Shown here: in pieces, positions 1 through 64,000 of the stretch | How positions within the stretch are numbered: position 1 is the stretch's first letter | Layout: each line of letters opens with the position of its first letter | Assembly (NCBI GenBank): GCA_049903315.1 | Contig: JBNGBT010000005.1 | Span: 96,001-160,000, forward strand | Source of the DNA: Candidatus Cloacimonadota bacterium | GTDB taxonomy: Bacteria; Cloacimonadota; Cloacimonadia; JGIOTU-2 | Length of the DNA: 64,000 nt | Reading direction: 5' to 3' | Position numbers and translations under genes: made by a program | Notes under the pieces: generated by a model | What the model was told of the DNA's origin: nothing | The model's database searches: none | What the model saw: only the letters and a program-made list of their open reading frames with translations

Positions 1-1
1 T

Positions 2-748
2 CAGTATAAAATTCTTGGGAACGGTTCCAATATTTTAGTTTCTGATTTGGGTTTCTCCGGTGTTGTCATTTCACTGAAAAATCTTCCTTATTCAATTGAG
101 TTGTATGACGGAAAATTATCAGTTGCTGCTCATATTGAATGTGTAAATCTTCAAAAAAAATGTATACTTGAAGGCTTGAGTGGTTTGGAATTTTTGAGTG
201 GTATTCCCGGAACCACAGGTGGAATTATTGCAATGAATGCAGGTGCTTTCAGGTACGATATTGAGAGTGTCATTGATTCGATAAAAGTGGTAACTCATGA
301 AGGAAAAATCTCGAGTATTCAAGCTGAAAATATTGAATTCTCATATAGAAAAACCAAACTTCCTTTTGAGCATTTTATTATTATAGAAGGCACCTTCAAT
401 GTTCAAAAAAAGAATATGCTGGAGGTGAAAGAACTCTGCGACTCATATTTTTCACAAAGGAAATCAAAAAATCTTTGGCAATCACAAACTTTTGGTTCGA
501 CCTTCAAAAATGGGGCGGATTATTACGCAGGTGAACTTATCGAGAAATGCGGATTAAAGGGATTTGCAATTGGCGATGCTCAAATCTCTACAGATCATGC
601 AAATTTTATTATTAATAATGGAAATGTTTCATCCAAAGATGTATATCTTCTCATACAAAAAATGAAGGATCAGGTGAAGAAAAAATTTGGCAAGAATCTC
701 GAATTAGAAGTTAAACTATGGGGAGATTTCTCTTATGCAGGAAAATAG
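2..748 (+). CDS. murB: UDP-N-acetylenolpyruvoylglucosamine reductase (5'-truncated by window)
   Basis: Frame is open from position 2 (QYKILGNGSNILVSD); GIPGTTGG..MNAGA, GSTFKN and HANFIIN motifs; precedes ftsQ. Confidence 0.95.
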   Translation, partial: QYKILGNGSNILVSDLGFSGVVISLKNLPYSIELYDGKLSVAAHIECVNLQKKCILEGLSGLEFLSGIPGTTGGIIAMNAGAFRYDIESVIDSIKVVTHEGKISSIQAENIEFSYRKTKLPFEHFIIIEGTFNVQKKNMLEVKELCDSYFSQRKSKNLWQSQTFGSTFKNGADYYAGELIEKCGLKGFAIGDAQISTDHANFIINNGNVSSKDVYLLIQKMKDQVKKKFGKNLELEVKLWGDFSYAGK

Positions 749-1499
749 AACAAGATCAAAAGAACCGGTAATTAAAAAAGCGCTTGTCATGCTAGTACTG
801 TGTGTGATCATTGCAGGAGCAAGTGCGTATCTGATGAAGTTTGGCGTAACAAAATGGAATTATCTCCGAATGAAAGACAGTGAAGTGACGGGTACGATTC
901 ACATCAATCCGAACATTATCCATATTGCCCTTTCGGAGTTCAAAGGGGAAAATTTGTATCTTCTCGAGGATGATGCAGTACGGGATAGGTTGTTGCAAAA
1001 TCCGTCCGTGAAAGATGTAAGGGTTTTGAGAATATTCCCAAGCACATTGAAGGTTGTCATTGAAGAACGCCTTCCAATTGCCTACTTCCAGACAGATCAA
1101 AATGAATATTATCTTATTGATGAACAAGGTGTATTGCTTGATAAAGTTGCTCTAAGCGATGGATTGGATGTGCCAGTCTTTTGTGAAATCAGCATAAATA
1201 ATTTGACACTGGGACAGGAGGTATCAGATACAAACGTCAAGATTCTTCTCGATGTGTACAAGACTCTGAAAATGAAATATCCTGATTTTCTCGCATCTGT
1301 TGGTGAGTTTTATATTGAAGATGGGGATGTTATCATATCAGAACAGGAGAGAGGTGTCAGATTTATTCTCGGTGATCGTGATTTTGATGAACGACTGGAA
1401 AAACTGGTCTTTGCATATCAGAATTTTGGTGTGGCAACGTATTCTGAGATCGATGTGCGGTTCTCCGACCCAATACATGAACTGGTGATATTAAGATAA
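735..1499 (+). CDS. ftsQ: Cell division protein FtsQ/DivIB
   Basis: N-terminal TM helix, POTRA-like region (R.FPSTL.V.IEER.P), C-terminal IDVRF; between murB and ftsA. Confidence 0.88.
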   Translation: MQENRTRSKEPVIKKALVMLVLCVIIAGASAYLMKFGVTKWNYLRMKDSEVTGTIHINPNIIHIALSEFKGENLYLLEDDAVRDRLLQNPSVKDVRVLRIFPSTLKVVIEERLPIAYFQTDQNEYYLIDEQGVLLDKVALSDGLDVPVFCEISINNLTLGQEVSDTNVKILLDVYKTLKMKYPDFLASVGEFYIEDGDVIISEQERGVRFILGDRDFDERLEKLVFAYQNFGVATYSEIDVRFSDPIHELVILR

Positions 1500-2773
1500 T
1501 GGCAAGACAACAAGTAGTTACAGCATTGGATATTGGTACAACGAAAATTTGTTGTATCATCGCAGTTATTGATAAAAACAATCAACTGAAGATCTCTGGT
1601 ATCGGTGAGACAAAATCCCAGGGACTCACGCGGGGAATGATCAGGAATATTCGCGCTGCATCTGAATCAATTGATTCCGCAGTACGGTCTGCCGAAAAAA
1701 TGGCAGGTATCGATGCGGAGAATATAATTGTCGGTGTTGCTGGAGAAATGATCCACAGCTTTGTGCGCCACGGGATGGCAAATATAGTCAGTAAAAGTAA
1801 ATATACCGAAGAAATTAACGAATATGAAGTCACAGAAACCGAGATCGAAAATGTCAAAAATGATGCAATAAAAAATGCGCCGTTAACAAGCGATCAGAAA
1901 CTCATTCATGTTGAACCTCAATATTTTATGATAGACAGCATGACGGGCATTATTGATCCCATAGGAATGACAGGACACCGTCTTGAGGCAGATGTGCATT
2001 TTGTGACTGCGGATATGAGTTATTTAAACAGCATCTACCGCAGTGTTCAGCTTCTGGGATTAAATGTGAAAGATGTTATCCTTCAACCCATTGCATCTGC
2101 TATGGCAGTTCTCAACGATGATGAAGTAGAACTCGGCGCAGTGCTTGTTGATATAGGCGGCGGCACGACAGACGTTTCTATATATTATAAAAACAGCCTT
2201 AGATTTACTTGCATCATTCCATTTGGAGGTGAGAACATCACTTCTGATCTTTCCGTAGGATTGCGTACTCCGAATGCAGAAGCAGAAAAGATCAAGATAG
2301 ATTTCGGCTATGCTATTCCGGAAAATGTGGATGATGACTCAAAAATAGAAGTGCCCGGCATTGGAGGTTATCCTTCAACGTTCCGAACAAAAAAGCTCAT
2401 TGCAGAGATCATTAATCCAAGAATGCAGGAGATCGCACAGCTGGTTTATAATAATGTGGTGAAAAGTAAATATATTGAAATGATCACTGCCGGAATTTCC
2501 ATTTGCGGAGGAACCGCTAATCTGAAAAGTACAAATCAACTTTTCTCCCAGGTATTTCATGAGATCCCAACAAAAACAGGTTACCCTTCATTCAAAGGGA
2601 TTTACGGCGACACGGAAACACTTTCAAATCCAAAATATGCAACTGCTGTCGGTTTACTGTATTGGGGTAAGAAAAATTATAAGAACGAACCCCTTGCACC
2701 GGGCAAGGGTTCAGTCATTGACCGCCTTTTCAAACGAATCAAAAAATGGTTTGAAATACAGAGCTTTACATAA
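1499..2773 (+). CDS. ftsA: Cell division protein FtsA
   Basis: ALDIGTTKI, VDIGGGTTD, AEKIK, P.YATAVGLL and an amphipathic C-terminal helix. Confidence 0.97.
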   Translation: MARQQVVTALDIGTTKICCIIAVIDKNNQLKISGIGETKSQGLTRGMIRNIRAASESIDSAVRSAEKMAGIDAENIIVGVAGEMIHSFVRHGMANIVSKSKYTEEINEYEVTETEIENVKNDAIKNAPLTSDQKLIHVEPQYFMIDSMTGIIDPIGMTGHRLEADVHFVTADMSYLNSIYRSVQLLGLNVKDVILQPIASAMAVLNDDEVELGAVLVDIGGGTTDVSIYYKNSLRFTCIIPFGGENITSDLSVGLRTPNAEAEKIKIDFGYAIPENVDDDSKIEVPGIGGYPSTFRTKKLIAEIINPRMQEIAQLVYNNVVKSKYIEMITAGISICGGTANLKSTNQLFSQVFHEIPTKTGYPSFKGIYGDTETLSNPKYATAVGLLYWGKKNYKNEPLAPGKGSVIDRLFKRIKKWFEIQSFT

Positions 2774-2810
2774 AACATAATCCCTGACCACGGTCAAATA
2801 GGGAGCATAT

Positions 2811-3941
2811 ATGCTAAAATTTAATCATTCAACGAACAAAATATCCAAGATCAAGATCATCGGTATCGGCGGTGCAGGCAACAATGCGGTCAATACGATG
2901 ATCACAAATAATCTCGGTGGTGTCGATTATGTGGCAGTTAACACTGATCTGCAGGTTCTCAACGTTTCTGCCGCAGAAGATAAATTACAGATCGGCAAGA
3001 ACCTTGTGAAAGGATTCGGAGCAGGTGGAAAACCTGAAGTCGGTGCAATGTGCGCAGAAGAAAGCAAGGAAGAAATTAAGAAAACGCTTGCTCATTCTGA
3101 TGTTGTATTTCTTACTGCAGGAATGGGGGGTGGAACAGGAACAGGTGCAGCTCCTATCTTTGCAAAGATAGCCCAAGAAATGGAAATCCTCACCATAGCG
3201 ATCGTCACATATCCTTTCAGCTTTGAGGGGAAATACCGTAAAGAAAATGCAGAAAAGGGCATCGCAGAACTCAAGCAATATGTAAACTCTCTCATTATTA
3301 TCGATAATGATAAAGTCCTTCAAACATTTGATGATATCGAGTTGTACCAGGCATTTGAAAAATCTAATTTTGTTCTTTATAATGCTGCAAAGACTTTCAC
3401 TGAGATCATCAATAAAGAAGGCTATATGAATGTTGATCTTGCAGATGTGAAAACAGTGCTTTCAGAGATGGGATATGCACTCATCGGATTTGGTTCTGCA
3501 AGTGGTGAAGACAGGGCTGCAAAAGCGACACATCAAGCTCTTGATAATCCCCTTATACAAGATATTTCACTTGAAGAAACCAAAGCCATTCTCGTAAATA
3601 TCACAGTGGGTTTTGATTTTGTAACAAAGGAGTATGAGGAAGTGACGAAGATCATTTATGAAAAAACGCACGAGAATACCAATATCATACATGGATTGGT
3701 ATTTGATAAAGATTTGAAGGATGTCATATCAATCGCAATAATTGCCACAGGAATGCTCACTACAGATAGGAAAGAAATTGATATTATTCCACCGGAAGAA
3801 GAGCAATCACAAGAGGAGCGGCAAAAGGAGCTTGAAGTAATAATGGCAAGGATTAAGCAGTCAGAACTTCTTGCACCAAAAAATAATGAGTATTCCATGG
3901 ATGAAATACGTAAACAATACATAAAGGATACTTTGGAGTAA
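2811..3941 (+). CDS. ftsZ: Cell division protein FtsZ
   Basis: [12 protein letters not shown], tubulin signature [10 protein letters not shown]7 loop NVDLAD. Confidence 0.98.
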
Positions 3942-3942
3942 A

Positions 3943-4302
3943 ATGGATTACATCATAAGATTAGTAATTTACTCGCTCGCAATACTTATTGTGAGCAGGT
4001 TCACACGATTGATCGAGATAAAGAACTTTGGCACTGCACTGGTATTTGCATTTATACTTGGTATTGTTAATGTGCTTATAAGACCGATTTTTCTGTTTAT
4101 CTCACTTCCGCTTATTGCTCTTACTTTCGGTATATTCCTGATCTTTATAAATGGATTGATGATCATTATCGCGGCAGCATTTTTCAAGAATGTCCAAACA
4201 AAGGGCTGTCTTTCGTCTGCAATCGCAAGTGTGCTTATATCACTTGTGGTATTTTTGTTTGATATGATCCTCTTTCCGGGGCAGATACAGGTCACATATT
4301 AG
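3943..4302 (+). CDS. Four-TM membrane protein, phage-holin-like (YvlD/DUF360) family
   Basis: LG.VN.LIRP...ISLPL..LTFG.F...IN pattern. Confidence 0.8.
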   Translation: MDYIIRLVIYSLAILIVSRFTRLIEIKNFGTALVFAFILGIVNVLIRPIFLFISLPLIALTFGIFLIFINGLMIIIAAAFFKNVQTKGCLSSAIASVLISLVVFLFDMILFPGQIQVTY

Positions 4303-4336
4303 GAGCGTTTCTTTACAGAAAAAATACAGTCATTTT
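4298..4336 (+). repeat. Imperfect direct repeat, left copy (partner at 7140-7179)
   Basis: attaggagcgtttctttacagaaaaaatacagtcatttt vs attagtacgtttctttacagaaaatatacaatcaattttt. Confidence 0.8.
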
Positions 4337-4421
4337 ATCTCTCTTTACTGGGTCACTGTTTGGTAAAGCAAATTAAAAAGGGAAGATGTGGAATACAGAA
4401 TCGACTTTTCGCAGTGTTTAA

Positions 4422-4573
4422 AAATAAATTTGACAACAAAGGAATGATTTTTTCTATTTAGTATATGTAAAGTTGATTCTGGTTTGATTTGCTCTCAGGA
4501 CGGAAAAAATTATGAAAAATTGTAACTTAATAAAACTTAAAAAATATTTACTTCTTAGAAATGGAGGAATTCA
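4422..4573 (+). promoter_or_regulatory. Promoter/leader module, copy A (homologous to 37942-38094)
   Basis: 23 identical nt aaataaatttgacaacaaaggaa (TTGACA at 4430), then gtaaagttga, ggacggaaaaa.ttatgaaaaa and atggagg SD shared with copy B. Confidence 0.85.
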
Positions 4574-6973
4574 ATGAAAAAAGTATTAACATTTATAACG
4601 ATGATTATATTATTAACAATAATATTTTCTTGTGGCGAATCATTAGATTTAGAACCAGAAATTGAAGATGATGAGATAGTACTTTCAGATGAGACGATTA
4701 TAATTGAAGAAACAAATTTGTCAGAACCAGATATCGACAGTACAGGGACTTTTTACAGTTATACCTTTACTGGAGAACAACCTGATATTAATATTGGAGA
4801 TGTAATAGTTGGTGAAACGGAATATGGATATTTAAGAAAAGTTACTAACATCGAAGTTCAGAGGGATGGACTAATATTAGAAACCGAGCAATCATGTCTT
4901 ACCGATGCAATAGAAGAATGCTCGATTAAGGATTCAATTCAACTTATTATCGGTAATGAAAATAAATTAAATGGAATGTATTGTACATACTTAGCAAAAG
5001 GTGTGAGTGTTGTTAGAGGAGGATTAGGTTTAGACAATACAACACTATTTTCAGGGACTGTTGGGGGTGTTACAATTTCAGCAACAATTCCAGAAGGCTA
5101 TGTGTCTTTTGAACCATATCTAAATCGTGAACTTGAAATTGGACTGATTCCTCCACGAGTAGAACATCTTTTATTATCAGCAGAAGGAACATTGGAGTTT
5201 GATTGTGATTTGCAGTTAAATGCTTCTGCGTCAATTGATTATGGGAATGAGAAATTATTAGCGATTTTTATATCTCCACCATTTCCGATTGGTCCTGTAC
5301 CTTGTTTTGTTGAACTTTCATTCGTCGCAGGATTCGAAACCCAATTAGATGTTGAAGGTACAATAAAGAGTGGATTTGATTCTGAGGCATCAATAGAACT
5401 TGGTGCGGTATATAATTATGGCAGTGGTTGGGATGATATATGGAATACTAATTTTGAGATAAATTCCCATCCAATAGAATGGGAATTGACTGGTGATGTT
5501 TATGCTAAAGGATATATTACACCACAATTAAGCTTGAAGGTTGCGGGAGTGTTAGGTCCCTATATGGAATTAGAACCTTATTTGAAATTTGATGGAAATG
5601 TAATAGTACCTACAAGCTGGGAGTGGGAATTACTTGGTGGTGTCGATGCAAACCTTGGTTTTGAGATTGAAATACTAAGCTTTTCATTGGCAGACTTTTA
5701 TACTACCCTCGCTAACTGGGAGATAACTATTGCAAGTGATAACGGTTTATATGATTACATAACCGTTACTTCACCTAATGGAGGAGAGGTGTGGTATATG
5801 GGAAGTACTTATGAAATTCAATGGAATGATAATATCAATGAAAATGTAAAGATAGAACTATATAAGTCAGGTGCCATTGATAGATTAATAAAAGATTCAA
5901 CACCTAGTAATGGTTCATACAATTGGCCAATCCCAACAGATTTAACAGAATACTCAAGTTACAAGATTAAGATATCTAGTACGAGTAGTTCGGTGAATGA
6001 TTTAAGTGATAACAATTTTACGATTGAAGAAGAACCACCTGCTGATTACATAACGGTAACATCACCTAATGGTGGAGAGACCTGGCAGATGGGAACAACT
6101 CATAATATAACGTGGGATGATAATATAAGTGAAGATGTAAAGATAGAGTTATATATATCAGGAACTTTAGTAAGTACAATTGCATATGATACCTCAAGTG
6201 GTGGATCGTATACATGGTCGATCCCAACCTGGTTAGACGAATCCTCATATTACAAGATAAAAATCGAAAGTGTAGATAACAGTTCACTAAATGACTGGAG
6301 TGATAATTACTTCACAATTGAAGAAGGTGGTGGGACAGGAACTGTAACCGACATAGACGGCAATGTGTACCAAACGATAATAATTGGTGATCAGGAATGG
6401 ATGGCAGAGAACCTTAAAGTAACTCATTACAGGAATGGTGATCCAATTCCTCATTTAACCAATGATGATGATTGGACGGGTACATCATCCGGTGCATATT
6501 GTGTGTATGATAATGATCCTTCTCATGCAGATACATATGGAAATCACTATAACTGGTATACAGTTGATGATAGTCGTGGATTAGCCCCAGAAGGTTGGCA
6601 TGTACCATCAGATACAGAAATAATGGAATTGGAAACGTATCTTGGTATGAGTCAAAGCCAGGTAAACAGCACAGGATGGCGTGGTACGAACGAAGGCAGT
6701 AAGCTTGCCTCCGGCTACGATTTATGGGACAATGGTGCTTTGAGAGATGATACTGAGTTTGGTAGCAGTGGTTTCGATTTTTTTCCTGGTGGTGACCGTA
6801 ACTATAACTATGGTAATTTCTACGGTGTAGGTAGTCATGGCCTTTTCTGGTCATCTACAGAGAATAATACACAATACGCTTGGAGCCGGGGCTTGGATAA
6901 CCTCGATACTGGAGTAGAACGAATATACTTCAGTAAACGATATGGTTTTTCGGTACGTTGTGTTCGTGATTAA
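4574..6973 (+). CDS. Lipoprotein with two tandem Ig-like (Ser/Thr-rich GPI-anchored-type) domains and a C-terminal FISUMP (Fib_succ_major) domain
   Basis: Lipobox IFSC; two DYITVTSPNGGE.W repeats 291 bp apart (5753, 6044); TVTDIDGNVY.T..IG.QEWMAENL...APEGWHVPS...GFSVRCVRD. Confidence 0.92.
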   Translation: MKKVLTFITMIILLTIIFSCGESLDLEPEIEDDEIVLSDETIIIEETNLSEPDIDSTGTFYSYTFTGEQPDINIGDVIVGETEYGYLRKVTNIEVQRDGLILETEQSCLTDAIEECSIKDSIQLIIGNENKLNGMYCTYLAKGVSVVRGGLGLDNTTLFSGTVGGVTISATIPEGYVSFEPYLNRELEIGLIPPRVEHLLLSAEGTLEFDCDLQLNASASIDYGNEKLLAIFISPPFPIGPVPCFVELSFVAGFETQLDVEGTIKSGFDSEASIELGAVYNYGSGWDDIWNTNFEINSHPIEWELTGDVYAKGYITPQLSLKVAGVLGPYMELEPYLKFDGNVIVPTSWEWELLGGVDANLGFEIEILSFSLADFYTTLANWEITIASDNGLYDYITVTSPNGGEVWYMGSTYEIQWNDNINENVKIELYKSGAIDRLIKDSTPSNGSYNWPIPTDLTEYSSYKIKISSTSSSVNDLSDNNFTIEEEPPADYITVTSPNGGETWQMGTTHNITWDDNISEDVKIELYISGTLVSTIAYDTSSGGSYTWSIPTWLDESSYYKIKIESVDNSSLNDWSDNYFTIEEGGGTGTVTDIDGNVYQTIIIGDQEWMAENLKVTHYRNGDPIPHLTNDDDWTGTSSGAYCVYDNDPSHADTYGNHYNWYTVDDSRGLAPEGWHVPSDTEIMELETYLGMSQSQVNSTGWRGTNEGSKLASGYDLWDNGALRDDTEFGSSGFDFFPGGDRNYNYGNFYGVGSHGLFWSSTENNTQYAWSRGLDNLDTGVERIYFSKRYGFSVRCVRD

Positions 6974-7139
6974 GAATTGACTATTTATCTATCATACTTT
7001 TTACTAACGAGTGGAGCCCTTTTGTCTATTTAATTTGTAGTAATATGGAGTAAATAGAATTTGTTGATTTCACATTGACACTCCGATATGCTGCGCTACA
7101 GGGCATGCAGTCAATATAGTCCATAATTTTTTTTACTCA

Positions 7140-7179
7140 ATTAGTACGTTTCTTTACAGAAAATATACAATCAATTTTT
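7140..7179 (+). repeat. Imperfect direct repeat, right copy
   Basis: Shares cgtttctttacagaaaa.ataca.tca.ttt with 4306-4336. Confidence 0.8.
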
Positions 7180-7302
7180 ATTGACCAGCTTTGTGATTCA
7201 TTAGAAAAAGCGCGTAACAAGGGATAGGGTCATGAAACTTGACACATTAATATACCCCAAAAGTTATGTCATCAAAAATTGAATCTTGAAAGGACTAAGA
7301 AT

Positions 7303-8622
7303 ATGAAGAGAAAAGTCATTATTATGGGCGCTGCCGGCAGAGATTTTCATAATTTCAATGTGCTCTATCGTGATAATCCCGACTATGAAATCGTTGCCTT
7401 TACAGCAACTCAAATTCCAGATATTGACGGAAGAAAATATCCTGCAGAATTAGCAGGCAAACTCTACCCGGCAGGCATCCCGATCGTTGCTGAATCCGAA
7501 CTTGTCGATCTGATCAAAGAACATAACATTGACCTTGTGGTATTTGCCTACAGTGATGTAAATTATGAATATCTTATGCATAAAGCTTCGATCGTAAATG
7601 CAGCAGGTGCAGATTTTGTGCTCCTGAGTGCAACCGAAACAATGATCAAAACAACCAAACCTTTAATAACAGTTTGCGCAGTTCGAACAGGTTGTGGCAA
7701 AAGCCAGACTTCACGCGCAGTTGTACGGTTCCTTAAGGACAAGGGTTTGAAGGTTGCTTCGATCCGTCATCCAATGCCGTATGGAGACCTTGTGAAGCAG
7801 AAAGTGCAGCGGTTTGCCAAGATCGAAGATTTGAAAAAACATGAATGCACAATAGAAGAGATGGAAGAGTACGAACCACATATCGATATCGGTAGCATTA
7901 TTTATGCTGGTGTCGATTATGGTGCAATTCTTGCTGAAGCAGAAAAGGAAGCCGATGTCATCGTCTGGGATGGTGGAAATAATGATACATCATTTTATAA
8001 ATCTGATAATATGCTGAATATTGTCGTTGCAGATCCTCATCGCCCAGGTCATGAATTATATTATTACCCAGGCGAAACAAATCTCCGGTTGGCAGATGTG
8101 GTTATCATAAATAAGGTTGATTCTGCAAATCCTGAAGATGTGCTCGAAGTTCGTGATAATATCCGCTCGGTAAATAGAAACGCAGTAATTATTGATGGTG
8201 CATCTCCGGTGTTTGTAGACGATGCGAAAGCGATCGAGGGAGCTCGCGTTCTTGTTGTAGAAGACGGTCCCACACTTACCCACGGCGAGATGAAATATGG
8301 CGCCGGTGTCGTCGCAGCAGAGCGTTGCGGTGCAGCAGAATTTGTCGATCCTCGTCCATGGGCTGTCGGTACAATTAAAGAGACATTTGAAAAATATCCT
8401 GAGATAGGAACTCTCCTTCCAGCAATGGGCTATGGCGAGCAGCAGATCAAAGATCTCGAGACAACAATAAATGCAGTTGATTGTGAAGTTGTTGTTATTG
8501 GAACTCCTATTGATTTACGAAGAATAATTAAAATTAATAAACCTGCCGTAAGAGTATCATACGAACTGCAGGAAATTGGTCAACCCACACTTACAGAAGT
8601 GCTAGAAAATTTTGTTAAATAG
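7303..8622 (+). CDS. Cyclic-2,3-diphosphoglycerate-synthetase-like P-loop protein (COG2403), probable arginine synthetase ArcE-type
   Basis: IIMGAAGRDFHNFN, AVRTGCGKSQT, RHPMPYG, WDGGNND, EDGPTLTHG; ATG at 7303 follows aagga SD. Confidence 0.8.
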   Translation: MKRKVIIMGAAGRDFHNFNVLYRDNPDYEIVAFTATQIPDIDGRKYPAELAGKLYPAGIPIVAESELVDLIKEHNIDLVVFAYSDVNYEYLMHKASIVNAAGADFVLLSATETMIKTTKPLITVCAVRTGCGKSQTSRAVVRFLKDKGLKVASIRHPMPYGDLVKQKVQRFAKIEDLKKHECTIEEMEEYEPHIDIGSIIYAGVDYGAILAEAEKEADVIVWDGGNNDTSFYKSDNMLNIVVADPHRPGHELYYYPGETNLRLADVVIINKVDSANPEDVLEVRDNIRSVNRNAVIIDGASPVFVDDAKAIEGARVLVVEDGPTLTHGEMKYGAGVVAAERCGAAEFVDPRPWAVGTIKETFEKYPEIGTLLPAMGYGEQQIKDLETTINAVDCEVVVIGTPIDLRRIIKINKPAVRVSYELQEIGQPTLTEVLENFVK

Positions 8623-8640
8623 TCTTATTTAGGAGGACGA

Positions 8641-8910
8641 GTGGCTTTGGAAAAAGACGCAAAACGAACAATAGTCGAAGAGTTTGGTTTACATGAATCT
8701 GATACAGGATCCCCTGAAGTACAGATCGCACTCCTTACTCAGAGAATTGCGAGTATTACAGAACATCTGAAAGTACATAAAAAAGATCATCATACCCGGC
8801 GCGGGCTTCTCATGCTTGTCGGACAGAGACGACGACTTTTAGATTATATCAAAAATAAAGATATTACTCGCTACAGAAAGTTAATTAAAGCTCTTAAGAT
8901 CAGAAAGTAA
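8641..8910 (+). CDS. rpsO: 30S ribosomal protein S15
   Basis: [26 protein letters not shown] start after aggagg. Confidence 0.98.
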
Positions 8911-8960
8911 GAGCAGATTGAACATGGTAGATTTTAATCCTTTGTTCAGACAGGAGCTAG

Positions 8961-11120
8961 ATGGATAGTAAGATAATTAGGATGGAAACTGAATTTGCCG
9001 GCAGAACGCTGACACTTGAAACCGGTAGAATGGCAAAGCAAGCGGGTGGTTCCGTGCTTGTGCAATATGGAGGTACGGTCGTTCTCGTTACTGCCACAGC
9101 TTCCAAAACAAGAAGAGAGGGAATAGATTACTTCCCACTTATGGTTGATTTTGTTGAAAAAATGTATGCTGCAGGTAAGATTCCAGGTGGGTTTTTCAAA
9201 CGTGAGGCAAGACCCTCAACTACCGCTACACTCGCAGCACGATTAATAGATAGACCTCTGAGACCTCTTTTCCCTGAAGGTTTCAGAAATGATGTGCACG
9301 TTGTTGTTACAGTGCTTTCATATGATAAAGAGAATTCTCCCGAAATGCTCGGAATGATAGGCGCATCTGCTGCTTTGAGCATTTCAGATATCCCGTTTCA
9401 TGGACCTATTGCTGGTGTTAATGTTGGATTAATAGATAACGAATTTATTATCAATCCAACAGTTGAGCAGTTTGCAACATCGCAACTCGATCTTGCAGTT
9501 GCCGGAAAAGAAAATGCAATTATGATGGTCGAAGCTGGTGCTCATGAAATCAGTGAAGAGACGATGCTTGACGCACTTACCAAAGCTCATGACAGCATTC
9601 GGGAATTGATTGTATTTGAAAATCAATTCATTGCAAAAGCTGCAAAACCAAAAGGCGAGTATGAGCTTGATGTAATTGATGAAGATCTTATTTCGGAAGT
9701 AGAAAAAGCGACTACAGAAAAAATACAGAACGCATTGAATATTTCAGATAAGCTGGAACGAAATGCAGCACTTGATGCTATTAAAGAAGAAGTGCTCGTG
9801 TCCTTTGAGGAAAAACTTCCTCCCGAAGAATTCGAACAGAAAAAAGTGCAGATCGCTGAGGCATTCGAAGGTAATCTCAAAAAGCTGATGAGAAAAAAGA
9901 TACTCGAAACCAATACCCGTGTTGACGGAAGAGGTTTAGATGATGTCCGGGACATCACATGTGAGGTAGATATTTTACCATTTACACACGGTTCTGCGTT
10001 GTTTACACGCGGAGAAACTCAATCTCTCGGCGTCGTAACTCTCGGAACGAGTTCTGATGAGAAAATTATTGATGAACTCGGTGAAGAGTATAAAAAGAAA
10101 TTCTACCTTCATTACAATTTTCCTCCATTCAGTGTAGGAGAAGCTGGTTTTATGAGAGGACCAGGCAGAAGAGAGCTTGGACATGGAAATCTTGCAGAGC
10201 GTTCTTTATTCCCAGTCATTCCTGAGGATGAAGAAAAATTTCCTTACACGATTAGAATTGTTTCAGAAATCCTGGAATCAAACGGCTCATCGTCAATGGC
10301 AACAGTGTGCAGCGGAACATTATCTTTGATGGCTGCCGGTGTACCAATCACAGGACCTGTAGCAGGCATCGCAAACGGACTCATTCTTGAAGATGATAAA
10401 TTTACTGTGCTTACAGACATCATGGGTATGGAAGATCATTACGGTGATATGGATTTCAAGGTTGCAGGAACTGATAAAGGTATTACTGCCCTGCAGATGG
10501 ATATCAAAGTGGAAGGCATCACTCACGAGATCATGACGGTTGCCCTGGAAAAAGCTCACAAAGGACGTTTCTTTATTCTTGATAAGATCAAAGAAACCAT
10601 TGCAGAACCACGTCCCGATATTTCACCCATTGCACCTCATATCGAGGTTATGAAAGTGAAAACGGACAGGATTGGCGATATCATCGGACCTCAGGGTAAG
10701 ATGATCAAATCAATTATTGAAGAAACCGGCGTAGCTATCGATATAGATGATGACGGAACTGTTCGTATTGCTTCTCCAGATAGAGATTCAATTCAAAAAG
10801 CACGAGAAAAAATTGCTGCGATCGTTGAAGAACCCGAAATCGGGAAGATCTATAACGGCGTAGTTAAAAATGTCCGTGAATTTGGTTGTTTTGTAGAATT
10901 TCTTCCCCGACAGGAAGGTCTTGTTCATGTATCGAATCTGGAAAACAAAAGAACTGAAAATGTTGCTGATGTCGTTGGATTTGGCGATAAAGTTAAGGTG
11001 AAAGTCATTGGCATTGATCGCGATGGAAAAGTCCAGTTGAGCATGAAGGACGTTGAAGGAGCTATCGTTGAACGCAATGAACGACCAAGACGCTCCGGTC
11101 CAAATAAAAAACGCTATTAA
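8961..11120 (+). CDS. pnp: Polyribonucleotide nucleotidyltransferase
   Basis: GKIPGGFFKRE, RRELGHG, LESNGSSSMA, GDMDFKVAG, KH and S1 domains. Confidence 0.98.
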   Translation: MDSKIIRMETEFAGRTLTLETGRMAKQAGGSVLVQYGGTVVLVTATASKTRREGIDYFPLMVDFVEKMYAAGKIPGGFFKREARPSTTATLAARLIDRPLRPLFPEGFRNDVHVVVTVLSYDKENSPEMLGMIGASAALSISDIPFHGPIAGVNVGLIDNEFIINPTVEQFATSQLDLAVAGKENAIMMVEAGAHEISEETMLDALTKAHDSIRELIVFENQFIAKAAKPKGEYELDVIDEDLISEVEKATTEKIQNALNISDKLERNAALDAIKEEVLVSFEEKLPPEEFEQKKVQIAEAFEGNLKKLMRKKILETNTRVDGRGLDDVRDITCEVDILPFTHGSALFTRGETQSLGVVTLGTSSDEKIIDELGEEYKKKFYLHYNFPPFSVGEAGFMRGPGRRELGHGNLAERSLFPVIPEDEEKFPYTIRIVSEILESNGSSSMATVCSGTLSLMAAGVPITGPVAGIANGLILEDDKFTVLTDIMGMEDHYGDMDFKVAGTDKGITALQMDIKVEGITHEIMTVALEKAHKGRFFILDKIKETIAEPRPDISPIAPHIEVMKVKTDRIGDIIGPQGKMIKSIIEETGVAIDIDDDGTVRIASPDRDSIQKAREKIAAIVEEPEIGKIYNGVVKNVREFGCFVEFLPRQEGLVHVSNLENKRTENVADVVGFGDKVKVKVIGIDRDGKVQLSMKDVEGAIVERNERPRRSGPNKKRY

Positions 11121-11126
11121 AATACT

Positions 11127-12230
11127 GTGAAAATTGCCTTAGTTGTAGGGGCTCGTCCTAACTTCATGAAGGTGGGTCCCGTCTACTTTGAACTAAAAAA
11201 GCATTCACGATATACACCGCTGCTTATTCATACCGGGCAGCATTACGACAAGAATCTCTCAGAAATATTTTTCGAACAACTCGGATTTCCCAAACCGGAT
11301 GTCTATCTTGGAGTGGGATCGGGTACTCACGGCGTACAAACAGCAAAAATAATGATCGCTTTCGAGCAATTCCTTCTACAGGAGAAACCCGATCTCGTAC
11401 TCGTTGCTGGTGATGTAAATTCTACAGTTGCCTGTGCGATCGATGCGGTAAAATTGCATATTCCTGTTGCTCATCTGGAAGCTGGATTGCGTTCATATGA
11501 TAGAAGAATGCCGGAAGAAATTAACAGGATTGAGACTGATTGCATATCGAATATGTTGCTCACACCCTCAAAAGATGCAGATGAGAATCTGTTTCGTGAA
11601 GGAATTTCAAAAGATAAAATTTTCTTAGTCGGCAATGCAATGATAGACTCACTCGTTAAATATGAGAAACAAGCAGAGCATTCGAAAAGTATGGACGAAC
11701 TTGGTCTTAAAAAGCATTCATATGCGCTGATCACGTTACACAGACCTAGTAATGTTGATGATAAAGATAACCTTGAGATAATTCTCGATGCTTTTTCTGA
11801 AATATCTGAGAAAATTCCACTTGTGTTTCCTATGCATCCACGTACAAAAAAACAGCTTTCGGTGTTTGGCTTAGAAGAAAAAGTTGATGCAATAACAAAC
11901 CTAAAACTCATAGATCCAATTGGTTATCTTGATTTTCTCAAACTTGAGAAATATGCACAATTCGTGCTTACAGACTCAGGCGGCATCCAGGAAGAGACGA
12001 CTGTCTTTGGTGTTCCTTGTTTGACTTTACGGGAAAACACGGAGCGTCCAATCACGATTGAACTCGGAACAAATCAACTGGTTGAGTTGAATAAAAATGT
12101 TATTGTTCAAAAAGTAACTACTATCCTGAATGGCACTTACAAAAAAGGAAGCATCCCGCCTTTATGGGATGGACATGCTGCAGAACGGATTGTAAAAGTG
12201 ATGGATGATTTTGATTATTCATTTCATTAA
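11127..12230 (+). CDS. wecB: UDP-N-acetylglucosamine 2-epimerase (non-hydrolysing)
   Basis: GARPNFMK, HTGQHYD, HLEAGLRS, TDSGGIQEE, TERP. Confidence 0.95.
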   Translation: MKIALVVGARPNFMKVGPVYFELKKHSRYTPLLIHTGQHYDKNLSEIFFEQLGFPKPDVYLGVGSGTHGVQTAKIMIAFEQFLLQEKPDLVLVAGDVNSTVACAIDAVKLHIPVAHLEAGLRSYDRRMPEEINRIETDCISNMLLTPSKDADENLFREGISKDKIFLVGNAMIDSLVKYEKQAEHSKSMDELGLKKHSYALITLHRPSNVDDKDNLEIILDAFSEISEKIPLVFPMHPRTKKQLSVFGLEEKVDAITNLKLIDPIGYLDFLKLEKYAQFVLTDSGGIQEETTVFGVPCLTLRENTERPITIELGTNQLVELNKNVIVQKVTTILNGTYKKGSIPPLWDGHAAERIVKVMDDFDYSFH

Positions 12231-12242
12231 AAGGTGGAAACA

Positions 12243-13250
12243 ATGAAAGTTTTAGTTACAGGAGGAGCCGGTTATATTGGAAGCCATACCTGCGTAGAAC
12301 TTCTCGAATCAGGACATGAAATCGTTGTAATAGACAATCTTTCCAACAGCAAACTGGAAGCACTGGAACGGGTCAAAGAGATTACTGGAAAGGATTTAAT
12401 ATTTTATAAAATTGATATCCTTGATAGAGATGGCTTGAGAGAAGTTTTTTCTCAACACTCGTTTGATGTAGTCATTCACTTTGCCGGACTTAAAGCAGTG
12501 GGCGAATCAGTGGAAAAACCACTTCTATATTATTATAATAATGTGAGTGGTTCCATTACTTTGTTTGAAGTTATGCAGGAATACAATGTGAAAAATATTG
12601 TATTCAGCTCATCAGCAACTGTATATGGTGATCCGCAAACTGTTCCAATTAAAGAAGATTTTCCACTTTTCCCGGCAAATCCATATGGGCAGACTAAATT
12701 GGAAATTGAGCAAATTCTTAAAGATCTATATGCGTCTGACAATTCGTGGAACATAGTGCTACTTCGCTATTTTAATCCTGTCGGAGCTCACTCAAGCGGA
12801 ACAATCGGTGAAGATCCCAATGGTATCCCAAATAATTTGTTTCCCTTTATTTCACAAGTCGCGATTGGAAAGTTAGAAAGACTTTCAGTTTTTGGTGATG
12901 ACTATCCAACTGATGATGGAACCGGAGTAAGAGATTATATACATGTAGTTGATTTAGCAAAAGGACATTTAAAAGCTCTAAAAAAAATCACTCAAAAGGC
13001 TGGACTTACTATTTATAATTTGGGAACTGGAAAAGGGTATAGTGTGCTGGAAATTGTACGTGCATTTGAAAATGCTTCTGATAAAAAGGTTCCTTATACA
13101 GTTGTTGAACGCCGCTCAGGAGATATTGCGGTCTGTTTTGCTGATGCTGCTCTCGCAGAAAAAGAACTTGGATGGAGTGCCGAAAAGAGCATTCTTGAAA
13201 TGTGTGCGGACGCCTGGAAATGGCAGTCAAATAATCCAAATGGATACTAA
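12243..13250 (+). CDS. galE: UDP-glucose 4-epimerase
   Basis: [46 protein letters not shown]. Confidence 0.97.
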
Positions 13251-13273
13251 ATTTATTACTTAGGAGATAGAGT

Positions 13274-14602
13274 ATGAAAATTTCTGTTGTTGGTTCTGGC
13301 TATGTTGGACTCGTAACTGGTGCATGCCTTTCCGATGTGGGGCATATTGTTACATGTGTGGATAATAACAAAGATAAGATAGATATGCTCAATCGTGGAG
13401 AGATGCCTATTTTTGAAAAAGGTTTGAAAGAGCTTGTTAAAAATAATGTCGAAGATAAGAGATTATTCTTCACTACGGATATAAAAAAAGCAACAGAAGA
13501 CGCTCAGGTCATTTTCATCGCTGTGGGCACACCTCCCGATGAAGATGGTTCTGCAGATCTTCAATATGTTCTCTCAGTTGCAAAAGATATCGGAAATTAT
13601 ATGAACGGTTACAAAGTTGTGGTTGATAAATCAACTGTGCCTGTCGGAACTGCTGATTATGTAAAATCAACTATCTCTGACGTTTTAAAAAGCCGAAAAG
13701 CAGACTATGAATTTGATGTGGTTTCTAATCCCGAATTTCTCAAAGAAGGCGTTGCAATAGATGATTTCATGAAGCCGGATAGAGTTGTTATTGGTACTGA
13801 TAGCGAACGGGCAAAAAGCCTCATGCACGAAGTATATTCAGCATTTACTTTGCAGCATGATAGAATTATTTTTATGGGGATCCGCTCAGCGGAAATGACC
13901 AAATATGCTGCAAATGCCATGCTTGCAACCAAAATTTCATTTATGAATGAGATTTCACGATTATGTGAAGAAGTCGATGCAGATGTGGAAGATGTGAGAA
14001 CTGGGATTGGTTCAGACCACAGAATCGGTTACAGCTTTATATATCCCGGAATCGGCTATGGAGGATCATGCTTTCCGAAAGATGTGAAAGCTCTGATCAA
14101 GATAGCGCATAAACATAATTCAACTGCGAAAATTCTCGAAGCTGTGGAAGAAGTGAACGATGAGCAAAAATTAGTAATGGTAGAAAAAATAATAAGGCAT
14201 TTCGGAGAAGATCTCAAGGACAAAGTATTTGCCATGTGGGGGCTTTCCTTCAAACCTATGACAGATGATATGCGAGAAGCACCCTCTATAGTAATTATTC
14301 GCGAGCTTGTGAAAAGAGGTGCCAAAATACACGCATACGATCCTGAAGCAATGAAAGAAGCAAAACGTATATTCGGTGAAAATCCAAATATACAATATTT
14401 CGATGACCAATATTCTGCGTTACAAGATGCAAATGCCTTGGTTCTGGTTACAGAATGGAGACAGTTCCGTAAACCGGATTTTGAGAAAGTTCATTCTTTG
14501 CTGAAAGAAGAAATTATCTTTGATGGAAGGAATCAGTACGAGCCCGATCAAATAAAAGAATCAGGATTTGTCTATTACTGTATTGGACGTCCTGATAAAT
14601 AG
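13274..14602 (+). CDS. ugd: UDP-glucose 6-dehydrogenase
   Basis: GSGYVG, SNPEFLKEG, GYGGSCFPKD, DDMRE. Confidence 0.95.
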   Translation: MKISVVGSGYVGLVTGACLSDVGHIVTCVDNNKDKIDMLNRGEMPIFEKGLKELVKNNVEDKRLFFTTDIKKATEDAQVIFIAVGTPPDEDGSADLQYVLSVAKDIGNYMNGYKVVVDKSTVPVGTADYVKSTISDVLKSRKADYEFDVVSNPEFLKEGVAIDDFMKPDRVVIGTDSERAKSLMHEVYSAFTLQHDRIIFMGIRSAEMTKYAANAMLATKISFMNEISRLCEEVDADVEDVRTGIGSDHRIGYSFIYPGIGYGGSCFPKDVKALIKIAHKHNSTAKILEAVEEVNDEQKLVMVEKIIRHFGEDLKDKVFAMWGLSFKPMTDDMREAPSIVIIRELVKRGAKIHAYDPEAMKEAKRIFGENPNIQYFDDQYSALQDANALVLVTEWRQFRKPDFEKVHSLLKEEIIFDGRNQYEPDQIKESGFVYYCIGRPDK

Positions 14603-14612
14603 GGAGCAAGAT

Positions 14613-15098
14613 ATGTCAGTATTTTTCTATAACCAAGACAACATCAACACAGATTTGATGTTTCCTGGAAAATATACGTATGAATCTTCAGATGTGGACT
14701 TTATTAAGGAGCATTTGTTCGAAGATCTTGATGTCGGATTTTCGAAAAATGTGAAACCGGGAGACATTATATTTGGAGGAAAGAATTTTGGTTGCGGATC
14801 ATCGAGGGAGCAGCCATCTGTGGGTTTAAAAGCTTTTGGAATTAAGGCAATTGTCGCCAAATCATTTTCAAGAATATTTTACCGCAGTGCGACAAATCAG
14901 GGATTACTCTTGATCGAAAGCCCGGAAGCTGTTGAATATTATTCTGATGGAGACAAGGTCGAGGTTGATGAAAACAAGGGAATGATAAAAGTGGGCGACA
15001 AAGAGTTTTCCTTTCCTCCTCTTCCCAAGCAAATGCGGGATATTATCAATGAAGGTGGACTTTTATTACATATAAAAAATAAAATAGTTGACGAATAA
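14613..15098 (+). CDS. 3-isopropylmalate dehydratase/homoaconitase small-subunit family protein (LeuD/HacB/DmdB-like)
   Basis: DNINTD..FPGKY, NFGCGSSRE, SFSRIFYR; ATG at 14613 after agggag. Confidence 0.88.
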   Translation: MSVFFYNQDNINTDLMFPGKYTYESSDVDFIKEHLFEDLDVGFSKNVKPGDIIFGGKNFGCGSSREQPSVGLKAFGIKAIVAKSFSRIFYRSATNQGLLLIESPEAVEYYSDGDKVEVDENKGMIKVGDKEFSFPPLPKQMRDIINEGGLLLHIKNKIVDE

Positions 15099-15145
15099 TA
15101 AAAAATAGAGTCAACATCGTAACTAAATAAATTTCAGGGGGCTTC

Positions 15146-15547
15146 ATGGAAATTAAACAACTTATCAAAGAGATTAAAGAAAATCTCGAAAAATCTGCAA
15201 ACACAAAATCAATATTCGGCGACGTTATGAAACTCGATGGTATATCGATAATACCTGTCGGCTCTTTTACAATGAAAGGCGGCGGGGGTGGCGGTATCGG
15301 TAGTATGGGAACAAAAACTGAAACTGAATTAGAAGATGACGAGTCAGGATCTAAAACAGGTAAAGGTGGCGGTCTAGGCATGACCGTCGATGTCAATCCT
15401 GTTGGTTATATTAAAATCAAGGATGGCAATGCAGAGTATGTTGAAATTATCGACAAAACGCGTGTCATACTCAACACTCTAAAAGTTCTCATTTTCATCG
15501 TTGTTGTCTCAGGCATCAAGAGTCTCTTTAAACGAAAAAAGAAATAA
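15146..15547 (+). CDS. GerW/YtfJ family protein
   Basis: IFGD.....G..IIPV.....GGGGGG ... GGG.G..V.PVGYI; C-terminal TM. Confidence 0.8.
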   Translation: MEIKQLIKEIKENLEKSANTKSIFGDVMKLDGISIIPVGSFTMKGGGGGGIGSMGTKTETELEDDESGSKTGKGGGLGMTVDVNPVGYIKIKDGNAEYVEIIDKTRVILNTLKVLIFIVVVSGIKSLFKRKKK

Positions 15548-15558
15548 TTGGAGCACCA

Positions 15559-16263
15559 ATGAATAAAACTTCTGCATGGATACTCAGCTTCGGATTGATC
15601 ATCGCAGCACTTGTGTTCGGAATTTTCTTTTATGGATCACGACAGATTGACCAAACAGTGAGAGTAGTAGGATATTCTACCTGTGATTTTGAAGCAAACA
15701 TTGTAAAATGGAGTTTTACTTTCTCGGAAACTATACCAACAGGAAACCTTACCACAGGATATCAAACGATGAATGACAAGCTTCAAACACTGAAAAGAAT
15801 ATGGAATAAGCTAGCGATTTCATCTGAGGACTTCAATATACAACCCATCACTGTGAGAAAGATGTATGGACAATATGGAAAAATTGAAGGCGACATTCTC
15901 GAACAGAATATTTTCATCATCTCAAAGGACCTTGATGCAATTGAAAATCTCGCAATTAATCCTATAGATTTTACTAAAGAAGGTCTGGCTTTTGAGTACT
16001 CAAACATGCAGTATTTCTCAACCGATCTCCCTGATATTAAAATGAAATTACTTGGAGATGCGACAGAAAATGCTATCGAGAGAGCAAACGAAGTTGCCAA
16101 ATCAACTGGAAGTAAAGTTAAAAAAATAACTTCAGCACGCACAGGTGTTTTTCAGATCACAGAACCTTACTCAACGGAGTTTTCTGATTATGGAATGTAC
16201 CAAACTTCGACGAGAAAAAAATCAATCCGCGTAACAGTTACCTGTACGTTTACTATCAACTAG
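15559..16263 (+). CDS. SIMPL (DUF541) domain protein
   Basis: N-terminal TM, TVRVVG, AT.NA..RA...A, ARTGVFQIT, K..RVTV...F. Confidence 0.85.
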   Translation: MNKTSAWILSFGLIIAALVFGIFFYGSRQIDQTVRVVGYSTCDFEANIVKWSFTFSETIPTGNLTTGYQTMNDKLQTLKRIWNKLAISSEDFNIQPITVRKMYGQYGKIEGDILEQNIFIISKDLDAIENLAINPIDFTKEGLAFEYSNMQYFSTDLPDIKMKLLGDATENAIERANEVAKSTGSKVKKITSARTGVFQITEPYSTEFSDYGMYQTSTRKKSIRVTVTCTFTIN

Positions 16264-16278
16264 TCCGATGGAGGACAA

Positions 16279-16662
16279 ATGAGCTTACGAGAAGATGTTT
16301 TTGCCTGGTTCAAAGCACATCCAGAAGAATTAAAGAAAGAAGGATATGGCTCAAATGCCGCATTAAGGAATGCCTTTCCTAATGAAGACAGAAAAACTCT
16401 TTCAAAGTATAAGATCCAATATTCAAAAGATATGAAAGAAGAAAATCTGTCTGAAAAACCTGTGGAAAAAGTGAAAAAAGAGATCAAAGAGGAAATATCT
16501 CAGGAAGATCTTAAAATTGGTGATCGAGAATTTGATGAGATAATCAATAAAATGAAAGAATGCCCCGCAGCTGGTTTCATAAAAAAGAATCATTTCTTCA
16601 TTTTAGCAGGTCTTGTTTTTATTATTATCTTTTTCATTTTCAATCCATTTAAAAAGGATTAG
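16279..16662 (+). CDS. Hypothetical protein with C-terminal membrane anchor
   Basis: ggagg SD, charged body, hydrophobic C-terminal helix. Confidence 0.7.
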   Translation: MSLREDVFAWFKAHPEELKKEGYGSNAALRNAFPNEDRKTLSKYKIQYSKDMKEENLSEKPVEKVKKEIKEEISQEDLKIGDREFDEIINKMKECPAAGFIKKNHFFILAGLVFIIIFFIFNPFKKD

Positions 16663-16687
16663 CAACGATAAGATTTCAGTCTTCTAA

Positions 16688-17614
16688 ATGAAGTTCACTT
16701 TCATTAAACAAAAGATAATGAATCAAGTGCTTTATGCACTTATTCCCATTTTATTATACGCCATTTATCTCTTTGGATGGCGTGTTTTATTTATAGTGCT
16801 TATTACCAATCTATTTGCTTTTCTTACTGAATACATTTTTATCAAAAACAAACCTAAGGGCAAAGTATCGACCGCCGTTTTTGTGACAGGAAGTCTTCTT
16901 GCACTCACTCTCCCACCAACGATCCCATTGTGGATGGCAGCAGTCGGCGCAGTCGTAGCAGTAAGTTTTGGAAAAATGGTCTTTGGCGGTTTTGGAATGA
17001 ATATGTTCAATCCTGCAATTGTAGGTAGGACTTTTTTATACATCGCTTTTCCCAATGCAATGACAGTACAATGGATGAAACCTTTCACTTCTTTACCTGG
17101 GGGATTTTCACATTTTTCTCAAGCACAGTATGTGACAGCTGCCACACCGATGATACAATTTAAACAAGCAGGTGTGATCACAGAAATGCCTAAACTCTTT
17201 TTTGGAATGATACCCGGTAGTATTGGAGAGACATCTGCTTTATTAATAATAATTGCAGCACTCTATTTGCTTTTTACAAAAACTGCAAAATGGCAGCCAA
17301 TGGTTACAACTCTTTTCAGCTTTATAATTTTCACACTGATCTTTTACGGGAAGAATCCATTATTTTTTCTCTTAAGCGGGGGTATCATGTTTGGTTCTGT
17401 TTTTATGGTTACAGATCCGGTCTCGATGCCTAAAGAGAAATATTCAATCTGGATATATGGTATTTTAATAGGTTTTCTCACTGTTTTCATCAGGAAGTTT
17501 TCTCTCTTTGCAGAAGGATTTATGTTTGCTTTGCTCATCGCAAATACATTTATGCCAATTATTGAATATGCGATGAAGAAACTTACTTCAAAAAATATAA
17601 AGCCAGTGGTATAA
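16688..17614 (+). CDS. RnfD/NqrB family membrane subunit
   Basis: VTG.LLAL.LPP, K.VFGGFG.N.FNPA..GR, FMN-attachment-like TAATP, GSIGETS, FM.TDPVS. Confidence 0.92.
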   Translation: MKFTFIKQKIMNQVLYALIPILLYAIYLFGWRVLFIVLITNLFAFLTEYIFIKNKPKGKVSTAVFVTGSLLALTLPPTIPLWMAAVGAVVAVSFGKMVFGGFGMNMFNPAIVGRTFLYIAFPNAMTVQWMKPFTSLPGGFSHFSQAQYVTAATPMIQFKQAGVITEMPKLFFGMIPGSIGETSALLIIIAALYLLFTKTAKWQPMVTTLFSFIIFTLIFYGKNPLFFLLSGGIMFGSVFMVTDPVSMPKEKYSIWIYGILIGFLTVFIRKFSLFAEGFMFALLIANTFMPIIEYAMKKLTSKNIKPVV

Positions 17615-18234
17615 TGCAAGCACAGAAGAAGCTTTTTTCTGAGACGAAATTCTATCCCATTTTTTTTATGATCATGATAACGATAATTTGTGTGGGTATT
17701 CTGACCACCTTCTATCATATGACCAACAAGCGCGTTGAAGATTATCAAGCGTTACAAATTCAGAAACAGGTTTTGGAAACTTTCGAGCTTTCCACTGAAG
17801 CTGTTTCAGAAGATTATCACAAATATATAACAATGCATACAAGAGACACCCTCACATTCTATGAAGCAAAGAGAGATAATAATGTGATCGGTCATTGTTT
17901 TCCTGTTCAGGGAAGCGGCTTATGGGGAACGATTCGGGCACTTGTTGCACTTGATAAAGATATGTCGAAGATAATTGGTTTCACAATTGTTGAACAGAAT
18001 GAAACTCCAGGACTCGGAGCAAGGATAACAGAAAAGTGGTTTTTGGATCAGTTTAAGAATAAACCAATAGGTAGCAATAATAAAGTTATCAAATTCACTC
18101 TCATTCCCGAGGATGAAAAAGCGAACAAAACAGAGATACAACAAATAACCGGTGCAACTGCGTCAAGCAGAGCTGTCGTGAATATCTTATATAATAACCT
18201 TGTCGAGATCATACAAAAAATCAAAAATTCATGA
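17614..18234 (+). CDS. RnfG/NqrC family FMN-binding subunit
   Basis: N-terminal TM, GLWG, ETPGLG, ITGAT FMN-attachment motif. Confidence 0.92.
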   Translation: MQAQKKLFSETKFYPIFFMIMITIICVGILTTFYHMTNKRVEDYQALQIQKQVLETFELSTEAVSEDYHKYITMHTRDTLTFYEAKRDNNVIGHCFPVQGSGLWGTIRALVALDKDMSKIIGFTIVEQNETPGLGARITEKWFLDQFKNKPIGSNNKVIKFTLIPEDEKANKTEIQQITGATASSRAVVNILYNNLVEIIQKIKNS

Positions 18235-18830
18235 CCAAAAAACAGATACTACTCAATAGTCTTTTTACGGAAAATGCTGTCTGGAGGCAGATCCTCGGTA
18301 TTTGCTCTGCACTGGCTGTGACAAATCTCATTATGAATAGTCTTGTCATGGGCTTGGGGGTGATCTTTACTCTCGCGTGCTCAAGCTTCACTATCTCACT
18401 TCTGCGCAATTATATTCCTAATAGAATTCGTATGATGGTCCAGGTGCTCATTATTGCCTTCTTTGTGATCATTGTGGATTTATTTCTTAAGGCATTTCTC
18501 CCGAATATAAGTCATGCTCTGGGACCGTATGTAGGACTTATAATTACGAACTGCATAATAATGGGAAGAGCGGAAGCATTTGCATCTAAAAACACACCTG
18601 TTAATTCAGCAATAGATGGGATTGGAGCAGGTGCCGGTTATGCGCTTGTGCTGTTGATCATTGCTTTTTTCCGCGAATTATTAGGATTCGGAACAATTTT
18701 CGGTGTGCAGGTTTTAGGAACTTGGTGGACGAAATGGTCGATCATGATTATGGCGCCAAGCGCATTCTTTATGCTCGCACTGCTCATGTGGTTTGTCTAT
18801 ACTATGAAAACAAAAACAGGGAAAAATTAA
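18231..18830 (+). CDS. RnfE/NqrD family subunit
   Basis: LGICSALAVT, GLIITNCIIMGRAEAFA, RELLG. Confidence 0.92.
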   Translation: MTKKQILLNSLFTENAVWRQILGICSALAVTNLIMNSLVMGLGVIFTLACSSFTISLLRNYIPNRIRMMVQVLIIAFFVIIVDLFLKAFLPNISHALGPYVGLIITNCIIMGRAEAFASKNTPVNSAIDGIGAGAGYALVLLIIAFFRELLGFGTIFGVQVLGTWWTKWSIMIMAPSAFFMLALLMWFVYTMKTKTGKN

Positions 18831-18831
18831 T

Positions 18832-19419
18832 ATGGGAATCAGTGCATTCATCATCTTTATGGCAGCAATCTTCACGAGTAATATTTTACTCACGAATTTT
18901 TTGGGAATGTGCTCTTACCTCTCAGTATCAAAACAAGTCGAATCTTCAATAGGATTGGGGCTTGCAGTGTTTTTTGTGATGACATGTACAACTGCTCTGA
19001 ATTACGCAGTATATTATTTTATACTTGTGCCTTTCGATCTTATATATCTTCAATATATCATTTTTATTATTATAATTGCTGCATTTGTACAGCTCATAGA
19101 GATGGTGATCGAACGGTTCTCTCCCGTGCTTTATTACTCGTTGGGAATTTTTCTGCCGCTCATTACTGTCAATTGCGCGATACTCGGAGTATCACTTTTT
19201 ATGATCATCAGGCACTATACTTTTATACAATCTGTTGCGTTTGGTGCGGGAAGCGGAATCGGGTGGATGCTTGCAATTCTTGCTCTTGCGGGTATCCGCG
19301 AAAGAGTCAATGAAAAATTTGTTCCAGTTGGTTTGCGTGGTGCAGCTCTCAGTCTGATAATCACGGGCATTATGGCACTTGGTTTTATCGGTTTTTCCGG
19401 TATTGCAGTTATTCAATAA
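18832..19419 (+). CDS. RnfA/NqrE family subunit
   Basis: N..L..FLGMC, LGIFLPLITVNCAILG, GIRER. Confidence 0.92.
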   Translation: MGISAFIIFMAAIFTSNILLTNFLGMCSYLSVSKQVESSIGLGLAVFFVMTCTTALNYAVYYFILVPFDLIYLQYIIFIIIIAAFVQLIEMVIERFSPVLYYSLGIFLPLITVNCAILGVSLFMIIRHYTFIQSVAFGAGSGIGWMLAILALAGIRERVNEKFVPVGLRGAALSLIITGIMALGFIGFSGIAVIQ

Positions 19420-19420
19420 A

Positions 19421-20524
19421 ATGATCCTATCTATTCTCATCACTATCGGGATCGTTGCTGGAATTGGTGGTTTCCTTGCGTTTTTGCTCGTCATTGCAGA
19501 ATCGACTTTAACAAATTACGGCGAATGTACGATTACGATAAATGAGAAAAAAGAACTTAAAGTTAAAGGTGGAAGCTCATTACTTAATATTTTAAATAAT
19601 AATAAAATTTTTCTTTCATCAGCATGTGGCGGACGCGGAAGCTGTGGATTCTGCAAATGCAAAGTAACTGAAGGTGGTGGTCCGCTTCTCCCAACAGAAA
19701 CCCCGTTTCTCGATGAAGATGAGAAAAAAAATAATATTCGACTTGCCTGCCAGGTGAAGGTTAAACAAGACATCAAAATTGAAATTCCAGAAGATATTTT
19801 TGCAATACAGGCATTCACAGGAAAAGTTACAAAAATCATCGATCTTACCTATGATATCACAGAGTTGATCATACAGCTCACAAAGCCGGAAAGCATCAAT
19901 TTCAAAGCCGGTCAGTATGTTCAATTCGTTGCTCCAAGATATGAAAAAAGCAAACAGTCTGTTACTCGGGCATATTCAATTGCAAGTAGCCCGTACCAAA
20001 AAGATACAATCCAGCTCATCATAAAAAAAGTGCCGGAAGGATTGTGCACAACCTATATTCATGAGTATCTCAAAGAAGGAGATAGTGTGTCCTTTACCGG
20101 ACCTTTTGGTGATTTTATTATCAAGGAAACTCAAAATGATATGCTCTTTGTTGCAGGAGGTTCTGGCAAAGCTCCGATAAAATCTATGCTGGAATTTCTC
20201 AGTGCACAAGGTTCAAAACGAAGAATGGTATATCTTTTCGGAGCACGCACGGAAAAAGATCTTTATCTGACCGATTTATTTGAAAAATTGGAAAAGGAAC
20301 TGAAAAATTTTATATATGTGCCCATTCTCTCACAACCGGAAGAAAATTCGGGATGGAAAGGAAAAACCGGCTATATCATGCCATATTTGAAAGAGTATAT
20401 TAAAGACGCTGCACAGATGGAAGCATATCTCTGCGGAAGCCCTGGCATGATAGATGCAGTAAAAAAAGAACTACATCATCTTAAAATTCCGGCTGATAAT
20501 ATCTTTTATGATTCTTTCAATTAA
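19421..20524 (+). CDS. NqrF-like membrane-anchored 2Fe-2S/FAD/NAD(P)H oxidoreductase
   Basis: N-terminal TM, SACGGRGSCGFC..RLACQ, RAYSIAS, GPFG, AGGSG.AP, YLCG.P, C-terminal YDSF. Confidence 0.9.
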   Translation: MILSILITIGIVAGIGGFLAFLLVIAESTLTNYGECTITINEKKELKVKGGSSLLNILNNNKIFLSSACGGRGSCGFCKCKVTEGGGPLLPTETPFLDEDEKKNNIRLACQVKVKQDIKIEIPEDIFAIQAFTGKVTKIIDLTYDITELIIQLTKPESINFKAGQYVQFVAPRYEKSKQSVTRAYSIASSPYQKDTIQLIIKKVPEGLCTTYIHEYLKEGDSVSFTGPFGDFIIKETQNDMLFVAGGSGKAPIKSMLEFLSAQGSKRRMVYLFGARTEKDLYLTDLFEKLEKELKNFIYVPILSQPEENSGWKGKTGYIMPYLKEYIKDAAQMEAYLCGSPGMIDAVKKELHHLKIPADNIFYDSFN

Positions 20525-20532
20525 GGAATACA

Positions 20533-20988
20533 ATGAAACAAACACTTCAAGAGAAGAAAATACAAGAGAATATGCAGCCAGGCGTGATCACTTTATCCGG
20601 TTTTCTGGGTAATGATAACAGGCATCTTCATGACATTATTGCAGAAGACAGAAATACTCTTGAAAGACTGAATATTTCTCAAGAAGAGATTGCTGATAGA
20701 CTTCAGTATTTTACAAATCTGGCATGGGATAGTTACGATGGTTTTATTACTATCGACGATATCTATCAGGTTGAATATAAAAGCTACAGAGGAAGAATTG
20801 CATGTCCTTTTTCCCATTCCGGCATGTATCCCAAAGGAACCATCATCCTGAAGAATCTCACCATTGGAAAAGAAATCTGCTGGACTCCTCTCAATATACA
20901 TATGATCCGGGAGCATTGTTTTTTCGAAGGGAAAGGATCACCTCACAGGATCGAGCCATCTGAAGTGAGTAAAATTATCTTCAAATAA
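20533..20988 (+). CDS. Hypothetical protein, last gene of the Rnf/Nqr-like operon
   Basis: 8 nt after the nqrF-like stop, aagga SD; CPFSH and HMIREHCFFEG motifs. Confidence 0.75.
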   Translation: MKQTLQEKKIQENMQPGVITLSGFLGNDNRHLHDIIAEDRNTLERLNISQEEIADRLQYFTNLAWDSYDGFITIDDIYQVEYKSYRGRIACPFSHSGMYPKGTIILKNLTIGKEICWTPLNIHMIREHCFFEGKGSPHRIEPSEVSKIIFK

Positions 20989-21117
20989 ATCCTTTTTAAA
21001 AAGATATATATAATAATTGGTTATAGTTAATTAGAATTTAACAAATCAACAAATTTGACAATAATTAGGCATTATCCCGATTAGCTCTATATTATGAGTA
21101 TTGTACTCATAAAATAT

Positions 21118-22290
21118 ATGAAAAAATATTATTTTAGTCTCCTTTGTTTGGGCATCATAATTCTCAGTTTTGGACAACTCAAAGCTGATAATCTGAAAGT
21201 ACATTTCATTGATGTGCGCCAGGGTGATGCAATACTTATCCAGTATGGGGGAGAGAACTATCTTATTGACTCCGGGAAAAATCTCAGCTCGGATAAACTC
21301 ATTTATTATGTAGATTCCGTAGGAGTTACGACCCTGAATGCCTGCCTGATCACTCATCCTGATGCTGACCACTACGGTGAGTTCGAAGACCTTGTTGAAA
21401 GTGGTTTATTTACCATTGAAAAATTCATTATTAATAAAACTTCCTCTACAAATTCATCCTACATCAGACTTCTGAATCTTTTACTGACTGAAAATATCTC
21501 AGTTGAAACAGTTGACTATGAAGACGATCTGAATTGGAGCATGACAACCGATATTCTCTCACCGAATTATGAGAACGGCTTTAACAATGATAATGATAAT
21601 TCCATCGTAATAAAAATGAGTCTAGGTGAGGTGGATTTCCTTTTTACGGGTGATAGTGTTGAAGATAATAACCAATACCTTCTCGATACCTATGATATCG
21701 ATGTAGAAGTATTAAAAGTCGCTCATCACGGGGGATTGGACGGCACGAGTGAAGCATTTCTCGCAGAAGCCACACCTGCAGTATCTGTAATTAGCACGGG
21801 CAACAACTCGTATGGGCATCCTTCTCAAATAGTGATTGGACTATTACAGGATATCGGCACACTTATTTATTCTACTGCTGATGATTGGAATACCTGGTGG
21901 ATCAACGGTGGCAATGGTTCTGATGATGTGAGTTTGGATGATGATATCCTTGTCGAAACCGATGGGGATAATATCTGGGTAAATAATGAACTCGTGTGGT
22001 CGATCTTTGCTGTTAATGAAGAATATGCAGGTATTACTTTTTTCAATACTTTTCCAAATCCTTTTAAAAATTCTGTGACAATCCAATATAATGTAAAGAA
22101 GAACAGCGATGTAAAAATTGATGTGTACGATCTACAGGGAATGCTGGTAAAAGAGCTTCTTAATGAGCACAAAAGTGCTGGAAACTACGAGATAGATTGG
22201 AATGCTGAAGGAGTGAGGTCGGGGATATATTTTTGTAAATTCGCACAAGGGAGTAAAGAGGAAGTAAGGAAACTAGTGCTTCTGAATTAA
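21118..22290 (+). CDS. Secreted ComEC/Rec2-like metallo-beta-lactamase-fold hydrolase with T9SS-type CTD
   Basis: Signal peptide; HFIDV.QGD, THPDADH, LFTGD, KVAHHG, NSYGHP; CTD FPNPF...YDLQG...SGIYF...KLVLLN. Confidence 0.88.
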   Translation: MKKYYFSLLCLGIIILSFGQLKADNLKVHFIDVRQGDAILIQYGGENYLIDSGKNLSSDKLIYYVDSVGVTTLNACLITHPDADHYGEFEDLVESGLFTIEKFIINKTSSTNSSYIRLLNLLLTENISVETVDYEDDLNWSMTTDILSPNYENGFNNDNDNSIVIKMSLGEVDFLFTGDSVEDNNQYLLDTYDIDVEVLKVAHHGGLDGTSEAFLAEATPAVSVISTGNNSYGHPSQIVIGLLQDIGTLIYSTADDWNTWWINGGNGSDDVSLDDDILVETDGDNIWVNNELVWSIFAVNEEYAGITFFNTFPNPFKNSVTIQYNVKKNSDVKIDVYDLQGMLVKELLNEHKSAGNYEIDWNAEGVRSGIYFCKFAQGSKEEVRKLVLLN

Positions 22291-22553
22291 ACACAAAACA
22301 CAAATCAACGTGCAGAGATGAGTCGGAATGAATAGTACTCCCGGGTTCCATTTTCTGTATCATTGCTCATGGATGGCTTTATTGGAACATTAATGGTATT
22401 GTGCTTTCAGTAATTCCTCTTGCAATACCCTTAAAGCATTTTTATCGAAGAAAGCTTAGCTCGGATTTTCGTTTCACACTAAATAAGAAAATATTTATTT
22501 TAGAAGCTCACGTAGGAGAGGTGTATAAAAAATACATAAATTGTGTAACAATT

Positions 22554-22591
22554 AGAAAAACAAGGGAGAAAGAGTGCGCACTCTTTCTCCC
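22554..22591 (-). terminator. Intrinsic terminator
   Basis: Perfect 28-bp palindrome gggagaaagagtgcgcactctttctccc (22564-22591) with a U-tract on the minus strand. Confidence 0.75.
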
Positions 22592-22680
22592 AAGAATTTC
22601 CTGTAGAACGGAAATTGAGCGATGGTTCTGATTGAGTTTGGGAGCTCAATCAATAGCCATCTAAGGAGGGAATTATGAGG
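22554..22680 (-). ncRNA. Candidate structured small RNA with intrinsic terminator
   Basis: Minus-strand TTGACA at 22716-22711, three consecutive hairpins, the last followed by UUGUUUUU; no substantial ORF. Confidence 0.55.
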
Positions 22681-22927
22681 ACTTTGATAATGAGTTATTA
22701 TGAAAAATGATGTCAAGAAAATATGAAAATGTAAGTGGATAAACGCGAGAATGTGCATTAGTGTTTTCGAATCTAACAAATACATTGACCAATAAAGAAA
22801 GAAAAAGAACAAAGGTATATATAGTAAAATAAATATTATTTTAATCTCACAATTGAAATGAAGATAGAGATATTTTAATAATCATATTTGGGCATATCTA
22901 AGAGAAAAAATCAGAGGAAGTATTTAT

Positions 22928-25615
22928 ATGAATAAGATTTTGATAGTTGATGATGTTGCAGAAAATTTGGCTGTGACGAAAGATTTACTCCAAGATTTAA
23001 TCCCTGACTGTCTCATATTCACAGCACAATCCGGAAAAGAGGGATTAACAACAGCAAGAGATGAGCAACCTGATACGATTATTACAGATATTAAAATGCC
23101 CGAAATGGATGGATATGAATTATGCAGGAGATTAAAAGCAGACGAAGCAACTGAAAATATCCCTATAATGATTTTGACCGGCTCCAAGGTAGATGCTGAA
23201 TGGCGTGTAAAATGTCTTGAAGCAGGTGCTGATGTTTTCCTGTCTAAGCCGGTTGATGCTTCAGAACTTATTGCTCAAATAAATGTTATGTTAAGATGTA
23301 AAAAAGCAGAAGATAGGTTGCTGTCAGAAAATGAAAGATTAGAAAATACTATTCTTGAAAAGACAACAGAATTAAAGGAAAGCGAAGAAAAATATCGAAG
23401 CATATACGAAAATATGCATATCGGTATATATCGAACAACACCCGATGGGAAAATACTTTTTGCTAATCCTGCTCTCATTGAGATCCTTAAATATGATTCG
23501 TTTGAAGATTTAAAAACAAGAGATCTCGAACTATCAGGATATTTTCCTAAAAAAAGTCGTGAAGAATTCAAGAAAGAAATTAACGAAAACAAACAAATTA
23601 GAGGTTTTGAATCTACATGGCTGAGAGCCGATGGTAAAAAAGTATATATAAGAGAGAACGCAAAAGCTTTTTATGATAAAGATGGGAATATTAAATATTA
23701 TGAAGGCACAATAGAAGATATCACAGAACGCAAGATAGCTGAACAAAATCTGAAAGCAAGTGAGGAAAAGTATAGGGCTCTTGTCGAGAATGCAAATGTT
23801 TCAATATTCACCATAGACTCCAATGGCATTTATTTGTTTTTGAACAGTATTGCAGCTAAAGAACTTGGTGGGAAACCGGAAGATTTTATTGGAAAAACGT
23901 TATGGGATGTCTTTCCAAAAGAAATTGCTGAACGCCAGATGAATAGTATTTGTGAGTTGATTAAATTAGGAAAAGGTAGGATTAGTGAACAAAAGACCGT
24001 TTTACAAGGACAAGATCGTTGGTACCGAACGAACAGCCAACCTGTTAAAGATGAAAAGGGTGAAATATATGCGGTTATGATAATCGGTACTGACATAACC
24101 GAGCGCAAACGGGCAGAAGAAAAAATCAATATACTTGCTCACTCTTTAAGAAGTATTAATGAATGTGTTTCCATTACTGATACTAAAGATATTATCTATT
24201 TTGTCAATGATGCTTATCCTAAAACTTACGGTTATACAAAAGGAGAATTAATTGGAAAACATATAAGTATTTTACATCCAAAACATGTAACACTTGAAAT
24301 CGAGAATATGATCTTAAAGAAAACTATTGAGTGTGGTTGGAGCGGCGAGCTTGTTAATCAAAAGAAAGATGGTACAATCTTTCCTGTATATCTTTCCACT
24401 TCGGTAATAAAGGACGATAAAGAAAATATAATCGGATTAGTAGGAGTAACCACTGACATAACCGAGCGTAAACGAGCAGAGGAAATACAAAAAACAATTT
24501 TTAACATTTCCAACACCCTAAGTACTGTTGATAATATGCAAGGGCTGTACACCAAGATAAGAGAATTTCTGGGAGATGTCATTGATACAAACAACTTCTA
24601 TATTGCATTATACGATGAAAAAACAGATATAATCTCGTTTGCATATTATGCTGATGAAACTTTTAGTAAAAAAAATTATCTTCCTGCAAGTAGAAAATTC
24701 GGCAATGGATTAACTGAATATGTCATCAAAACCGGCAAACCCCTGTTTGCTACAGAGGATGTAGTAAACGAATTAATAAATAAAGGATTAATTGAATCAA
24801 TTGGCTCTCCTTCTGAGATATGGCTGGGGGTTCCTCTTAACATTGAAAATAAAGTAATCGGCGTTATCGCAGTTCAAAGCTATTATGATCCAAATCTTTA
24901 TACAGAAAAGGATATTGAAATTCTAAACTTTATTTCCGAAGAAATTGCTCTTGCTATAGATCGAAAAAAGGCAGAAGAGGAGTTAAAGATAAATCGTGAG
25001 CGTTTGAGAATAGCAAATTCGATATTACGACACGACATTACCAACGATATTGTGGTAATAAAAAGCGCACTGGATATTTATCGTGATGAGAACGATATCA
25101 CTATGCTTGATGAGATCGATAAAAGAATTGAAAAAAGTATCAATACAATCAAGAAACAACGAGAACAGGAAAAGTTCATAGATTCTCATTTAGCGTTAGT
25201 AGAATATAAAATTGAGAAAGTAGCGAATAAGATTATTAAAAATTATTCAGATTTAGAGATCAATGTAACAGGTACTGGCAAGGTTTATGCGGATAATGCT
25301 ATATATTCTGTATTTGAAAACATTATGAGCAATGCAATACTCCACGGTAAAACAAAAAAGATAGATATTGAAATAAATTCAGAGGAAGATTATTGTGTGA
25401 TAAGAATTGCTGATCATGGCATCGGCATACCTGATGAATATAAATATGATATATTTGAAAAAGGTTTTAAATACGGTCCTCATGGGCATACTGGTATTGG
25501 TCTATATATAGTGCAAAAAACTATTGAGGACTATGGGGGAACAATACATGTAGAAGATAACAAACCCCATGGTGCAGTATTTGTACTTCGTTTGAGGAAA
25601 GTTATAAAGAAATAA
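22928..25615 (+). CDS. Hybrid sensor histidine kinase (REC-PAS-PAS-PAS-GAF-HisKA-HATPase)
   Basis: ILIVDD..DIKMPEMDG..KP receiver; three DITERK-terminated PAS domains; WLGVPL GAF; ILRHDITN H-box; N, DHGIG and GIGL boxes. Confidence 0.93.
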   Translation: MNKILIVDDVAENLAVTKDLLQDLIPDCLIFTAQSGKEGLTTARDEQPDTIITDIKMPEMDGYELCRRLKADEATENIPIMILTGSKVDAEWRVKCLEAGADVFLSKPVDASELIAQINVMLRCKKAEDRLLSENERLENTILEKTTELKESEEKYRSIYENMHIGIYRTTPDGKILFANPALIEILKYDSFEDLKTRDLELSGYFPKKSREEFKKEINENKQIRGFESTWLRADGKKVYIRENAKAFYDKDGNIKYYEGTIEDITERKIAEQNLKASEEKYRALVENANVSIFTIDSNGIYLFLNSIAAKELGGKPEDFIGKTLWDVFPKEIAERQMNSICELIKLGKGRISEQKTVLQGQDRWYRTNSQPVKDEKGEIYAVMIIGTDITERKRAEEKINILAHSLRSINECVSITDTKDIIYFVNDAYPKTYGYTKGELIGKHISILHPKHVTLEIENMILKKTIECGWSGELVNQKKDGTIFPVYLSTSVIKDDKENIIGLVGVTTDITERKRAEEIQKTIFNISNTLSTVDNMQGLYTKIREFLGDVIDTNNFYIALYDEKTDIISFAYYADETFSKKNYLPASRKFGNGLTEYVIKTGKPLFATEDVVNELINKGLIESIGSPSEIWLGVPLNIENKVIGVIAVQSYYDPNLYTEKDIEILNFISEEIALAIDRKKAEEELKINRERLRIANSILRHDITNDIVVIKSALDIYRDENDITMLDEIDKRIEKSINTIKKQREQEKFIDSHLALVEYKIEKVANKIIKNYSDLEINVTGTGKVYADNAIYSVFENIMSNAILHGKTKKIDIEINSEEDYCVIRIADHGIGIPDEYKYDIFEKGFKYGPHGHTGIGLYIVQKTIEDYGGTIHVEDNKPHGAVFVLRLRKVIKK

Positions 25616-25719
25616 GGGATAGGAGCTTCGGGGTATAGAGTTACTTTTATTACTTCGAGGACATCATAATCGCCTATTTCCCCAAATATAATCACAATTA
25701 GTTTTATTCATATTCAATT

Positions 25720-25747
25720 GAAGGCGATATTAGCCAATATCGCCTTC
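25720..25747. repeat. 28-bp palindrome between convergent genes (family shared with 50589-50616)
   Basis: gaaggcgatatt-agcc-aatatcgccttc. Confidence 0.8.
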
Positions 25748-25771
25748 GTAATATTAACTATATTTAATTAT

Positions 25772-26812
25772 CTATTTGTAAACTTTCACAAATTCAACCA
25801 GTAATTCTATCAACGCATCGAAATCATCCAAACTCATCATGCTGTTGTGAGTATGTGCATAACGAACTGGAACACCCAACACGATCGAGGGAATGCCATG
25901 AGCTGATGTCTGAATATGCCTGCCGTCAGTGCCGCCACCACGACGAAGTGTGACCTGTAGGGGAATGTTGTGTTTTTTTGCCAGTTGAATAAAAATATCT
26001 TTTAACTTCGGGTCACCTATCATGGACGGATCATATACACGCATATGAGCGCCTTTGCCCACGCAGGTTTGCGCACGGAATGGAATGCCCGGAATATCAT
26101 CTGCCGGCGCACCTTCCAGCACCACACAAATATCTGCATCCATAGTTCGTGCAAGGGTTCGGGAACCTGGACCTCCCACTTCTTCCTGTACACTTCCGCA
26201 CAAGTAGAGTGTATTTTGATGGGAAATATCTTTAACAGCATTGCCTAACTCAATAAGTGCAGCGATACCAGCTCTGTCATCAAATGCCTTTGAAATAATT
26301 CTCCGGTTACGTTCTTCATAATGGAAATAGGGGATGGGGATGATAGGGTCGCCGATATTTATACCAAAATTCTCAAATGCATCCTCGCGCGATTTTGCGC
26401 CGATATCAATAAACATATCCGATATTTCCGGAGGTGTATCTTTTCCCCCTCTTGTAAAATGAACAGGTATAGAACCGAATATTCCTATATGCCTTTCTCC
26501 GCTCTGTGTAATGATCTCAACTGGGCTGGAGAGGAGTGTATATTTGTTCCAACCTCCAATTGTATGGAATTGAATCAATCCGGAGTCCATCACATCTGCC
26601 ACCATAAAACCGATCTCATCCTGATGTGCAATGAACAGGATTTTTGGCGAGTCTGCATTTCCTTTCATGGTAAAAGTAATTTGCCCGAGTCGATCGATCT
26701 CATGCGGTGCATTATCACCAAGCTGTTCGATCATAAAATCTTTTATGATATGTTCAAATCCGGAAATGCCCGGAAGAAGAGTGAGTTCTTTTAAAAGCTC
26801 AAGTCTATCCAT
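25772..26812 (-). CDS. M42 family aminopeptidase
   Basis: GISGFE, AHQDEIG, KAFDDRAG, QEEVG, GGTDG, RYAHT. Confidence 0.92.
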   Translation of the reverse strand: MDRLELLKELTLLPGISGFEHIIKDFMIEQLGDNAPHEIDRLGQITFTMKGNADSPKILFIAHQDEIGFMVADVMDSGLIQFHTIGGWNKYTLLSSPVEIITQSGERHIGIFGSIPVHFTRGGKDTPPEISDMFIDIGAKSREDAFENFGINIGDPIIPIPYFHYEERNRRIISKAFDDRAGIAALIELGNAVKDISHQNTLYLCGSVQEEVGGPGSRTLARTMDADICVVLEGAPADDIPGIPFRAQTCVGKGAHMRVYDPSMIGDPKLKDIFIQLAKKHNIPLQVTLRRGGGTDGRHIQTSAHGIPSIVLGVPVRYAHTHNSMMSLDDFDALIELLVEFVKVYK

Positions 26813-26911
26813 CGTGACCTCTTATATTATTTTCAATTTTCTCTATTTGTTTTTAAGTTTTTTTCTGGCAAATTTCTTGTTCAACCTGATGCGTTAAAAA
26901 CAAAAAAAATC

Positions 26912-27403
26912 TTAATATTCATCGAGATGATAGAATTCTGCATTCTCCAACCATGTGTTGGGCATGTTCACCATTTCGATAATATTCTCAAGCACATCTG
27001 CCTGCTTCTTTTCTTCTGCGATGATACTCTTGATGATCTTTTTCTGAGATTCATCCTTCAATCCGTTCATCGCATCTGTATATAACCTGATCTTATGTTT
27101 TACAAGTTCACGTGCCTTTGTATAAAGTTTAACCTCATCCATATCACAGGTGAAGGGATTCTTCTCTTCTTTTATTTCGTTAAAAACCTCAATAGTTTTT
27201 TTTATTGCTAAGGTGTTCTTCAAAGGTGGGATCTTTTCCTCCTTCTTCATTTTTTCAAAAGCCGCTTTATGCTTCCTGTGGTCATCTGCCAGCATTGTTA
27301 ATATGTTTTTGATCCCCTTGTTCGTCGTACAGTGATCTGCCAGATCGCGATAATGATCTTCGACCATCTGCTCAGTATCGATGGCAATCTGAAAAAAATC
27401 CAT
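26912..27403 (-). CDS. Ferritin/rubrerythrin-like protein
   Basis: AI..E.....HY..LA, LADD..KH, I..EEKKQ four-helix pattern; some iron ligands look substituted. Confidence 0.8.
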   Translation of the reverse strand: MDFFQIAIDTEQMVEDHYRDLADHCTTNKGIKNILTMLADDHRKHKAAFEKMKKEEKIPPLKNTLAIKKTIEVFNEIKEEKNPFTCDMDEVKLYTKARELVKHKIRLYTDAMNGLKDESQKKIIKSIIAEEKKQADVLENIIEMVNMPNTWLENAEFYHLDEY

Positions 27404-27569
27404 GCGTCCTCCATGTGAACGATTTTTTCATCTTACTAAATGTGGGATGCTTTATTTTGTATGACAAGAAATTTATAACAATGCAGGCATATTTTCAAAA
27501 TCGTTGACTTAAATTAACTTAATATATTTATTTCCATACATTATATTGAAATTTATTAAAGAGGTACAA

Positions 27570-28295
27570 ATGAAAAGAATATTCATATTCACTCTTGCTA
27601 TCAGCATTCCATTTATTCTCTGTTTAGCAGAAACATCTCAAGAGTTAAACCCTTTTCAAATCTATTATGCGGATCCCTCATTTTCTACATTTGAAAAAGC
27701 ATATGAAAGTTACTCCAACCAGTTAGAGGAGAATGCAGAAGATAATAATGCCCGATTGATGCTTTCCTACCTGTACATGCTTGAAATGGAAAGGATGCTT
27801 GAGCAGTTTGAAGTTCGGATCGATTCACTGGCTCCGAATATTAAATTTCAATATGCCAATCTATTGCTTGGAATTGGTAATTATGATGAATGCATAGAAG
27901 TGTATGAGGGATTAAATAAGGCGTTTCCGGACTGGTCCTGCCCGTGGCGCCACAAGGGAGAAGCGTACTTCAAAACCAATGAGCTTGAAAAAGCTGAGAT
28001 CTCACTCCAGAAAGCAATTGAAACACGTGTGGAGCATTACGATGCCTATGTCATGCTTGCAGAAGTGCAGGAAGCAATGGGTGATTATACTGATGCCCTT
28101 GCCACGCTGGAAACAGGATTTTCCTATAAGGGCAAGGATATTGAAGATCCTGAACAGGAGATTAATGACCTCGATGTGCAATTCCTGCATTTGAGATTAC
28201 TCAAACAAAACAACATACAGAATCAGTATGATCAGTTGAAAATGAAATTGGAAAAAGCAGCTCCCGATGATACGAGATGGAAAGATATTCAATGA
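27570..28295 (+). CDS. Exported tetratricopeptide repeat protein
   Basis: gaggt SD, signal peptide, TPR-like helices (KGEAYF...AE..LQKAIE, AYVMLAE). Confidence 0.8.
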   Translation: MKRIFIFTLAISIPFILCLAETSQELNPFQIYYADPSFSTFEKAYESYSNQLEENAEDNNARLMLSYLYMLEMERMLEQFEVRIDSLAPNIKFQYANLLLGIGNYDECIEVYEGLNKAFPDWSCPWRHKGEAYFKTNELEKAEISLQKAIETRVEHYDAYVMLAEVQEAMGDYTDALATLETGFSYKGKDIEDPEQEINDLDVQFLHLRLLKQNNIQNQYDQLKMKLEKAAPDDTRWKDIQ

Positions 28296-29818
28296 AAAAA
28301 CTCTTACTGGTTTCTATTCTAATAATTGTGATAAGCTCCACTTTTTTATCTGCACAACAACCGCAGGGCTATATAGAATGCAAAGAAAATAAAATGATCG
28401 TTCGCGTCTGGGGAACTCATTATGAACGCGGCTATGCGCAGGGCTATTTGTTGAGTGATGGGATCGTTGATATTTTCACTCACTATTTCCTGGCATACCT
28501 CTTTGGCAATAACGCATCCATTTACAATGCAACTCGAAGTATTTTTGAAGCAAGTTTTGTCGTTGATGACAAATATATCACTGAAGGAATGGGGGTTCTT
28601 GACGGAATGGTCGCAGGCGGTCAATCTTTGTACTGCAGCGTTCTGGGACGGGATATCGATGTCACTGATCTTATGATGAGCAACTCACTTATTGATTATT
28701 CCGATGATAAAGGAATATTACGTGGAAATGATCTGTGCTCATCACTTGCAAGCTGGGGCACAAGTACTGATAACTCATCTGAGTTGAATGGTGAGAGCAT
28801 CATCACACGATTTCTGGATTGGACTCCACATACAACACTGCTGGATAATCAATTAATACTTGTTTCCTTCCCGAGTGAACCGGATGAGCAAAAGTGGATA
28901 TCATTTACCTTTGCGGGATTATTCGGATGTCTCTCAGCCATAAACGAAGCAGGAGTGGGGTCTTTTTTAAATGTGGGAAATATTGATTCCTACGATCCTA
29001 CTGATACATTCAATCCGATTTTTCTCTCAATAAGGAACGGCATTGAAGCTGCTGATTATGACAGCAATGGACAATGCAATCCAGTGGATGTGGTTAAGGC
29101 AGTCAGTGATGATGTCCAGCGAACCGGCTCCATTATTAATGTGATCTCCTCAACAGAAAAAGACAGCTTCTCACTGGTGATAGAATGCAATAATATGAAT
29201 GGAGTTGCAGTCCGCACCAAGTCGGATAATACGATGATAAGCGGCGATAATTTAGCGGCAACAAATCATTTCCGTAAATTATACTCTCCAGTTTATTGCT
29301 ATAGATATGCCCATATTGCAGATTCTCTTCTTATAAGCACTCAGATCGATCCGTTACGAAGCTGGAATTTGCTGTCAGGAGCTGCGGGAATCTCTACAAA
29401 TATTCAGGCGATTCAATATATTCCATGGTCCGGCAAAATGTTATGGTCGGCAAGAACGGGTAGTGTGCCTGCATATCAGCTTGCACCGACGTCTTTTACG
29501 ACGAATGAACTCTTTGATTATGTCAGTGTAGACATCCCAATTCCCGACCAGGAATATGAGCTTTTCATCAATGAAATATATCCTTATCCTGCCAAAGAAT
29601 TTGTGACCGTTTCATATTATTCGAAAAGTGCGAAGGAAGTTTCCAGCACTGTATATGATGTCAAAGGCAGAAAAATCACGCATCAGCAGCTGCTTGCTCA
29701 AGCTGGTAAAAATGAGTTCACCTTTCATTTTTCAGATGATATGTCCTCAGGAATTTATTTTATGAGAATAGATGATAACAATCTTAGCATGACTACGAAA
29801 ATGCTCATTGTGAGGTAA
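28292..29818 (+). CDS. C45-family Ntn hydrolase/acyltransferase with T9SS-type CTD
   Basis: Signal peptide, GTHYERGYAQG, nucleophile C in LCSS, RFLDW, INEAG, ATNHF; CTD YDVKGR...SSGIYF...KMLIVR. Confidence 0.82.
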   Translation: MKKLLLVSILIIVISSTFLSAQQPQGYIECKENKMIVRVWGTHYERGYAQGYLLSDGIVDIFTHYFLAYLFGNNASIYNATRSIFEASFVVDDKYITEGMGVLDGMVAGGQSLYCSVLGRDIDVTDLMMSNSLIDYSDDKGILRGNDLCSSLASWGTSTDNSSELNGESIITRFLDWTPHTTLLDNQLILVSFPSEPDEQKWISFTFAGLFGCLSAINEAGVGSFLNVGNIDSYDPTDTFNPIFLSIRNGIEAADYDSNGQCNPVDVVKAVSDDVQRTGSIINVISSTEKDSFSLVIECNNMNGVAVRTKSDNTMISGDNLAATNHFRKLYSPVYCYRYAHIADSLLISTQIDPLRSWNLLSGAAGISTNIQAIQYIPWSGKMLWSARTGSVPAYQLAPTSFTTNELFDYVSVDIPIPDQEYELFINEIYPYPAKEFVTVSYYSKSAKEVSSTVYDVKGRKITHQQLLAQAGKNEFTFHFSDDMSSGIYFMRIDDNNLSMTTKMLIVR

Positions 29819-29820
29819 GG

Positions 29821-30471
29821 ATGCAATTTCCGCTAACCACAACTGTAATTTTGCAAAATGTTTACTATATTGGCACAGCCATCGGATTTCTCATCAAAGA
29901 GATATTCTGGCTACGACTGGTACTCATAGTTGCAGGACTTTGCATGATCGCACGCGGCATTATTCTGCAGGATTATGTAATCGTTTTCTGGATGTCGCTT
30001 TTCGCTGTGATCAATCTTGTACAGGTTATCCGCATCCTTCTTGAAAAAAAGGAAGTGCACATCGATGCAGGGATCCTCGATTTGTATAAGAAGATATTTA
30101 TTGCAATGAAGACCCGAGAGTTCATGATATTCTGGAAAATGGGTGAAGAGAAAAGACTCCATAAAGGTCAATTTGTATGCCATGATAGTGTACAGATAGA
30201 TGGGGTTATTCAGATCATTGACGGCACAGCTGTAGTGAAGAAAAATGACAAGGTAGTTGCCCAGCTGACGAGAGGATATTTTGTGGCTGAGATGCAGTAT
30301 CTTATGGATGAAAAACCTTCCGCTGATGTGATCGCAGAAACGGACTTGCGTATTATTGTTTGGAAGCATTCAAAATTAAAGCGGCTGAAAGAAACCTATC
30401 CTGATCTGTATAACAAATTTCATCTCATACTCAGCAAAGATCTTACTTATAAATTAAAACGATACTTATAA
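29821..30471 (+). CDS. Popeye-like membrane protein (3 TM plus cNMP-binding-like domain)
   Basis: I.WLR, W...F..IN..Q, LY..IF..M...EF, FVAEM.YL....SADV. Confidence 0.75.
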   Translation: MQFPLTTTVILQNVYYIGTAIGFLIKEIFWLRLVLIVAGLCMIARGIILQDYVIVFWMSLFAVINLVQVIRILLEKKEVHIDAGILDLYKKIFIAMKTREFMIFWKMGEEKRLHKGQFVCHDSVQIDGVIQIIDGTAVVKKNDKVVAQLTRGYFVAEMQYLMDEKPSADVIAETDLRIIVWKHSKLKRLKETYPDLYNKFHLILSKDLTYKLKRYL

Positions 30472-30481
30472 GAAGGACACT

Positions 30482-31261
30482 ATGAATTTAATATTGTTTG
30501 TAATCATTGTAATTATTTCTATTACAGTGGTTCGTATAGGTGCAGTTGCATTCGAACTCACTGGATTGGATTGGACAGTTGCGAAGTTCCAGGCGCTTTC
30601 CTGCTTTACAAGTACTGGTTTCACGACCAAAGAATCCGAACTCATCGTAAAAAGTCAGCAGCGGCGGAAAATAGCAACAATACTCATGATCATCGGGCAT
30701 GCAGGTCTTGTCTCACTGATTGCTACTTTTGTGAATTCCATGCGCCCTTCCCAGCTTGTTCATAAAGTTTTCCAGCCTATTATTCACCTCGATAATATGC
30801 CGACGCTCTCAGTTTTGATAAACATAGTGATCATTACACTTGCATGCTGGCTCATTCTCTCTCTTTTTTCCCACACAAAATTTTCAAAAAAACTTACAAA
30901 AGTAATACAAAACTTCTTTATTAAGAAAGATTTCATCAGCAGAATATATGTGCAGGATCTTGTAATTTCTGCAGGAGGATTCGGTATTATAAACATTGAA
31001 GTAACAAAGAACAGTATGCTCTATCATTTGAGTTTAGCTGATACTGTTAAACAATATCCTAATATGAAGATCCTTGCCATCGAGCGGGGTAGAAACATTA
31101 TCACAAATATTACCGATGACACAAGAATGCTGCTTGGAGATAATATCATTTCATATGGAAAGATTGATGAGATTAAAAAGCAGCTTCATCAAAGATTGAT
31201 AGATAAAGTAAAGGATAAAGTTACTTCTCACAAGAAGAAAAATAATAAAAAGAAAAAATGA
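30482..31261 (+). CDS. K+-channel-like membrane protein with TrkA-C/RCK_C domain
   Basis: ELTGL....AKFQALSCFTSTGFTT.ESE..V....RRKI; C-terminal ILAIERG...GD.I..YG. Confidence 0.8.
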   Translation: MNLILFVIIVIISITVVRIGAVAFELTGLDWTVAKFQALSCFTSTGFTTKESELIVKSQQRRKIATILMIIGHAGLVSLIATFVNSMRPSQLVHKVFQPIIHLDNMPTLSVLINIVIITLACWLILSLFSHTKFSKKLTKVIQNFFIKKDFISRIYVQDLVISAGGFGIINIEVTKNSMLYHLSLADTVKQYPNMKILAIERGRNIITNITDDTRMLLGDNIISYGKIDEIKKQLHQRLIDKVKDKVTSHKKKNNKKKK

Positions 31262-34200
31262 AAAAAGTCCTTCTCGTAACTCTCTTGCTTTTGTTGACAG
31301 CTCATTTTCTGTCAGCCCAGGGAAGCTGGATGCCTGAGAAAACTTACTGGCCGCGCACACTTGTGGATTCCAGCCAGGTTCTTGTGCAAGAGGTTCGGGA
31401 TAGGGTGCTCCGCGATCCTTACAGTACGTGGTATGCAAGTATTTGTGCTGCTTCCGATCTGAACTATTCATCTTATACATGGGAGAAGCAGAAAGCGCGC
31501 ATTGCTCGTTGTGCTGCATTCAGATTTTTTATAGATGGAGATTCATTTTACGGAGATAAAGCAAAGGAATATCTACTCGTCGCAAATCGCGAGGAATCAA
31601 GTAGTATTTCGGAGGAATACGGCAACATTATCTGGGATTCCGAAATTATCTCAATGATTTGTATTGCATATGATTTTCTTAAAGGAAATAATTATGATTT
31701 CGATGGAGATGAGCAGCAAGTTCGGGATAGAATTCAGTGGGTTACCGGAGCATTGTATGAAGGAGTGATCGATGATGATCTTGGGCTGCTGCATTATGCT
31801 TGGGTTCTGGGGCATGGAGAAGAAACGAATTATGGTGTGAAACTTGCTTCTGCAGTTGGCATGGCTGCGATCGTCCTCAATACGGAAACAAGCGGAAGCA
31901 ATCACCAGAAGCCTTCAACCTGGATCGAATATGCAGTGACAAAGCTCTACAGGCAGTTTGGCAATTATCTTATCGATTCGGATGGCGGTTGGGCGGAAGG
32001 GCATCATTATCTTGGTTTCAGTGCCGTGAACTTCATACCTTTTGCATTTTCTTATGAGAACTTTACCGATGGCATTCCTCAAACCTTTGGAAGTACAACT
32101 TATTCTCCTCCTTTGCAGCAATATAACTTTCAGAAGGATACAGAGTGGGGAATAAAGATACGTATGCCAGATGGATCACGACCGCCGATAGATGATTGTT
32201 TTTTGAACTCATATTATTACAGTGCTGCATTTGCATCCTATTATGATAACGATGTACTGGCATGGGATTATATCCATAGTGATCGTCCCTACAATACATG
32301 GGCATCCTCCTCAAACATTGATGTCGAGATGATCTGTCTTTACGATGATGCGTACAAGGGCACCACAGAACCAGGTTATACAAGTGTGTTTGTGCCGGAA
32401 GCAGGGCAGGCGGTTTTCAGAAATAATTGGGATAATGATGCCACGTATATGTGCCTGGTAGGGGAACACGGTGTTGCACGTACGGGTGGGCGCTCGCATG
32501 AACATCCGGATAATTTGAGCTTCGTTATCTATGCGCTTGGAGAATATCTGGCTCTGGATTCCGGATATATAAGCTGGGGGGAGCACGATAAGGTAAAGCA
32601 TGCTGATAATCATAACTTAATACTTGTCAACGGGAGTGGTCCTTCATCTGCTGGAACTTATACTGCAAATGGTGAAGATGCTTATATTCAAAATTATTAC
32701 GATACCCGCTTTCTCGATTATGCCGAAGTACAAACGAGTTACCAGAATGTGGATTTCACGAGATGTGCAACATTTTTTAATAATGAGATTTTCATCCTTA
32801 CAGATTTTATAACTTCATCCAGCACAAAAACCTATGAATGGCTTCTTCATGGTAATGGGGGCGGATCGACAGGAGGACAGTTTACTTTTTTGACAGATGA
32901 AGCTGACAATCGAGGTACGATCGGCTCGCAATATACACAAAATAATATATCCCTCGATTGCTATATCAATTCAATAAATCCTGTAACTTTTTCTTCATAT
33001 GATGATTTTCATGATGATGGAACATATAATGATCCTGCAACACATACAGTGACTAAAGCTTCTACCTCAAGCTCAAATACGATTTTTTCGTCAATACTCA
33101 TTCCCCACGAAAGCACTAAAGATATTACCTATGAATCCCTGGATTACGGAACCACAATCGGCGGATTGGTCACAATTGACAGCACCAAGATACTCACACT
33201 CGCAAAAGAGTATACCTACGGGATTTCTACACTCTTTGATTCTATCCCGCTTGTTTTTAATGCCAATAATATCGCGATTTCAAAGGAAAATGGTGCATTC
33301 CAGCCAACGAATGTGGTTATCAAAAATGGAGATTATCTTCATTATGACGGCACAACATATTTCATCAATACAGAAAATCGCTGCGATCTTGCACTCCATA
33401 TTGACGATGATTTTGCTGACGGGTATGTAAGCGAGCAGGGATGGGTAGAATTCTATACAGGGTATGAGCCGAACTCTGTGTCCGGTGCTGCTTCGTATGA
33501 TTTTTCCGATGGAATTCTTACAATGCAATTTGATGAAGCGTCCAACTTTTATATAGAAGTGGACTGGTCTATTCATCCGATCATAATAGATTCATTGAGC
33601 ACTTATGTTTTTTCTGCAGATGATGAAATAACAGTTTATGGCTCGGGATTTGAGCAGACAGGGACTGTGCTTTTGAATACGCTTGCTGCTGATGAGATTC
33701 TCTCCTGGGATGATACTGAGATCTCTTTGGTCGTACCCGAAGGAGTATCTTCAGGAAATCTCAAGGTAGAGAATATGTATGGTTCGAGTAATGCAATCGC
33801 CTATCAAATAGTGAGTTCTACGGGAAATCCGGAGGTTGCTCAACCCATTCCAAACCACGTTATAACTGCAGGTACGACGAAATTTATTGCTGATCTCAAC
33901 ACAGTTTTCTGGGATCCGAATGGAGATTCGCTGCTCTTTTCGCTGGACTATGATTCACCATATCTAACTCATAATGAAGACTCACTCCAAATTGGGAGAA
34001 TCTATTTTACTGCACAAGACAATAAGCAGGACACACTCTTTGTCACAGTGACTGCTCAAGATGCGGACAGTGCAAGTGCATCGGACCAGTTCGTCGTTTT
34101 TATTCAGGATTTCAATGATCCTCCGCAAATAAATCCGATCCCGTTGCAGATTTTCAGCGAGGATGATTCCCTCATTATTGCCTTTTCCTATTTTGATTCC

Positions 34201-36780
34201 CTCGTGTTCGATCCAGATGATGCATACGATGAGCTCACATATTCTTTTGATGAATACACTCCTTTTAACATTCAAAAAGAGATGAGCTCTTTTCACATAC
34301 AAGCTCCAGCAAATTGGTTTGGACAGGTCAATGCGATTTTCCAGGTTTCAGATGGACACAATCTTACGGAAGAGAACTGCGAATTTCTCGTACAACCTGT
34401 TAATGATCAACCGGAAATAGACATGCCGGATTCTATCGTTTTTTTTGAAGATGATACATACATCTTCGATGCAAGTATGTGTATCTCCGATATTGATGAT
34501 TCACTTGCAAATCTGACACTCTCATGGATAGAACCGCAGTATCTTGAGGTTCAGCAAACTGGCTGGGATGTTTATTTATCTACAAAACTACCCGATTGGT
34601 ACGGCATCGACTCAGTAGAATTTACCATCACAGATGATGAGCTTGAAAGTACCAGTGATGTAGTATACGTGCAGGTTCTCGCGCAGAATGATCCGCCCTA
34701 TATTCAGGATACGATCCCCGATCTTACAAAGTATGAAGATTTTGCAGATACTCTACATATTGATCTCAATAATTACTTTGCTGATCCTGATAATGATAGT
34801 CTCTCATATTCAGTTGTTTACGATTCAAGTCAAATTAGAGCATCACTGAATCAAGACCTCATTCAAATTTCCTCACTCCCGAACTGGTCAGGTGATGCGG
34901 AAATTATCGTAACCGCTGATGATGGAAATGAATATTTAAGAAAATACGTGATAGGAAATTCCTCAAAAGAGAGCACACAGGACTCGTTTTTTGTTTATGT
35001 GATACCGGTGAATGACCCGCCGGAAATTGCTTTACCCGATTCAATAATATTTCTCGAGGATGATACCTATACTTTCAATGCAAGTCAATATATTTCAGAC
35101 ATTGATGATTCTCTGAATAAACTGACACTTTCCTGGACCGATCCTCAACATATTGAGGTTTTGCAAATCGGTTGGGATGTGTATCTTACTCCTCTTCAGC
35201 AAAATTGGTTTGGGACTGATTCTATTACATTTACAATCACAGACGATGATTTTGCAAGTGCGAGCGATGTGGTTCAGGTGCGTGTCATCCCGCAGAATGA
35301 CCCGCCATTTGTTCAGAATGCTCTTCCTGATCTCACTCGTGATGAAGATTTTGCAGATACAATTTATATATTTCTGAATAACTACTTTGCTGATCCTGAT
35401 AATGATTTACTGACATATTCCATTGTATTTGATTCCACTCAAATCATCGCATTCCTCGATAATGAACTTCTCCAACTTTCATCTCGTTTAAACTGGTTTG
35501 GGGATGCAGAAATTACTGTTACTGCCGATGATGAGATTGGAGATTTTTCTCGGGAAACAGCACAGGATTCTTTTTATATACATATCCTGCCAGTTAATGA
35601 TGCACCGAACTTCGCATTACCTGATAGTTTTTCCTTTTTTGAGGATGACACACTCACTGTGGCTTTTGATGATTTTGTGAGTGATGTCGATAACGAACTG
35701 CGGGATCTCACTTTGTCATGGCTTCAGCCCGATTTCATTGCAATCACCAAAGATGACTGGAATGTATCATTTACAAATGCTGTAGAAAACTGGAATGGTA
35801 TAGAATCAGTCACTTTTTTCATTACAGATTCCAGTCTAGCTCAAAGCAGCGACGTAAGTCTTGTGCATGTATATCCTCAAAATGACCCGCCTTATGTTCT
35901 TCCGCAGATAGGGGATTTTACTATACAAGAAGACTCACTCACTCCCATAAATATTTTTCTCGATTTCTATTTCCATGATCCTGACGGAGATGTGTTGGGA
36001 TATCATGCCGATTGGGACTCGACACAACTCAGTATTTCACTTCCTTCAAGCTCGGAAATAAACATCCTCCCGAAACCAGATTGGTTTGGAACTTCAACTA
36101 TCACTATCTCAGCAGATGACGGGTATGCGTATTTGCGAAATCGTTCTGCAATAGCTGATACATTTGATGTTATTGTCGAACCAGTCAACGATCCACCTCA
36201 GATAATTTCTTATATTCCTGAAGAGCTTGATATTTTTCTCTCGGGAGATTCCACAGTACATTTTGAGATTGAGGTTTTTGATGTAGATAATTCTTCGCAT
36301 GATTATGTGTGGACTGTGAATGATTCTGTTCAGAGTGCTAATGACAGCATTCTCATATATCACTTCGAGGAGCAGGGGATTTTCTCCGTTGTAGTCGTCC
36401 TATCCGATCAGGAATATGAAGTATCTGTGGGATGGCATGTTGTTGTATCATATTTTCCGGTTCAGGGAAACGAGGGACTCGCTCAGAGAGTGAATGCTAT
36501 CAAACCAAATCCGTATAATCCGGACAAGGATAATATTTGCGAATTTTATTTTGAGTCAACAAAGCAAAAAAATTATTCTGTAAACATTTACAATATTTCC
36601 GGGCAGTTCATAAAAAGTGCTACAGCGGAATTTTTAGAGCAAAAGGGAGAAGCATTCGTGTATCAAGCCACATGGGACGGGCGCAATGAAAAGGGTTTGA
36701 TGTGCACGTCGGGCTTGTATTTATTCAAAGTGAATATCGAAAATACAACGTATATAAAAAAGATGCTCTTATTGCATTAA
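31258..36780 (+). CDS. Large secreted heparinase II/III-like polysaccharide lyase with IPT/TIG, tandem cadherin-like Ig repeats and FlgD/T9SS-type CTD
   Basis: DGGWAEG..Y, HEHPDNLSF, HN.ILVNG; repeated V.PVND.P / FED motifs; PNPYNP...YNISGQ...WDGRN..G...SGLY. Confidence 0.85.
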   Translation: MKKVLLVTLLLLLTAHFLSAQGSWMPEKTYWPRTLVDSSQVLVQEVRDRVLRDPYSTWYASICAASDLNYSSYTWEKQKARIARCAAFRFFIDGDSFYGDKAKEYLLVANREESSSISEEYGNIIWDSEIISMICIAYDFLKGNNYDFDGDEQQVRDRIQWVTGALYEGVIDDDLGLLHYAWVLGHGEETNYGVKLASAVGMAAIVLNTETSGSNHQKPSTWIEYAVTKLYRQFGNYLIDSDGGWAEGHHYLGFSAVNFIPFAFSYENFTDGIPQTFGSTTYSPPLQQYNFQKDTEWGIKIRMPDGSRPPIDDCFLNSYYYSAAFASYYDNDVLAWDYIHSDRPYNTWASSSNIDVEMICLYDDAYKGTTEPGYTSVFVPEAGQAVFRNNWDNDATYMCLVGEHGVARTGGRSHEHPDNLSFVIYALGEYLALDSGYISWGEHDKVKHADNHNLILVNGSGPSSAGTYTANGEDAYIQNYYDTRFLDYAEVQTSYQNVDFTRCATFFNNEIFILTDFITSSSTKTYEWLLHGNGGGSTGGQFTFLTDEADNRGTIGSQYTQNNISLDCYINSINPVTFSSYDDFHDDGTYNDPATHTVTKASTSSSNTIFSSILIPHESTKDITYESLDYGTTIGGLVTIDSTKILTLAKEYTYGISTLFDSIPLVFNANNIAISKENGAFQPTNVVIKNGDYLHYDGTTYFINTENRCDLALHIDDDFADGYVSEQGWVEFYTGYEPNSVSGAASYDFSDGILTMQFDEASNFYIEVDWSIHPIIIDSLSTYVFSADDEITVYGSGFEQTGTVLLNTLAADEILSWDDTEISLVVPEGVSSGNLKVENMYGSSNAIAYQIVSSTGNPEVAQPIPNHVITAGTTKFIADLNTVFWDPNGDSLLFSLDYDSPYLTHNEDSLQIGRIYFTAQDNKQDTLFVTVTAQDADSASASDQFVVFIQDFNDPPQINPIPLQIFSEDDSLIIAFSYFDSLVFDPDDAYDELTYSFDEYTPFNIQKEMSSFHIQAPANWFGQVNAIFQVSDGHNLTEENCEFLVQPVNDQPEIDMPDSIVFFEDDTYIFDASMCISDIDDSLANLTLSWIEPQYLEVQQTGWDVYLSTKLPDWYGIDSVEFTITDDELESTSDVVYVQVLAQNDPPYIQDTIPDLTKYEDFADTLHIDLNNYFADPDNDSLSYSVVYDSSQIRASLNQDLIQISSLPNWSGDAEIIVTADDGNEYLRKYVIGNSSKESTQDSFFVYVIPVNDPPEIALPDSIIFLEDDTYTFNASQYISDIDDSLNKLTLSWTDPQHIEVLQIGWDVYLTPLQQNWFGTDSITFTITDDDFASASDVVQVRVIPQNDPPFVQNALPDLTRDEDFADTIYIFLNNYFADPDNDLLTYSIVFDSTQIIAFLDNELLQLSSRLNWFGDAEITVTADDEIGDFSRETAQDSFYIHILPVNDAPNFALPDSFSFFEDDTLTVAFDDFVSDVDNELRDLTLSWLQPDFIAITKDDWNVSFTNAVENWNGIESVTFFITDSSLAQSSDVSLVHVYPQNDPPYVLPQIGDFTIQEDSLTPINIFLDFYFHDPDGDVLGYHADWDSTQLSISLPSSSEINILPKPDWFGTSTITISADDGYAYLRNRSAIADTFDVIVEPVNDPPQIISYIPEELDIFLSGDSTVHFEIEVFDVDNSSHDYVWTVNDSVQSANDSILIYHFEEQGIFSVVVVLSDQEYEVSVGWHVVVSYFPVQGNEGLAQRVNAIKPNPYNPDKDNICEFYFESTKQKNYSVNIYNISGQFIKSATAEFLEQKGEAFVYQATWDGRNEKGLMCTSGLYLFKVNIENTTYIKKMLLLH

Positions 36781-36793
36781 AATCGGAGGTACG

Positions 36794-37837
36794 ATGAAAA
36801 AAGCAGTACTATGTTGTTTAGTGATTATGCTGAGTGCAGTTGCATTTCTGAGCGCAGACGCAACTTTCTATGGCTCAGCACGTCTGGGATTCTGGTATGA
36901 GAATACGGACAAAGATTGGAATTGTTATCAATACGGCGTGAGTGAAAGCAATCTTGCGCTTAACTATGCCATGCAGAGTAATAGTAGGTTCGGTGCTAAT
37001 TTCACAACTAATGGTATAACTGGTAAGCTCGAACTCGGTGTTTCTCCCTCAAGTGTTGGTTTACGGCTCCTTTATGGAAAATTGACCAAAGGTGATAAAT
37101 CGATAACTATCGGGCAGGATTATTCCGGTTTCAAGCCCTATGGCGACCAGGTGTATGCAGATGATCTGAATTTTATTAATTACGGCTTATTCTATGATGG
37201 CCGACAGCCAATGGTGAAATTCACATTCAAAAACAGATTCAATGCAATGTTCATAGCTCCCAAACAGGTTGATGTCACAAATCTTGGTGGACTTCAGTCT
37301 CTTGTTCCCAAAGTCAATCTCAGTTATGAATATACGGGCTCTAAATTTTACTTCGCAGCTTCTGCCGGTGTGAATATGAATAAATACAATAAGAACTTCA
37401 ACACTGACCAGCTCGACAAGATGATCCTTGCCTATGTAGTCACATTAACTGGAAAATACAATCTTGGCATGCTGGATATTCTTGCGCAGTACAGCTATGG
37501 TGTGAACGTTGGCAACTACGGTATCTGCACGATCACTCCCTCGAATGTTGTGTATACTCCTAGTAACAAATCATTTGAAGATACCAAGACCTTTGGTGGT
37601 TTGGTTGTTTTGGAAAGTGCGCTTCTCAACGTCGGTGCCAGCTATATCGAGACCTGCAACTCACTTTGGAGTGATAAAGACACTGCGATGAGTGCGTTCA
37701 TACAGAAGAAAATAGATATATGCAAAAATGTATTCCTCGTTCCAGAAGTTGGTCTCATGGACAATATGAAAGATAATACTGGCGCTAAGGAAGGGAAGAA
37801 AATTTATGGCGGCATGAAGATCCAGGCAGATATGTAA
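36794..37837 (+). CDS. Outer-membrane porin-like beta-barrel protein
   Basis: Signal peptide, FYGSAR, NSRFGA, LRLLYG, IGQDY, amphipathic strands. Confidence 0.7.
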   Translation: MKKAVLCCLVIMLSAVAFLSADATFYGSARLGFWYENTDKDWNCYQYGVSESNLALNYAMQSNSRFGANFTTNGITGKLELGVSPSSVGLRLLYGKLTKGDKSITIGQDYSGFKPYGDQVYADDLNFINYGLFYDGRQPMVKFTFKNRFNAMFIAPKQVDVTNLGGLQSLVPKVNLSYEYTGSKFYFAASAGVNMNKYNKNFNTDQLDKMILAYVVTLTGKYNLGMLDILAQYSYGVNVGNYGICTITPSNVVYTPSNKSFEDTKTFGGLVVLESALLNVGASYIETCNSLWSDKDTAMSAFIQKKIDICKNVFLVPEVGLMDNMKDNTGAKEGKKIYGGMKIQADM

Positions 37838-37860
37838 CAGATTTATATTTCTAATAATTT

Positions 37861-37892
37861 AAAGGACGATTCGGAAGGATCGTCCTTTTTTT
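37861..37892 (+). terminator. Intrinsic terminator
   Basis: aaaggacgat-tcggaagg-atcgtccttt followed by T-run. Confidence 0.88.
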
Positions 37893-37941
37893 GTTTATCT
37901 TATTATTATATTGGCTAATAGGATATGAAGTAATATGAATT

Positions 37942-38094
37942 AAATAAATTTGACAACAAAGGAAGGAATATTTGAAGTTTACAGTACGTAAAGTTGAAGT
38001 TGGTTTTATTTGCTTTCTGGACGGAAAAATTTATGAAAAAGAAATATAAAATTAATTTTGAAAAAACTGTATTTAGATAAAATATGGAGGTTGA
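37942..38094 (+). promoter_or_regulatory. Promoter/leader module, copy B (homologous to 4422-4573)
   Basis: Same blocks as copy A; TTGACA at 37950, atggagg SD. Confidence 0.85.
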
Positions 38095-41000
38095 ATGAAA
38101 AAGTTTATTATCATATTTGGATTAATATTATTTAGCATACAAGCACTATACGCAACAATTACAGTAGATGGTTTTTGCTATTTGGAAAATGCAACCGATC
38201 ATTCTGGAACAAAAGTTCTATTTAATGCTGTTTCTGCTTCTGCTGTTACCGACAGCATATTTACAAACACAAACGGCTCATTTATTCTTGCAATTGAAGA
38301 AGGTATTTATACTGTCCACTACTCTCACGATGGATGGCAGCCTTATACTATTCCCGGTGATATTCCTTTATTTGTAGATACTACCCTTGATGATGTAACT
38401 CTTTCTTCCGGTGTGATGATAGAAGTATCAGGACCGCAAAGCGGTATTTGGTCTTCTAATAATATTTATCAGGTTATTGGAGATATATCTGTAGCTAATG
38501 GAGATTCCCTGATAATCGAGCCTGGAGTTACTGTAAAATTTATGGATTACTATTCGTTTAAAATTTATGGAAAACTTGTAGCGGTTGGATCAGAAGCAGA
38601 TACCATTCGTTTTACTTCTGGACAAATAACAGGAAATCCCAGTGATTGGGATAGAATACATTTTCAAAGCGGATCTGATTCCAATAGTATAATATCATAT
38701 TCAATAATTGATTATGCAAGTAACGGAATCTATTGTAGTAATTCTTCACCAAATTTAAGTAATAACGTTATTAGGAATAATGGTTTTTATTTAGAGGAAG
38801 GAGGAATATATTGCTCATCTTCATCCCCAACCATTAGTAATAATACGATCAATAATAATGTTTGTGGGATTTATTGCCGTTCTTCTTCTTTTCCTACTAT
38901 AAATAATAACACGATCATTAATAACTCTACATCAATTTATTGCATCTATTCTTCTTCTCCTCACATTACTAATAATTTTATTAGTAATAATTCTTCGGGA
39001 ATTTTCTGCAACGATTCTTCTTCTCCGACCATCAGCAATAACACTATAAGTAATATTACTTGGACTGGAATCTCCTTTCAAAATTCTTCTTCGCCTATTA
39101 TCACCAATAACACGATTAGTAATTCTGAATTTGGAATCACTTGCCATACTTCTTCTTCGATTATCCTGAATAATATTCTTTATGATAACTCTTATGGCTT
39201 ATATGCATATTTATCTCCTTCCTCATTGGAATACAATCTATTCTGGTTAAATGTTTATGATGGTTATGGAGATGGTATCCCAATTTACTTTGAGGAAATT
39301 CTAACAGTAAATGCCAATGGAGATTCTTGCGATGCATACATGAATTTGTTTATAGATCCATTATTTGTTGATTCTCTTAATGGAGACTATCATCTAACAG
39401 AAAATTCACCCTGTATAGATGCTGGGAATCCAACCACAATCTATTATGATCCTGATGGTACTATATCAGATATAGGAGCTTTCTATTTTGACCAACTACC
39501 CTTTTTTCCTAATGCTGATTTTTCCGCAAATATTACAAATGGTATTTTTCCTTTAATTGTAGATTTTACAGATTTATCTACTGTGGGGTTAATGGGGTAT
39601 CCAATTAATGAATGGTTTTGGGATTTTAATAATGATGGAACTATAGATTCAAATGAACAGAATCCTCAATGGACTTACCCAGAAGCCGGTTTATATACTG
39701 TAACATTAACAGTTAGTGATGGTTCAAATACTGGTACTGAAACAAAGGTGGATTATATTACAGTTTTGGAACCAATAGATGCTGATTTTGAAGCAGTTCC
39801 TTCTATTGGATTAGCTCCTCTTGATGTTCAATTCACAGATTTATCAACCGGAGGACTACAGACATTATTTAGAGAGTCTAAAAAATCAAACAATTCAAAA
39901 ATAATAGAGAACTATAATTCAAGAGATATTGTGTCCTGGGAATGGGATTTTGATAATGATGGAACCATAGATTCATATTTACAAAATCCAAATTATACTT
40001 ACTCGGAGGTTGGAGTATACTCAGTTTCACTTACAGTAAGTGATGGCACAAATGAAGATACAGAGATTAAAGCGGATTATATTACAGTTGGAGAACCAAT
40101 AGATGCTGATTTTGAAGCAGATCCTCTTTTTGGTTTACCCCCTCTCGTTGTTCAATTTACAGATTTATCAACCGGAGGACTACAGACATTATTTAGAGAA
40201 TCTAAAAAATCAAACATTTCAAAAATAATAGAGAACGATAAATCAAGAGATATTGTTTCATGGGAATGGGATTTTAATAATGATGGATCAATAGATTCAA
40301 ATGAACAGAATCCTCAATGGATTTATACAGAAGCTGGATTATATACTGTAACATTAAAAGTTAGCGATGGTTCAAATACTGGTACTGAAGCAAAGACGGA
40401 ATATATCACAGTTGGAGAACCAATAATTGTTGATTTTGCGGCAGATATTACTTTAGGTTCATTTCCTCTTGATGTTCAATTCACAGATTTATCAAATGGT
40501 GGACTTGATACTTCAGATGGAGAAAGTGAAAGAGTAAACAATAAAGAAATTGTTGAAACAAATAATTTGAGAGATATTGTAATTTGGGAATGGGATTTTG
40601 ATAATGACGGACTTATTGATAGTAATGAGCAGAATCCCTCTTATATTTATAATTCAATCGGATATTATTCAGTTTGTTTGACTGTTTATGATAATATTAA
40701 TAATTCTAAAACATTAACAAAAGAGGATTATATTTTTGTAAATCCCGATATTGCATTTTTATATCAAACAGATGGAGTAATAGAAAGCGGAATTTCTTTA
40801 TTATCAGAAGATGTAATATATTCTGCTGCATCCGGAGATTGTGTTTATAGATTCAATAATAGCGGACAGATTGAATATACCTTGAACGTTAATGGTGATA
40901 TTAAATCTGCTACCACAATTACTCCGGATCATAATGTTTATATTGCATCAACTGATTATAATCTGTATTCATTCAATTCAAATGGTGTTAGTAATACTGG

Positions 41001-42147
41001 ATGGCCATTATCTCTTGGAGCTGAAGCAACAGCTTCAGTTGCATCTGATTCAGCTGGCAATATTTATATTGGTACAAGAAATGGAATTTTCCAAGTTGTT
41101 AATCCTAACGGAGAGAATATTTGGTCATATAACGTAGGTGCACCGATTCATTCCTCTGCGGTAATCTCTTTTGATAATACGCTATATGTAATAAATACAA
41201 ATGGCAGATTATATGCTTTTAATCTTAATTTAATTGATCCTCAAAATGTTGCTTATAAATGGAGGGTTGCAACAAATGGATCAGTTTCTTCAACTCCCGC
41301 TTTGGATGATATTAACAACATATATATCACTAATGAGAATGGTCAATTGATCAAAATAAATGATGATGGAATTAATGGAAGTATAGAATGGACTTTCGAA
41401 TCCGGATCGACTATTATTGAATCATCTCCAATTATAGACAGTAATTATAATGTTTATTTTGGATGTTCTAATGGTAAAGTTTATTCAGTAAACGATAGTG
41501 GTCACTTAAACTGGAGTAGTGATGAATTTGGTCCAATCAAAAGCACTGGAGCTTTATTTGAATCAGATGAAATCCAAAGTAGAATTTATATTGGTTCTGA
41601 TAATGGGAAATTACATACATTATCATCAGATGATGGTTCTGTTCTATGGGAATATAACGCAGGCTCAGCTATTGTATGTCCTATCTTATACGATGCTGGT
41701 AAAATTTACTTTGGTACAATTAATGGTGAGATATTAGTAATAAATGATCCCGACATTTCAGCAGGAACTATATTCAGGGATACTTCGATATGGTCAACAT
41801 TCCAGGGAAATAATCTGCGTACAGGAAATCAAACTGACAATATGGTTGCAGTTGACCCTGAAAATGTTAATAATATTTCTTTGTTAATGCAAAATTATCC
41901 AAACCCAATTAATTCAAACACAAACGAACTTAAAGTGTCTTTTATTATGAAGCAAAGAGGAAATGTTACAATTCAGTTATTTAACATAAAAGGGCAAAAA
42001 GTTTCAACTCTTTTAAATGAAAATAAAAATGTTGGTGAATACCTAATAATGTATCCAATTAATGAATTATCATCAGGAATATATTTCACCAAGATGAGTG
42101 TTGATGGTGTCGAAAAAGAGATAATGAAAGTGGTGTTGCTGAGATAG
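38095..42147 (+). CDS. Secreted protein: right-handed beta-helix, four PKD domains, PQQ-like beta-propeller, T9SS-type CTD
   Basis: GIYC..SSP.I.NN.I repeats; SPCIDAG; four F.D.S...W.WDF.NDG..DS..QNP...Y...G.Y.V.L.V units; SSP/W repeats; QNYPNP...FNIKGQ..SSGIYF. Confidence 0.9.
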   Translation: MKKFIIIFGLILFSIQALYATITVDGFCYLENATDHSGTKVLFNAVSASAVTDSIFTNTNGSFILAIEEGIYTVHYSHDGWQPYTIPGDIPLFVDTTLDDVTLSSGVMIEVSGPQSGIWSSNNIYQVIGDISVANGDSLIIEPGVTVKFMDYYSFKIYGKLVAVGSEADTIRFTSGQITGNPSDWDRIHFQSGSDSNSIISYSIIDYASNGIYCSNSSPNLSNNVIRNNGFYLEEGGIYCSSSSPTISNNTINNNVCGIYCRSSSFPTINNNTIINNSTSIYCIYSSSPHITNNFISNNSSGIFCNDSSSPTISNNTISNITWTGISFQNSSSPIITNNTISNSEFGITCHTSSSIILNNILYDNSYGLYAYLSPSSLEYNLFWLNVYDGYGDGIPIYFEEILTVNANGDSCDAYMNLFIDPLFVDSLNGDYHLTENSPCIDAGNPTTIYYDPDGTISDIGAFYFDQLPFFPNADFSANITNGIFPLIVDFTDLSTVGLMGYPINEWFWDFNNDGTIDSNEQNPQWTYPEAGLYTVTLTVSDGSNTGTETKVDYITVLEPIDADFEAVPSIGLAPLDVQFTDLSTGGLQTLFRESKKSNNSKIIENYNSRDIVSWEWDFDNDGTIDSYLQNPNYTYSEVGVYSVSLTVSDGTNEDTEIKADYITVGEPIDADFEADPLFGLPPLVVQFTDLSTGGLQTLFRESKKSNISKIIENDKSRDIVSWEWDFNNDGSIDSNEQNPQWIYTEAGLYTVTLKVSDGSNTGTEAKTEYITVGEPIIVDFAADITLGSFPLDVQFTDLSNGGLDTSDGESERVNNKEIVETNNLRDIVIWEWDFDNDGLIDSNEQNPSYIYNSIGYYSVCLTVYDNINNSKTLTKEDYIFVNPDIAFLYQTDGVIESGISLLSEDVIYSAASGDCVYRFNNSGQIEYTLNVNGDIKSATTITPDHNVYIASTDYNLYSFNSNGVSNTGWPLSLGAEATASVASDSAGNIYIGTRNGIFQVVNPNGENIWSYNVGAPIHSSAVISFDNTLYVINTNGRLYAFNLNLIDPQNVAYKWRVATNGSVSSTPALDDINNIYITNENGQLIKINDDGINGSIEWTFESGSTIIESSPIIDSNYNVYFGCSNGKVYSVNDSGHLNWSSDEFGPIKSTGALFESDEIQSRIYIGSDNGKLHTLSSDDGSVLWEYNAGSAIVCPILYDAGKIYFGTINGEILVINDPDISAGTIFRDTSIWSTFQGNNLRTGNQTDNMVAVDPENVNNISLLMQNYPNPINSNTNELKVSFIMKQRGNVTIQLFNIKGQKVSTLLNENKNVGEYLIMYPINELSSGIYFTKMSVDGVEKEIMKVVLLR
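39505..40745 (+). repeat. Tandem PKD-encoding repeats, 324-bp period
   Basis: gaaccaata recurs at 39769, 40093 and 40417 with long near-identical blocks. Confidence 0.9.
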
Positions 42148-42271
42148 GTAATACATCACGGAATGGTCAATGACGGCTCTATAAATAAGAATGCATTGAA
42201 TAAATTTGACAGCAAATTGAGCAATGTTCCAGTTAAAACAAGAATATTGATGAGCTCAAACAGGGGGAGAC

Positions 42272-43732
42272 ATCAAAAGAATAATTGTAATTTCGGTCTT
42301 TATAGCGATAGCGAATGTATTATTGTTTCATTATTCTGCTGCTGAGACAATACATATTCCAGCAGATTTCAATTCAATACAAACAGGAATTAACACTGCA
42401 AGTACAGGAGATACGGTTCTTGTAGATGCAGGAATATTTATAGAAAAAATAAATTTTAATGGAAAAAACATTACTGTTGGTTCACTATATTTAACAACAC
42501 AGGATACATCATATATTTCTCAGACAATTATCAACGGCAATCAAAATGGGAGTGTTGTAATCTTTGAAAATGGAGAGGATTCAACAGCAGTTTTATGTGG
42601 TTTTACTATTGTACATGGAAATAATGTTTTTGGTGGTGGAATTTATTGTAAATATTCCTCATCTCCGAGTTTAGAGAATATAATCATTTCAGAAAATAGT
42701 GCTTCTCATTCCGGTGGTGGGATGTACTGTAAATATTCTTCATCTCCGGATTTAAAAAATGTAACCATATCAAATAACAGTAGTATAAGTTATGGTGGCG
42801 GGATATATTGTGAAGACAATTCCTGCCCGGTTTTAGAGAAAGTAACGATATCGGGAAATTATTCTCATCATGGTGGTGGGATCTGTTGTTTGTTTGGTTC
42901 AAGCCCGAGTTTAAAGAATGTAATTATTTCGAACAATACAGCAACGTGGTATGGGGGTGGCATCGGCTGTTTCTATGACTCAGATATTCATGTCGAGAAT
43001 GTAACGATAGTCGACAATAGTGCTTCTGATAGAGGTGCAGGGATATACTGCTATAAATCATTCCCTGCTTTAATGAATACAATTGTATCTTATAATATGG
43101 ATAATTACGGACTATATGCATATTCTTGTGAACCATCGGTTTTGTATTCCAATTTTTATGAAAATGAATTTGGGAATTTCTGTGGCTGTGGAGAAGAAAT
43201 TGGAGTCAATGTTACAACAAACATTCATGGAGATAGCTGCGATGCCTATTATAATATACAGGAAAATCCTTTATTCGTTGATCCTTTAAATGGAGATTAT
43301 CATCTCAGCTGGGCGAATTATCCTATTCCCGATTATACCAAATCGTCCTGTATCGATGCCGGAGACCCGAATTCACCTCCCGATCCTGATGGTACGATTG
43401 CAGATATGGGAGCATACTATTTCAACCAAACTGTTTCAGTAGATGAACCAGAACAATCCTCTGAGTTCAATCTTACCAAATATCCAAATCCAATTACATC
43501 AAACATAAATAATCTCACAGTTAGTTTTTCTATTAATAAACCTAGCAATGTAAAAATTCAATTATTCAATGTGAGAGGGCAACTGATTTCAACTCTTATA
43601 AATGAAGATAAAAATGTTGGAGAATACACATTATCATACCCGGTTAATGAATTATCATCAGGAATATATTTCACAAAGATATGTGTTGATGGGGTAGGTA
43701 GAGAGATCAAAAAAGTTGTATTGTTAAGATAA
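42272..43732 (+). CDS. Secreted beta-helix (polymorphic-membrane-protein-like GGGI repeat) protein with T9SS-type CTD; probable ATC start
   Basis: In-frame extension from ATC 42272 gives (M)KRIIVISVFIAIANVLLFHYSAA-ETI signal peptide; GGGIYC..SSP repeats; CTD paralogous to preceding gene. Confidence 0.8.
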   Translation: MKRIIVISVFIAIANVLLFHYSAAETIHIPADFNSIQTGINTASTGDTVLVDAGIFIEKINFNGKNITVGSLYLTTQDTSYISQTIINGNQNGSVVIFENGEDSTAVLCGFTIVHGNNVFGGGIYCKYSSSPSLENIIISENSASHSGGGMYCKYSSSPDLKNVTISNNSSISYGGGIYCEDNSCPVLEKVTISGNYSHHGGGICCLFGSSPSLKNVIISNNTATWYGGGIGCFYDSDIHVENVTIVDNSASDRGAGIYCYKSFPALMNTIVSYNMDNYGLYAYSCEPSVLYSNFYENEFGNFCGCGEEIGVNVTTNIHGDSCDAYYNIQENPLFVDPLNGDYHLSWANYPIPDYTKSSCIDAGDPNSPPDPDGTIADMGAYYFNQTVSVDEPEQSSEFNLTKYPNPITSNINNLTVSFSINKPSNVKIQLFNVRGQLISTLINEDKNVGEYTLSYPVNELSSGIYFTKICVDGVGREIKKVVLLR

Positions 43733-43740
43733 AAACACAC

Positions 43741-43933
43741 CCCGCCCGTCTGCTGGCGGGCACCCCTCTTTTTAGAGGGGATTTTTAATGATCTCTACTC
43801 TCTCTGCTTGCCAGGGCGTAATGAAATGCAGACTGATGGTGAATTCTCTTTCTTTATTTTCTTATATCTTTGCGGCTTTGCGTGAGATCAATTTTTTTAA
43901 TATTTTTTCGTGCTTTTTGTGTTTTTCGTGGTT
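43741..43933. repeat. Cluster of short palindromic/REP-like intergenic motifs
   Basis: cccgcc..ggcggg, cccctct..agagggg, ctttgcggctttgcgtgaga, tttcgtg..tttttcgtggtt. Confidence 0.6.
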
Positions 43934-44002
43934 AACTCTTACTACAATTCTGGACATAAAAAACTCGATTTCCACAGTGTATGAAAATTTTTAAGGGGCT
44001 GT

Positions 44003-47000
44003 ATGAAAAAAGTATTTCTTGTTGCCACTATACTTCTCCTTGCCGTGAATCTTCTTCACGCAAAGGACATGTTTACTTATTCCTCAAAAGGAAATAGTGT
44101 TGAAATCCAGTTTAATAATAACAACGATGTAATTTCTGAGATAACAAATGCTTTCACCACAATCGCGCTACCTTCAGAAGATATCGAGATAATCATTCGT
44201 GATGTCACTTTGTCCGAGTATTCAGACAAAGGTGAATTTCTAAGGAATGTCGATCAGTTTGATGATGCAAGGATCATAAAGACCAATTCTTTTACAATGA
44301 GAGAACTGCGTGGTCATACATTGCAGATAAAAACTCAGATATATAATGAAAAAGAACACGCGTATTCTAAAATTGAAAAACTTAACTTCGATATAGTACC
44401 TCAGAAAATTCAATCTGCTCCTCAGTATCTCTCGAAAGCATTTTATAAACTTTATCCGCAACTTGTAGATAATTTTGACGAATCCTCTCTTGCTGACCTT
44501 CCTGTCCAACCATCAAAGATGCTCATCATCTGCCACCAATTGCTCAAGAACTATATTCAAGATTTCATAAATTGGAAGCAGGCAAAAGGGATCGAATGCA
44601 CAGTGGCGACTCTCCTTGAAACAGGCACAACTGCGAATGAGATAAAAGCATACATACAGCAAGTCTATGACACTTCGGATGTACCGCCGGATTATGTGCT
44701 CCTCATAGGGGATGTGGATGATTATTTTGCAGTACCTTCATTCTATTTCAGTGCTGAGAACGATGTATCCGACCATCCCTATACCATGCTTGCTGGTACG
44801 GATTATTTCCCTGACGTGATCATCGGTCGCATGTCCATCGATGAAATAAACCAGCTCTGGACGATCATTAATAAAGTTATTTCTTATGAAAAAACACCAT
44901 ATCTTGCGAACCCTAACTGGTTACAAAAAGCGCTTGTGGTTGCAGGAAATTACAGTACGACTCCGCCCACACCGAGTACGCCAGTCAAAGTTTCCCGATG
45001 GTTAAGAGATAAGATGATGAACTACGGATTTACCCAAGTTGATACAGTGTTTTATCCACCTACTTATCCTGGAACGTCGGAAATTATCAGCAAGATCAAT
45101 GCAGGTATTAGCTTTCTAAACTACCGCGGTTGGGGAGATGCGAATGGTTGGCATTATCCTGAATTCCATGTAGATAATATGGGAAGTTTGAGCAATGGAC
45201 TCAAGACGCCTGTGGTAACATCTTTTGTGTGCAATACTGGTGATTTTGCCAATACTTCCGCAGATCCTTGTTTTGGTGAAGCAATACTCCAGCTCGGAAC
45301 ACCAACCGCACCTCAGGGTGGTGTAGTTTTTATCGGACCTTCTGACCTGCATACAAGCACAAAGTTAAATAATTCGCTCTTCTCAGGTTTCTATTATGGA
45401 TTGCTCGATGAAGGCATTTATGATTTCGGAGCTGCTGTGTTGAGAGGGAAGATAGAACTCTATCACAATTTCCCTTTACAGCAGGCATCCGGTGACCAGG
45501 TGGAGTTTTATTTTCATGTGTATAATATCCTCGGCGATCCAACTTTGACCATGTGGACAACAATACCTGAGGAAATAGACTGTACAATACCCGAAAGTGT
45601 GACTGTTGGTACGAACCATCTCGATATATCCTGCACAAACCTTGAAGAGGGAGTCGTTACAGCAAGGAAAGCTGATGAGTTTTACGAAATAGCAATGCTC
45701 GAAAACGGACATGCGATCATTCCCTTTGCTTCAGAAACAGCAGGAGAGATCGAGCTTGTGATCACATCTCCGAATTTTGTAGCCATTGTTGATACTATTG
45801 ATGTTCTTGAACTGGCAACGGATATGGGATTATATGAATATGAAACTACTGCAGCAGTCCAAGCAGGAAGCACTTTGGAAGTTGATCTCACTCTGAAAAA
45901 TTTTGGGACATCCACTGCATCCGGAGTCACAGCAACGTTGAATTCGAGCAGTTCGTTTGTGAATATCACAGTACCCACTCAAAATTTTGGAGATATTGTG
46001 CCTGATGCAACAAGCCAGCAGAGTTATGAAATTGAAATCGAGGCAGATTGCCCTGACAACGAGGTTCTGGAATTCACACTTGATATTTCTACCGGAGGAA
46101 CTGCAAAGTTTTCTTTAATTGCTTCTTCGCTTCTATTTGATGTAATTGATGTAATAGTAAATACACCAAGCGGATGGCTTGAACCGGGAGAAGTCAGCGA
46201 GATACAGGTGACAATTGAAAATATCGGCTCTCTTGATGGAGCAGGTATTCAAGGTTACCTTTCCGTGCACAGTGATGCAGCCGCGATCACATCTGCTGAT
46301 TATGCATTTGGCTCCGTACCTTTGATGGCAACATCTGCCGGCACTTTTAATGTGGACATAGAAAGCAATTGCTTTATGGGTAGAAATATTCCCTTTGAGC
46401 TTACTCTTACTGACGAAAGCAACAGGATCATACATGCATTTTTTTCTCTTGAGGTTGGTCCAATCGACAACACAGCTCCTACCGGTCCGGATGCATTCGG
46501 CTACTATGCCTACGACAGCTATGATGCTGATTATGCTGAAGTGCCTACCTACTTCTGGGATGAGATCGATCCCCAAGAGGGAGGATCCGGAGATGTTATA
46601 CTTATGGCTGATGACGAATCGAGCACTATTCCTTTGCCTTTCACATTTACATATTATGATGAAGCATTCAATGAGATCACTGTGTGTTCAAATGGATGGA
46701 TTTCTTTCATTACAAATAATTGGACGAATTTCCGAAACTGGGATATTCCTTCCGCACTTGGTCCTTACGGACAGGTCTGTGCGTACTGGGATGATCTTAT
46801 CGGTGAAGCATATACTGTTTCAGACACTACCTATCATCACGATATGAGGATTTGCCATTATTATGATACTGCTGAAAATAAGTTCATCATAGAATGGAAT
46901 AAATGTTTCAATAGATTTGATGACACTTCTGTCGAGAAATTCGAGCTTATTCTCTTCGATCCTGCATATTATCCTACTGCGAGCAGTAACGGGGAAATAC

Positions 47001-47491
47001 AGTGTAATTACCAAACAGTCAACAATCCTGATGCAAACAGCAATTATTCAACAGTTGGTATAGAGAATCTTACACAATCCGATGGAGTTCTTTATACTTA
47101 TGCTGATATGTATCCGGCAAGTGCGACATTCCTGGAAAATGAACTTGCCATTAAATATACGACTGATCCGCCAGATCCATACTATGCAGTTGATGATGAG
47201 CCCGCTGACATTGGCAGCTCACTTATAATATATCCGCAACCCTCTTCCGGTTCGACAGTTATCTCGTATTATGTTCAAGATATTTCAACGACCAATATCT
47301 CAGCAGGGATATACAATATCAAAGGACAGTTAGTAAGAATGATTAGATTCGATACTTCCAACGATAAAAGCAAACAGTATATTTGGGATGGTTTTGACGA
47401 CAATAATAAAAAATCACCAAACGGAATATATTTCGTGAAAATTAATGAAAATGATAACACCAGTATTGGTAAAATAATTTTATTACGATAA
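44003..47491 (+). CDS. C25 (gingipain-like) peptidase family protein with Ig-like domains and FlgD/T9SS-type CTD
   Basis: F..WK..KG, PDYVLLIGD, SDHPY, IGR, NYRGWG, FVCNTG.F, YNILGDP, GPD.FGYYAYD; YNIKGQ...WDG...NGIYF. Confidence 0.88.
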   Translation: MKKVFLVATILLLAVNLLHAKDMFTYSSKGNSVEIQFNNNNDVISEITNAFTTIALPSEDIEIIIRDVTLSEYSDKGEFLRNVDQFDDARIIKTNSFTMRELRGHTLQIKTQIYNEKEHAYSKIEKLNFDIVPQKIQSAPQYLSKAFYKLYPQLVDNFDESSLADLPVQPSKMLIICHQLLKNYIQDFINWKQAKGIECTVATLLETGTTANEIKAYIQQVYDTSDVPPDYVLLIGDVDDYFAVPSFYFSAENDVSDHPYTMLAGTDYFPDVIIGRMSIDEINQLWTIINKVISYEKTPYLANPNWLQKALVVAGNYSTTPPTPSTPVKVSRWLRDKMMNYGFTQVDTVFYPPTYPGTSEIISKINAGISFLNYRGWGDANGWHYPEFHVDNMGSLSNGLKTPVVTSFVCNTGDFANTSADPCFGEAILQLGTPTAPQGGVVFIGPSDLHTSTKLNNSLFSGFYYGLLDEGIYDFGAAVLRGKIELYHNFPLQQASGDQVEFYFHVYNILGDPTLTMWTTIPEEIDCTIPESVTVGTNHLDISCTNLEEGVVTARKADEFYEIAMLENGHAIIPFASETAGEIELVITSPNFVAIVDTIDVLELATDMGLYEYETTAAVQAGSTLEVDLTLKNFGTSTASGVTATLNSSSSFVNITVPTQNFGDIVPDATSQQSYEIEIEADCPDNEVLEFTLDISTGGTAKFSLIASSLLFDVIDVIVNTPSGWLEPGEVSEIQVTIENIGSLDGAGIQGYLSVHSDAAAITSADYAFGSVPLMATSAGTFNVDIESNCFMGRNIPFELTLTDESNRIIHAFFSLEVGPIDNTAPTGPDAFGYYAYDSYDADYAEVPTYFWDEIDPQEGGSGDVILMADDESSTIPLPFTFTYYDEAFNEITVCSNGWISFITNNWTNFRNWDIPSALGPYGQVCAYWDDLIGEAYTVSDTTYHHDMRICHYYDTAENKFIIEWNKCFNRFDDTSVEKFELILFDPAYYPTASSNGEIQCNYQTVNNPDANSNYSTVGIENLTQSDGVLYTYADMYPASATFLENELAIKYTTDPPDPYYAVDDEPADIGSSLIIYPQPSSGSTVISYYVQDISTTNISAGIYNIKGQLVRMIRFDTSNDKSKQYIWDGFDDNNKKSPNGIYFVKINENDNTSIGKIILLR

Positions 47492-47510
47492 TGAGTGAAA
47501 GGAGTATCCA

Positions 47511-48956
47511 ATGAAAGATCTCACACAATTAGCGCTTGATGCTGCGGTTTTACATGGCGCATCATATGCGGATATACGAATTATTCTTTCAACAAACCAG
47601 AATATTTCCGTGAAAAATGGAGAAGTTGAAACACTCAATAATGCGGAGAGTATCGGCTTCGGAATTCGAGTTATAGCAAACGGATCATGGGGATTTGCTT
47701 CAAGCTCAATCCTCACAAAAGCCGAAATAAAGATCGTTGCAAAGCGTGCAGTAGAAATCGCAAAAGCATCTGCAACACTTCGTAAAGACAGCGTAAGACT
47801 TGCACCAGAACCTGTTCACCAGGACATCTGGACAACACCCTACATGATCGATCCATTTACTGTATCTCTTGAAGAAAAACTGGATCTGCTTTTCAAGATC
47901 GATGGAATTCTCAGAAAAAATGATAAGATCAAAGTGGCTGAATCCTCAATGAATTTCTGGCGCGAGCATCAATGGCTTGCAACCACTGAAGGAACTTTTA
48001 TCGAGCAGATACTGCTTCGAAGCGGAGCTGGATATTCTGCCACTGCAGTTGACGGACCAAATGTGCAGGTGCGTTCCTACCCGGCATCTTTTGGCGGACA
48101 GTACAAACAGATGGGTTACGAATTCATACTTGCTACTCCTTTTGTTAAGAATGCAGAACGAATCCGCGAAGAAGCAGTTGCGCTTCTATCTGCTCCCGAC
48201 TGTCCTGTTGGAGATATGGATCTCATTATTGGCGGAAGCCAACTCGCACTCCAAATTCATGAATCAATCGGGCATCCTTCAGAACTGGATCGAGTGCTTG
48301 GGATGGAAGCAAACTACGCAGGTACAAGCTTCTTAACTACTGATCTTTACAAAGATTATAATTATGGTTCGCCGATTGTTAACGTAGTTGCGGATTCCAC
48401 AGTTCCAACCGGGCTTGCCACTTTTGGTTACGATGATGATGGAGTTCGTGCGCAGCGCTATCATATGATCCAGAACGGATTGTATAAGATGTATCTCACC
48501 AATCGTGAACTTGCCCATGTGATCGGTGATCCCCGCAGCAGGGGTTGCAATCGAGCAGATGGCTACAGCAGCATACCTATGATAAGAATGATCAATATTT
48601 CACTCATGCCTGTGCAGGGAACACTTGATGAACTTATCTCAGATACAAAGAACGGGCTTTTCGTAGAAACTAATAAAACATGGAGCATTGATCAGCGCCG
48701 TCTGAACTTCCAATTCACAACCGAAATCGGTTGGGAGATCAAGAACGGTAAGAAAGTCCGCATGGTGAAAAATCCGACATATCAAGGAATAACACCGCAT
48801 TTCTGGCAGAGCTGCGATGCGATCTGCGGCGAGGAAGAATGGACACTCTGGGGTGTGCCGAATTGTGGAAAAGGACAACCCGGACAGCGCGCAGAAATGT
48901 CACACGGAGCTGCCCCTGCAAGGTTCAAAAAAGTCACCGTCGGTGTACATAAATAG
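47511..48956 (+). CDS. TldD/PmbA family metalloprotease (TldD type)
   Basis: YADIR, GFGIRV..GSWGF, HESIGH.SELD, YDDDG, RMIN, CGKGQP. Confidence 0.92.
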   Translation: MKDLTQLALDAAVLHGASYADIRIILSTNQNISVKNGEVETLNNAESIGFGIRVIANGSWGFASSSILTKAEIKIVAKRAVEIAKASATLRKDSVRLAPEPVHQDIWTTPYMIDPFTVSLEEKLDLLFKIDGILRKNDKIKVAESSMNFWREHQWLATTEGTFIEQILLRSGAGYSATAVDGPNVQVRSYPASFGGQYKQMGYEFILATPFVKNAERIREEAVALLSAPDCPVGDMDLIIGGSQLALQIHESIGHPSELDRVLGMEANYAGTSFLTTDLYKDYNYGSPIVNVVADSTVPTGLATFGYDDDGVRAQRYHMIQNGLYKMYLTNRELAHVIGDPRSRGCNRADGYSSIPMIRMINISLMPVQGTLDELISDTKNGLFVETNKTWSIDQRRLNFQFTTEIGWEIKNGKKVRMVKNPTYQGITPHFWQSCDAICGEEEWTLWGVPNCGKGQPGQRAEMSHGAAPARFKKVTVGVHK

Positions 48957-48967
48957 AAAGAATCAAC

Positions 48968-50578
48968 ATGAAGAGATTGCCATATATACTTATTATATTT
49001 GCTTTATTTGTAGCAATTAATGCCTGTTCGATCTTACAGCCCTATTCAATAAAAAAGATCACTCCTTCGATCCCGGAAGAATACCGGGAAAAAGTTATTG
49101 AAAGTCTCGAAGAAGCCGGGAGTAATAAAAGAGAACTCCTTAAAGTTCTTTATCACTACAAAGATGACCCGCAGAAGCTGGAAGCTGCATCCTTTTTGAT
49201 CGCATATATGCCTGACCACTGTTTTGCAGATGTTGCACTTGTGGATTCGCTGGGCAATCCAGTCCCGTTGAATGTTATGGATTTCAATACTGCATTAGAA
49301 GTACAAACACATATCGATTCACTTGAAAAAGAACTGGGAAAGCTGCATTACAAGCTGATCGAGAAGAGAGAAGATGTAAAAATCATGACAGCTCAGCTTC
49401 TTATGACACATATTGATATGGCATTTCTTGCGTATGGAACTTTACCATGGACAAACAAATATAGCTGGGATGACTTCAGAGAGTACATACTTCCCTACAG
49501 GGGATCGTCCGAGCCTTTATCTAATTGGAGATTGTATTTTTGGTATCTTTTTCCTACAGATAGAGATTCCGCTACAGATCCTCTTCAACTTGCCTATGCC
49601 ATCAATGACTCGGTAAAGAAAATTTTCACTTTTAAAGAGGTATTCTATTATCATCCTGCTGATCAGGGATTGGACGAAATGCTTAAGAACGGATACGGTC
49701 GATGTGAAGATATGACGAATTTCACCATTTATGCAATGCGAGCAAACGGGCTTGCAGTTACGAGCGATTTTACTCCATACTGGCCCGACCGTTCGAATAA
49801 CCATGCATGGAACTCTATCATATTACCAGATGGAAAGGTGATTCCTTTTATGGGTGCAGAAGCGAATCCTGGACAATACAATCTGCAGGAGAAGATAGCA
49901 AAAGTTTATCGTAAGCTGTTTTCTCAGGAGAAGAATACCCTCGCAGATGTACTTCCTGATTCGATGAAAGCACCGCCCTGGCTTGGTTATAAAAATTTCA
50001 AAGATGTGACGGATAAATATGTACCTGTTTCGGATGTAACGGTCCAGATCGATGACGATATCCCTTTTGCTTATATATCTGTTTTCAATGATAATGATTG
50101 GCAACCCATTCACTGGGGAAGTGTTGACAGCTTAAGAAATGTAACTTTCTCTGACATGGGGAGACGCATAGCATACCTTCCTGTTTTTTATGAAATTGTA
50201 GATTCGGTAATAGTGGAAAATGAAATGAAGCCTGATTATGAACCTGTACCCGCAGGTGCACCTTTTATAATGCATGAAAATGGTGAAATAATTTCATTCG
50301 ATAATAAGGGAATTGATCTGCGAGAAAAGGCAGAGATAGCATTTATCATGAAGCAGACCGGGCACGGGGGAATCAATAAGGTGAAAATTGACAGCACCTA
50401 TACCTGGTTCGTCTGGGCTGAAGATGACTGGCAGGAGATCATTGACACCACTGCAACTGCAGATTCTCTTGTTTTTGATTATTATTATCCGGAATCATTA
50501 TTTAAAATTGAAGAGGATTGCCTGCATCCCGATCCGAGGATTTTTACTGTTGAGAATGGGGAAGTATTTTTTTGGTAA
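48968..50578 (+). CDS. Transglutaminase-like domain lipoprotein
   Basis: Lipobox INAC; AG.N..EL, FREYILPYR, G.CED......MRA.G, HAWN, KVYR. Confidence 0.85.
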   Translation: MKRLPYILIIFALFVAINACSILQPYSIKKITPSIPEEYREKVIESLEEAGSNKRELLKVLYHYKDDPQKLEAASFLIAYMPDHCFADVALVDSLGNPVPLNVMDFNTALEVQTHIDSLEKELGKLHYKLIEKREDVKIMTAQLLMTHIDMAFLAYGTLPWTNKYSWDDFREYILPYRGSSEPLSNWRLYFWYLFPTDRDSATDPLQLAYAINDSVKKIFTFKEVFYYHPADQGLDEMLKNGYGRCEDMTNFTIYAMRANGLAVTSDFTPYWPDRSNNHAWNSIILPDGKVIPFMGAEANPGQYNLQEKIAKVYRKLFSQEKNTLADVLPDSMKAPPWLGYKNFKDVTDKYVPVSDVTVQIDDDIPFAYISVFNDNDWQPIHWGSVDSLRNVTFSDMGRRIAYLPVFYEIVDSVIVENEMKPDYEPVPAGAPFIMHENGEIISFDNKGIDLREKAEIAFIMKQTGHGGINKVKIDSTYTWFVWAEDDWQEIIDTTATADSLVFDYYYPESLFKIEEDCLHPDPRIFTVENGEVFFW

Positions 50579-50588
50579 TATACTCTTT

Positions 50589-50616
50589 GAAGGCGAGAAT
50601 GGCCATTCTCGCCTTC
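50589..50616. repeat. Perfect 28-bp palindrome between convergent genes
   Basis: gaaggcgagaatgg-ccattctcgccttc. Confidence 0.85.
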
Positions 50617-50625
50617 GGTATATAA

Positions 50626-52038
50626 TCATATAACCAGTAGTTTCAATTCAGTCATTTCCTCGATTGAGTATCGAACACCCTCTCGACCGAAACCGGAATT
50701 TTTAACACCACCGTAAGGCATCTGGTCAACTCGGAATGTTGGTGTATTATTGATGATCACACCACCTACTTCCAATTCCTTGAATGCAAATTTGATATGT
50801 CTTAGATTATTCGTAAACGCCCCTGCCTGCAATCCATAAGATGAATTATTAACCATCTCGACTGCATCGTCAAAAACATTAAATGGAGTGAGTGTGACCA
50901 CTGGTGCAAATACTTCGTCTTTCTCTACTTTCATAGCAGGATTCGTATTAATGAGAATTGTCGCATCCATTTTAGTTCCATCCCGTCTTCCACCACACAA
51001 AATTTTTGCTCCATATTCAACTGCTTCTTTTATCCAGTTCTCTGCGCGAATTGCTTCCTGCTCTGATATCATACAATTAAGGAATACCTGCTCATCAAGT
51101 GGATGTCCCAGTTTAATTTCCTTGGCTTTCTCTACAAATTGATTCTTGAATTCCTCAAACTGTGATTCATGAATAAAAAATCTCTGCGTATGAATACATA
51201 CCTGTCCTGCATAGGCAAATCCGCCGATAATTGATTTTTCAACAGCATCTTGGATATCGGCATCTTCATCAATAATGATTCCCGCATTTCCACCCAGTTC
51301 AAGACAAATTCGCTTTTTCTCGCACTGTTCTTTGAGCTTCCAGCCAACAGCCGGACTTCCTGTGAAGCTGATCATTTTTATGTCATCACTTTTCACAGCA
51401 CTCATAATTGTTGGACCTGAACAGGGAAGGACAGACAACATCCCGTCAGGAACATATTTTGTTACAATTTCTGCAAGATTCAGTGCAGAGAGGGGTGCCA
51501 GCGAGGATGGTTTGATAATAATGGGATTGCCAACTGCAAGTGCAGGAGCAACCTTGTGAGCAACAAGATTGAGTGGAAAATTAAATGGAGTGATGCCAAG
51601 TACTGGTCCTATTGGAAAGCGTTTTACCAGTGCATGAGTATGCGCACCTTTGGGAACGCTGTCCAGCCCGAAAAACTCACCATTGATTCTCTTTGCTTCT
51701 TCGGCAGCGAGAGTAAAGGTTTGAACCGCTCTTTTCACTTCACCGCGAGCAAAAGTAATGTTTTTTCCACACTCAAGTGCAAGTGTTTCAGTCATTAAAT
51801 CTGCTTTTATTTCTATATCCTTTGCTATTGAAGAGAGGATTTCCGAACGCTCGTACGCAGGCATTTTTTTTGAGATCTCAAAACATCTTACAGCTTTTTT
51901 AATTGCATGAACTATATGCGTGTCATTTGCAACATACACAGTTCCAACTGGAGTATTGTCGTGCGGACAGGTGATAACTTTTTTCTCTTTTGTTTTAACT
52001 AACTCATTGCCGATATAAATAGGATATTCTTTATTCAT
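50626..52038 (-). CDS. Aldehyde dehydrogenase family protein
   Basis: ITPFNFP, KPS, FTGS, LELGGN, GQVC, EVFAP, PYGGVK.SG.GREG. Confidence 0.95.
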   Translation of the reverse strand: MNKEYPIYIGNELVKTKEKKVITCPHDNTPVGTVYVANDTHIVHAIKKAVRCFEISKKMPAYERSEILSSIAKDIEIKADLMTETLALECGKNITFARGEVKRAVQTFTLAAEEAKRINGEFFGLDSVPKGAHTHALVKRFPIGPVLGITPFNFPLNLVAHKVAPALAVGNPIIIKPSSLAPLSALNLAEIVTKYVPDGMLSVLPCSGPTIMSAVKSDDIKMISFTGSPAVGWKLKEQCEKKRICLELGGNAGIIIDEDADIQDAVEKSIIGGFAYAGQVCIHTQRFFIHESQFEEFKNQFVEKAKEIKLGHPLDEQVFLNCMISEQEAIRAENWIKEAVEYGAKILCGGRRDGTKMDATILINTNPAMKVEKDEVFAPVVTLTPFNVFDDAVEMVNNSSYGLQAGAFTNNLRHIKFAFKELEVGGVIINNTPTFRVDQMPYGGVKNSGFGREGVRYSIEEMTELKLLVI

Positions 52039-52218
52039 CGCTGCCTTCTTTCGTGTGAAATGAATAGAATGAGCCCTGAGGTGATGTCAATTTTTTTACC
52101 ACATAAAACGCGGAAAAAAATTTCGTAAGGTATAACAAAAAATAATTTTTACTTTTTTACCAAACCCCAAAAATTAGTAAAGCCAAATTCACTTCCAATA
52201 CCCGGAATTCCGCTTTCA

Positions 52219-52869
52219 TCAAACATTCGGATGTTGAAGAGGATATGCTATCTCCTTTAACTCAAATAATCCCGGAACTTCATCCAGGAGAACTTTCCTG
52301 ACCATTTTGATCATCGTATTTCTGTATGTGACCTTATCGTTCTCAGATACAGATTCCGGCTTTTTATCAAGGGCTTTCTCGATCTCCCATAAAACATCCA
52401 TGTATTCGTTTCCCACAAGAAGATGTTTTCTATACAGTATTTGTAATGCTTTCCTAGATTGATGATATGCGATCTGGTAAAAATATTCCCGTCTTTCAGC
52501 TTCTATGCTTTCATCGATAAAATATTGGTTTTTCTTAGGGTCGTTTCTCCTCGCACAACCAAGAATGAATGCGACAACATCGGTGATAGTATTATCTTTA
52601 CTGCCGATGAGTGTGAATTTGTCTTTTTCAGGAGGAGTGTTATCTGATGCGAAATGTTCTAATGCAATCTGGGCTATGCGATAACCGCCAGCACCACAAA
52701 GGCATACATGTCCTAAATAAGTACACACATCTTCGAAGTGCAATGTAAAGGAGGAAATTCCTTGTTTGTATGAACTTGTAAACACTCCGTGCGGGTAGTG
52801 TAAAACAATCGGTGGAATATCAGAAATAAAACTATAATTTAAATGCCATTGACTATTGAGATTTCTCAT
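52219..52869 (-). CDS. Hypothetical protein, FmdE-like metal-binding motif
   Basis: F.DV..YLGHVCLCGAGGYRIA resembles the FmdE HGH.CPG region; ATG at 52869 preferred over TTG at 52905. Confidence 0.55.
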   Translation of the reverse strand: MRNLNSQWHLNYSFISDIPPIVLHYPHGVFTSSYKQGISSFTLHFEDVCTYLGHVCLCGAGGYRIAQIALEHFASDNTPPEKDKFTLIGSKDNTITDVVAFILGCARRNDPKKNQYFIDESIEAERREYFYQIAYHQSRKALQILYRKHLLVGNEYMDVLWEIEKALDKKPESVSENDKVTYRNTMIKMVRKVLLDEVPGLFELKEIAYPLQHPNV

Positions 52870-53075
52870 GTGACAAAGATTTTGAAGAACAAATTTTTCA
52901 GGCAAGAAATTATAAAAATATCTAAATTCGGATGTCTAATAACAAATGAATATAACTATCAATTTCAGTTTCGGGTGTGAAACTTGACAACATTCAAGAA
53001 ATATACTTTAAACTCAAAATAAATAAAGTAACATAAAGTTGCTTATTAAACGATTAAGTAATTTTAGGAGAAAGA

Positions 53076-54056
53076 ATGAAAACGACAATCCCCAAGTTCG
53101 AGGATATCAATCTTCGAAATATAAAAGTGTCCAAAAAATTAGTGGGCCCAGGACTAATTATTTTGGCTGCAATTATAATCCTACTAACCGGTTTATATAC
53201 TGTCAATCCGGAAGAGGTGGGCGTTATCCAGAGATTTGGAAAATATCTTTCGACCACAGAGCCGGGACTTCATTTCAAGTTTCCTTTTGGTATTGATAAA
53301 CTTACAAAAGTAAAAGTGAAACACGTATTTAAGGAAGAGTTTGGATTTCGGACATTGGAAGCCGGTGTTCGCACCAGATACTCTTCACAAAGTTATAATC
53401 AGGAAGCGATCATGCTTACCGGCGATCTGAATATTGCAGATGTTGGATGGATTGTTCAATATAGAATTAAGGATCCGGTACAATATCTGTTCAATGTCAG
53501 AAATGTGGAAGAGACTATGCGCGATGTATCGGAATCTGTGATCCGGGAAGTCGTGGGAGACCGCAGTGTGGACGAAGTTATCGTACTTAACAGAAAAGAA
53601 ATCGCCGATAAGTCTCAGATAATGCTACAAGATCAGCTTGATCTTTATAAAGCCGGACTGGAGATCGTTACAATAAATCTACAAAACGTGAATCCGCCCA
53701 AAGCGGTTCAGCCTGCATTCAATAATGTGAATTCAGCAAAACAGGAAAAAGAACGGATCATTAATGAAGCATGGGAAAAATATAACGAAGTGATACCAGA
53801 AGCTGAAGGAAAATCGAAGAGAACAATTGAAGAAGCTGAAGGATATGCGGTCGATAGAGTAAACAGGGCAAACGGAGATGCGAACCGCTTTATCCAGATG
53901 TATAATGAATATCGCTATTCAAAAACGGTAACCAGAAAAAGACTCTACCTGGAAATGATGGAAAAGGTGCTTCCTAATGTTGAAAAGAAGTACATTGTCG
54001 ATGACGCTCAGAGCAGCATACTGCCGCTTCTGAATCTTGAACAAGGAGGTAATTAA
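53076..54056 (+). CDS. hflK: FtsH protease modulator HflK
   Basis: GVIQRFGK...PGLH, MLTGD.N, V..AF..V..A, RLYLE. Confidence 0.95.
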   Translation: MKTTIPKFEDINLRNIKVSKKLVGPGLIILAAIIILLTGLYTVNPEEVGVIQRFGKYLSTTEPGLHFKFPFGIDKLTKVKVKHVFKEEFGFRTLEAGVRTRYSSQSYNQEAIMLTGDLNIADVGWIVQYRIKDPVQYLFNVRNVEETMRDVSESVIREVVGDRSVDEVIVLNRKEIADKSQIMLQDQLDLYKAGLEIVTINLQNVNPPKAVQPAFNNVNSAKQEKERIINEAWEKYNEVIPEAEGKSKRTIEEAEGYAVDRVNRANGDANRFIQMYNEYRYSKTVTRKRLYLEMMEKVLPNVEKKYIVDDAQSSILPLLNLEQGGN

Positions 54057-54057
54057 A

Positions 54058-54996
54058 ATGAAAAAAACACATATCATTCTCATTCTTATCATTCTACTGG
54101 CTATTATCGTAGTTTTCAATGCATTTTATATTATTGATGAAAGACAACAGGTGATTATCACTCAGTTTGGCAAACCGATAGGGGAATCGATCCAAGCTGC
54201 TGGATTGCATGTGAAGATACCCTTTTTCCAGAAAGTCCATTATTTTGATAAAAGAATACTGGAATGGGACGGTGATGCAAAGCAAATACCAACGTCAGAT
54301 AAGCGATACATCTGGCTCGATACTTTCTCCCGCTGGAAGATCGTCGATCCTTTAAAATTCTATGAAACAACTCGTTATGAAGGCAATGCGCATAGCAAAC
54401 TGGATGATATTATCAGTGGAATAACGCGAGATGTAATCAGCTCAAATAGATTGTTAGAAATTGTGAAAAGTTCTAATAGAGAAATGACCTTTACTTCTGA
54501 ATACTCAGATAGTAAATTGGTTGATGAGATCAAAGAAAAGATTGTTAATGGTCGTCAGGCAATTGCAGATTCGATCTTTAAACTCTCAAAAGTAAAAGTT
54601 GCCGAGTATGGTATCAATCTCATCGATGTTCGTATAAAAAGGTTGAATTATAATCAGGAAGTCCAGTCAAAAGTATTTGAAAGAATGATCTCGGAAAGAA
54701 ATAAGATTGCTGCAAAATATCTGTCTGAAGGAAAAGGGAATTCTTCTGAAATACTCGGTAAAATGCAGCGAGAGCTGGATCAAATTCAATCCGAAGCATA
54801 TCAGAAAGCTCAAGAGATAAAAGGAAAGGCTGATGCTTTGGCAATCACGATCTATGCAAACGCATATAATAAAGATCCTGAATTTTATGAATTTCTGAAA
54901 ACACTGGAAACGTATGAAAAGACGATTGATAATAAAAACACTATCATTATGACCACTGACAGTGATTACTATAAATTCCTCAAGAAAATCGAGTAA
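54058..54996 (+). CDS. hflC: FtsH protease modulator HflC
   Basis: QFGK, GLH.KIPF, DVRIKR, RMISER, DPEFY.F; aggagg SD. Confidence 0.95.
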   Translation: MKKTHIILILIILLAIIVVFNAFYIIDERQQVIITQFGKPIGESIQAAGLHVKIPFFQKVHYFDKRILEWDGDAKQIPTSDKRYIWLDTFSRWKIVDPLKFYETTRYEGNAHSKLDDIISGITRDVISSNRLLEIVKSSNREMTFTSEYSDSKLVDEIKEKIVNGRQAIADSIFKLSKVKVAEYGINLIDVRIKRLNYNQEVQSKVFERMISERNKIAAKYLSEGKGNSSEILGKMQRELDQIQSEAYQKAQEIKGKADALAITIYANAYNKDPEFYEFLKTLETYEKTIDNKNTIIMTTDSDYYKFLKKIE

Positions 54997-55304
54997 ACGA
55001 AAGGTAAATATCAAAATTAATATAATAAATAAAATTATGATTTGAGTGCCATGATTCATTGATAAATCTGGTAAGTAAATATCTTCACTATATAAATTAT
55101 CAAGGATAAAAATTCAAACAATTTGTCCAATTCATGCAGGTTTTTTTTGGCTAAAGATTCTGTTATAGAGGTAGTTTATAAGCAGGATTTATTTGCAATT
55201 GTTAAACTTGACAAGGGTTTATGGGCACAAACTTTATGGCACTACTTGATGAAAATGTCATAGATATAGTTATATAAGCGAAGTGAGAATTTTTAGGAGA
55301 CATA

Positions 55305-55736
55305 ATGAAAACGACATTGCCAAAAGTCGATGCAATTGAGCATCATTGGTATGTGATCAACGCAGAAGATGCTGTACTTGGCAGATTATCTACCAAAGTC
55401 GCAGAACTTCTTAGAGGAAAGCATAAACCGACTTTCACTCCATTCTTTGATATGGGTGATTTTGTTATAATATTGAACGCTGGAAAAGTAAAAGTTACAG
55501 GCCAAAAAGAATTTGCAAAAGAATACAAGCGATATTCCGGTTATTCAAGCGGACAGAGAGTGACTTCCTTCCAGCAAATGCGAGAAAACAATCCGGAACA
55601 GATCATATATCATTCTGTAAAAGGCATGCTTCCGAAGAACAAACTTCGTGACAGGATGCTCAAGAGACTCAAAATTTATACCGGCAATACTCACAATCAT
55701 CAGGCACAACTGCCTAAAGAAATTAAAATTTCTTAA
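55305..55736 (+). CDS. rplM: 50S ribosomal protein L13
   Basis: WYVI.A...LGRL, GKHKP.FTP..D.GD, KGMLPKN. Confidence 0.98.
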
Positions 55737-55753
55737 TTTTAGGAGAAATATAT

Positions 55754-56140
55754 ATGCAATATTTTGATGCAATTGGCAGGCGTAAAAACGCCGTTGCACG
55801 TGTTCGTTTATCCAAAGGAACCGGAAAAAGAATCATTAATAAAAAACTTATGAAAGATTATCTCAGTAGAGAAACTCTTGAAATGATCGTCGAAGAACCT
55901 TTCAAGCTTATTGACCAGTCTGAACGATTTGACATGAAGGTCAATGTTCGTGGCGGGGGACTTTCCGGACAAGCCGGCGCAATCCGTCTTGGCATCAGCA
56001 GAGCTCTTTTGGAGTATGATCCTGAACTACGAGGGATCCTGAAAAAAGAAGGACTTCTTACACGTGATGCTCGCGAGAAAGAACGCAGGAAATACGGACT
56101 TGCAAAAGCACGAAAAGCATATCAGTATTCAAAGAGATAA
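55754..56140 (+). CDS. rpsI: 30S ribosomal protein S9
   Basis: GRRK.AVARV, GGG.SGQAGA, ERRKYGL.KARK..Q.SKR. Confidence 0.98.
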
Positions 56141-56157
56141 AATATATTTAATCAATT

Positions 56158-56243
56158 AACTTCAGAGCCGCAAACGGTGCTCGGATTTTCCGAATATATG
56201 TGGCGTTGATGAAGTTAAAATAATAAACCGTTGGAGGACACAC
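56158..56243 (+). promoter_or_regulatory. Structured rpsB leader (probable S2 autoregulatory element)
   Basis: aacttca/tgaagtt, gccgca/tgtggc and tcgga/tccga stems; aacggt can pair with accgtt next to the SD. Confidence 0.65.
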
Positions 56244-57263
56244 ATGAGTGTCGTTGAAATGAAAAGTCTTCTCGAGGCTGGTGTTCATTTTGGTCATCAA
56301 ACTCGACGCTGGAATCCTAAGATGAAACGATATATCTTCATCAAAAGAAATGGGATTCACATCATTGATCTGAAACAAACCCTCGAAGCCATCAACCAGG
56401 CATATTATTTTATCAGAGAACTTGCAGCAAAAGGTCAAAGAATCCTTTTTGTTGGAACAAAAAAACAGGTGTCTGAAGGCATACAGAATGCAGCAGAAAA
56501 ATGCGATGAGTTCTTTATCAGCAACAGATGGTATGGTGGTACGTTAACAAACCTGAAAACGATCCGACAGAGCATATCAAAGCTGGATGAATTTGAAAAA
56601 TTGCAGGAAACAGGTGAAATCAATAAGTTCACCAAACTCGAAGTGCTCAAAATGCAGAGGAAGTATGATAAGATACTCAGCGCACTTGGTGGAATTCGTG
56701 ATATGGATGAAACACCAGCAGCATTGTTTATTGCAGATATTGTCTATGAAAGAAATGCAGTGAGTGAAGCCAAAAATCTCGAGATTCCTATTGTGGCTAT
56801 TGTGGATACTAATGGTGATCCTGATGGCGTTGATTATGTAATACCCGGTAATGATGATGCAATGAAATCCGTAAATCTCATTTGTGATATAATGGCAAAT
56901 GCTGTTATAGAAGGAAAGAAGATCGCTGCTGAAGGTGGAGATATTTCCGAATTTGAAGTAGCAAAAAAGGATGAAGAAGAAGTCGTTGAAGTTGAAAAAG
57001 AAGAAATCACAGAAAATGATGAGAAAGTGGTTGAAGAAGTCGTTGAAGAAGATGTAGAAGAAGAGCCGGTAGAAAAAGAAACGAAAAAAACAAAAGAAGA
57101 GAAACCGAAAAAAGAAGAGAAAAAGACCAAAAAGATAAAAAAAGAACCAGAAGAAATTATTGAAGAAAAGAAAGAAATCCGTTTTGAATGCCCCGACTGC
57201 GGTAAAACATTCTCGTCAAAACGTGGCTTAAAGATCCACCTCGGATTGGTTCATCAAAAATAA
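56244..57263 (+). CDS. rpsB: 30S ribosomal protein S2 with acidic/basic extension and C-terminal C2H2 zinc finger
   Basis: LLEAGVHFGH, WNPKM, FVGTKKQ, DTN.DP, PGNDDA; tail FECPDCGKTFSSKRGLKIHLGLVH. Confidence 0.97.
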   Translation: MSVVEMKSLLEAGVHFGHQTRRWNPKMKRYIFIKRNGIHIIDLKQTLEAINQAYYFIRELAAKGQRILFVGTKKQVSEGIQNAAEKCDEFFISNRWYGGTLTNLKTIRQSISKLDEFEKLQETGEINKFTKLEVLKMQRKYDKILSALGGIRDMDETPAALFIADIVYERNAVSEAKNLEIPIVAIVDTNGDPDGVDYVIPGNDDAMKSVNLICDIMANAVIEGKKIAAEGGDISEFEVAKKDEEEVVEVEKEEITENDEKVVEEVVEEDVEEEPVEKETKKTKEEKPKKEEKKTKKIKKEPEEIIEEKKEIRFECPDCGKTFSSKRGLKIHLGLVHQK

Positions 57264-57277
57264 TATACGGAGCTATT

Positions 57278-57871
57278 ATGGAAATTACAGCAAAACAAGT
57301 AAAAGAGTTAAGAGATAAAACAAATGTTGGTTTGATGGAATGCAAAAAAGCATTAGCAGAAGCAAATGGAAATGTTGATGAAGCAGTGAAGATCCTGCGC
57401 AAAAAGGGAATTGCAAAAGCCGAAAAGAAAGCCAGCAGAGATTCCAGCGAAGGCATTATTCATGCATATATACATCCGGGTGCAAAACTTGGTGTACTGC
57501 TTGAACTGAGCTGTGAGACAGATTTTGTTGCACGCACTGATGATTTTCAGGAAATGGCAAACCAGATCGCAATGCATATTGCTGCGACTAATCCAATGGC
57601 TATTTCTGAAGAAAATATTGATCCAAAAATTATTGCAGAAGAAAAAGAAATTTATAAAGCTCAAGCGCTCGCTGCCGGCAAACCCGAAAATATCGTTGAC
57701 AAGATCATTGAAGGTCGCCTTAAAAAATATTATACTGAGAATTGTCTACTCGACCAACCCCTTGTCATGGATGAAGACATCACTATTAAAGAGCTCATAT
57801 CTAATGCAGTATTGAAGCTTGGTGAAAACATCAGCATAAAAAGATTTGCACGATTTCAAATAGGAATGTAG
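57278..57871 (+). CDS. tsf: Elongation factor Ts (short form)
   Basis: VKELR..T..G.MECKKAL, E..CETDFVA, GENI...RF.R. Confidence 0.97.
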   Translation: MEITAKQVKELRDKTNVGLMECKKALAEANGNVDEAVKILRKKGIAKAEKKASRDSSEGIIHAYIHPGAKLGVLLELSCETDFVARTDDFQEMANQIAMHIAATNPMAISEENIDPKIIAEEKEIYKAQALAAGKPENIVDKIIEGRLKKYYTENCLLDQPLVMDEDITIKELISNAVLKLGENISIKRFARFQIGM

Positions 57872-57872
57872 C

Positions 57873-58577
57873 GTGAAATACAAGAGAATCCTGTTAAAAA
57901 TCAGTGGAGAAATACTACAGGGAAAGAATTCCTTTGGTATTGAAAATGATGCTGTTACACGGATTGTCAAAGAACTTGTTGATCTTCACACAAAGGGATT
58001 GGAACTCGGCATTGTCATAGGCGGCGGTAACTTTTTCCGTGGAGCTACTTCTGCGATCGAAGGTATGAGACGTCCTGAAGCTGATGCGATCGGCATGCTC
58101 GCAACTGTACAAAATGCAATTGTCCTTCATGAAAAATTGCGGGAATACCACGTGCTTTCGGAAATCTTTACTGCAGAACCCATTGCATCGATAGGCACAT
58201 GCTTTTCATCTGAAAGTGCGCAGGCAGCTCTTCGAGCCGGCAAAGTCGGTCTTTATTCGGGGGGAACCGGGAATCCGTATTTTACTACTGATACCGCAGC
58301 AGTTCTACGTGCACTTGAGATTGAAGCAGATATTCTTTTCAAAGGAACAAAAGTTGATGGTGTGTATGATAGAGATCCTGTAAAATTTCCTGATGCTACG
58401 CTCTTCAATAATATTTCTTACGCTGATTATATTGAATTAAATCTCAAAGTAATGGACCTCACTGCTATTTCACTGGCAAAAAATAATCACTTAAAAATAA
58501 AAGTATTCAATATCAAAGAACTTGGAAATATTTCCAAAGCTGTTTTTGAAGATAATTTCGGAAGTATCATAGAGTAA
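57873..58577 (+). CDS. pyrH: Uridylate kinase
   Basis: RILLKISGE, GGGNFFRG, GTGNPYFTTD, KVDGVYD.DP. Confidence 0.97.
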   Translation: MKYKRILLKISGEILQGKNSFGIENDAVTRIVKELVDLHTKGLELGIVIGGGNFFRGATSAIEGMRRPEADAIGMLATVQNAIVLHEKLREYHVLSEIFTAEPIASIGTCFSSESAQAALRAGKVGLYSGGTGNPYFTTDTAAVLRALEIEADILFKGTKVDGVYDRDPVKFPDATLFNNISYADYIELNLKVMDLTAISLAKNNHLKIKVFNIKELGNISKAVFEDNFGSIIE

Positions 58578-58654
58578 CCAATAACGGATATGTTGCACAC
58601 TCAGTTCATTATACATTGTCATGCAACACCGGAGGATAACAAGAGGAGTTAACA

Positions 58655-59218
58655 ATGCAAGAATTAGAGTCGATTTACAATGACACTCGCGACAAGATGG
58701 ATAAGGCCATTGAAGCTCTTCACAAAGAGCTCATGAAGATTCGAACAGGTAAAGCTAATATCTCCCTTCTTGATGATATAACTGTTGATTACTATGGACA
58801 GCCTTCCCCCCTCAATCATATTGGAACGATCTCTGTACCCGAAGCACGGCTTATTCTCATTAATCCATGGGAAAAGAAAATGCTGCAAAACATTGAAAAA
58901 GCGATCCTTGCATCTGATCTCGGCATCACACCTCAGAATGATGGAAATGTGATCAGACTTGCTTTTCCGCCACTTACTGAAGATAGAAGAAAGGATCTCG
59001 GTAAGTTAGTAAAAAAGCATGGAGAAGAGGCAAAGATTTCGGTCAGAAATATTCGCAGAACTGCTAATGATGATATCAAAAAATTAGAAAAGGATAGTGT
59101 TATTTCTGAAGATAATTCCAAAGATGGGTTGGATGAAATTCAGGAAATCACTGATGAATTTACAAAAAAAATCGACGAAACTGTCGAACATAAAGAAAAA
59201 GAAATCATGGAGATTTAA
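58655..59218 (+). CDS. frr: Ribosome recycling factor
   Basis: IRTGKA, VDYYG, IEKAI..SDLG, PPLTE.RR, RNIRR. Confidence 0.97.
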
Positions 59219-59224
59219 CGTATT

Positions 59225-59407
59225 ATGAGCTTTATTATAACCTCAGATTGTATTAAATGCGGATCCTGCATGGAAGTATGCCCGGAAAAAGCTATTATCG
59301 AAGACGATACACAATACATAATCACCGATGATTGCATAGAGTGTGGACTGTGCCTGAAAGAATGTCCTCTCGAGGCAATCAAAGCTAACAATAATCACAA
59401 GAAATAA
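59225..59407 (+). CDS. 2[4Fe-4S] ferredoxin
   Basis: Two CxxCxxCxxxCP motifs. Confidence 0.92.
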   Translation: MSFIITSDCIKCGSCMEVCPEKAIIEDDTQYIITDDCIECGLCLKECPLEAIKANNNHKK

Positions 59408-59411
59408 AAAT

Positions 59412-62033
59412 ATGAATTTTGAAAATAAGTGCACGATCGACAGAAGAACCAATGCTATAATCGGACTTGTCGTTTTTCTGTCTGTTTTTATTATCTATTA
59501 TATCACAAAACCAGTGTCACTTTCGTTTTGGGATTGCGGTGAGTATATTTCCTGCAGTTCAATTCTTGGAGTGCCACATCCTCCCGGAAATCCTTTTTAT
59601 ATCTTACTTGGGAAATTTTTTACTCTTCTCCCGATAGGACTTTCACATGCTCAGGCAGTAAGTCTACTTTCAATATTTTTTAGTTGTTTTGCGGTTCTCT
59701 TTGTCTATCTTTCCATTGTAAAGCTTGTTGCGATCTGGGAAACAAAGCAGATCTATGCATATATTGCAGGAGTTATTGGCGCGCTCTTCATTGCATTTTC
59801 CCAGGAATTTTGGATCAATGCGATAGAGGCGGAAGTATATGGGGGATTATCATTTTTCATTGCACTTATCATCTGGCTGACACTTATCTGGACAGAAAAG
59901 CAAAAGAACTTCGATCATCAGAATATTTTACTCCTTATTGTATATCTTTTCTTTCTCGGCTTCGGTGTACATCAAACAACATTACAGATCGCTCCGGCGG
60001 TGTTAATCATTGTAGTTCTCCCATTCCTCAAATTTGATAAACAATTCTATAAGAAACTTGCGATCTTCGTGGTGATAGGACTTGCTCTTTATTATATTTT
60101 CTATCTTATAGGAACGGGCTTCGGACATGGAAGTCTTGGCAAATATATCTTTGCACTTTTGGTTATTGGTGTAATGATATATTACCTGAAGGATTTTGTC
60201 CAGCCGCAAGTATGGTTTTTTGCACTCTTAATGGTCATCCTTGGATTGAGCACACACCTTATTCTCCCGATCCGTGCGGCAGCAAATCCCTTTATTAATG
60301 AGGGAGACCCATCTACTTTGCCGAGATTCATGGATTATGTGTTCAGAAAACAATATGGTCCAACCAGTTTCTTTGTCCGCCGAGCTCCCATCTTTATGCA
60401 GCTTGATTTCCATTTCCTCAGATATTTCAGCTGGCAGTTTTTCGATGCCGGTGTCATAAGCAATTTCTTGCATGTCTCCAAACAATTCATTCATACGATT
60501 TTCCAATTTATTGTTGTTGCACTCGGACTGACCGGCTTGTACTATCAGTTTAAAAAAAGTAACCGCTCATTCATTTATCTCGCATCATTCTTTTTCATGG
60601 CAAGTATCGCAATGATACTTGTAATGAATCTCTCATCTGCGGAAGTGCGTGACAGACCATACTTTTTCATCACTGCGTACATACTGTGGGCTTTCTGGAT
60701 GGGCATCGGGGCAATGGGAATAGTCCGATTCTTAAGAAAAAAATCGAAGCTACTTGCGATTATTGTTTTGTGCCTTATCGCAACACTTCCAATTATAAAT
60801 ATGGCTTCTCATTATCATAAAACTGATAGAAGTCAGGAGCTTCTTTCGCTCGAGTACGGAACCAATTTCTTAAATGGTCTTGATAAGAATGCCATTATTT
60901 TCACGAATGGTGATAATGATACTTTCCCGCTCTGGTATTCCCAGGCAGTGTATGATCCTAATGCACAAGAGTATTATCTCGAAGATGATACACTTCTTTT
61001 TGCAGAGATAAAAGGATTTTCAATCTCAAAAAAGGGAGAAATGCCGAAAAGAACTCAGATAAAACTGAATGAAGCGTATTTGGCTAAAAAGGATCTTGGT
61101 GGGATTCGCAAAGATGTTTCTGTCGCGAATTTGAGTCTTCTCAACACTCCGTGGTATATAAAACAACTCCGTGATTTTGAAGGCATAGAAATAAATCTCT
61201 CGGATAAACAAATAGATGCACTTCATCCAATCCAGCTTGCGAACGAAGCAAATTTCAAGGTCGGCGATCTCAAGATCACTTTCCCAAAGGATAAACAGCT
61301 TTACGTCAAAGATCAGATGGTTCTCCAGATCATAAAAGATAACTATGGCAAACGCCCGATTTACTTCGCAGTTACAGTTGCAGACCGTGTTGATTTTGAT
61401 GAATACCTTCAAAGCGAAGGCATGGCGGACAGAATAATCTCAACAAAAGCAAAATATCAGATAAATGCTCCACGACTCAATCATAATATCGAAAATGTAT
61501 TTGATTACAAGTCCATCTATAATGATAATCTCTACAAGGATGAGAACATGAAGCGCCTTATCAATAATTACGGTGCGGATTTCATGCGCATGTCCACAAC
61601 GTTCTATCAGAATGAAGATTATGATAATGCAGTAAAATATCTCAAAAAAGCAATGAATTTCATAAAAGAGAAAGATAGATATCTACCGAGTCTTGCGAAT
61701 TTGTATTATGAGATGGGCTTATACGATAGTGCTCTCATTGTGCTTGAACCGTTAGTAGAAAAGAGTCCCGAAGACCCTCAGCTTGTTTATCTGCAAATTG
61801 AATTCTTAGTGAAGAATGAAGATATCCCTGGTGCTCTCAGTGCTCTTGAGAACTTCATTATGAAAAATACAGATCAGCACTATTTCCTCAACCGTTATGT
61901 TAATATTATAAGAGGTAATCCTCAATATATTGAAAGAGCCCTCTCGTACATGGATGAATTGGTGAAGCAGTTTCCTGATAATAAATCATTCCAGCAATTT
62001 AAAGAACAGATTGAAGATATTAACCAAAAGTAA
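59412..62033 (+). CDS. DUF2723/TMEM260-like multi-TM glycosyltransferase with C-terminal TPRs
   Basis: SFWDCGEYI....LGVPHPPG.P.Y, FW.NA.EAEVY, RDR.YFF, FTNGDNDTFPLWY, NLSLLNT.WY. Confidence 0.9.
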   Translation: MNFENKCTIDRRTNAIIGLVVFLSVFIIYYITKPVSLSFWDCGEYISCSSILGVPHPPGNPFYILLGKFFTLLPIGLSHAQAVSLLSIFFSCFAVLFVYLSIVKLVAIWETKQIYAYIAGVIGALFIAFSQEFWINAIEAEVYGGLSFFIALIIWLTLIWTEKQKNFDHQNILLLIVYLFFLGFGVHQTTLQIAPAVLIIVVLPFLKFDKQFYKKLAIFVVIGLALYYIFYLIGTGFGHGSLGKYIFALLVIGVMIYYLKDFVQPQVWFFALLMVILGLSTHLILPIRAAANPFINEGDPSTLPRFMDYVFRKQYGPTSFFVRRAPIFMQLDFHFLRYFSWQFFDAGVISNFLHVSKQFIHTIFQFIVVALGLTGLYYQFKKSNRSFIYLASFFFMASIAMILVMNLSSAEVRDRPYFFITAYILWAFWMGIGAMGIVRFLRKKSKLLAIIVLCLIATLPIINMASHYHKTDRSQELLSLEYGTNFLNGLDKNAIIFTNGDNDTFPLWYSQAVYDPNAQEYYLEDDTLLFAEIKGFSISKKGEMPKRTQIKLNEAYLAKKDLGGIRKDVSVANLSLLNTPWYIKQLRDFEGIEINLSDKQIDALHPIQLANEANFKVGDLKITFPKDKQLYVKDQMVLQIIKDNYGKRPIYFAVTVADRVDFDEYLQSEGMADRIISTKAKYQINAPRLNHNIENVFDYKSIYNDNLYKDENMKRLINNYGADFMRMSTTFYQNEDYDNAVKYLKKAMNFIKEKDRYLPSLANLYYEMGLYDSALIVLEPLVEKSPEDPQLVYLQIEFLVKNEDIPGALSALENFIMKNTDQHYFLNRYVNIIRGNPQYIERALSYMDELVKQFPDNKSFQQFKEQIEDINQK

Positions 62034-62076
62034 TAAGGATTATATAAATATAATTAATTGCTATAAATATTGACGT

Positions 62077-62104
62077 AAAACCCAGTTGAAAATTACTGGG
62101 TTTT
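62077..62104 (+). terminator. Probable intrinsic terminator between DUF2723 gene and secA
   Basis: aaaacccagt-tgaaaatt-actgggtttt. Confidence 0.65.
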
Positions 62105-62139
62105 CAATTATTAGCAAATATTAGCAAAATAAAGAGATT

Positions 62140-64000
62140 ATGATAAAAAAAGTTTTAACAAAGATTTTCGGTACTCAGTTCGAACGGGAAGTGAAAAAAA
62201 TCCAGCCCGTTGTTGATGAGATCAATCGCATTTATGCAGAGCTGTCATCTCTTTCTGAGGAGGAGCTTAAGCACAAAACTGTCGAGTTTAAAGAGAGAAT
62301 TCAACAGCGGATTGATGCCAAGCAAAAGCTTCTTGATGAGCTTGAATTAAAGTATGACGAAACCTCTGATGATAATGAGAAAGACCGCATCGGCTTCCAG
62401 ATAGATGATGCGAAGAAGGATCTCGATGAGGAAACTGCAAAAGTACTTGAAGATATTCTCCCCGAAGCATATGCAGTGATAAAGGAAACCTGTCGGCGTT
62501 TTGTCGGAACATCATGGTCTGTTCGCGGACGTGAAACGCAATGGAATATGATACCATACGATGTCCAACTAATCGGTGCGATCGCCCTGCATAAAGGGAT
62601 GGTCACAGAGATGAAAACCGGTGAAGGAAAAACCCTAGTCGCAACCATGCCTTTGTATTTGAACGCTCTTGTAGGCAAGGGTTCTCATCTTATTACGGTG
62701 AATGATTATCTTGCGCAACGTGATGCTGAATGGATGGGACAGATATACAAATATCACGGATTGACCGTAGGTTGTATATTTGGCGAACAAGAACCACCTG
62801 TACGAAGAGAGCAATACGTTGCGGATATCACCTATGGCACAAATAACGAATTTGGTTTTGATTATCTAAGAGATAATATGGCTGTTAGTCCAGACAGACT
62901 TGTACAGCGTGAGCATCATTATTGCATCGTTGACGAGGCAGACAGTGTGCTTATAGATGAGGCGCGAACACCGCTTATTATTTCGGGAACGGTTGAACAT
63001 TCGAAAAATTATTACAGAGAACTCAACCCACAGATACGTAAATTAGTGACCAAGCAGCAGCGATTGGTGAATGAGCTTTTATCTGAGATCAATACTATGA
63101 TAGAGAAGGGCACTGCTCAGGAAAATGAATTTGAATTCGGGAAGAAAATGCTTACTGTAAAGCGCGCTGCACCGAAATCAAAACGTTTCATGAAATTGCT
63201 GAAAGACGGCACGTATCAAAAGATCATGAATGATGTCGAGGGGCAGTATCTGCGAGAGAAGCAGCTTCATAAGATCGATGAACAGCTTTATTATGCGATC
63301 GACGAAGGACAGCGAAGTGCAGATCTCAATGAGATGGGGCAGGATGAACTCTCTAAATTTGACAGTTCACTGTTTGTCATGCCTGACCTTGATGAAGAGA
63401 TCGAAAAAATTAATAATGATGAATCGCTAGATAAAGCTGCAAAGCAGGTAAAAAAACAGAAATTACAGGAAGATTTCCTTGAAAAAAATGAGAAACTTCA
63501 TAACATTAAACAAATGCTTCTCGCATTTTCAATATTTGAAAAAGATGTAGAATATATTGTTTCTGATAATCGGGTAATAATCGTCGATCAGTTCACAGGA
63601 CGTATCATGCCCGGAAGGCGCTTTAGCGAAGGGCTTCATCAGGCCTTGGAAGCAAAGGAAAATGTTCAGATACAGGAAGCCACGCAAACACTTGCTACCA
63701 TTACACTTCAGAACTATTTCCGAATGTATACGAAACTCGCAGGTATGACAGGTACTGCCATTACGGAGCAGGTTGAATTTGAAGAAATTTACAAACTACC
63801 CGTTATCGAGATACCAACAAACGAACCGATACGCCGGATTGATTATGACGATCTTATCTATAGAACGAAAAAAGAAAAATATGAAGCACTCACTGATGAA
63901 ATTGAAGATATGTATAAGCAGCGCAGACCGGTACTTGTAGGTACGATATCTGTTGAAGTATCAGAGATAATCAGCAGGTTGCTGAAAAGGAAAAATGTCC
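62140..64000 (+). CDS. secA: Preprotein translocase subunit SecA (3'-truncated by window; absent from the ORF track)
   Basis: Translation from ATG 62140: YDVQLIG, EMKTGEGKT, TVNDYLA.RD, DEADSVLIDEARTPLIISG, GLHQALEAKE, AGMTGTA. Confidence 0.98.
   Translation, partial: MIKKVLTKIFGTQFEREVKKIQPVVDEINRIYAELSSLSEEELKHKTVEFKERIQQRIDAKQKLLDELELKYDETSDDNEKDRIGFQIDDAKKDLDEETAKVLEDILPEAYAVIKETCRRFVGTSWSVRGRETQWNMIPYDVQLIGAIALHKGMVTEMKTGEGKTLVATMPLYLNALVGKGSHLITVNDYLAQRDAEWMGQIYKYHGLTVGCIFGEQEPPVRREQYVADITYGTNNEFGFDYLRDNMAVSPDRLVQREHHYCIVDEADSVLIDEARTPLIISGTVEHSKNYYRELNPQIRKLVTKQQRLVNELLSEINTMIEKGTAQENEFEFGKKMLTVKRAAPKSKRFMKLLKDGTYQKIMNDVEGQYLREKQLHKIDEQLYYAIDEGQRSADLNEMGQDELSKFDSSLFVMPDLDEEIEKINNDESLDKAAKQVKKQKLQEDFLEKNEKLHNIKQMLLAFSIFEKDVEYIVSDNRVIIVDQFTGRIMPGRRFSEGLHQALEAKENVQIQEATQTLATITLQNYFRMYTKLAGMTGTAITEQVEFEEIYKLPVIEIPTNEPIRRIDYDDLIYRTKKEKYEALTDEIEDMYKQRRPVLVGTISVEVSEIISRLLKRKNV

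Follow-up and report, generated by a model that had tools for sequence, protein, structure and literature searches.

A single C2H2 zinc finger at the end of a flexible uS2 tail in a clade of Cloacimonadota, a putative binder of duplex nucleic acid

In one clade of Cloacimonadota, the ribosomal protein uS2 carries a single C2H2 zinc finger at the end of a long disordered tail. The fusion itself, its single origin, the purifying selection on the finger helix and the predicted fold are regarded as established. As for the function, the finger is, with a probability of about 0.45, a leashed and weakly specific binder of duplex nucleic acid, which would act through the minor groove on the back side of the 30S subunit. 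Bacteria have almost no classical C2H2 fingers, yet in this case a whole clade has one fixed on a ribosomal protein that is essential; the original prediction had called such fingers uncommon in bacteria, and a share of 0.003% of genes has been reported (PMC3541406). No paper on the fusion of a finger to S2 was found in the literature searched, where most subscription journals and the bioRxiv supplements lay beyond the search. The definition of the finger subtype, its mapping to the minor-groove residue of R2, the selection figures, and the tests of Shine-Dalgarno (SD)-poor initiation and of the leader are new in the present work.

The window, which is the whole stretch of 64,000 nucleotides that was analysed, has the usual gene order of rplM, rpsI, rpsB, tsf, pyrH and frr, where the genes from rplM to tsf were assigned by Pfam, and pyrH and frr were named from their translations. 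The features of the rpsB region are given below.

55305-55736, + strand: rplM (PF00572), upstream, ordinary context
55754-56140, + strand: rpsI (PF00380), upstream, ordinary context
56156-56232, + strand: leader RNA of rpsB, a long nested stem in which 56156-56163 pairs with 56211-56218
56233-56237, + strand: Shine-Dalgarno sequence GGAGG of rpsB, seen in the sequence and conserved in the finger-bearing leaders
56244-57263, + strand: open frame of rpsB, 339 codons in a single frame, C-terminus ...FECPDCGKTFSSKRGLKIHLGLVHQK-stop
56244-56936, + strand: uS2 core, residues 1-231 (TIGR01011, PF00318, Foldseek)
56937-57182, + strand: disordered linker, residues 232-313 (pLDDT, composition, low identity)
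57183-57254, + strand: single C2H2 zinc finger F314-H337 with HX4H spacing (PF00096, invariant columns, predicted fold)
57261-57263, + strand: stop codon TAA, two residues past the last His (sequence)
57278-57871, + strand: tsf (EF-Ts; PF00889, E 4.2e-41), 14 bases after the S2 stop and second gene of the rpsB-tsf unit

The core of the protein is an ordinary bacterial uS2. PF00318 (Ribosomal_S2) spans residues 9-224 with an E value of 4.8e-92, the TIGR01011 score is 326.6 bits against a cut-off of 76.3, and the comparison with a bacterial uS2 using Foldseek gives a target-normalised TM of 0.93 and an rmsd of 1.8. S2 gives a single match per genome in 39 of 41 genomes. At the other end of the same frame, PF00096 (zf-C2H2) matches residues 314-337 with 26.8 bits in the whole protein and 30.2 bits in the tail alone, where the cut-off is 25.2; the fusion of S2 to a C2H2 finger, as originally predicted, is thus borne out by two domains above cut-off in one frame. 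The predicted motif F-x-C-x2-C-x3-F-x5-L-x2-H-x4-H is matched exactly by F314, C316, C319, F323, L329, H332 and H337, which provide the ligand spacing and the aromatic/Phe/Leu core of PF00096. Among 22 loose C2H2-like matches in the 2.96 Mb genome, scanned in all six frames over stop-free stretches of 60 aa or more, this finger is the only strict C2H2 match. Neither a Myb domain nor a reverse transcriptase was found in the S2-finger protein by Pfam.

The linker comprises about 82-83 aa and is acidic at first, then mixed Lys/Glu, with a net charge of −15 in the first half and +1 in the second half, which agrees with the predicted stretch of about 80 aa that is Glu-rich and then Lys/Glu-rich. 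The AlphaFold2 model gives a pLDDT below 50 for residues 236-310 and 84-91 for the finger blocks, and the uS2 core is confidently predicted. Modelled in isolation, the finger is predicted to form a beta hairpin and a helix (pLDDT 85), and this model resembles the finger of Tramtrack (2drp) with a TM of 0.81, an rmsd of 1.3 and an E value of 0.09. All of the fold-search matches to the finger have Z below 5, and the subtypes of the finger cannot be ranked by fold search. A search of the ESM Atlas returned generic C2H2 clusters, of which those bearing taxa are archaeal; a search with the full S2-finger protein returned no match. The finger presumably binds zinc. From textbook polymer estimates, the reach of such a linker is typically about 8 nm, and 30 nm when fully extended.

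In two runs, each from a different study, a single contig covers positions 56100-57400 with 0 differences, which supports the sequence across the linker. Because either run may be the source of the window DNA, the relatives are stronger evidence than the runs. In these relatives, the Cys and His ligands are invariant in 14/14 aligned tails, by which an assembly artefact is refuted; in addition, 20 genomes carry the finger, and its dN/dS is 0.02. The probability that the fusion is an artefact of assembly or a chance motif is therefore negligible, even if we consider that the assembly of the window genome is not flawless, having a 16S contig with a chimeric 3' tail and a foreign 16S in the bin. 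The contigs from RNA runs are pieces of relatives only, and none of them bridges the linker. A low-depth contig of a relative from one such run (X15) covers the finger at window positions 57181-57272, and the five differences listed within the finger are all silent and at third codon positions.

The finger is present in 18 of the 30 S2 loci fetched from relatives and absent in 12. When a profile of the finger was compared with 232 Cloacimonadota genomes, 28 matched at an E value of 0.01 or better; 20 of them have strong matches (E 4.7e-16 or better), all at rpsB, and the other 8 have weak partial matches only. The 20 genomes are the window genome, 18 of the 20 other members of its family and a second family's sole genome. 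Of the window genome's family, two members lack a strong finger match; they have no S2 match at all, and the locus is therefore probably unassembled in them. In a tree of the S2 core, built from 29 Cloacimonadota rows, with the fragment L004 left out, and 8 outgroups, all 17 rows that bear the finger fall into a single clade with a support of 100/98, whose sister is a finger-less genome of the same order (G022), although weakly supported (84/40). This topology points to one gain of the finger, and no loss was seen, as 17/17 rows of the clade keep it.

The wider searches gave the same lineage. Those close homologues that have a name carry the label Cloacimonadota, among them one Candidatus Celaenobacter antarcticus, and a search of GTDB with the S2-finger alignment matched 24 stretches, where 14 were confirmed among the matches listed, corresponding to 13 loci, all in Cloacimonadota. 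In viral contigs, five pattern matches were seen and none was confirmed as a relative of the S2-finger. No second finger of the same kind was found in the window genome, and no strong match was found elsewhere in the 232 genomes (20/232 all at rpsB, plus one weak partial match), which argues against a donor within the genome. A donor was not found, the subtype being present nowhere else in the phylum (232 genomes); an archaeal or viral donor would be the likeliest origin.

The finger is more conserved than the rest of the protein. Over 16 full proteins, the linker has a mean pairwise identity of 0.34, compared with 0.80 in the core, 0.82 in the finger and 0.94 in the finger helix. The dN/dS determined using the Nei-Gojobori method falls from 0.055 in the core to 0.020 in the finger and 0.012 in the helix, as obtained from few sites in nine related genomes of the genus. 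The helix is the near-invariant S-K-R-G-L-K-I-H-x-G-L-x-H, and besides the ligands, K321, S325, K326, R327, G328, K330, I331, G334 and L335 are invariant in 14/14. In all 18 finger-bearing loci, there is one finger, which is terminal with the stop two residues on and has a net charge of +3 to +5, and the linker varies in sequence but keeps to a length of 64-91 aa. Since residues other than the ligands are invariant and the helix is more constrained than the core, what is conserved is, as far as can be judged from the alignments, a binding surface and not only a metal site. The predicted module tethered to the 30S subunit is retained in this sense, as a putative nucleic-acid or protein binder on uS2 that is kept by selection.

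The same figures bear on the idea that the finger serves an abundant protein as a store or sensor of zinc, or that it is a near-neutral appendage retained just for its folding. Ribosomal proteins do store zinc in other bacteria, as reported for the swap of bL31 paralogues (PMC10931766), and most Cloacimonadota do without the finger. However, metal storage needs the four ligands only, and the surface residues K326, R327, G328, K330, I331, G334 and L335 are as invariant as the ligands. The higher constraint on the helix than on the S2 core and the absence of loss in 17/17 clade rows also argue against this idea, which we consider quite improbable.

The finger belongs to a mostly prokaryotic single-finger subtype, C-x2-C-x7-RGL-x-I-H-x-G-x2-H, whose other carriers include viral nucleases. 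In the search for homologues of the tail, besides S2 and multi-finger eukaryotic proteins, single fingers were found on archaeal eS24 (P0066; 67% identity to the S2 tail finger, E 2e-6) and, as a weak match (E 1.1), on archaeal uS3 (P0086), and a search from the eS24 finger added archaeal eL32 (P0241). The pattern C-x2-C-x7-R-G-L-x-I/V-H-x-G-x2-H was then scanned, which matched 15 viral and at least 121 metagenomic stretches; 132 frames were recovered among the matches listed, 18 of which are of the S2 type, and the invariance of the pattern positions in this wider set is by construction of the search pattern. Pfam, run on 62 of the non-S2 frames, named archaeal-type uL24 (3 loci), TFIIB (2), DsbA-like thioredoxins (4), HNH and restriction-type (PD-(D/E)XK-type) nucleases, a PKD protein, small stand-alone proteins, and some eukaryotic-looking and transposon proteins; many frames had no name. 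A hydrophobic segment was present in 17 of the 132 frames listed, mostly after an N-terminal finger, and many of these 17 frames have DsbA-like domains; many of the fingers in the 17 are acidic.

Of 719 fingers in the 48 multi-finger proteins from the tail search, 1 has the full signature of the subtype, as against more than 100 metagenomic and viral frames. The subtype is thus a portable single finger, common on archaeal-type and viral proteins, and not part of a Krueppel array. The term Krueppel-type in the original prediction does not fit for this reason, and also because there is neither a tandem array nor a TGEKP linker and the spacing is HX4H. Within the subtype, the finger of S2 has an invariant Leu at helix position +10, a place mostly taken by K, R, Q or H in the 88 other distinct fingers (Leu in 1/88), and this Leu gives the S2 finger a hydrophobic face.

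Several other carriers of the subtype have arrangements of their own. In archaeal uL24 (L094:1986-2507, L174, L203), eS24, eL32 and uS3, the finger follows an E/K linker. Membrane-anchored DsbA-like, PKD and unnamed proteins (L090, L101, L114, L123, L131, L151, L158) have one finger on a terminal tail, which is often acidic, and TFIIB homologues of 761-921 aa (L095:285-3047, L121:573-2855) end in a run of several widely spaced fingers of the subtype. An unnamed protein family of about 139 aa (L105, L111, L115, L139, L187, L191) has the finger at its N-terminus; two paralogues lie side by side in L115, and the members tested have no Pfam or NCBIfam match.

The residues of the helix indicate how a duplex might be contacted. 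A Krueppel-type helix has polar base-reading residues at positions −1, +3 and +6. In standard numbering, positions −1, +2, +3, +6 and +9 of the S2 finger helix are Ser, Arg, Gly, Ile and Gly, where Ser, Gly and Ile at −1, +3 and +6 are found in 14/14 in place of a polar base-reading set. The helix is thus a poor set for major-groove reading. Two profiles of the subtype match the R2Bm protein (8gh6/8ibw) over the whole finger with E values of 6.5e-5 and 2.5e-5, in which R, G, L, I/V and G are fixed by the search pattern and one profile (A6) was chosen with the R2 motif already in mind. The A6 profile gives 27.6 bits on one stretch of R2Bm, whereas no single finger of the five top multi-finger entries listed exceeds 18 bits. 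The mapping is ungapped, profile positions 2-27 corresponding to residues 111-136 of the R2Bm chain and positions 3-25 to residues 113-135, and it places the invariant Arg (R327) on R2Bm residue 125, an equivalence read from the match coordinates alone. R2Bm was absent from the best 60 matches when the S2 fingers alone were used and from the lists of the fold search, and no matching motif was seen in the single supplement of the R2 paper.

In the published structure, the helix of the N-terminal zinc finger of R2Bm binds a widened minor groove, where Arg125 is hydrogen-bonded to an A-T pair (PMC10499050). Finger 1 of R2Tg is also reported to insert in the minor groove, via different residues (PMC12222951). 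The next whole-finger match of the subtype profiles is finger 1 of OsSUF4 (6J0D), which its authors modelled on the major-groove side without a co-structure (PMC6611904).

In the preferred reading, the finger would be a zinc-stabilised basic beta-beta-alpha module on a flexible leash of about 80 residues at the solvent side of the 30S subunit. Its helix would lie in the wide minor groove of a duplex with little sequence specificity, and Arg327 would be the reading residue, by analogy with Arg125 in the N-terminal finger of R2Bm; a placement in the minor groove is proposed since neither the Gly at +3 nor the Ile at +6 is a usual base reader of the major groove. Single fingers usually bind nucleic acid weakly. 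The leash would let each 30S subunit hold nearby duplex, which would raise the local concentration. The candidate duplexes are the structured leader of an mRNA at the exit side, a helix of rRNA from the same or a neighbouring ribosome, and DNA next to RNA polymerase, and the ligand may be RNA or DNA. The binding of duplex nucleic acid is supported by the consistently basic finger, in which K321, K326, R327 and K330 are invariant in 14/14, and by the occurrence of the subtype on proteins that act on nucleic acid, namely uL24, TFIIB, HNH and PD-(D/E)XK-type nucleases, eS24, uS3 and eL32. As the ribosomal positions of the proteins bearing the subtype differ, a generic ligand is favoured. The finger would lie close to the SD chamber, to bS1 and to the place of mRNA delivery by RNA polymerase (PMC10983998), and the dsDNA-binding single finger AFV1p06 and the Rho_N and HhH modules on other uS2 tails, described below, also speak for this reading. 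The acidic fingers on the proteins with hydrophobic segments tell against this reading and fit protein docking better.

Protein docking is the main rival and a serious one, which we regard as possible though rather unlikely. The helix face formed by R327, G328, I331, G334 and L335 would bind a partner protein, for which bS1, a factor of translation or of transcription, or a second finger carried by another ribosome can be proposed. The single fingers of EEA1 and of the UBZ class do bind proteins, and the complex of EEA1 with Rab5 (3mjh) and NDP52 (2mxp) are among the tied fold matches to the finger (Z 3.5-3.7). The small and hydrophobic residues that line one face of the helix are invariant, the Leu at +10 sets the S2 version apart, and the subtype occurs on the tails of membrane proteins, often as an acidic finger. 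However, nucleic acid is common to bacteria, archaea and viruses, and no partner protein obviously is; the finger of S2 is consistently basic, it is the only finger of its kind per genome, and it was gained without loss of S1, S21 or long HPF.

The original prediction had offered two specific uses for the finger. The first is that the finger helps initiation on SD-poor mRNAs, as might be suggested by the position of uS2, which is reported to border the SD duplex and to anchor bS1 where RNA polymerase delivers mRNA (PMC10983998), in agreement with the predicted proximity of S2 to the SD helix and its binding of S1. SD-like words were found upstream of 837 of 1804 crude starts (46%), with a peak at 8-11 bases upstream, as against 6.9% of 1756 internal ATGs, and the value of 46% is a lower limit, since the first ATG often does not mark the true start. 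The canonical anti-SD is exact in two of the five genomes searched (G009 and G015), and the 16S of the window genome ends before that site. S1 is present in 5/5 genomes and S21 in 40/41. Since SD words are common, the anti-SD is found, and S1 and S21 are intact, a role in SD-poor initiation is very unlikely.

HPF was found in 39/41 genomes, in frames of 170 aa or more save one fragment, and S1, S21 and long HPF occur in finger-bearing and finger-less genomes alike. The finger as a compensation for lost factors was considered and rejected from these counts (S1 5/5, S21 40/41, HPF 39/41). No clade-specific insertion of the 16S was seen in the seven regions viewed, including h26, where the sister genome G022 has no 16S and several rows are partial. 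The 16S of the window genome, on contig C33, departs from its genus relatives in the last 130 bases or so, which is probably a chimeric contig end, and contig C39 holds a different 16S fragment, probably foreign.

The second proposed use is autoregulation, where free uS2 would grip the stem of its own rpsB leader with the finger. A structured leader does precede the gene. Besides the long nested stem, the AACGG of an internal loop (56173-56177) can pair with CCGUU (56228-56232) just 5' of the SD, forming a pseudoknot. In the leader alignment, 95.9% of the cells are paired and a two-sided change is seen in 10 of 25 pairs, a value reached in 0 of 500 shuffles; the pseudoknot helix is invariant in 15/15 finger-bearing leaders, and hence covariation lends it no support. 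This architecture corresponds to the rpsB motif described by Meyer et al. 2009 (PMC2704228), and uS2 is reported to repress rpsB-tsf in E. coli (PMC10931766). The covarying rpsB leader is conserved across Cloacimonadota and was missed by Rfam: no rpsB-type match was found in 54900-57400, where three chance snoRNA matches lay below the gathering score.

A minor-groove binder could hold such an RNA stem. However, the 12 finger-less relatives keep the stem and the pseudoknot in the same layout as their finger-bearing kin, so the finger is not needed for leader control and is at most accessory to it. In E. coli, uS2 is reported to repress without a finger (PMC10931766), and the subtype also occurs on proteins that have no such role. 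Autogenous control as the purpose of the finger is therefore improbable.

Other bacteria carry different modules at the same place of the tail. Among the best 150 of 19003 S2 representatives, a sample that is biased to long tails and is no census, the C2H2 motif was found in two, both of the type of this lineage. Rho_N was found at the end of 6, and DUF4332/HhH at the end of 1, of 14 Pfam-searched proteins picked by eye, which were 12 S2 and two archaeal proteins. Both Rho_N and HhH are nucleic-acid binders. Tails of uS2 that end in a small module are thus already known, and the C2H2 version appears to be new; C2H2 would be one of several interchangeable modules at this tail end, together with Rho_N and the helix-hairpin-helix. 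No sign of a substitute module was found in the finger-less Cloacimonadota, where Rho_N and bL21 frames were checked. Rho_N occurs in the phylum in one frame of about 420-450 aa per genome, with the exceptions of an extra 92-aa frame in G013 and a 216-aa frame in G002, and the bL21 frames are short save one of 239 aa. The latter (L256, G001:C56 15521-15826) is an open frame twice as long as in relatives, which may be an upstream stop-free run.

Other proteins of the window genome, named by eye, also have long E/K tails without a finger, namely a bL17-like protein with a frame of 256 aa (G000:C22 near 192691) and two proteins that resemble ATP synthase beta and GyrA (C70 near 73652 and C69 near 109899). 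A bS1 frame of 814 aa (G000:C11 near 421747, L210) is extended at its N-terminus by about 170 E/K-rich aa and ends in an acidic tail, and the extensions are shorter in relatives.

Long tails of ribosomal proteins with terminal modules are common and unexplained, and a 26-residue finger with a predicted reading residue, R327, is a small handle on what such tails bind. If the finger binds DNA, it would be an overlooked component of ribosome positioning and coupling; if it binds a protein, it would point to an unknown partner of the ribosome. A broader proposal, which we consider unlikely, is that bacteria and archaea have repeatedly leashed small duplex-binding modules to surface ribosomal proteins, as an unrecognised and interchangeable "ribosome leash" to chromosomal DNA or to the transcribing complex. 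The modules would be the R2-like finger on uS2, uS3, eS24, uL24 and eL32 and, on the uS2 of other bacteria, Rho_N or HhH. If this were true, the leash on uS2 would hold the 30S subunit where RNA polymerase delivers nascent mRNA, giving coupling without a NusG bridge.

Among the known systems, the closest in architecture are the tailed uS2 proteins with Rho_N (PF07498), with DUF4332/HhH (PF14229, PF14520), of the NF051451 "sunset domain variant" and of PRK12311, which have, as in the present protein, an intact core, the rpsB-tsf-pyrH-frr order, a low-complexity tail and a small terminal module. The S2-finger protein differs in that its terminal module is a C2H2 finger, and it scores far below the cut-offs of NF051451 (284 vs 710 bits) and PRK12311 (283.5 vs 526). 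With the classical eukaryotic C2H2 fingers (PF00096; Tramtrack 2DRP, CTCF, SALL3/4 and the HX4H finger of ADR1, 1PAA), the S2 finger has the ligand spacing, the F/F/L core and the beta-beta-alpha fold in common, but it is single and terminal, has no TGEKP linker and has Gly and Ile at +3 and +6.

Two prokaryotic C2H2 proteins, neither of which is among the matches listed for the subtype profiles, are also comparable. A C2H2 protein of 47 aa in the ribosome of Thermococcus kodakarensis (PDB 6SKG chain Bo; E 0.022, Z 3.1) places a C2H2 finger in a ribosome structure, although it is a stand-alone protein, unlike the finger attached to S2. AFV1p06 (PDB 2LVH) is, like the S2 finger, a prokaryotic single classical finger; this archaeal-virus protein is reported to bind dsDNA at micromolar levels and not ssDNA (PMC3541406), but it stands alone and has Glu as the fourth ligand. 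The N-terminal zinc finger of R2Bm (8GH6, 8IBW) resembles the S2 subtype in the whole-finger profile match, in the Arg at helix position +2, which corresponds to Arg125, and in its classical fold. In R2Bm, this finger works beside a Myb domain at one rDNA site, and R2 is reported to need that domain beside the finger (PMC10499050), whereas the finger of uS2 stands alone on its leash.

Follow-up and report, generated by a model that had tools for sequence, protein, structure and literature searches.

Human TMEM260 (CAZy GT117; PDB 9rql/9rqm/9rqn) is an ER protein O-mannosyltransferase combining a PF11028 domain, a GT-C core, a Rossmann-like domain and a TPR tail, the latter binding the polypeptide acceptor. 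According to a preprint, mutation of D52, H67, R264, Y267 or D441 abolishes its activity, and the enzyme is proposed to act co-translationally (bioRxiv 2026.03.17.711096). Bacteroidota possess a general D-S/T O-glycosylation system with the glycan core Man-(Me)Rha. The text of a review states that this glycan begins with mannose, that its transferase and ligase are undiscovered and that the LFG locus is not phylum-wide even within Bacteroidota, and it names Bacteroidota and Fibrobacterota alone as sequon-enriched (PMC12871550). YfhO was proposed as the Bacteroidota OTase on the grounds that HHpred matches it to yeast Pmt, that it is conserved across the phylum and that it is essential (bioRxiv 10.64898/2026.07.27.740950). 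Our literature search found no bacterial GT117 activity, no Cloacimonadota glycoproteome and no earlier report of a sequon signature in Cloacimonadota.

The stretch of DNA analysed (the window; 64,000 nucleotides of a Cloacimonadota genome) contains a housekeeping run from rplM to a small ferredoxin gene, followed by the gene for a TMEM260-like transferase and, 106 nt after its stop codon, by secA. The order rpsB-tsf-pyrH-frr-ferredoxin-transferase-secA, with about 100 nt before secA, is thus as given in a preliminary description of the window.

Table. Features of the window (window positions, or residues of the transferase)
Feature	Position	Strand	Remarks
Exported Ig/heparinase-like protein, 1840 aa	31258..36780	+	predicted substrate; 26 sequons vs 10.9 expected
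Exported transglutaminase-like protein	48968..50578	+	predicted substrate; 10 D-[ST]-[AILVMT] sequons vs 1.6 expected
rplM	55305-55736	+	Pfam L13; opens housekeeping run
rpsI	55754-56140	+	Pfam S9
rpsB	56244-57263	+	C-terminal C2H2 zinc finger
tsf	57278-57871	+	
pyrH	57873-58577	+	AA_kinase family
frr, ribosome recycling factor	58655..59218	+	PF01765, E 2e-68
2x[4Fe-4S] ferredoxin	59225..59407	+	60 aa; stop 4 nt before transferase start codon
TMEM260/GT117-family GT-C glycosyltransferase	59412..62033	+	873 aa; PF11028
Donor-binding loop codons D41, H56	59532..59579	+	= TMEM260 D52, H67; alignment
Donor-loading loop R312-x-x-Y315	60345..60356	+	= TMEM260 R264, Y267; profile alignment
FTNGDNDTFP motif	60900..60929	+	profile alignment
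D501	60912-60914	+	= TMEM260 catalytic base D441; profile alignment
Rossmann-like region of transferase	residues about 472-710		periplasmic (predicted)
TPR tail of transferase	residues about 711-872		
Conserved secA upstream element	62058..62110	+	hairpin stem 62077-62104
secA, 5' part	62140..64000	+	complete gene 1063 aa, G000:C55:158140-161331

The Pfam match to PF11028 covers residues 41-202 of the transferase (E 1.2e-45; 155.9 bits vs a cut-off of 24.2), TPR matches lie at about residues 727-814, and by hydropathy the protein has 13 TM segments spread over residues about 11-471, which confirms the earlier reading of an 873-aa multi-TM DUF2723 protein with a TPR tail. The transferase profile matched the human TMEM260 structure 9rql with E 1.3e-46 (TMEM260 residues 28-486 aligned), and outside the TPR part TMEM260 is the one sequence relative with a solved structure. 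The AlphaFold model (pLDDT 83.9) resembles STT3, PMT and PglB (Z about 22, rmsd 4-5.5 A, 320-410 aligned residues) as well as ArnT, AftB and ALG enzymes (Z 17-21); TMEM260 was absent among the matches listed in this fold search. To judge from its sequence, the gene encodes an intact bacterial relative of the human protein mannosyltransferase. Its Rossmann-like region would be periplasmic, given the TM count and the topology of TMEM260.

The counterparts of the five residues essential in TMEM260 (D41, H56, R312, Y315 and D501) are invariant in the two sets of homologues aligned (42/42 and 65/65); the TMEM260-type active site is intact. The TMEM260 donor residue R355 aligns to a 2-residue gap, so that either R413 or R415 may be its counterpart; both are invariant and, together with R288, represent extra invariant arginines relative to the human enzyme. 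Furthermore, the bacterial protein has 13 rather than 11 TM segments and a longer periplasmic region, and its GDNDTFP motif stands where human TMEM260 has RGDLPG. The acceptor sequon of the human enzyme is a long, Pro/Gly-rich IPT-domain motif with no relation to D-S/T, which counts against a D-S/T role of the bacterial enzyme, whose acceptor is predicted.

Among the nearest known relatives are DUF2723 proteins of Bacteroidota, such as PGN_0192 of P. gingivalis and BWX39_09045 of P. intermedia, which share 27-32% identity with the transferase and carry the R-x-Q-Y, RERDY and GDNDTFP motifs in 3/3 cases checked, but are mostly about 1,090 aa long. In Bacteroidales, the gene is followed by those for a polysaccharide deacetylase and queG, not by secA.

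Within Cloacimonadota, PF11028 is present in 154 of 158 genomes, nearly always in one copy. Three of the four misses (G001, G156, G058) trace to contig ends; in the fourth, G117 (90% complete), it was not found with the query used. G058 (99% complete) seemed to lack both transferase and mannose synthase while still being enriched in DSL (19 observed/7.6 expected), but this is an assembly gap, and the genome was left out of the evidence: the end of its contig C39 coincides with the point at which the continuation of the syntenic operon is expected, and the whole synthase block, ruvB included, is missing too. Since the gene is near-universal, a presence/absence test within the phylum is impossible.

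A single-copy Dpm1/Ppm1-like synthase (G000:C33:231886-232644), whose neighbours in the Atlas bear the name polyprenol monophosphomannose synthase, is likewise present in 154/158 genomes, as is a YfhO orthologue (G000:C66:103707-106184). Among 72 distant transferase loci, the synthase lies within 10 kb of the transferase in six (five independent) and YfhO in four (two independent), with 0.14-0.29 expected per single-copy gene. In two distant lineages (L209/L230 and L237/L238) all three genes share one operon, and RmlD, GT2 and methyltransferase genes accompany the transferase/synthase clusters in distant loci. No STT3/PglB was found in the genome, which encodes two PMT_2 (ArnT-like) proteins and has four Wzy_C matches; given the latter two, a PglL-like enzyme may be an alternative initiator. 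A search for TMTC gave no match, either in the genome or in the controls.

Sequons of the D-S/T type, to which the preliminary description alludes, occur beyond chance in exported proteins. With export classes assigned by a crude heuristic, D-S-L was observed 174 times vs 67.4 expected in the 470 exported proteins (2.58x; bootstrap CI 2.14-3.05), and 125 times vs 123 in the 1,201 cytoplasmic ones (1.01x; CI 0.86-1.20). DSL is carried by 117 exported proteins (59 expected), and among 3,986 tripeptides ranked in this class DSL is first, DTL second and DST eighth, E-[ST]-L being at 0.88x. As in Bacteroidota, the enrichment of D-S/T-hydrophobic sequons is confined to exported proteins, Ser is preferred over Thr, Leu comes first and Glu is no substitute; in Cloacimonadota the signal is concentrated on L, with T, V and I weaker. 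The full D-[ST]-[AILVMT] motif reaches only 1.38x in exported vs 1.08x in cytoplasmic proteins, which, like its values of 1.04x in G026 and 0.81x in G058, counts against the sequon role proposed below. The transferase itself has two sequons (residues 526 and 772).

DSL is also enriched in four other Cloacimonadota families (42 observed/16.5 expected), in Prevotella (23/8.0) and in exported proteins of the 72 distant GT117 loci (38/13.4), but not in three small Bacteroidota DUF2723 loci (2/1.5). The suggested correlation of DUF2723 with the sequons is borne out in part: DSL is flat in four GT117-less records (5/7.2), a small control (95 exported proteins) confounded by phylogeny, whereas E. coli shows D-[ST]-L at 16/6.4 (2.5x, P about 0.001) and so is not a clean negative control.

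These observations leave the transferase a sound candidate for the initiating enzyme, as proposed in the preliminary description, through its family, its intact active site and the D-S/T-L signal of exported proteins; the activity itself is predicted. In the mechanism that we propose, the Dpm1/Ppm1-like synthase would make polyprenyl-phosphate-mannose, which the transferase would bind through D41, H56, R312 and Y315. An unfolded exported polypeptide would be held in its periplasmic Rossmann-like/TPR part, and D501 could serve as the base for placing mannose on Ser/Thr of D-S/T-(L,V,I,T) sequons. Action on unfolded chains is suggested by the likeness to TMEM260, not by the position beside secA. 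This mannosylation would be the first step of Bacteroidota-type general O-glycosylation, apparently common to Cloacimonadota, and the YfhO orthologue would most likely perform a later step (addition of the second sugar or ligation of the outer glycan). Two published points count against this proposal: in the published model the core disaccharide is transferred en bloc, and the reducing-end sugar of T. forsythia is Gal. We give an even chance to the whole proposal, i.e. a core inner-membrane TMEM260/GT117 protein O-mannosyltransferase initiating D-S/T O-glycosylation with YfhO acting later.

More tentatively, and with somewhat less confidence than an even chance, D-S/T O-glycosylation could be ancestral beyond Bacteroidota (Cloacimonadota and other sister lineages), being run by polyprenol-P-mannose synthase, the TMEM260 orthologue as the missing initiator and YfhO as the missing second step; both candidate GT-Cs and the Dpm1-like synthase are common to the two phyla. 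If so, human TMEM260 would be a specialist, either descended from a general O-mannosyltransferase of bacteria or sister to it. For the first-sugar enzyme that is still missing in Bacteroidota (PMC12871550; bioRxiv 2026.07.27.740950), the choice is narrowed by our analysis to two named families, each core (154/158) in another phylum and sharing an operon in two distant lineages.

The roles of the two GT-Cs may be reversed, with YfhO reading the sequon and the TMEM260-like enzyme, in the same pathway, extending either the growing glycan or a lipid-linked intermediate by one sugar, which we regard as unlikely but worth serious attention. The Cloacimonadota YfhO, a core multi-TM protein of a family separate from the transferase, is 26-28% identical over about 90% of its length to Bacteroidota 'YfhO family' proteins; its core distribution, the shared operons and the preprint's arguments cited above all favour this reading. 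In addition, PGN_1968 (YfhO-like) and BT2796 appear in the table listing the genes that P. gingivalis and B. thetaiotaomicron alike require, in which PGN_0192 is not included, the latter being listed in the P. gingivalis essential-gene table (PMC3547785). On the other hand, it is the TMEM260-like protein that retains the base and the TPR module acting on polypeptide in the human enzyme, which is our structural reason for preferring it over the recently proposed YfhO. Furthermore, the YfhO gene adjoins those for a Wzx flippase and glycosyltransferases, a location that fits an outer-glycan ligase; this wzx-YfhO-GT2 cluster, with GT4 and a sulfotransferase, may or may not be a counterpart of the Bacteroidota LFG locus (metG, wzx, glycosyltransferases), metG not being among the listed genes. 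The characterised YfhO acts on lipoteichoic acid, which also speaks against sequon reading, and the family search gave matches in B. subtilis and L. lactis. We rejected the argument, based on a statement of the preprint, that P. gingivalis glycosylates without YfhO (bioRxiv 2026.07.27.740950), because PGN_1968 carries a YfhO/PMT-like annotation and has BT2796 as its pair. Note that the preliminary description did not mention YfhO, the second, equally universal GT-C.

It is improbable that the transferase modifies a narrow set of fold-defined substrates (Ig/IPT-like domains) independently of the D-S/T system. Human TMEM260 is indeed IPT-specific, and many Ig-like exported proteins are encoded in the genome; but a single-copy core gene that is essential in P. 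gingivalis and clusters with synthase, RmlD and YfhO genes suggests a general role, and the sequon signal is weakest (1.03x) in the Ig-rich C-terminal-domain cargo. Still more doubtful is transfer to an acceptor other than protein, such as lipid A/LPS or some other polymer of the envelope, in the manner of ArnT- or Aft-type GT-Cs. The fold matches to ArnT, AftB and ALG enzymes would agree with it, as would family f5, where the transferase gene lies ahead of glycerophosphotransferase and skp-lpxD; however, TMEM260 as the only solved relative outside the TPR part, the conserved base and the TPR tail argue for protein, and the ArnT-like PMT_2 genes are separate.

The preliminary description had taken the place upstream of secA as a sign of functional coupling. 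Direct adjacency is found in 12 of 16 testable genomes of family f1 and in G021, the other four f1 genomes having antisense insertions of 1.3-12.9 kb between the genes. Looser linkage occurs in G041 and in family f8, where 11-17 kb separate the two genes in nine genomes (one divergent neighbour). Co-directional adjacency was not seen outside this one order, and in 17/17 genomes from outside the order in which a single large contig carries both, the genes lie >200 kb apart; secA is near the transferase in 0/72 distant loci and absent from 3/3 Bacteroidota DUF2723 loci. The adjacency is therefore not conserved across the range of the family as a Sec-coupled operon would be; it is a local arrangement inherited within a single order of Cloacimonadota and carries no functional information. 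SecA is a cytoplasmic protein, and the active site of the transferase would be periplasmic. Retention beside secA through co-expression and physical coupling to the Sec machinery, for which the f1, f8, G021 and G041 linkages and the co-translational action proposed for TMEM260 could be cited, is thus scarcely credible, its strong form being largely refuted at the level of synteny.

The preliminary description had also suggested that a hairpin at 62077 may uncouple transcription from secA. The hairpin is real: the folding energy of the 116-nt region is -22.8 kcal/mol (z = -3.75), a stability reached by 0/200 shuffles. A simple terminator scan made no call there, Rfam gave no family, and sigma-70-like sites are no commoner than in shuffles. 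Among RNA contigs of relatives (mostly <95% identical, which cannot show transcript ends or rank genes), no listed piece spans the transferase-secA gap. A role as the terminator of the transferase gene found no support: the eight aligned copies have zero compensatory changes (three have a mismatch shortening the T run) and the hairpin remains with secA in 4/4 genomes having insertions between the two genes. The hairpin belongs to the upstream region of secA, which has an element of its own, and the suggestion that secA is transcriptionally separable is supported.

The transferase gene, single-copy in the window genome, lies downstream of rplM, rpsI, rpsB, tsf, pyrH, frr and a gene for a 60-aa ferredoxin, and secA starts 106 nt past its stop codon. 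The preliminary description of an 873-aa DUF2723 protein with a TPR tail, following translation genes and about 100 nt before secA, was borne out: PF11028 is matched with 155.9 bits, and TPR matches are found near the C-terminus. Human TMEM260 is the sole solved sequence relative of the region preceding the TPR tail, and with a 65-sequence profile the alignment reaches from residue 28 to residue 486 of TMEM260 (E 1.3e-46). In TMEM260, D52, H67, R264, Y267 and R355 are reported to contact the donor, D441 to be the catalytic base and the TPR to be the polypeptide-binding part (bioRxiv 10.64898/2026.03.17.711096). Counted along the alignments, D52, H67, R264, Y267 and D441 correspond to D41, H56, R312, Y315 and D501 of the transferase, each invariant in 42/42 close and 65/65 wider homologues (chosen subsets of the 120 and 150 hits listed); the R355 position falls in a small gap beside the invariant R413/R415. 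The AlphaFold model (pLDDT 83.9) matches STT3, Pmt4 and PglB (Z 21-22, rmsd 4-5.5 A). The protein is an intact member of the GT117 family, with which it agrees in each feature that was testable by sequence. In the available text of the PNAS paper on TMEM260, bacteria are covered only as 'distant homologs in bacteria' (PMC10214176). Tandem GT117-like genes (910 and 911 aa) are present in locus L205, and two PF11028 matches lie side by side in the Cloacimonadota genome G142.

Coordinates of the features discussed (window positions, unless a contig of the window genome, G000, is named)
Feature	Position	Strand	Remarks
Nqr/Rnf-type gene run	16279-20524		
Six exported proteins with T9SS-type/FlgD C-terminal domains	21094-47491		including a C25 peptidase
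rpsB	56244-57263		
C2H2 zinc finger of S2	about 57183-57254		residues 314-337; Pfam
Transferase ORF	59412-62033	+	873 aa
Insertion hotspot	62033-62140		gap before secA
Intergenic hairpin	62077-62104		
secA	from 62140		
Dpm1/Ppm1-like synthase	G000:C33:231886-232644		
Glycan cluster L060	G000:C66:102679-113980		sugar-phosphate nucleotidyltransferase-like, sulfotransferase, GT4, CDP-alcohol phosphatidyltransferase, Wzx, YfhO orthologue, GT2
YfhO orthologue	G000:C66:103707-106184		825 aa
Locus L062	G000:C55:67942-72830		
Predicted lipoprotein	G000:C11:358213-360447	-	744 aa

Co-directional adjacency to secA, whose conservation across related genomes had been proposed as a check, is confined to one order. 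In family f1, that of the window genome, 16 genomes were testable (G001, G010, G016, G018 and G020, truncated or without a full match, were dropped); secA follows 21-226 nt downstream in 12 of them, and insertions of 1.3, 3.1, 3.3 and 12.9 kb split the pair in the other four. The inserted genes, among them a type III restriction-modification pair, are on the opposite strand, and the gap before secA is an insertion hotspot: each of four close relatives (L064-L067) carries its own antisense cassette there. The transferase gene also adjoins secA in G021, of the same order, and does not in G022. Outside this order, no co-directional adjacency was found among the matches listed, marker coordinates being compared by hand. 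Among these matches, the two genes are convergent and 11-17 kb apart in nine genomes of family f8, and more than 200 kb apart in 17 outside-order genomes where a single large contig holds the pair; their arrangement is divergent and adjacent in G035, divergent and about 13 kb apart in G041. In the remaining outside-order genomes they are on different contigs, which gives no information on distance. The neighbours of the transferase gene vary by family (proS, valS, clpX, uvrA, sugar ABC permeases, skp-lpxD), and secA was near it in none of 72 distant metagenome loci, 45 of which extend at least 3 kb downstream, nor near the DUF2723 gene in three Bacteroidota loci. The pairing with secA reflects an inherited order of housekeeping genes and is a red herring.

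The hairpin between the two genes was confirmed (z = -3.75; 200 shuffled sequences). Since the 50-nt element containing it remains directly upstream of secA in all four insertion genomes, it is very probable that a promoter belonging to secA lies at this place. This agrees with the earlier suggestion of uncoupled secA transcription; the hairpin itself may be either a terminator or a 5' leader.

Enrichment of the O-glycosylation sequon D-[ST]-[AILVMT] has been reported for Bacteroidota and Fibrobacterota (review PMC12871550); for Cloacimonadota, no published report on glycosylation was found among the papers listed, as judged by titles and abstract openings. ORFs were called genome-wide and assigned to export classes by a simple heuristic that uses signal peptides and hydropathy. 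In the exported class, taken without the proteins that have a C-terminal sorting domain, DSL ranks first in enrichment among 3,986 tripeptides (174 observed/67 expected), DTL second and DST eighth. In cytoplasmic proteins DSL is at 1.01x, and the controls are flat (E-[ST]-L 0.88x; reversed L-[ST]-D 1.12x). Many proteins contribute to the exported DSL signal (bootstrap CI 2.14-3.05; 1.88x without the 20 richest), and DSL also exceeds expectation in four 200-kb samples of other Cloacimonadota families (42/16.5) and in a Prevotella control (23/8.0). The full six-residue sequon reaches only 1.38x in the window genome and about 1 in G026 and G058; three small Bacteroidota loci showed no sequon enrichment. 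As to the proposed correlation of DUF2723 with enrichment, DSL stands at 5/7.2 in four records that lack PF11028 (E. coli, Aeromonas, Sinorhizobium, Fusobacterium). These hold only 95 exported proteins, and the negative control is not clean, D-[ST]-L being at 16/6.4 in E. coli. Genome-wide, the full sequon is not enriched in cargo with T9SS-type/FlgD C-terminal domains (1.03x), as opposed to lipoproteins (1.81x), which resembles the P. gingivalis pattern. Six such cargo proteins are encoded in the window, and the protein of the genome that is densest in sequons is a predicted lipoprotein with 25 of them.

The Bacteroidota glycan has a Man-Rha core, its OTase and ligase are still undiscovered, and a search for homologues of eukaryotic O-mannosylation has been suggested (PMC12871550); no OTase is named in the examined parts of PMC10897501 or PMC12645811. 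The main rival for the sequon-directed initiating step is YfhO, predicted in silico as OTase in a July 2026 preprint (10.64898/2026.07.27.740950). The gene for its orthologue is flanked by those for a Wzx flippase and a GT2, in a cluster following ftsK-lolA that is a candidate outer-glycan locus. In P. gingivalis, PGN_0192 (DUF2723) and PGN_1968 (YfhO-like) are both expressed glycoproteins (PMC8729774) and both appear in the essential-gene table, whereas only PGN_1968 is in the essential list common with B. thetaiotaomicron (PMC3547785). Transferase, YfhO and a Dpm1/Ppm1-like synthase are each core (154/158 Cloacimonadota genomes), and therefore co-occurrence, suggested earlier as a test, cannot separate the transferase from YfhO. 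In the 72 distant loci, the synthase orthologue lies within 10 kb of the transferase gene in six (5 independent) and YfhO in four (2 independent), with 0.14-0.29 expected by chance for each; RmlD, GT2, GT4 and methyltransferase genes are found alongside.

A single pathway containing two GT-C steps is consistent with this clustering and matches the pair of enzymes that the published model still lacks. By analogy with a proven protein O-mannosyltransferase, whose mannose-binding residues, base and acceptor-binding TPR it retains, the TMEM260 orthologue is the enzyme to which we would assign the protein-directed step; YfhO would then catalyze the other step. Against this stand the galactose at the reducing end in T. 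forsythia (PMC8729774), the published model, in which a disaccharide is moved en bloc, and the human TMEM260 sequon, which is unrelated to D-S/T, although reported to tolerate variation and Ser (bioRxiv 2026.09.21.753134). We consider the chances of the earlier proposal, an initiating transferase for D-[ST] sequons, about even. No paper proposing this role for the family was found in the literature; what this analysis adds is a test throughout the phylum Cloacimonadota, the finding that the secA argument fails, and a head-to-head comparison with YfhO.

In locus L062, genes for a GtrB/ArnC-like GT2 and for sugar modification precede that for a DUF6044 multi-TM protein, possibly another lipid-linked sugar transfer module. 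The Nqr/Rnf-type gene run of the window, adjoining UDP-sugar genes and pnp, is ordinary. The S2 protein encoded by rpsB ends in an acidic/lysine-rich linker followed by a C2H2 zinc finger above the Pfam cut-off, an unusual feature of a bacterial S2; the finger is 81-100% conserved in 8/9 related rpsB-bearing loci, while the linker varies.
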